Program-made: the position numbers and the translations under genes
Notes under the pieces: model-generated
What the model saw: the letters and a program-made list of their open reading frames with translations, nothing else
Databases searched by the model: none
Told to the model about the DNA's origin: nothing
Assembly (NCBI GenBank): GCA_026991575.1
Contig: JALXBF010000016.1
Coordinates: 62,001 to 84,815 of the forward strand
Origin: Planctomycetota bacterium
Lineage (GTDB): Bacteria > Planctomycetota > Planctomycetia > JALXBF01
Length of the DNA: 22,815 nucleotides
Direction: 5' to 3'
Shown here: one piece after another, positions 1 to 22,815 of the stretch
How the letters are laid out: each line of letters opens with the position of its first letter
How positions within the stretch are numbered: the first letter of the stretch is position 1

Positions 1-158
1 GCCAGCAAGCTGCCGGACAGACCGGTGATGAGAAGCCTGCCGAATGAGCGGCAGCTGTACGGTAGCTGGCCGCCAGCCGCACCGCCCAGGCTGCTCTGCT
101 GCGGCCGGCTGCTGAAGATGAGCACCGCAGGTTGTCGACGCCAGGGCGGGATGAGGCC

Positions 159-587
159 ATGACCGACGACAGTTGCGTTTTCTGCAAGATCGTTGCCGGT
201 GAAATCCCCGCAGCCGTGGTCTGGGACTCGCCATGGGCTGTGGCGTTTCTGGACATCAACCCGGCCGCTCCTGGCCACGTACTCTTGGTGCTCCGGGAAC
301 ACTACGAGCAGCTGACCGCGGTACCCGGTAGCCTGCTGTCGGCGGCCCTCGGGGAGTTGCCCAAACTGGCGCAGGCCGTGATTTCGGCTACTGGCGCTCA
401 GGGGCTCAACCTGTTGCAGAACAACGGCCGTGTTGCCGGCCAGGTGATTCCTCATGTGCACTTCCACCTGATTCCCCGTAACGAGGGCGATCGTGTGACG
501 GTGGGCTGGCGGCAAGGAACTTATGAGACGCCCGAAGAGATGAACCGCATGGCAGAGCGAATCCGTGCGGCGCTGGCCGGCGCCTGA
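159..587 (+). CDS. HIT (histidine triad) family nucleotide hydrolase, HinT-like
   Basis: N-terminal CVFCKI motif, AFLDINP..PGHVL, and the HIT motif HVHFHLIPR. ATG at 159 follows GAGG and is preferred over the ORF-track start at 132. Confidence 0.93.
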   Translation: MTDDSCVFCKIVAGEIPAAVVWDSPWAVAFLDINPAAPGHVLLVLREHYEQLTAVPGSLLSAALGELPKLAQAVISATGAQGLNLLQNNGRVAGQVIPHVHFHLIPRNEGDRVTVGWRQGTYETPEEMNRMAERIRAALAGA

Positions 588-685
588 GACACGCGAACCG
601 CCGCGCACTGGTGCTTGGCGGTTCGGGCCTAACGGTTGCCCTTAGCCGCTCGCGTCTTCGCTGTTGGATCGTACGGGAGAACCCG

Positions 686-1855
686 ATGGCGGAATGGTTT
701 CAGAAGGCGCGGCGTTTGCAACAGCTGCCGCCCTACCTGTTCACCGAAATTGATCGTAAGAAGCTCGAGGCGATCCGCGCTGGTCGCGACGTGATCAACC
801 TGGGCGTGGGGGATCCGGACCTGCCGACACCTGAACCAATCGTTGCCAGTCTTCAGAAGCATGTTACCAATCCGGCCTTTCATCGGTATGCTCTGGACCA
901 AGGAGCGCCGGAATTTCGCGCTGCGGTTGCACGCTGGTTTGAACGCCGCTACGGCGTGAAGCTCGATCCGGAGCGTGAGGTCCTGGCACTGATCGGCTCC
1001 AAAGACGGCATCGCGCACCTGCCGCTCGGTGTCGTCGACCCGGGCGACGTCGTACTGATTCCCGATCCGGCTTATCCGGGCTACCTGCCATTCAGCCGGT
1101 TTGCCGGAGCCGAGGTGCATCGACTCGAACTGCACGAGCAGAACGGGTTCTTGCCGGATCTTGACGCGGTGCACGAACGGCTCTGGGAGCGGTGCAAGCT
1201 CGTTTACCTCAACTTCCCGAACAATCCCACGGCGGCCATTGCCCCGATCGACTTTTACGCCAGGCTGGTCGAGCTTGCCCACCGCTATCGGTTCATCATC
1301 GCTCAGGATGCCGCCTACGCGGAAATCTACTTCGCGGACCGACCGGCAAGCATCCTCGAAGTGGACGGTGCCAGGGACGTAGCCATCGAGTTCCACTCGT
1401 TTTCCAAGACGTTCAACATGGCCGGCTGGCGACTGGGCTTCGCCGTCGGTGCGCCTGATGTGCTGGCGGCACTGGCTCAAGTGAAGTCCAACTGCGACAG
1501 CGGCGTATTCACGGCGATCCAGTTTGCCGGTATCGACGCGCTTGAGCAGTACGAGGCGCTGACCGAGCCACTGCGAGCAACCTATCGACGACGCCGTGAC
1601 ACGCTGGTCGACGGCCTGGCCCGGCTTGGCTGGCAGCTGCACGTTCCTCAAGCGACGTTCTACGTCTGGGCCCGCGTGCCCGGGGGAATCTCTTCGACCG
1701 ATCTGGCCAGCCGACTCTTGGACGAGGCCGACATTGTGGTGACGCCCGGCGTCGGTTTCGGCCGCTGTGGTGAGGGCTACGTGCGCATGGCGCTGACCGT
1801 GCCGGACCACCGGCTCAGCGAAGCCGTAGAGCGGATTGCCCGACTGAAACTCTAA
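686..1855 (+). CDS. dapL: PLP-dependent class I/II aminotransferase, likely LL-diaminopimelate aminotransferase
   Basis: LPPYLF, INLGVGDPDLPTP, LIGSKDGIAHLP, NFPNNPT, DAAYAE and the PLP-lysine motif FHSFSKTFNMAGWRLG. ATG at 686 follows GGGAGA. Substrate assignment is from family resemblance. Confidence 0.8.
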   Translation: MAEWFQKARRLQQLPPYLFTEIDRKKLEAIRAGRDVINLGVGDPDLPTPEPIVASLQKHVTNPAFHRYALDQGAPEFRAAVARWFERRYGVKLDPEREVLALIGSKDGIAHLPLGVVDPGDVVLIPDPAYPGYLPFSRFAGAEVHRLELHEQNGFLPDLDAVHERLWERCKLVYLNFPNNPTAAIAPIDFYARLVELAHRYRFIIAQDAAYAEIYFADRPASILEVDGARDVAIEFHSFSKTFNMAGWRLGFAVGAPDVLAALAQVKSNCDSGVFTAIQFAGIDALEQYEALTEPLRATYRRRRDTLVDGLARLGWQLHVPQATFYVWARVPGGISSTDLASRLLDEADIVVTPGVGFGRCGEGYVRMALTVPDHRLSEAVERIARLKL

Positions 1856-1868
1856 GACGACTCGGCCC

Positions 1869-2909
1869 GTGGCTGAACACGAGGTTTTCCTCGGACTAGG
1901 ATCGAACCTGGGCAACCGCGCTGTCAATCTCCGCGCGGCGATCAACCGCTTGGCTGCCGAAGCCGGCCAACTGCTTGCTGCCAGCGCGTTCCACCAGACA
2001 CGACCCGTCGGACCACCGGGACAGAGGCCCTATCTGAACGCATGCGTCTCGTTACGTACCGAGCTTGACCCCCAGGAACTAGCTGCCGTGATCGCCCGGA
2101 TTGAACGATCGCTCGGGCGGGTGCGCACCGAACGGTGGGGGGCTCGTACGATCGACATCGACGTCCTGCTCTGGAGCGACCAATGGGTAAGCTTACCAGA
2201 GCTGACCGTGCCGCATCCGTGGTTGCCGGCGCGCCGATTCGTGCTCGAACCGCTTGCTGAGATAGCTCCCCTGAAACGGCACCCGTGCGGCTGGTCAATT
2301 GTCGAGCAACGGGATCGACTCAGACGCCGGCCCCTCTACATCGCACTGACCGGCCCGCTCGGAGTGGGCAAGACGACCGCGGCGCAGCATTTTGCCCGGG
2401 AGGTGGGAGCGCTGTTCGTGCGCGAGGAGTTCGACGAAGCCGAGCTGGCACGCGTGTACCGGGGCGATCACGCAGCGGCGCGCCGCGTCCAGGATTGGTT
2501 TGCCGATAGCAGACGCAAACTTTTGGCACGCGACCGGCTTGCCCACGTCAATGCCACGGTGATCATCAGCGATTTCTGGTTCGGGCAGTCCTATCCGTAC
2601 GCTCTGGCGGAACTCGCGCCCGAAGAGGCCGCCAGCCATCGTCAGCGTCTGGAGAGTCTCTTGCCGGAGGTGTATGAGCCGACCGTGGTCGTGCTCCTGG
2701 ACGCACCGCCGGAGGAACTGGCTCGGCGTGTTCGGCGCCGCGGTCGTGCCGCGGAAGCGACCGTCACCATCGAGTTCCTGAGCAGGCTCCGCGCCTGCTT
2801 CTTCGAAACGCTGCGCACGCCACCGGCGCCGCCAAGCATCACCTTGCCTGCCACCGACGTCGACTCATTGCAGCGTCACCTCCTGTATCTGCTCGAAAGC
2901 ATGCTGTAA
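1869..2909 (+). CDS. folK: 2-amino-4-hydroxy-6-hydroxymethyldihydropteridine diphosphokinase (HPPK) fused to a C-terminal deoxynucleoside-kinase-like P-loop domain
   Basis: N-half: LGLGSNLG, YLNAC, RWGARTIDIDVL, LTVPHP..RRFVLEPLAEIAP. C-half: YIALTGPLGVGKTT P-loop and RVRRRGRAAE lid motif of dNK/NMP kinases. Confidence 0.9.
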   Translation: MAEHEVFLGLGSNLGNRAVNLRAAINRLAAEAGQLLAASAFHQTRPVGPPGQRPYLNACVSLRTELDPQELAAVIARIERSLGRVRTERWGARTIDIDVLLWSDQWVSLPELTVPHPWLPARRFVLEPLAEIAPLKRHPCGWSIVEQRDRLRRRPLYIALTGPLGVGKTTAAQHFAREVGALFVREEFDEAELARVYRGDHAAARRVQDWFADSRRKLLARDRLAHVNATVIISDFWFGQSYPYALAELAPEEAASHRQRLESLLPEVYEPTVVVLLDAPPEELARRVRRRGRAAEATVTIEFLSRLRACFFETLRTPPAPPSITLPATDVDSLQRHLLYLLESML

Positions 2910-2939
2910 CACCCATCGGGGCCGCACGTCCGACGGGTG
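2910..2939 (+). terminator. Stem-loop directly after the folK stop codon; possible terminator
   Basis: CACCCATCGG (2910-2919) pairs with CCGACGGGTG (2930-2939), 9/10 bp. No U-tract follows. Confidence 0.35.
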
Positions 2940-2946
2940 GTCGGCT

Positions 2947-3066
2947 TGCTTCAAACGGGCGGCCAGCGTTCTTCAAATGGGTGGCTTGGCCCGGGCGGAC
3001 GGGCGGCGTGCTCAAAACGGACGGGGAACCTGCTTCAGACGGGCAGGGGGTGCTTTACGCGCGCCT
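2947..3066 (+). repeat. Degenerate tandem direct repeats, consensus TGCTTCAAACGGGCGG, mostly 22-bp period
   Basis: Units at 2947 TGCTTCAAACGGGCGG, 2969 TTCTTCAAATGGGTGG, 2991 (only the 3' ACGGGCGG half), 3009 TGCTCAAAACGGACGG, 3031 TGCTTCAGACGGGCAG and 3051 TGCTTTAC (partial). Confidence 0.7.
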
Positions 3067-3150
3067 GGCCTGCGCGTTGGAGTGCCCGTTCAGCGAGGTG
3101 GAAGTTCTCGTCAGGGTTTGGCCTGGCCCCAGTAGCCGACGGTAACTGCG

Positions 3151-3392
3151 TGCTTGCGAGGCGGCGTGAAGAGCAACAACCTCGCCGAGAGGACGGGCGA
3201 ATCAACTCGGCAGCTTGCGTGAATGGGCGGGAGGGGGGCTTCATGCCCCCCTCCAGCAAGGTTGATGGATAGCGGCGGCGCATCCACCAAAGTCTTGTGT
3301 TTTCCGAGGCGCGGGCAGGTCGATCCCGCCCGCGGGCCGGGTGGCGCGATTCCCTCGGGCCGTCGGCGAGCGCAATCAGATTTCGCTGCGGT
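3151..3392 (+). repeat. Dispersed structured non-coding repeat element, copy 1 (most complete)
   Basis: 3183-3248 matches 15045-15110 at 52/66 ungapped. 3310-3360 matches the reverse complement of 15273-15323 at 46/51. Hairpins: GGAGGGGGGC-TTCAT-GCCCCCCTCC (3230-3254) and CGCGGGCAGG-TCGAT-CCCGCCCGCG (3310-3334). Confidence 0.85.
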
Positions 3393-3495
3393 TCCGGCCC
3401 GGCTGCAACGCTGAGCTGCACCGACGAGCCCTCGTGCTCTCAAGCCGTCCAAGCTTGGAACGGGCCGACCTGCCGCTCAACAACAAACACACCGC

Positions 3496-5631
3496 CTACG
3501 GCTGGTCGGACCAGATCGACTTCACTCGCCAGACGGTCAGCCGCTCGAGCCGGGCTCGGCCGCCCGTGGCATAGGCCTCCAGAACTGGCGGTCCATCGGC
3601 AACAAGCACTCCCACCGGCATGTACACCGCACCATCCTGAGCGAAGATCTCGATCGAGCCGCGGTCGACGAGCAGCTCCATCTGGATGGCGCCATCCGTC
3701 TCAGGCAGAGGCGCGACGTTGCCGTGGCAATGCAGTTGGCGTTTCCGCACATCAACGGTGACCGAAACCCCTCGGACCATGAGGCCGACTTCGGTTGCGT
3801 CGCCGGGATGGAAGCGGGCGGTGATGTGCCACAGGCGACCTGGAGCGCGAACGCGGTACCCGGCACCTGGCCGTAGCTTGACCGCCTGGACGGTGGTGCT
3901 CTCAGCGTGCAGCCGTTCGATCTCCCTCACAGGCCGTGCACACAGCCGAAGCTGGCCTTCAACCCGCCGGAGGGTGAGCTCCACGGGGAAGGTCATCATC
4001 TGATTGAACGGCATGCCGGGGAAGTTCATCCGGCCCCAGGCAATCTGGACCCGGCGACCGTCCGGGACATTGCTGAACGTCTGTGACGCATAGAAGCAAT
4101 TGCCGAAGTTGTAGCGCTGCTTCGGCACCTCTACCCGGAAGCGTTCCCCGTCGAAATGGCCGATGACGTAGGCACCATCGGCCCCGTATGCGATCCAGCG
4201 CCGCTCGCCGGAACTTCCCTCCACGGGCAGTTCGAACAGTTCCGGGCATTCATAGAAGCCTTCGATGCGACTGGAGAACCGCCAGTGCTTCAGATCCCGC
4301 GACCGGTAGAACGCAATCCACCGTTTTCCCTGAAATTCGTCGTAGACTGCCATCACCCAGTGCCGACCCGGGGCATACCAGACCAGCCGGGGATCGCGGC
4401 CACGGTGCCGAACCACAGGGTTCCCCTCGTACTCGCGGAATGTCCGGCCACCATCCAGGCTGTAAGCGATGCATTCACCGCGGCCGGTACTGGTGTAGGC
4501 GACCACGAGCGGAGGATTGTCCGCAGATCCCCATCCGGAGGTGTTCTGGTGATCCACAACCGCGCTCCCGGAAAAGCACCAGTCACCGTAACGGCGGGGG
4601 TATAGGGCGATGCCCAACTCACGCCAGTGCACCAGATCCTTGCTGACGGCATAGCCCCAGTGCATGTTGCCCCAACGCGTGCCGTACGGATTGTGCTGGT
4701 AGAAGAGATGGTAGACTCCCCGGTGATAGACCAGGCCGTTGGGATCGTTATTCCAGCCACGACGTGTGGTGAAGCGAAACTGGGGGCGGTAGCGTTCCCG
4801 GTAGAGGGTGTCCTCGTCGACCAGCCTGTCGGCCTGGTGAATCAAGCCGAAGCCCTTCAGGTCGATGTCTGCGTCCACAGCGGGCATTTCGATGATCACC
4901 TGCTGGCCGCGGAACGGTCTCAGATCCATGAAGACCCAGTAATCCACGGTGTCCTCCGCCAACCGAATGTCGAACTCCCGGGCAACACGGCCATCGGCAA
5001 GCACTCGCATACGCCGTCGTGGAACGTCCCGCTGAACCGGCAGGTTCAAGTACCTGCGCGTAGCTTTGATTTCTCTTCTCAAAGCGCGCACGGCAGGCCG
5101 ATCGCTCTGCACGATGTGGTCCACGTTGATGTGTCCCCAGCCACCTGTTGCCCGGTCGAGGATTTCAATGCGTGCCTCTTTGCCTTCGAATTCCGACACG
5201 TCCCAGGTGTGCCAGTTCAGCCTTTCTGAACCGCCGGGTCGCGTGTTCGGCCCGGTGGCAGTGCGGACGACGCGGCCGTCGACAATCAGATTGATACACG
5301 TCTTGCCCCGGTATCCACCGCCACCGATCAGAAAGTGAATGAACCGCCGCTGAATCACGAACGACGGTGATACCAGTCGGCCCGTGCTGCGGTCGCCACC
5401 GTAGAAGGAATTCACCAGACGCTTACCACGGTACCCGCTGACGGGCATCTGCCCAGGCAGCGTCCCACGGGCAGGTCCGGGACCAAACGCGGTCCCTTCC
5501 ACCTGCCATGGGCCGTAGTCTTCCGACTCGAAGTCGGCAATCAGCAGGTCGGGCCGTTCGCCGACTGGATACAGCCCGCGGTTCATCGCACCGGTGAGCA
5601 GCGACAGGGCGACTAGCGTTGCCACTGGCAT
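3496..5631 (-). CDS. Secreted glycoside hydrolase family 32 (levanase/beta-fructosidase-like) with N-terminal accessory beta-domains
   Basis: GH32 catalytic motifs GWNNDPNGL, YHLFYQHNP, MHWGYAVSKDLVHW, FSGSAVVD, RDP and YECPELF. Hydrophobic N-terminus; GAGG upstream of the ATG. Confidence 0.93.
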   Translation of the reverse strand: MPVATLVALSLLTGAMNRGLYPVGERPDLLIADFESEDYGPWQVEGTAFGPGPARGTLPGQMPVSGYRGKRLVNSFYGGDRSTGRLVSPSFVIQRRFIHFLIGGGGYRGKTCINLIVDGRVVRTATGPNTRPGGSERLNWHTWDVSEFEGKEARIEILDRATGGWGHINVDHIVQSDRPAVRALRREIKATRRYLNLPVQRDVPRRRMRVLADGRVAREFDIRLAEDTVDYWVFMDLRPFRGQQVIIEMPAVDADIDLKGFGLIHQADRLVDEDTLYRERYRPQFRFTTRRGWNNDPNGLVYHRGVYHLFYQHNPYGTRWGNMHWGYAVSKDLVHWRELGIALYPRRYGDWCFSGSAVVDHQNTSGWGSADNPPLVVAYTSTGRGECIAYSLDGGRTFREYEGNPVVRHRGRDPRLVWYAPGRHWVMAVYDEFQGKRWIAFYRSRDLKHWRFSSRIEGFYECPELFELPVEGSSGERRWIAYGADGAYVIGHFDGERFRVEVPKQRYNFGNCFYASQTFSNVPDGRRVQIAWGRMNFPGMPFNQMMTFPVELTLRRVEGQLRLCARPVREIERLHAESTTVQAVKLRPGAGYRVRAPGRLWHITARFHPGDATEVGLMVRGVSVTVDVRKRQLHCHGNVAPLPETDGAIQMELLVDRGSIEIFAQDGAVYMPVGVLVADGPPVLEAYATGGRARLERLTVWRVKSIWSDQP

Positions 5632-5699
5632 GGTTCCTCAATCCCCGGTTGCTTCGGTCTATGAGAGCTAAGTCTCAGAATACCCGACGCGCTGACCGA

Positions 5700-5727
5700 T
5701 TGCTCGAATGAGTGGGTATGCTAGAAT
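5700..5727 (+). promoter_or_regulatory. Putative sigma70-type promoter for the 5832 gene
   Basis: TTGCTC (5700-5705), a 16-bp spacer, and an extended -10 TG-C-TAGAAT (5719-5727) in the divergent intergenic region. Confidence 0.45.
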
Positions 5728-5831
5728 CGTTGAGTTCGATGGTTCTGGCGGGGGGAGCGAGGAACGACTCGTGGACCGGGTCGGAAAGGACGGTCCTTTG
5801 CGTGCGGTGGGTCTGACTGGGGGAGCGCGCC

Positions 5832-6233
5832 ATGAGCGTGGAGATGCAGTGCCCGCGGTGTGCAGGCCGGCTTCGCGTGACAGACGAGCTATTGGGCAGG
5901 CTGGTGCAGTGCCCCCACTGCAGCCATCAGTTCGTCGCTGGTGCTCGGGTTCCGCCACCGCCAGTGCAGCCTGTGGTGGCCGACCACATGTACTCGCGTC
6001 CGGAGAGCGACAGATCGGCCGTCACCTCGCTAGTGCTTGGATGCATCGGGATGGTGGCCTGGTGCATTCCGATCATAGGTCTGCCCATCACGATCATCGG
6101 CCTGGTCATGGGCATCAAGGGGTTGGATGGACCGTCACGCGGCATGGCCGTAGCTGGCACCGTTCTCAGCGGGATCGGCCTGGCCCTGAGTGTGATTAAC
6201 ATGGTCCTCGGGATTATGATTGCGCTTTCGTAG
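5832..6233 (+). CDS. Zinc-ribbon plus DUF4190-like two-TM membrane protein
   Basis: CPRC...CPHC zinc ribbon, Pro-rich linker, AVTSLVLGCIG...IIGLVMGIKGL...GMAVAGTVLSGIGL. GGGAG RBS. Confidence 0.8.
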   Translation: MSVEMQCPRCAGRLRVTDELLGRLVQCPHCSHQFVAGARVPPPPVQPVVADHMYSRPESDRSAVTSLVLGCIGMVAWCIPIIGLPITIIGLVMGIKGLDGPSRGMAVAGTVLSGIGLALSVINMVLGIMIALS

Positions 6234-6404
6234 CACATTGCAGCGCTGCCCTAGAGGGGACGGGGAGCTCGACGGTGATCGAGACGATAACCCCCTGGAG
6301 GTGTTGCTCCCCGGAAGTTGCGTTGCAGCCCGCCTATGGGCAGGTTCGGGACGACCCTCCGGGCCGTCCGGGTGTAGGTCGTGCTGGCGACGGCTGACCG
6401 CCGG

Positions 6405-8540
6405 CTATGGGGCTGTCGACTTCCCCGCCAGCTCGGCGACTTCGCCCCCCGTCAATGGACGGTCGAACAGGGCGATCTCATCCAGACGACCTTCCCAATT
6501 GGACGCGGCGTCACTGCGCCCTCCGATAAACCACTGGTCCAGTCCGGCCCATACAATGGGCACGTCGTCCGCTTCGATATCCAGCTTGCCATCCAGATAG
6601 ACGCGCAGCTTGTGGCCGTCGCGGATGAGCACGACGTGGTGCCAGCGCCACCGTTGCAGCCGGCCGCTGCCGAAGTACCGCTTGCCGCCACGTTCCGTAC
6701 CGGCCAGGTAGACTAGCTGACCCGCACGAGGTCCTGCACCCACCACACCCAGGTGTTCGCTGTAGGCCGGCAACCCTCGGTCCCAGCCGCGCGAGTAGAA
6801 CCAGCCGGCAATCGGCCGCACGCCCAGCGGCATGCCGTTCCAGACCCACAGCGACACGCTGTAGCGGTCGTTCCTGACGGGCAGGCGAAACCGCAGCCGG
6901 CCACCGGCGAACATGGCCGCTCGATTGGCGCCGGACGCAGCGAATCCTTCCGGGCCTTCCAGGTAGAAGACGACACCGAGTTCGTACGTGCCCAGCGACC
7001 GGCCGGTGATGTGATCGATCGCTTCCGGCCCGGCAAACTCGTCGGCTCGGAACCATGCTACAGGCCGGAGCCGGGCGGTAGCTTTTGCCAGCGGCCCAAA
7101 CGGCGGCCGGTCTAGCCAACGCGGTTGACCGGCCAGTTCTTCCAGCATTTCGATCACCGCCTGGGTAATGCGCGGCTCAGCCGTGACCTCCAGCCCGGCG
7201 GACCGTGCCGGCCAGGTGTTGTAGCCGCCCAGGTAGTGCTGTTCGGGGGGTGGCAGGTAGCCGTCGGCTCCGTTGGTCAGATCGAGCACCACGGTGTGCG
7301 GGAACGGGCTGGCGGCCTTGATCTTCAGCGACGTGATCGCGTAGGTCTCGGTGGGCGTCGTTGCGATCGCGATCTGTCCGATGCGAATCGCCTGGACCAC
7401 CACCTCTGTCTGTTGCCACTGGTTCAGGTAGATCTGTTCGCGTGCGTACACCTCTTCGCGCGTCTTCGGCGGACGGTCCCCCATGGCGGCCACGATTCGC
7501 TTGGCCCACTCCAGCCGCTGTCTGTCCGGCACCCGGTAGCGCATCGGCAGGCGTCGTTCTCTGGCATCGATGGCTACGTCGTCCTCGTAGCGTACTGCGG
7601 ACAGCCCGCTGAGCGCTCGTTCCGCCAGGGCGCGAGCGTACTGGTCGATTGTGGGGAATGGGTCCCACTGGTCCGGGGGCAGGAAGTAGTCTCGGCGCCA
7701 GATGTCGCCGCTGCAGCCGTGTGCCATGATGGCGACGAACTCCGAGTCGCCTCCGAGCCGCCGTTCGATCTGATCGCAGAACAGGCCGAAGTAGTCCGGA
7801 CTGATGGCCGGAGCGCCGTAGTAGTGCATGGAGAATGCGGCCAGCAGAGCCAGCGGTTTGCCATCGGCCGTTTGCACGCTGATCAACGACAGCTCAGGGT
7901 CCTCCGGTCCGGTCGGGCCGGTGGCGTGGTCCTTATTCCGCGCAACATGCATGTTCGCGCGCACCGTGGGGTTGCCAAACGGATCGAGCTGGACCAGATC
8001 AGGCCGAAGCACCCAGCGGCGCAGGGCGGTGAATTCCGGTGCCTGAACGCTGGCGTAGCCGATACGGGCTGGCCTCAGGTTAGCGACCGCGGCACAGATG
8101 ACCTGGACCAGCTTCTCCTTCAAGAACGGGACATAGTTTGCATCCGCGTCCGTACCCAGGCACGCGAAGGCCGACGGTACGCTGTGAGCGTGGGTAGCGC
8201 CGATCGCAATGTGGTCGGGCGGCACGCCGCATTGCTTGCGTGCACGCTCTTTCACTTCGTCCAACAGATCACGTGGCATCATGCAGCTGTCCACGGTCAC
8301 CAGCACGACGACGTCGTCAGCCGCAGCCAGGGCGAGAGCCCGCGCGTAGATTCGCCCGTAGACCTTCTCTGACGAGCGGCTGAGCATGCCGCCGTTGATC
8401 AGGACCGGCAGTTTCTCCGGCGTCACGTCCACCTTCGCGGCTCCTGCCCGTAGCGGTTCGGCGGAGGTGGGCCGGTCCAGGGCGGTAGCCGTCAGAACGA
8501 TGCTTGTGGCGAGGACAGCCAGCAGCGGTTGCCTGATCAT
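6405..8540 (-). CDS. Secreted neutral/alkaline-ceramidase-like hydrolase with C-terminal LamG/ConA-like domain
   Basis: Signal peptide, LRAGAAKVDVTP, IGATHAHSVP, ISPDYFG, GCSGD, GYLPPPEQHYLGGY. C-terminal RWHHVVLIRDG..RVYLDG...FIGG...WEGRLDEIALFDRPLT is typical of LamG. Confidence 0.8.
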   Translation of the reverse strand: MIRQPLLAVLATSIVLTATALDRPTSAEPLRAGAAKVDVTPEKLPVLINGGMLSRSSEKVYGRIYARALALAAADDVVVLVTVDSCMMPRDLLDEVKERARKQCGVPPDHIAIGATHAHSVPSAFACLGTDADANYVPFLKEKLVQVICAAVANLRPARIGYASVQAPEFTALRRWVLRPDLVQLDPFGNPTVRANMHVARNKDHATGPTGPEDPELSLISVQTADGKPLALLAAFSMHYYGAPAISPDYFGLFCDQIERRLGGDSEFVAIMAHGCSGDIWRRDYFLPPDQWDPFPTIDQYARALAERALSGLSAVRYEDDVAIDARERRLPMRYRVPDRQRLEWAKRIVAAMGDRPPKTREEVYAREQIYLNQWQQTEVVVQAIRIGQIAIATTPTETYAITSLKIKAASPFPHTVVLDLTNGADGYLPPPEQHYLGGYNTWPARSAGLEVTAEPRITQAVIEMLEELAGQPRWLDRPPFGPLAKATARLRPVAWFRADEFAGPEAIDHITGRSLGTYELGVVFYLEGPEGFAASGANRAAMFAGGRLRFRLPVRNDRYSVSLWVWNGMPLGVRPIAGWFYSRGWDRGLPAYSEHLGVVGAGPRAGQLVYLAGTERGGKRYFGSGRLQRWRWHHVVLIRDGHKLRVYLDGKLDIEADDVPIVWAGLDQWFIGGRSDAASNWEGRLDEIALFDRPLTGGEVAELAGKSTAP

Positions 8541-8573
8541 GGGCGTCGACTCCCGGTGGCTCTGGGCAGTTCT

Positions 8574-9404
8574 CTAACGAGTGCGCTCGATGCCAGCTTC
8601 GCGCAGCAGTCGGTCCGTTGCTTCGTAGGCCTCGCGTACCCAGTCTTCGATCCGGTCCGGTTCGGGCGAGTATTCGAGCTCGATGCTGATGGCTCCGTCG
8701 ATGCCCAGCTGGGCGATTTCCTTCAGATAAGGCACGAACGGGACGACGCCGCGGCCGGGTGGTAGGTCCCCGTGGACTTTGCCGTCGCAATCGGAGATGT
8801 GCACGTGGCACGCTCGCCCCTTCAGCACGCGCAACGCCTCAGGAGGAGTGCCCGACAACACCATGTGCGAAATGTCGATGTTCGCCTGGACGGATGACGG
8901 CACATCGACCTCCCGCAGGAACCGATCCATAGCGTCGATCGTGTTCAGTAATGACAGCTTGAACGGTTCCAGTTCCAGGGCGATCTTCAGGCCCAGGTCA
9001 GCCGCGTACTGGCCCAGTTCTCGCACCGTCTCCACACCCCAACGCCACTGGTCTTCGGGAGCGATCACTTCCTGCTGCCAGATGTACTCTCCCAGGACCA
9101 GCAGCACGTTGTGTGCTTCATATTCGTAGGCCAGGTCCAGATAGGCTCGCACCCGCTGCACGTGGAAGCGGCGGACAGAAGGGTTGAAATCGATCAGGCC
9201 GACAGCCACGCAGGGTAAGCTGACGATGGGCAGCCCAAGCCGATCGCATTCGCGCTTGATCGCGCACTTCTCGCGGACGTCCAGGTCGAGCGGATCGGTG
9301 AAGATGTCGATCGAGTCGAAACCGAGTTCTTTGGTCTTGCGGATGCCGTACAGCGTGTCTCTACCGGTCTGCACCCAGGCAGAGCTGATCAAACCGAGAC
9401 GCAT
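8574..9404 (-). CDS. Sugar phosphate isomerase/epimerase (xylose-isomerase-like TIM barrel, D-tagatose 3-epimerase-like)
   Basis: IALELEP, NIDISH, HVHISD, HGDLPPGRG and ISIELEY metal-binding pattern. GGAAG/GAGG RBS. Confidence 0.88.
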   Translation of the reverse strand: MRLGLISSAWVQTGRDTLYGIRKTKELGFDSIDIFTDPLDLDVREKCAIKRECDRLGLPIVSLPCVAVGLIDFNPSVRRFHVQRVRAYLDLAYEYEAHNVLLVLGEYIWQQEVIAPEDQWRWGVETVRELGQYAADLGLKIALELEPFKLSLLNTIDAMDRFLREVDVPSSVQANIDISHMVLSGTPPEALRVLKGRACHVHISDCDGKVHGDLPPGRGVVPFVPYLKEIAQLGIDGAISIELEYSPEPDRIEDWVREAYEATDRLLREAGIERTR

Positions 9405-9436
9405 GGCGCTTCCTCTCCCGGGGTGAATCGGTCAGC

Positions 9437-10564
9437 TCAAGAGCCGCGACCGCGAGCGTCGCGGAGGAGGGCGAGCGGTTCGTACGGGCGATGCTCCTGG
9501 CCGCTGCGCAGGGCTGCTTCGCAGAGGGCGATCGTCTCGAGGTTATCCAGGCCACTTATTTCTGGATCCTCTCCAGTTTCCAGAGCACGCAGTAGTTGCG
9601 CCATCGTGCCGACGAACGCGTCCGGGAACCAGACCTTTTGCCAGGTTGGTTGGATGATCGCGCGGCCCATGCGGCGGCTGGCGAAGGTCAGCGTACTCGG
9701 CTGGCGGGCTGGATAAGCGGGCCAGCCGATGTCGCCGTACGCGTATCCGTCGGTTCCTTCGATCCGCCAGCGGACAAAGGCCTTGCCCGGAACACCTTCC
9801 TTCAGCGGGCCAGCCCAGACATCGTCCCACGCCGCGGCGCGCGTTCCGGTAGCGTACTCCAAAATGTAAAGGTTGATCCCGTCACGGTGAGCGAACCGGG
9901 TGCGCGGGTCGGAACGCGTACTGGCGAAGATCCGTTCCGGAGTGCCAAGCCAGAAGCGGAACGTGTCCAGGTGGTGGATGGACATGATGTAGGTCGTCAG
10001 GCTCCGTAGGCCCTCGGCCCAGGGCATCCAGTGGGGGATAGCTCGCATTTCGATCGTCGCCAGAACGGGCTCGCCCAGGTAGCCTTCGGTCAGCAGCCAG
10101 CGGGCCGCTCGCACCGACTGGTCATAGCGCATGTTCTGATTCACGGCCAGCACGATTCCTGCTTGCTGGCATGCCTCCACGATTTCGACAGCGGTCGGCA
10201 GGTCCATGGCCAACGGCTTCTGGGCAAGGATGCCCCGTACCACGGGCCCCAGTTCCACGATGCGGCGGATGATGCCCGGTTGCACATCGGGCGGGACGGC
10301 GATGTCGATGACTTCAACCGAAGGGTCGGCGGCCACGTCTTCAGGGCTGTCGTACACGGCAGGGATGTCAAAGGCGTGGGCCAGCTCTTCGGCTCGGACT
10401 CGGGTGCGCGACGTGATCGCGCGTACGTTGAACCCGGCCGCTCGGTAGGCGGGTAGATGGCAATCGCGCACGATGAAACCAGCCCCGATCAGGCCGATGC
10501 CCGGGGTGGGATCCGCCGGCAGTCGCGGCTCGTACGCTGAATCAGGTAGCTCAAGGCCACGCAT
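9437..10564 (-). CDS. Gfo/Idh/MocA family NAD(P)-dependent oxidoreductase
   Basis: IGLIGAGFIV Rossmann motif, LAQKPLA, VNQNMRY, IHHLD. ATG at 10564 follows AGGAGGA, so the ORF-track extension to 10723 is not used. Confidence 0.9.
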   Translation of the reverse strand: MRGLELPDSAYEPRLPADPTPGIGLIGAGFIVRDCHLPAYRAAGFNVRAITSRTRVRAEELAHAFDIPAVYDSPEDVAADPSVEVIDIAVPPDVQPGIIRRIVELGPVVRGILAQKPLAMDLPTAVEIVEACQQAGIVLAVNQNMRYDQSVRAARWLLTEGYLGEPVLATIEMRAIPHWMPWAEGLRSLTTYIMSIHHLDTFRFWLGTPERIFASTRSDPRTRFAHRDGINLYILEYATGTRAAAWDDVWAGPLKEGVPGKAFVRWRIEGTDGYAYGDIGWPAYPARQPSTLTFASRRMGRAIIQPTWQKVWFPDAFVGTMAQLLRALETGEDPEISGLDNLETIALCEAALRSGQEHRPYEPLALLRDARGRGS

Positions 10565-10817
10565 GGCAGTCCTCCTGACCCTCGAGCACATTGGCCACCA
10601 GTATACTGCAGCCCTCTCAGAGGCAGCTGCGTTGTGTTTCCAGGCGGGGGTGACCGTTGTTGTGAGCACAGAGGGCGTCTCTTTCTTCCAAGAAGATAGC
10701 GCGCGACGCAACGCGGCGTCCATCAGGACACGCCGCAGCGTGCTGGGACATGAACTCTTCTGGCCTGGTTAGCCGGTCAGCCGGAGCCTGTACTGACGAG
10801 CTTTTGGCACTTGGTGG

Positions 10818-12200
10818 CTAAGGCGGTGTCTTGGTTGTCATTTCTCCTTCACACGGCCGTACAACGCCTCGGCACTCGCCGCCGGCTGCGTGCTCCTGAG
10901 CCGTGCCTCCGCAGCGAGGCGTCATCGCCAGCAGCGTGGCGAAGGCCACATGAACCACCATGACCACCCCAAGCCACGCGAACATCCGTCGGGTACCGGC
11001 AAAATGGCCGTCATCCGCCCCCCAGAACACCTTCAACCGCCCTATCACACGCTCCACCGCCGTACGCCCCCGGTACAGCCGCTCGAACTTCTTCGTTGCG
11101 CGAGGCAATGCGGGAAAACGCCGCAAGTCCAGCTCACGCTTCACCCGCACGGTCAGGCCGTACTTCTTGCCCGCATTGCACCGCTGGGCCATCGGACAAC
11201 TCCACCCCTCGTGCATCGCCGGACAACGGTACTTCAGCGTGCCCCGCGACGGCTCGTAACCGATGTACGCCATCCGGTGCCGCACCACCGGCTCGCTTAC
11301 CGTGTCGTAGCAGTACACCGTCCCCGCTTCGTCGTACACAATGTTCTGCCGTCCCTGCAGACCAGGCAGCACTCGCTCTTGCTCCTCCCGCCACAGCGAG
11401 CGTTGCTGAACTACCGCCTTGATCCCGCGCCTCGATAAGAACCCGTGCACCTCGTTCGTGTCCGCCGCTTTGTCATACAGAAGACTCCGAATCCGCTTCC
11501 CCCCAAGATTCTCCTCTGCCTGCTCCACCAATTCCGGCAGCAACTCCGCGTCCGACCGCTTCGTGCTCGTGATCCGGTACGCCACCGATACCTCATGCTG
11601 CACATCAACCAGCAGGTGCAGCTTGAACCCAAACCACTGCATCACGCGGACCACTCGACCCGCCTCGTCCACATACTCCTTCCGACCACCAGCCGGCGCT
11701 GGCAAGCCCTGCGCCTCTTCCAATGCCGCCTGCCGGCGGCTCGCCCTTCGTCGTGCATGGATCCAGGTCGAGTCGCCAGCGACCTGCTCACCAAGATCAT
11801 CCACCGCCTCCGCCAGCCGCTGAACCATCTCATCAAACACCGCCACCAACTCACCAAGGTACGGCTCCTGGCCGAGGCGCTCTAGGAAGCGCGACAGGTT
11901 CCACTTCCGTGGCACTGCCTCCTCCGACTCAATGCCCACCACTTTCCGCAGTGACTCGTTCCGCCGCAACTCCTGCAGGCAGTGCTCAATGCTTTGGTAT
12001 CGCAATGCCGCAGTCAGAGCCAGAATCCGCCACGCCACCTGCACAGGCACATCATTTCGGCCGCGACCGCGCCCTTTCGTCAACGATGCCAGCAACCCCT
12101 CGTCGGGGATGACTTCCAGAAGCTTGCGGATCGTTCGGATCGTAGGGCCGTCCTCCAGCGTCTCCCAGGCAAACAGCCGACGCGTTGTGCTCGGGGCCAT
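10818..12200 (-). mobile_element. DDE transposase of an insertion sequence (IS1182/IS5-like architecture: DUF772-type N-terminus plus DDE domain)
   Basis: GRGRND, LSRFL, VAGDSTWI, WFGFKLHLLVD, LYDKAAD, LYRGRTAVERVIGRLK. ATG at 12200 follows AGGAG. Strongly G/purine-rich coding strand unlike the flanks. Element ends not defined. Confidence 0.88.
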
Positions 12201-12693
12201 CGCGACTCTCCTGATGGCAGTGGTTTTGTCAAGGCAAGGGGGGGCACCTCGGAGATACTCTGCGCAGTAACACATCCCTGCGTCGAGCTCTCCTTGGTCG
12301 GCAGTTTGTGCTTTTTCGTTCCGGATCCGCAGACACGGGCTCAGAACACCACTCAGCCAGCCCTTCCGCGGGGAAAGCCTTCTCGGCACCGGCGCACAGG
12401 GGTGTGCTGAGGCAACAGGTTGCGGGCATCGCTACCGCCCTCGCGCGAGGTGCTGAGCAACGATGCCGGTGAACCGGCTATGATAGAGCGTGTCGTCCCG
12501 TTACCGGCGGATGCCCGAGGCGCTGGCTGCGGCACGCGGCCTGTGGCAGCAGCGGACCTGGCCCACCTTCGGTAGGCGAGTGATTCGTCAAGTGGCTTTC
12601 GGGGCTCGATAGCGATGCTCGGTACCCGATGGCACGTCGAAGTGTCGGAACTCTGCGCACAACCTAGGACCCGGTGATCGCGAGACTGAGCAT

Positions 12694-14103
12694 ATGCAGC
12701 AGCTTTGCCGACTACTCGTAGGCCTGTTCTTCGTTCTAGCCATCGGCCCGTTAGCTTGGGCGCAGGAAAGCAGGCGGGCCGTCCTGTTCATCAACGTGCA
12801 GATATTCGACGGGAAATCGGAAGAGCTGATCACCGGACACGACGTGCTGGTGGAAGGAAACCGGATCCGGAAGGTAGCGCCGCGGATAAGAGTGAACCGG
12901 CCGGTGACAGTCGTGGACGGCCAGGGCAAGGTCCTGATGCCCGGTCTGATTGATGCGCATACGCACCTAATGGCTGTGAAGTCGTTTGATGAGGCTATAT
13001 ACAGGTATGAGCCGACCTATATAGCTGCAGTGGCGACCGAAACAGCGCGACGCACGCTGATGCGTGGCTTCACGACGGTGCGGGATGCCGGTGGCCCGGT
13101 CATGGGGTTAAAGCGTGCCATTGACGAGGGCGTTGTTCCGGGCCCTCGCATCTTCCCCTGCAATGCGTTCATCTCTCAGACCGGGGGCCATGGCGATTTC
13201 AATCCGTCGATGACGTACCTCTCACGCCACTTCGCGGGCCGGTTGGACAAGGCGTATCTTTTTGGATGGACAATTACGGCGGACGGCGTGGGAGAGGTGC
13301 GCAAAGCGGCTCGGGAAGTTCTCCGCTCGGGTGCTAGTCAGCTCAAGGTGATGGGCAGTGGCAGTGTCACCGGAGCGCACGATCCCCTGGACGTAGTCGA
13401 GTACTCGCCCGAGGAGCTACGCGCGATCGTTCAGGAGGCTGCCAACTGGGGCACCTACGTCATGGTGCACGCATACAGTGACGCAGCCGTGCGTGCAGCG
13501 ATTGAAGCGGGAGTGCGATCGATCGAGCACGGCCTGATGGCCTCACCAGAGACCTTCAAGCTCATGAAGGAGAAGGGCGTATGGCTATCGACACAGTGCC
13601 TCAACTACACCAGGGACGTCGACGAGTTCGGCGTCAAGATGCCGCCGAACGTGGTGGCTAAGTTCCGTGAGGCGAAGCGAAGTGCTGACCGAGCGTACCG
13701 GCTTGCCAAGCGGATCGGTGTGAAAGTCGCCTGGGGCACAGACCTGTTGGGCTCGCTGGACGTCCACAACGCCCAGTCGCTGGAATTCATCGCACGCCGG
13801 GAGTACTTCTCGGATATCGAGATCCTGCGTCAGGTTACGTCGCTCAACGGACAACTGCTGGCTCTCTGCGGTCGACGTTCCCCTTATCCGGAAGGACAGC
13901 TCGGCGTCATTGCCGAGGGAGCCTATGCCGATGTGCTCATCGTTGACGGAAATCCGCTGGAAGATGTAACCATACTGGCCAATCCGAGTCGAAACATCCG
14001 GCTCATCATGAAGGACGGCCTCATCTACAAGAACACGCTCCCTCGCCGGGGGGCGCCGCAGCGGAGGGTGCGATCGCCCGCATCGAATGTCCCGCCGAGG
14101 TAG
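12694..14103 (+). CDS. Secreted metal-dependent amidohydrolase (Xaa-Pro dipeptidase/imidazolonepropionase-like)
   Basis: Signal peptide (AWA-Q), MPGLIDAHTH, GFTTVRDAGG, ISQTGGHGD, VMVHAY, SIEHG, AWGTD, ADVLIVDGNPLED. Confidence 0.92.
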   Translation: MQQLCRLLVGLFFVLAIGPLAWAQESRRAVLFINVQIFDGKSEELITGHDVLVEGNRIRKVAPRIRVNRPVTVVDGQGKVLMPGLIDAHTHLMAVKSFDEAIYRYEPTYIAAVATETARRTLMRGFTTVRDAGGPVMGLKRAIDEGVVPGPRIFPCNAFISQTGGHGDFNPSMTYLSRHFAGRLDKAYLFGWTITADGVGEVRKAAREVLRSGASQLKVMGSGSVTGAHDPLDVVEYSPEELRAIVQEAANWGTYVMVHAYSDAAVRAAIEAGVRSIEHGLMASPETFKLMKEKGVWLSTQCLNYTRDVDEFGVKMPPNVVAKFREAKRSADRAYRLAKRIGVKVAWGTDLLGSLDVHNAQSLEFIARREYFSDIEILRQVTSLNGQLLALCGRRSPYPEGQLGVIAEGAYADVLIVDGNPLEDVTILANPSRNIRLIMKDGLIYKNTLPRRGAPQRRVRSPASNVPPR

Positions 14104-14232
14104 AAACCAGCCAGCCCGGGGCAGGATGGGCAAACCGCGGTCGCGGACCGGTCAACGCGTTGATGACCGACGTTGTTGGCAGGCGGCCTAGCGAGCAGGC
14201 GATGGCTGGCGCCAACGTGACGGGCAGGAAGA

Positions 14233-15003
14233 TTACATCTCCCGCTCTGGGCCAGCCGGGCCGTCGGGGTCCTCGTAGAACGCAATCCGGCGGTTGAACG
14301 CATCGTAGACGTACGTCTCACTCCACAGCATATTGCCCTGGCCATCCTTGTGCACCACCGCCGTCAGCCGGTTGCGGTAGTCCCACGTGTACTCCGTTAC
14401 CTCGCCGGTCACCGTGTTCGTCTTGCGAATGAGGTTGCCTTCGTTGTCGTACTCGTAGTCGTTGGTTCCATCCGACAGCAACCGGTTGTCCGCACCGGTC
14501 ACATAGCCCGTCCCGTGCAGGTGCGACTCCGTTCGATTGCCATTGGGCGTGTAGCGGTAGTACTCGATCAGGTTCCCCTGACCATCCCACACGTCCGTCA
14601 ACTGACTCTGCGGGTCGTACGCATACGTGCGCGTCCCTTCCGGGCCGCTGTACGCCACAATCTGACCGGCCGCATCCCAGGTGTAGGCGAAATCCGCCAG
14701 CGGCGTCGCATTGCCCTGCGAATCCACGTAGTCGTGGTCAATCAGCGTCACCCGCGAGGCGGCGTCATAGCTGTAGCTGGTGACAAAGCCCACTGGCGTG
14801 GTCACGGTTACCAGCGTTCCGAGGGCATCGTAGCCGTAGGTGGTCTGGCGGCCGAGCGGATCGATGGTTGCAATGACTTCGTCGGCTGCGTTGTAGAGCG
14901 TCTGCCAGACGGGGTTGTTTGTTGGGTCGGTGTCCTCATCGGGATCGATCGCCTTCACCTGCCGGTGCAGCACGTCGTACTCATAGCGCACCGTGTCGCC
15001 GGA
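14233..15003 (-). pseudogene. Truncated internal fragment of an Rhs/YD-repeat gene
   Basis: YD repeats (YEYDVL, DPLGRQTTYGYD, YEYDNEGN, YTWDYRNRL, YVYDAFNRR). No N-terminus, and it stops before the Rhs-associated core. 14244-14383 is 133/140 identical to 22676-22815. Confidence 0.88.
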
Positions 15004-15013
15004 GGTAGCCGGG

Positions 15014-15170
15014 CGCTTGCGAGGGGGTGGAAGAGCAGGAACACCGCCCAGGGGATGGCCGAGTCGACCCGGGAGCGTGCTTCAAGGGGCGGCAGGGGGG
15101 CTTTATGCCCGCTGCCGCTGTGTTGATGGGTAGCGCGGGCGGTACCAGGTTTTGTTTTCTTGTGTTTCCC
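15014..15170 (+). repeat. Dispersed structured repeat, copy 2 (5' two-thirds)
   Basis: Homologous to 3151-3305: GCTTGCGAGG, GAAGAGCA, a G-rich hairpin at 15089-15118, GTTGATGGGTAGCG and TCTTGTGTTT. Confidence 0.85.
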
Positions 15171-15175
15171 AGTTG

Positions 15176-15215
15176 AAAAAGCCCGGACGCCGCGGACGTT
15201 GTCCGCCGCGTCGGC
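15176..15215 (-). terminator. Probable intrinsic terminator on the minus strand
   Basis: GACGC-C-GCGGAC-GTT-GTCCGC-C-GCGTC hairpin (15186-15212), with AAAAA at 15176-15180 giving a U5 tract on the minus strand. Confidence 0.55.
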
Positions 15216-15240
15216 GAGGTGGCATCGCGCTCCCTCCCCG

Positions 15241-15400
15241 ACGACAGCACAGTCTCTCTGTGCACGGCGCCCGCCCAAGGGAATCCCGCCACCCGAGCCG
15301 CGGGCGGGATCGACCCGCCCGCGGGCTGGCGGGAAGGTCTTTTCGAGGTGCGGCGGCACTATACATCAATGTTGTGGGAGGGGGGAGTAAAGGCCCCCCC
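15241..15400 (-). repeat. Dispersed structured repeat, copy 3 (3' two-thirds, inverted)
   Basis: Reverse complement aligns to 3231-3392: G6/C7 hairpin at 15380-15400, ATTGATGTATAGTG core, and a perfect 11-bp hairpin CCGCGGGCGGG-ATCGA-CCCGCCCGCGG (15298-15324). Confidence 0.85.
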
Positions 15401-15475
15401 GGTGCGCGTCCGAGCGTGGCCGTTCAGCAAGAAAGGAAGAGTCGCTGGACGATGGCGTTTCTTGGTGAATAACCT

Positions 15476-15935
15476 GTAGTTAGTGTTTGTGCCGCATCAC
15501 GGGAAGTGCCTTGGGGAGATCACGCGTGGCACCGTGTGGGGCCCGATCCTGAAGCACGGACGGTGGTGGATCAGACAACTGCTTCAGCAGGGGGCAGGCC
15601 TGAAGTGTCCGAAGACCGCGGCGACGTGCTGCTTCCTTCTGCGGCACGAGCCGTCGTTGTGGGGGTTCGTGTACCACGATGGCGTTGAGCCGACCAACAA
15701 TGCAGCCGAGCCGGCACTGCGGTCACCGGTGATCTGGCGGAAGATCAGCTTCGGCAATGACACCGAATCTGGTGCTCGCTGCACAGAACCGCTGCTGAGC
15801 ATCGCCGAGACGTGCCGACAAATTGGCCGCTGCATCCAAACCTTCCTCACGGAAGCACTGCTTACCTATCGGCACGGAAGGCAGTCTCCACGCCTTCTTC
15901 CCGAACCTGCCACCTGACCCCACTGACTACTTGTA
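15476..15935 (+). mobile_element. IS66-family remnant: C-terminal fragment of the transposase (ORF 15483-15917)
   Basis: SLWGFV..DGVEPTNNAAEPALRSPVIWRKISFG...LLSIAETCRQ is the characteristic IS66 transposase C-terminus (PTNN.AER). Imperfect inverted repeat GTAGTTAGTG (15476-15485) / CACTGACTAC (15921-15930). Confidence 0.82.
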
Positions 15936-16089
15936 TGTCTGTCCACACTCACCAAGCATTACCCACGTCGCTCAACCTCACCTGGATCCTCGTGCCGCGC
16001 CGGCTCTGTGCGCCGCGTGGGCCGTTGCGGTGCCAGGCCACCTAGGGGCGAGCGTATTCTTCGGGTTCACGCAACCTGCCACTGCTCTA

Positions 16090-16719
16090 TTAAGCTCGGT
16101 CTAAGTGTGGGTACGCCGACCGTAGAATGTCCCACCAATACACGAATACTAAGAACTGCGATAGATCGGGGAAGCGAAGATCGCCGTATACAAGCGATCG
16201 CACGAACACCTCGCCCGTGGTGGTGTTCCATAGGACACATCCGCTGTCGGCTACATATTGTCCGATCTGCACCGTCGTATCCCGTACTGGCTCAGACAGA
16301 GACAGCCGCCATGCGACGTGCCCTCGAACGTCGAACCACAAAAGGCCCCTGAACAGGAGTGCTTTCACGTTGTCACCCCGCCAGGACCTCAGCAGAGTGT
16401 CCACCTCGTCCGGACACGAGACGCCGGCGATTAGCCAGCACATGCGTGGCCGTGCCCGACGAGCGTACGATGCGCCGTGCTGAAGAAGGGCAGCGGCCCA
16501 ACGGCGTGCCAGGGACGTTGGGAGATCGGCGCTTAGTGTTGCCGCTCCTCGCGCCAACGTCAGACGCGCAGGCTCCACCTCGAGTGTCTCCGTTCTAAGG
16601 AGCAACATGGTGAAGCCGGGGCCGAGGCGCCGGCGTAGAATGATTGTTTCGCCCAGCATGACCAGAAGCGCGCTACCGAATGGGAAAAGGAGAAGAGCAA
16701 GTGGGAGCAACCATTCCAT
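16090..16719 (-). CDS. Membrane-anchored hypothetical protein, candidate SUKH-like immunity protein (paralog type B)
   Basis: ATG at 16719 follows GGAGCGAGG. N-terminal TM helix, DLPTSLARRWAAALL, and C-terminal IGQYV...VLWNTTTGEVFV...FPDLSQFLVFVY. Confidence 0.7.
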   Translation of the reverse strand: MEWLLPLALLLFPFGSALLVMLGETIILRRRLGPGFTMLLLRTETLEVEPARLTLARGAATLSADLPTSLARRWAAALLQHGASYARRARPRMCWLIAGVSCPDEVDTLLRSWRGDNVKALLFRGLLWFDVRGHVAWRLSLSEPVRDTTVQIGQYVADSGCVLWNTTTGEVFVRSLVYGDLRFPDLSQFLVFVYWWDILRSAYPHLDRA

Positions 16720-16756
16720 TGCCTCGCTCCGACAGTTTTTTGTTGCCGCGTAGTCT

Positions 16757-17611
16757 TCAGTCACCGTGAGTTGACGGTCGTCGGCAATGCCACCAGGTGA
16801 GGTACCAATACAGCAGAGCGTGGGAGGGCGAGCGGAGCGCGAAGCACCGAGCCGAGCGCGCGTGAGTGATAAAGACGCGACCTGTTGATTCTTCCCAGAG
16901 CACATGGCCTGGGAATTCTGTTCCGATGCCGTCGCCTAAGCAGAATACTGGTCCCCGTACAATGGATGATAAGGGCCTAACTTGGTTGTCAACTTCGTAG
17001 GTGACGCGGGTCAAACGGTCTAGGGGCAGTCGGACTGGGACGTGCAGGCGCACGGTTCCGCCTGCGTGCCCGGTGAGCAGCACCCCGTGCGGACTAACGA
17101 GGTCTTCTAGTGGCTTGATCGGCCAGGACGGCCCTGTCGCCGTGTCCTTCGCGCTAGCGAGCGAGCAAATGGGGAGGGTGTCACGGTCGCGTAACGGCCG
17201 CAGCCAGGGTCGGTCGCGGGGGGGCGTCTCAGCATGGTAGTCTGCCTCGAGTAGGGCGTTGACCCAGGCCACTGCGAGTGAATGGGGCAGCAGGTGGCAG
17301 AGTGGCTCTGTCCATCCGGGATGGCTAGGAAGGATTGACAGCACTTCGGTCGGTAGCAAATCGAGCATCAGGGCGGCCTGGAGGCAGCAACCGAGAATCC
17401 AACCGACAGCCACAAGGCCCCAGAGGACCGGGGCGGAGATGGTGTCGTCGAACACGGCGCCCACCAGGGTGGCCAGCAATGCCCCCACGACACCGCCGAA
17501 CATACGTCCGCCTATCACCCCGACGCAACCGGCTAGCCGGACGTAATTCCGCCACTCTCGGAATAGCCCGACGCGCCTCGGCAGAACGACGCATGGCTGG
17601 TGTGTTTCCAT
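16757..17611 (-). CDS. Membrane-anchored hypothetical protein, candidate SUKH-like immunity protein (paralog type A)
   Basis: Strong SD GGAGGTGATC before the ATG at 17611. Two TM helices, LLPHSLAVAWVNALL, and GPVFCLG...VLWEESTGRVF...RSPSHALLYWY. Confidence 0.72.
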   Translation of the reverse strand: METHQPCVVLPRRVGLFREWRNYVRLAGCVGVIGGRMFGGVVGALLATLVGAVFDDTISAPVLWGLVAVGWILGCCLQAALMLDLLPTEVLSILPSHPGWTEPLCHLLPHSLAVAWVNALLEADYHAETPPRDRPWLRPLRDRDTLPICSLASAKDTATGPSWPIKPLEDLVSPHGVLLTGHAGGTVRLHVPVRLPLDRLTRVTYEVDNQVRPLSSIVRGPVFCLGDGIGTEFPGHVLWEESTGRVFITHARSARCFALRSPSHALLYWYLTWWHCRRPSTHGD

Positions 17612-17669
17612 AATGATCACCTCCAGGCTTGGGTTGGGCGGTTGGTGGAAGGTCCGTTGGGGGCCTCCA

Positions 17670-18335
17670 TTAACGCGGTTTGGAAGCGTTCTCGCCCCTC
17701 ATGCAAACACGGTCCGAAGCGGCTTGAGGTTGATCGCCGACCCTATCGCTTCCGCGTAGGCAATGCGTGCACAGGTTCCACACGTACGCGAACAGGAGAA
17801 AATGAGCAAGGCTGAGGAAACGAGCCTCAGCGGGCAACTCCGGGCTGGCTGAGCGGAGAAGTAGTTCACCGTTCGGTAGCTCACTGATGTAAGCGTCTCC
17901 TAGGAGGTAACGGCCTACGACTGCGGGGTACCCATCGCGAGTATGTTGCGAGGGGTCTATTACCCATTGCCGAGTGCCGTCGATACCGAAGAAGGTTAGG
18001 GTTCCTCTACAGATCGCAAGCGAGTTGCATGGGGCGCGTGTTTTTTGCTCTTGCTCGCACGGAGCTGCTGACTCGACCCATGTCCATCTGGGTTTGGGCA
18101 GCGCAGCCTTCGCTTTGCCGTGTGCGATGAGGCAGCGTGCCCAGGCCGAGGCTATGGGGGCGGGAAGGTCGCACACGCGCCGGAGCACGACCAAGGCTAC
18201 GTGGTCAGCGCGCTCGGGCTTCGCCTGGGGTGCGCTGGTGTGTCGGCTACGTAGCCAATGGTACACGCGGTAGTCGACAATGACCGCCCACAACAGGGCG
18301 ACGATCAGGAAGATGCCTAGTGCGGCCAATGTCAT
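17670..18335 (-). CDS. Membrane-anchored hypothetical protein, candidate SUKH-like immunity protein (paralog type B)
   Basis: Start MTLAALGIFLIVALLWAVIV (TM), DLPAPIASAWARCLI, and VVGRY...NGELLLRS...FLSLAHFLLFAY. Confidence 0.7.
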   Translation of the reverse strand: MTLAALGIFLIVALLWAVIVDYRVYHWLRSRHTSAPQAKPERADHVALVVLRRVCDLPAPIASAWARCLIAHGKAKAALPKPRWTWVESAAPCEQEQKTRAPCNSLAICRGTLTFFGIDGTRQWVIDPSQHTRDGYPAVVGRYLLGDAYISELPNGELLLRSASPELPAEARFLSLAHFLLFAYVWNLCTHCLRGSDRVGDQPQAASDRVCMRGENASKPR

Positions 18336-18646
18336 AGCCAAACACTCTCGGTTCGCGGTGTTCTCATGCGACGCAAGGGACAACGCTTCGGCAGAGCCAG
18401 CTCCGTTGGACTTCGGCCCTTCGGTAGGGCAGCACTGCGCCGGTGCCCGTACCATAGCAGATCACGCGCGGCACCTATAGCCGCTGGCAATCCAAGCTGG
18501 GCCTTGACTGGGCGACGGACCAGCGGTTGCTGGTCCGGGCAACCGGCATCCTCGCTCAAGCGGCTCATTGGCCGCGACCACACTGTTTAGCCAGGTGTGT
18601 TCCTTCGCTGGTACAGCCGTCGTCCCGACGCGAGGACTCGGAAGCG

Positions 18647-20491
18647 TTACACCAGTCCAGTGCCCGGGTACGGCACGCACGGCGGCCCAGGCTGTCGCAA
18701 CGCGTGCCGCAGGAACGTACGCCAATCTCTTGCATCGCAAGCTACGTGATTGCACGTGATGGCGGCGTCATCACATGAGATAGACCCACGGACAAGGGTA
18801 GGCAAGGTCTCTAGGTCAAGTGCTTCCCTAGCACAGAACTCGATTGCCTCCTGGCAGATGGAGGGACCGACTGGGTGCCCTGCTGGCGAAACCAACCGAA
18901 CCCCAGCGCCGGCTGCAGCTTCAAGCAGAGCCCGTGGACAGCACTCCAACTCAGCGTCGGGCGCGACCACCCAAGTGTTGCCGCTGAGAACGTCTCCAAG
19001 CCGTGTGACCCGCCTCCATTGGCCGGCATAAGCACGACCGCCGCTGGCGGCCAGCGCTGTCGACACGAGATAGCTCCCTTCTCTGTCGATGAGGATCCTC
19101 ACCGGCTGCTTCGTTCGGCCCGCCAGGCGCCGCGCGGTCTCGGTTGCCCGTTCGCCGGGTCCGCAACCGAACACCGTTACGAGCGGGGCGCAACTGGCCT
19201 GGTTGGGAGACGGCAGGCGAACGGCCGGGGGACGCATGAGCAGCACAGCGTGGATCGCCCGTTGTGTCCAGAGACGATAACGCTCCCGCTCGCAGTAGCA
19301 AACGGTGTAGTCGACGTTAAGTAGCACGGGCGGCATCGGACCACTGGAGCCGGGGACTAGCACCACGGGAAGATCGAGAGCGTGAGCTACTTCAGCCATA
19401 CCCTCCAGCTCCGGGTGATCTCCCACAAGGATAACTACGCTGGCCGCTGCCGACCGCAGAAACTCCCACCAAGCAGTCATCGCAGCTGTGGGCGAAAACG
19501 GGTCGGTCGCCGCCGGGCTCTCTGTTGCTACCTCCGGGTAACCGATTGCCTCGTTCCACAGAGCCCTCTCCGGAAAGCACCGGACATCAAGGCCATCTGC
19601 GCGTAGCATAGCCTGAATCCTGGGAATCCAGAGGAAGGCTTCAGAAGGTGTTCGCACCTCCTCTGGGAAGGCACCGATGACCACTGTCGTATTTCGAGGC
19701 GCACGTAATGTTGGCCTACTATCCGCGCATGAGTAGAGGGCGGGAGGAGGTACTGTGCAATTCCATTTCCTTGCCTGTGCACTGCTCGGACGCGGCATAC
19801 GGCTGCGGCTATTCGGGCGAATGTAATAGCGGCCACTGGTCTTTTCGACATACGCGAAGATGGCGCCACAACGTGCGAACCGCTGCCACAGTTCCCAGTC
19901 CTCGAGGCACCAAAGTTCTTCGTCAAAAAATCCCGAACGGTCGAGCAAACGCCGCGCATGGGCCACGCCAAGTGGCGTCGCAACGTTGCGACCCAGCAAC
20001 CAGGGAATTTCGGAACAAGGATAATACCGCGCCACGGGCACTGGTTCTGCCCCAAGCACATCCACGAAAACATCGTAGCCAAACACAAGCACATCGGCAA
20101 GACACCGCATCTGGCTCACGGTCTCAAGATAGTCTGGATAGAATTCGTCGTCAGCATCCAGATAGACGATCCACTCTCCCCTCGCGTGGTGTAGAGCTAG
20201 GTTTCGCGCTGCAGAGGGGCCTAGATTGACCCGGGTGCGAAATGTGCGGATCCTAGCCTCGTGCCGCGCGGCAGCCTGGACTAGCTCCCAAGTGCTATCA
20301 GAAGAGCAATCATCGACCACGAGCAATTCCCAGTGCTGCCAGGTTTGAGCACGCACAGACCGAATCGCGCGCAATATGGTGTCCGAGTCGTTCCATGCAG
20401 GGGTGACCACAGAAATCATCGGTAGCCGCTGTCTAGTTGCGGCGTCTAAGCCATCGTGCGCGTTAGTCGATCCACTTGCCTTCACGCCCAT
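18647..20491 (-). CDS. Two-domain glycosyltransferase: N-terminal GT2 (GT-A) plus divergent C-terminal GT4-like (GT-B) domain
   Basis: ISVVTPAWN, ELLVVDDCSSD, GPSAARNLAL, YLDADD (DXD) and EDWELWQR. The C-half has a GT-B-like E-X7-E (ECCPRALLE) motif. The start is 1 nt after the upstream stop codon. Confidence 0.85.
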   Translation of the reverse strand: MGVKASGSTNAHDGLDAATRQRLPMISVVTPAWNDSDTILRAIRSVRAQTWQHWELLVVDDCSSDSTWELVQAAARHEARIRTFRTRVNLGPSAARNLALHHARGEWIVYLDADDEFYPDYLETVSQMRCLADVLVFGYDVFVDVLGAEPVPVARYYPCSEIPWLLGRNVATPLGVAHARRLLDRSGFFDEELWCLEDWELWQRFARCGAIFAYVEKTSGRYYIRPNSRSRMPRPSSAQARKWNCTVPPPALYSCADSRPTLRAPRNTTVVIGAFPEEVRTPSEAFLWIPRIQAMLRADGLDVRCFPERALWNEAIGYPEVATESPAATDPFSPTAAMTAWWEFLRSAAASVVILVGDHPELEGMAEVAHALDLPVVLVPGSSGPMPPVLLNVDYTVCYCERERYRLWTQRAIHAVLLMRPPAVRLPSPNQASCAPLVTVFGCGPGERATETARRLAGRTKQPVRILIDREGSYLVSTALAASGGRAYAGQWRRVTRLGDVLSGNTWVVAPDAELECCPRALLEAAAGAGVRLVSPAGHPVGPSICQEAIEFCAREALDLETLPTLVRGSISCDDAAITCNHVACDARDWRTFLRHALRQPGPPCVPYPGTGLV

Positions 20492-20492
20492 G

Positions 20493-21341
20493 TCACTCGG
20501 TCAGTGTTTCAGGCATTGCACGGAGCCACTGAAAATAGATATCTAATAGCATGTGGTGTATAGAGCGCCAGGGCTTAGCAGCACCGATATCGATGTCGTA
20601 AGCGCGCAGCGTAATCGGATCATATAGGACCCTTCCTGAATTCTCAACTAGGCACACCAGCGGGCCACTAACGATATCGCCGAGGACAGAATCGACTCCA
20701 CCAACCCGAACGTGCACCTTGGAAAGCCGCTTTCTCCAGTCTTTGTCGGGAACCCGGACAGGCCGGTGAAGGGTCCAGGGGAACTCTGCCCCTTGGAGCT
20801 CCAGGCCCCAGGGGCCCGCAAGCTGACGGAGGACGGCCGACGGCCATGGCTCGAAGGCGGGGATGCCGGACTCAAAGGCGCAGCTCACGGGGTGGGTGAT
20901 GGGAAGTGCCCAGGGCGTGTCGGCATCCGCGATACGGCGGCGAGAAGCGAGTAGGAGTTCCGCGACCCACCGGTGGCACAGCGAGGTCGGTGTATGGCGG
21001 ACAAGAAGGGTATCTACGTGAGCTACATCGCAGGGCGACACAGCGGGGGTGAGCGCAGGCCGGTCGGCGCGTTCTGCGTCGTGCGGAGAAGTTCGGAAGA
21101 GGCGTCTAAGGTCGGGGCGAGTGAGGACGGACACGAGCACGTATAGCCACGCTGGGGATCCTATTACGATACCAAGAAGGCCGAAGAACGCAAGGGAAGC
21201 CGGAGAAAGCCGTTCCAGACTCTGACCGAACAGGTGCAGAAGAAGCAAAACGACGACGAAGCGAATTGGCAATGTCCACAAAGCGTACCTGAGCTTTTCC
21301 AAGAACCTGCTGAGCGACATAGCTCCTGACCGAATACTCAT
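20493..21341 (-). CDS. Membrane-anchored hypothetical protein directly downstream of the Rhs toxin; candidate cognate immunity protein (paralog type A)
   Basis: Two TM helices, HTPTSLCHRWVAELL, LHRPVRVP, and GPLVCL...VLYDPITLRAY...RSIHHMLLDIY. Alternative start at 21320. Confidence 0.72.
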   Translation of the reverse strand: MSIRSGAMSLSRFLEKLRYALWTLPIRFVVVLLLLHLFGQSLERLSPASLAFFGLLGIVIGSPAWLYVLVSVLTRPDLRRLFRTSPHDAERADRPALTPAVSPCDVAHVDTLLVRHTPTSLCHRWVAELLLASRRRIADADTPWALPITHPVSCAFESGIPAFEPWPSAVLRQLAGPWGLELQGAEFPWTLHRPVRVPDKDWRKRLSKVHVRVGGVDSVLGDIVSGPLVCLVENSGRVLYDPITLRAYDIDIGAAKPWRSIHHMLLDIYFQWLRAMPETLTE

Positions 21342-21416
21342 CTCGTTCGCCGCCCCCCGCTCGGACGACTGGCTGCGGGCCAGCGGCGGGTCGGTAGCCG
21401 GGTAGACGGGTGCGCA

Positions 21417-22815
21417 TCATCTTCTAAAAATACGCGTAGGCGAGTCGTCACTCCGATCGCCAAAGTAGAGCCACAGCGCAGACTTCGCACCGTACGCTCC
21501 GACTCGCATGGGCAGCTGCCAGAATAGCACTCGATCGAACCACCAGGCCCTGCGGTCCAAAGTCAGGTGCTTCGATTTCGCAACGGCAGACAGGTTGCAG
21601 CGTGCGTTAGCCAATTTCGGACAAACGATGCCAGGAAAGTGCACCCTGTCTGATCTCCATCCGAGCGACTTTGCAACTCGGGTGTCGTAGAGCCACCGCA
21701 GTCGAGATGGGACGGCTTTCTTTGGCGTACCCCGCAAAGGTATTCCATGATGGACGTGAATGTTGCTGTCCGTAACGCGCAGTTTGCTCCTGGCGAGGCG
21801 CCGAAGCCTTCGTGCCTGGCGTGGATCCGCAGCTGACTTGATAATGTACTTACCTGCCCATTTGCCAGCAAGCTTCCAGGCTGCTAGCGCGGCGTCTGAC
21901 ACAAGGCCTGTATACCAGCCTGCCTTGTAAGCGATGCTGTCGTCGTTAACATAGCGGTTGCCGCCATATGACTCACGGAACATGGACGTGAGCCCAGCCG
22001 TTAAATAGTCACCGAGGCCAGCCCCGTAATCGGTGAGTACCGAAAGAGCCCTGTCAAGAAGCGTGCCCCTGGCTATGAGATACGAGACAACACGGTCCAC
22101 AAAGCGATCGCCATTCAGCCCCCACGGATCCGCGATCACGATGGGACTGTTGGATACAAAGCGGTACAGAGCAACGTCTCCGGATCGGAAGCCAAGGGGA
22201 TCGGTAAGGGTGAACCTGCCCAATGCAGGGTCGTAGTAGCGCGCGCGGTAGTAGTAGAGCCCCGTGACGGGATCGTACTCTCGGCTGCCGAAACCCAGAC
22301 GATGCTGTTCCCGAGGCAGGTCGTCCTGGGAGGGCCTGCCAAAGCTATCGAACGTGAACCGGCGTAAGACACTGCCGTCTTGGGCAGCCCACCGGCGGAC
22401 CGTGCCGGCAAGATCTCGCAATGCAAAGCTAACAGCGCTGGTGGACTCTACCATAGCGAGCAGCGAATCTACCAGGTGCGTGTACAGTCGCCGGGCGGTT
22501 AGTTGCGGAACGATGCCGTCGGAAGTGTCCGGGTCCGTGAAGTCGGCAATCGGGTTGGCCGCGAAGATCGCGCTGGCGTAGATGCCATCGACATACGGGG
22601 CGAGCCCGCCCTGGGCGATCTGCTCGGCCGTCGGCGGCTGGGCCAGGTCATGCAGCACAAACGTGAACCGCTCCGGCTCTGGGCCGGTCGGGCCGTCGGG
22701 GTCCTCGTAGAAGGCGATCCGGCGGTTGAACGCATCGTAGACGTACGTCTCAGTCCACAGCACATTGCCCTGGCCATCCTTGTGCACCACCGACGTCAGC
22801 CGGTTGCGGTAGTCC
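21417..22815 (-). CDS. Rhs repeat protein, 3' part (runs off the window), with Rhs-associated core and C-terminal putative HNH/EndoVII-fold toxin domain
   Basis: FDSFGR, FGSREYDPVTGLYYYRARYYDPALGRF...DPLGF..GD..LYRFVSNSPIVIADPWGL (PxxxxDPxG cleavage motif). The tip contains HVHHGIP...ANARCNL...H. Confidence 0.92.
   Translation of the reverse strand, partial: DYRNRLTSVVHKDGQGNVLWTETYVYDAFNRRIAFYEDPDGPTGPEPERFTFVLHDLAQPPTAEQIAQGGLAPYVDGIYASAIFAANPIADFTDPDTSDGIVPQLTARRLYTHLVDSLLAMVESTSAVSFALRDLAGTVRRWAAQDGSVLRRFTFDSFGRPSQDDLPREQHRLGFGSREYDPVTGLYYYRARYYDPALGRFTLTDPLGFRSGDVALYRFVSNSPIVIADPWGLNGDRFVDRVVSYLIARGTLLDRALSVLTDYGAGLGDYLTAGLTSMFRESYGGNRYVNDDSIAYKAGWYTGLVSDAALAAWKLAGKWAGKYIIKSAADPRQARRLRRLARSKLRVTDSNIHVHHGIPLRGTPKKAVPSRLRWLYDTRVAKSLGWRSDRVHFPGIVCPKLANARCNLSAVAKSKHLTLDRRAWWFDRVLFWQLPMRVGAYGAKSALWLYFGDRSDDSPTRIFRR

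What the first reader, a model, noticed from the sequence alone, without database searches (positions are those of the whole stretch)
16090..21341. Array of four highly diverged, membrane-anchored paralogs with SUKH/SMI1-like C-termini downstream of the Rhs toxin
Seen: four hypothetical ORFs share one architecture, with 1-2 N-terminal TM helices followed by a common helix motif (HTPTSLCHRWVAELL / DLPAPIASAWARCLI / LLPHSLAVAWVNALL / DLPTSLARRWAAALL) and a downstream Trp. Their C-termini end alike: VLYDPITLRAY..RSIHHMLLDIY, ISELPNGELLL..LSLAHFLLFAY, VLWEESTGRVF..RSPSHALLYWY, VLWNTTTGEVF..PDLSQFLVFVY. They form two subtypes: A (20493-21341, 16757-17611; both LHxPVRxP...IVxGPxxCL) and B (17670-18335, 16090-16719), in transcription order A-(GT)-B-A-B. 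Established: SUKH (SMI1/KNR4) proteins are common immunity proteins of nuclease polymorphic toxins, with an N-terminal LP..Y helix and a 'tGeV...sl.efL' C-terminus; they are usually soluble. Inference: this may be a poorly described membrane-tethered immunity family stockpiled as a poly-immunity array, possibly acting as A/B pairs.
Basis: partly seen in the sequence, partly recalled or inferred. Interest (0 to 1): 0.8.

Follow-up and report, generated by a model that had tools for sequence, protein, structure and literature searches.

The report
Membrane-tethered SUKH-like Rhs immunity gene array
Four diverged copies of a very rare membrane-anchored protein sit behind an Rhs toxin gene and most likely protect the cell against that toxin and its variants; they look like a membrane-tethered, highly diverged form of the well-known SUKH immunity proteins.

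Summary
Four intact minus-strand genes (A1 20493-21341, B1 17670-18335, A2 16757-17611, B2 16090-16719) are true paralogs. BLASTP gives A1~A2 1e-10, B1~B2 5e-14 and A2~B2 3e-5, and the A-type and B-type profiles match at 95% probability.

B types have one N-terminal TM helix and A types have two. By the positive-inside rule both place the C-terminal domain in the cytoplasm.

The family is tiny: 7 true members among 1.84 billion representative proteins. The only outside copy with visible context, in a sister genus, also lies behind an Rhs core end carrying a homologous, frameshifted toxin domain.

A SUKH-like fold is likely but not proven.
- Language-model neighbours of B2 are all SUKH clusters.
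- Pfam and profile-profile tests are not significant (P 0.02-0.18).

I found no evidence for obligate A/B pairs. The toxin domain is an orphan: very basic, with an HH...N...H motif, so a nuclease activity is only inferred.

Verdict: probably a new, membrane-tethered variant of SUKH-type poly-immunity. Interest is moderate.

The parts
21417..22814 (-). 3' part of an Rhs gene, cut by the contig end. The Rhs-associated core is at about 22116-22349, a DPWGL motif follows, and then a 230-aa variable tip (21420-22109).
   Evidence: TIGR03696 Rhs_assc_core E 4.7e-19 at residues 156-233. RHS_repeat E 1.9e-4. Translation. The window is the last 22.8 kb of contig C16.
21420..21827 (-). Candidate toxin domain of the tip (136 aa). 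It is very basic and has an HH...N...NL..V..S.H motif conserved with the G001 copy.
   Evidence: Net charge +22 over the last 135 aa. 29% identity to L005:2544-2909(-), with H26 H27 P30 L31 N74 N78 L79 H87 invariant. No Pfam, NCBIfam or PDB sequence match.
20493..21341 (-). A1: A-type family member (282 aa) with 2 TM helices. It starts 75 nt after the tip's stop codon and is the presumed cognate immunity gene.
18647..20491 (-). A 614-aa gene: an N-terminal GT2 glycosyltransferase domain plus about 360 aa with no known family. It starts 1 nt after the A1 stop codon. Its role in the locus is unknown.
   Evidence: PF00535 E 2.2e-32 at residues 27-124. The C-terminal 367 aa have no Pfam match. In 40 relatives only residues ~2-250, the GT2 part, match.
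17670..18335 (-). B1: B-type family member (221 aa) with 1 N-terminal TM helix.
16757..17611 (-). A2: A-type family member (284 aa) with 2 TM helices.
16090..16719 (-). B2: B-type family member (209 aa) with 1 N-terminal TM helix. This is the copy that was modelled: pLDDT 83.7, and SUKH structures are its best structural matches.
15483..15917 (+). IS66-family transposase fragment bounding the array.
   Evidence: PF03050 E 7e-7, covering only profile positions 207-283 of 284.
14233..14991 (-). Truncated Rhs repeat fragment. Its last ~145 nt are a near-copy of the window's Rhs at 22670-22814; it then diverges and stops. It is a relic of rearrangement among the many Rhs copies of this genome.
   Evidence: RHS_repeat E 1.2e-33. 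DNA alignment. At least 15 near-identical (88-97%) copies of this core piece lie on other contigs.

Best explanation
The four genes encode immunity proteins of a very small, highly diverged, SUKH-like family. Their toxin-binding domain is held on the cytoplasmic face of the inner membrane by one (B type) or two (A type) N-terminal TM helices.

A1 starts 75 nt after the toxin tip and is most likely the cognate 'self' immunity protein for the Rhs C-terminal toxin. That toxin is a novel, strongly basic domain with an HH...N...H motif, possibly an HNH-like nuclease. B1, A2 and B2 are most likely supernumerary immunity genes against variant toxins of the same type made by competing strains.

Neutralisation would work by direct binding of the toxin domain. 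The membrane tether would place the binder where an imported toxin emerges.

What is shown: paralogy, the membrane anchors (by hydropathy), gene order, linkage to the same toxin type in a second genome, and the rarity of the family. What is inferred: the immunity function, binding, the C-in topology, the SUKH fold, and the nuclease activity.
For: 1. The paralogy is real. BLASTP gives 1e-10, 5e-14 and 3e-5, and the A and B profiles match at 95% probability, E 4.1e-8.

2. A1 is in the canonical immunity position, 75 nt after the tip's stop codon. All genes share one strand and most gaps are short.

3. The one relative whose DNA context I could see supports the linkage. P0002 in G001 (same family, other genus) lies 280-425 nt downstream of an Rhs_assc_core ORF (TIGR03696 E 1e-8). 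That ORF's tip is homologous to the window's tip through both halves; the second half is in another reading frame.

4. Toxin domain and immunity family have the same narrow distribution.
- The family profile found G000 and G001 convincingly among 61 genomes; 3 other genomes gave only marginal hits of E 0.005-0.009. It found G000 only among 401 genomes of the phylum.
- The exhaustive search of 1.84e9 representatives gave 8 hits, 7 of them true.
- The toxin domain gave only noise (E > 7e-4) in 400 genomes of the class.
- In the own genome, about 20 Rhs core ends carry different tips, and only this tip is followed by the family.

5. Both anchor types predict a cytoplasmic C-terminal domain. The five one-TM proteins have 0 K/R before the TM segment and 2-3 after it. 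The two-TM proteins have 2-3 K/R before TM1.

6. SUKH-like fold.
- The AF2 model of B2 has pLDDT 83.7 and pTM 0.71. Its elements run: four helices, a beta-hairpin (126-129, 135-139), a four-strand meander (149-183) and a C-terminal helix. This fits the published SUKH core (PMC3113570, passage).
- The unbiased VIA-align search of 48,161 chains ranks 3d5p (SMI1/KNR4) 1st, 2prv (YobK) 2nd and 2icg 3rd. Knr4 5j1b is 23rd, Syd 3ffv 29th and 2pag 32nd.
- So 5 of the 6 PDB sequence groups that match a SMI1_KNR4 profile are in the top 32.
- The ESM Atlas neighbours of B2 are SUKH clusters, top score 0.91.
- P0005 has a sub-threshold SUKH-4 Pfam match, E 0.027.

7. Tandem arrays of diverged SUKH paralogs next to toxins are a described theme, with the adjacent copy read as self-immunity and the extra copies as non-self immunity (PMC3113570, passages).
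Against: - No SUKH Pfam model reaches threshold in any of the 8 members.
- hhalign against SMI1_KNR4 and SUKH-4 alignments gives P 0.019-0.18 and probability of at most 2.4%. The SUKH-1 versus SUKH-4 control gives 92%.
- Foldseek found no SUKH structure near the top: best E 6.7e-3, TM 0.18, and the hits are unrelated proteins.
- The A2 domain gave no SUKH signal in the Atlas (0.82, bPH_11), and its model had pLDDT 44.
- The linkage to a toxin rests on only two loci, and the G001 toxin is frameshifted. The genomic context of P0005, P0006 and P0007 could not be obtained.
- The soluble domains are near neutral (net charge -1 to +5), not acidic as many nuclease immunity proteins are.
- A 614-aa GT2-domain gene sits inside the array, translationally close to A1, and is unexplained.
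- Topology rests on hydropathy and the positive-inside rule only.
Confidence: 0.55

Rival explanations
1. They are immunity proteins for the Rhs tip, but of a new fold unrelated to SUKH. The SUKH resemblance is a common alpha+beta arrangement, or a bias of the predictor.
For: - All sequence tests against SUKH families are non-significant.
- Foldseek finds nothing.
- The model rests on an 8-sequence alignment.
Against: SUKH was named in advance, and it then came out top in two searches that did not presuppose it.
- Ranks 1-3 of 48,161 chains are SUKH structures, and 5 of the 6 SMI1_KNR4 sequence groups in the PDB are in the top 32.
- The 10 best family-bearing Atlas hits share one family or clan.

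In addition, the only Pfam families under E 0.1 for any member include SUKH-4, and the order of secondary-structure elements fits the SUKH core.
Confidence: 0.17
2. They are not immunity proteins. They are inner-membrane accessory proteins of the Rhs system, for example Syd-like factors acting at the Sec translocon or adaptors for toxin export, or unrelated membrane proteins carried along in a mobile island.
For: - Syd, a SUKH protein, binds SecY, and the authors of PMC3113570 speculate that SUKH proteins could guide pro-toxins to export (passage).
- The array is flanked by IS remnants.
- A glycosyltransferase-domain gene sits inside it.
- The domains are not acidic.
Against: - The genes lie downstream of the toxin tip, where immunity genes sit.
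- Four diverged paralogs (17-36% identity) fit diversifying selection on a binder, not a conserved accessory factor.
- The family occurs with only one of about 20 Rhs tips in this genome. An export factor would be expected with all of them or encoded once elsewhere.
- The family co-occurs with the homologous tip in G001.
Confidence: 0.13
3. One reading: the proteins act as obligate A/B heterodimeric pairs, with one two-TM and one one-TM subunit per toxin.
For: The order A-(GT)-B-A-B alternates the subtypes. A2 and B2 are 37 nt apart. PMC3113570 mentions, but does not favour, the idea that linked paralogs form one complex (passage).
Against: - G001 has one family gene behind its tip, followed by a transposase.
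- A1 and B1 are separated by a 614-aa gene and 311 nt.
- B1 and A2 are as close to each other (58 nt) as the supposed pairs are.
- No test of A-B binding was run.
Confidence: 0.08

Closest known systems
SUKH-1 (SMI1/KNR4, Pfam PF09346) immunity proteins of polymorphic toxins, e.g. B. subtilis YobK (PDB 2prv), Lin2918 (2icg), BF1740 (3d5p)
   Same: - These are the best structural matches of the B2 model (ranks 1-3 of 48,161).
- The order of elements is the same: an LP-helix, a hairpin, a 4-strand meander and a C-terminal helix.
- Both are encoded next to polymorphic toxin tips and occur as tandem arrays of diverged paralogs.
   Different: - No significant sequence or profile match.
- The family carries one or two N-terminal TM helices. 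PMC3482391 describes nearly all known immunity proteins as cytoplasmic globular proteins (passage).
- No PF09346 match at E <= 1e-8 was found in the six-frame search of this genome or of G001, although 17 of the 31 genomes searched (G000 included) have one.
SUKH-4 (Pfam PF14435) immunity proteins
   Same: This is the only SUKH model with any HMMER signal: P0005 residues 149-207, E 0.027. It also gives the best hhalign P value for the whole family, 0.019, with a colinear alignment at low stringency.
   Different: The score of 15 bits is well below the 25.5-bit cut-off. hhalign probability is 2.4%, against 92% between SUKH-1 and SUKH-4.
Syd (SUKH-2; PDB 3ffv), the SecY-interacting protein of E. 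coli
   Different: As far as I recall, Syd is a soluble protein that reaches the membrane by binding SecY, not through a TM helix of its own; no call tested this. No sequence similarity to Syd was tested here.
Two-TM immunity proteins Imm17 and Imm-CdiI
   Same: They are membrane-embedded immunity proteins of polymorphic toxin systems, and like the A type they have two TM helices (PMC3482391, passages).
   Different: They are described as consisting of the two TM helices only, and are proposed to block uptake. The proteins here carry a 150-190-aa globular C-terminal domain, predicted to be cytoplasmic. Sequence relatedness to Imm17 or CdiI was covered only by the general Pfam scan, which found nothing.

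Membership tests
SUKH superfamily (SMI1_KNR4 PF09346, SUKH-3 PF14433, SUKH-4 PF14435, SUKH_5 PF14567, SUKH_6 PF14568) | A match to a SUKH Pfam model above its gathering score | tested here: not met
   0 of 8 members reach any cut-off. The best is P0005 against SUKH-4: E 0.027, 15.0 bits, cut-off 25.5.
SUKH superfamily | Significant profile-profile similarity to SUKH alignments | tested here: not met
   hhalign against 27- and 28-sequence SMI1_KNR4 alignments gives P 0.024-0.27. Against a 15-sequence SUKH-4 alignment it gives P 0.019-0.18. Probability is at most 2.4% throughout. The positive control, SUKH-1 against SUKH-4, gives 92% and E 5.4e-7.
SUKH superfamily | Core fold of four helices, a beta-hairpin and a four-strand beta-meander (PMC3113570) | tested here: inconclusive
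SUKH superfamily | Genes encoded next to polymorphic toxin genes, often as tandem arrays of diverged paralogs | tested here: met
   The array lies behind an Rhs tip here. A single copy lies behind a homologous Rhs tip in G001. That is 2 of 2 loci with visible context; the context of the other 3 members is unknown.
SUKH superfamily | Binds and neutralises the adjacent toxin | not testable with these tools
   This needs co-expression and binding assays.
Rhs/YD-repeat polymorphic toxin (for the upstream gene) | RHS repeats, an Rhs-associated core ending in a DPxGL motif, then a variable C-terminal tip | tested here: met
   RHS_repeat. TIGR03696 E 4.7e-19. DPWGL followed by a 230-aa tip. About 20 core ends with different tips in the genome. 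The N-terminal part of the gene is missing because the contig ends.
HNH/EndoVII-fold toxin nucleases (AHH/LHH/WHH-like), for the tip's C-terminal domain | An HH or DH dipeptide plus downstream metal-ligand residues, and a match to a family model | tested here: inconclusive
   HH, N, N and H are conserved between the only two known copies, and the domain has net charge +22. There is no Pfam, NCBIfam or PDB sequence match and no structural model. The reading of the motif follows the description in PMC3113570 (passage).

The most novel reading that the evidence does not exclude
These proteins define a new, sixth-order SUKH-like group in which the toxin-binding domain is permanently tethered to the cytoplasmic face of the inner membrane. 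Two different anchors, a reverse signal-anchor helix and a helical hairpin, converge on the same topology. Immunity would then work by catching the Rhs toxin domain at its point of entry, or by occupying its translocation route, rather than by titration in the bulk cytoplasm. Their partner is a previously undescribed, strongly basic HH-N-H toxin domain confined to one planctomycete family.
Probability: 0.3. Interest if true: 0.6.

Novelty: new variant of a known kind. Interest (0 to 1): 0.45.

Why it matters
Immunity proteins against cytoplasm-acting polymorphic toxins are almost always soluble (PMC3482391, passage). A SUKH-like binder fixed to the inner face of the membrane would suggest that where the toxin is intercepted matters. 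It would also give a handle on how Rhs tips cross the inner membrane in planctomycetes, which carry very large Rhs arsenals: about 20 tips in this 5-Mb genome.

The case also adds an orphan toxin domain and an orphan immunity family, with 7 true members among 1.84 billion representative proteins. Both escape all current family models.

If the immunity reading is wrong, the finding is only a small lineage-specific membrane protein family.

Tried and rejected
- **Complex prediction.** Complex prediction on the tip's C-terminal domain (2-row alignment) plus the A1 soluble domain (8 rows) returned 'no answer', score 0.02. It says nothing either way.
- **A2 model.** AF2 of the A2 domain with a 5-row alignment gave pLDDT 44 and was unusable.
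- **Foldseek.** Against the PDB the best E was 6.7e-3, with GtfB and polo-box hits at TM 0.15-0.18. I rejected these as noise.
- **Family profile against PDB sequences.** Nothing under E 0.08.
- **Word-based homolog searches.** They found only the window's own proteins and P0002.
- **The search for related loci.** The B-type and A-type alignments then found no relative in genome contigs or metagenome contigs. So the context of P0005, P0006 and P0007 stays unknown.
- **The listing of cluster members.** Not available.
- **P0008.** This 1129-aa WD40 protein (E 1.1e-4, six stretches) matches the 'ILWDLTTGE' repeat only. I rejected it as chance.
- **Weak genome hits.** In G002, G044 and G053 (E 0.005-0.009) the hits are short or carry stop codons. 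I did not follow them up.
- **Toxin domain.**
  - No relatives in 400 genomes of the class.
  - No relatives among longer proteins in the word-based search.
  - No PDB sequence match.
  - No Pfam or NCBIfam match.
- **Tip N-terminal half as a membrane segment.** Rejected: its maximum hydropathy of 1.22 is below the threshold of 1.6.
- **First motif scan for Rhs core ends.** The regular expression was too strict and found 1 hit. I replaced it with tblastn.
- This translation was out of frame, my slip, and I did not use it.
- **Literature.**
  - Two full-text searches found no paper describing a TM-anchored SUKH immunity protein: SUKH + immunity protein + transmembrane gave 41 papers, 15 listed, and a 5-term search was mostly off-topic.
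  - Term searches inside PMC3113570 and PMC3482391 turned up none either.
  - This does not show that none is in print.
- **Earlier notes of this scan.** Nothing near the site and nothing on these words.
Full report
**Observation**

The window's last 6.7 kb carries, all on the minus strand:
- the 3' end of an Rhs gene (21417-22814, cut by the contig end)
- A1 (20493-21341, 282 aa)
- a 614-aa gene with an N-terminal GT2 domain (18647-20491)
- B1 (17670-18335, 221 aa)
- A2 (16757-17611, 284 aa)
- B2 (16090-16719, 209 aa)

The gaps between them are 75, 1, 311, 58 and 37 nt.

The four proteins are homologous beyond chance. BLASTP gives A1~A2 1e-10, B1~B2 5e-14 and A2~B2 3e-5. A1 and B1 do not match directly, but the A-type and B-type profiles match at 95% probability, E 4.1e-8, over 129 columns. 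No Pfam or NCBIfam family matches any of the four.

**Membrane anchors and topology**

A 19-residue Kyte-Doolittle scan finds one hydrophobic segment at the very N-terminus of B1, B2 and the relatives P0002, P0005 and P0006. Each has no Lys or Arg before the segment and 2-3 within the 15 residues after it. A1 and A2 have two segments, with 2-3 Lys/Arg before the first.

By the positive-inside rule (established knowledge, not a test), the one-TM proteins are N-out/C-in and the two-TM hairpins are N-in/C-in. Both architectures therefore put the 150-190-aa C-terminal domain in the cytoplasm. This is inference from hydropathy alone.

**How rare the family is**

- The own genome has only these four copies.
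- A profile search of 60 relatives found one convincing relative, in G001 (same family, another genus; E 1.9e-6), plus three marginal hits at E 0.005-0.009 that I did not follow.
- 400 further genomes across the phylum gave none.
- An exhaustive HMMER search of 1.84 billion representative proteins returned 8 hits: the window's A1, A2 and B1, P0002 from G001, P0005 (63% identical to B2), P0006 (B type, 49%), P0007 (A2-like, 37%), and a WD40 protein that I reject as chance.
- I could not obtain the genomic context of P0005, P0006 and P0007.

**Link to the toxin**

The upstream ORF has RHS repeats and the Rhs-associated core (TIGR03696, E 4.7e-19). The core ends in DPWGL and is followed by a 230-aa tip.

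In G001, P0002 lies downstream of an ORF with the same core domain (TIGR03696, E 1e-8). That ORF's tip aligns with the first ~100 residues of the window's tip. The rest of the window's tip aligns, in another reading frame, with the DNA just downstream (28% over 94 aa). So the G001 toxin is the same type, but frameshifted. A transposase follows P0002.

In the window's own genome, tblastn finds about 20 Rhs core ends. Most lie on short contigs, and each carries a different tip and different downstream ORFs. Only the C16 tip is followed by this family.

A family and a toxin domain that are both extremely rare, and that occur together in the only two loci with visible context, are the main argument for a toxin-immunity relation. 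Two loci is a small number.

**The toxin domain**

The last 136 aa of the tip have no match in:
- Pfam or NCBIfam
- PDB sequences
- 400 genomes of the class
- the word-based search of longer proteins

The domain is very basic, with net charge +22 over 135 aa. With the G001 copy it shares an invariant HH..PL, then N...NL..V..S.H, then DR...W.

An HH dipeptide followed by Asn and His metal ligands is how derived HNH nucleases (AHH, LHH, WHH) are described in PMC3113570 (passage). An HNH-like nuclease is therefore a reasonable guess. It is only a guess, and I give it about 0.35.

The tip's N-terminal half is not hydrophobic enough to be a TM segment (maximum 1.22).

**Is the domain SUKH-like?**

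Sequence tests fail.
- hmmscan of all 8 members at E <= 10 gives only one SUKH hit: P0005 against SUKH-4, E 0.027 and 15 bits against a cut-off of 25.5.
- hhalign against a SMI1_KNR4 alignment built from relatives' genomes gives P 0.024-0.27.
- hhalign against a SUKH-4 alignment gives P 0.019-0.18, while the SUKH-1 versus SUKH-4 control reaches 92% probability.
- The best local segments do fall at colinear positions: the LP-helix, and the 'G..c...G.V..wd' hairpin.

Structure and language-model evidence point the other way.
- With an 8-row alignment, AF2 models B2 at pLDDT 83.7 and pTM 0.71.
- After the TM helix and a linker, the model has helices 68-85 (the LP-helix), 103-110, 115-124 and 186-202. 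It has a hairpin at 126-129/135-139 and a four-strand meander at 149-183. This is the published SUKH core: four helices, a hairpin and a 4-strand meander (PMC3113570, passage).
- Of the 50 rows listed, 13 cover the soluble domain, and 6 of those 13 are SUKH proteins. The other 37 rows are single-helix matches to the TM segment.
- A SMI1_KNR4 profile finds only six sequence groups in the PDB, and five of them are in that top 32.
- The ESM Atlas search with B2 returns SUKH clusters as its nearest neighbours (0.91, 0.90, 0.89...).

Caveats:
- Z stays below 5, and the tool warns that such values can be chance.
- Foldseek itself finds nothing.
- Atlas scores near 0.9 occur for 4-10% of shuffled proteins.
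- The A2 domain gives neither signal.

SUKH was the hypothesis set before the searches, and it came out first in two independent-method searches. I therefore put a SUKH-like fold at about 0.7 for the B type. It extends to the A type through the A-B homology.

**Mechanism**

The best reading (confidence 0.55) has five parts.
- The Rhs toxin is delivered to neighbouring cells.
- A1, the adjacent gene, protects the producer by binding the toxin domain.
- B1, A2 and B2 are extra immunity genes against variant toxins. PMC3113570 proposes exactly this for tandem arrays of up to six diverged SUKH paralogs (passages).
- The unusual element is the membrane tether. PMC3482391 describes nearly all immunity proteins as cytoplasmic and globular, with the two-TM Imm17 and Imm-CdiI as exceptions thought to block uptake (passages).
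- A cytoplasm-facing, membrane-fixed binder could intercept the toxin as it emerges from the inner membrane. That step is speculation.

The A/B-pair idea has no support. G001 has a single copy, and A1 is separated from B1 by the GT gene and 311 nt.

**What remains unexplained**

- The GT2-domain gene starts 1 nt after A1's stop codon. Only its N-terminal ~250 aa have relatives in 40 related genomes, and its C-terminal ~360 aa match no family.
- The array ends at an IS66 transposase fragment (15483-15917). Beyond it lies a truncated Rhs fragment (14233-14991) whose 3' end copies the window's Rhs at 22670-22814 and then diverges. This suggests rearrangement among the many Rhs copies.

**Verdict**

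This is most likely a new, membrane-tethered and extremely diverged variant of SUKH-type poly-immunity, paired with an orphan Rhs toxin domain. All functional claims are computational inference.

Earlier notes of this scan call the genome a planctomycete. I did not check that.

Noticed in passing
window 18647-20491 (-): A 614-aa gene with an N-terminal GT2 glycosyltransferase domain and about 360 C-terminal residues that match no family. It starts 1 nt after A1's stop codon, inside the immunity array. In 40 related genomes only the GT2 part has relatives.
   Followed up: partly
window 14233-14991 (-) and 15483-15917 (+): A truncated Rhs repeat fragment whose last ~145 nt nearly copy the window's Rhs at 22670-22814 and then diverge into a stop codon. 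An IS66 transposase fragment lies between it and B2. Both are likely scars of recombination among Rhs copies.
   Followed up: partly
own genome, contigs C17, C21, C48, C61, C72, C80, C84-C86, C92, C121, C125, C140, C159, C179, C185 (two), C189: About 20 Rhs core ends in a 5-Mb genome, each with a different C-terminal tip. The conserved core piece is 88-97% identical between copies, and most contigs break there. Several tips are followed at once by very large ORFs (477-884 aa) rather than small immunity genes.
   Followed up: partly
L005 2541-3469 (-) = G001:C323: In the sister genus, the Rhs tip homologous to the window's tip is split by a frameshift between its N-terminal half and the HH...N...H domain. 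It lies next to an ISAs1-like DDE transposase. It is either a decaying orphan toxin module or an assembly error.
   Followed up: partly
window 10818-12389 (-): An intact-looking 523-aa DDE transposase (DDE_Tnp_1 plus DUF772) with strongly negative GC skew (-0.29), lying between sugar-metabolism genes and the amidohydrolase gene.
   Followed up: no
own genome and G001, whole: No canonical SMI1_KNR4 (PF09346) match at E <= 1e-8 in this genome or its sister genus. By contrast, 17 of the 31 genomes searched (own genome included) have one, and one of them has 18.
   Followed up: partly
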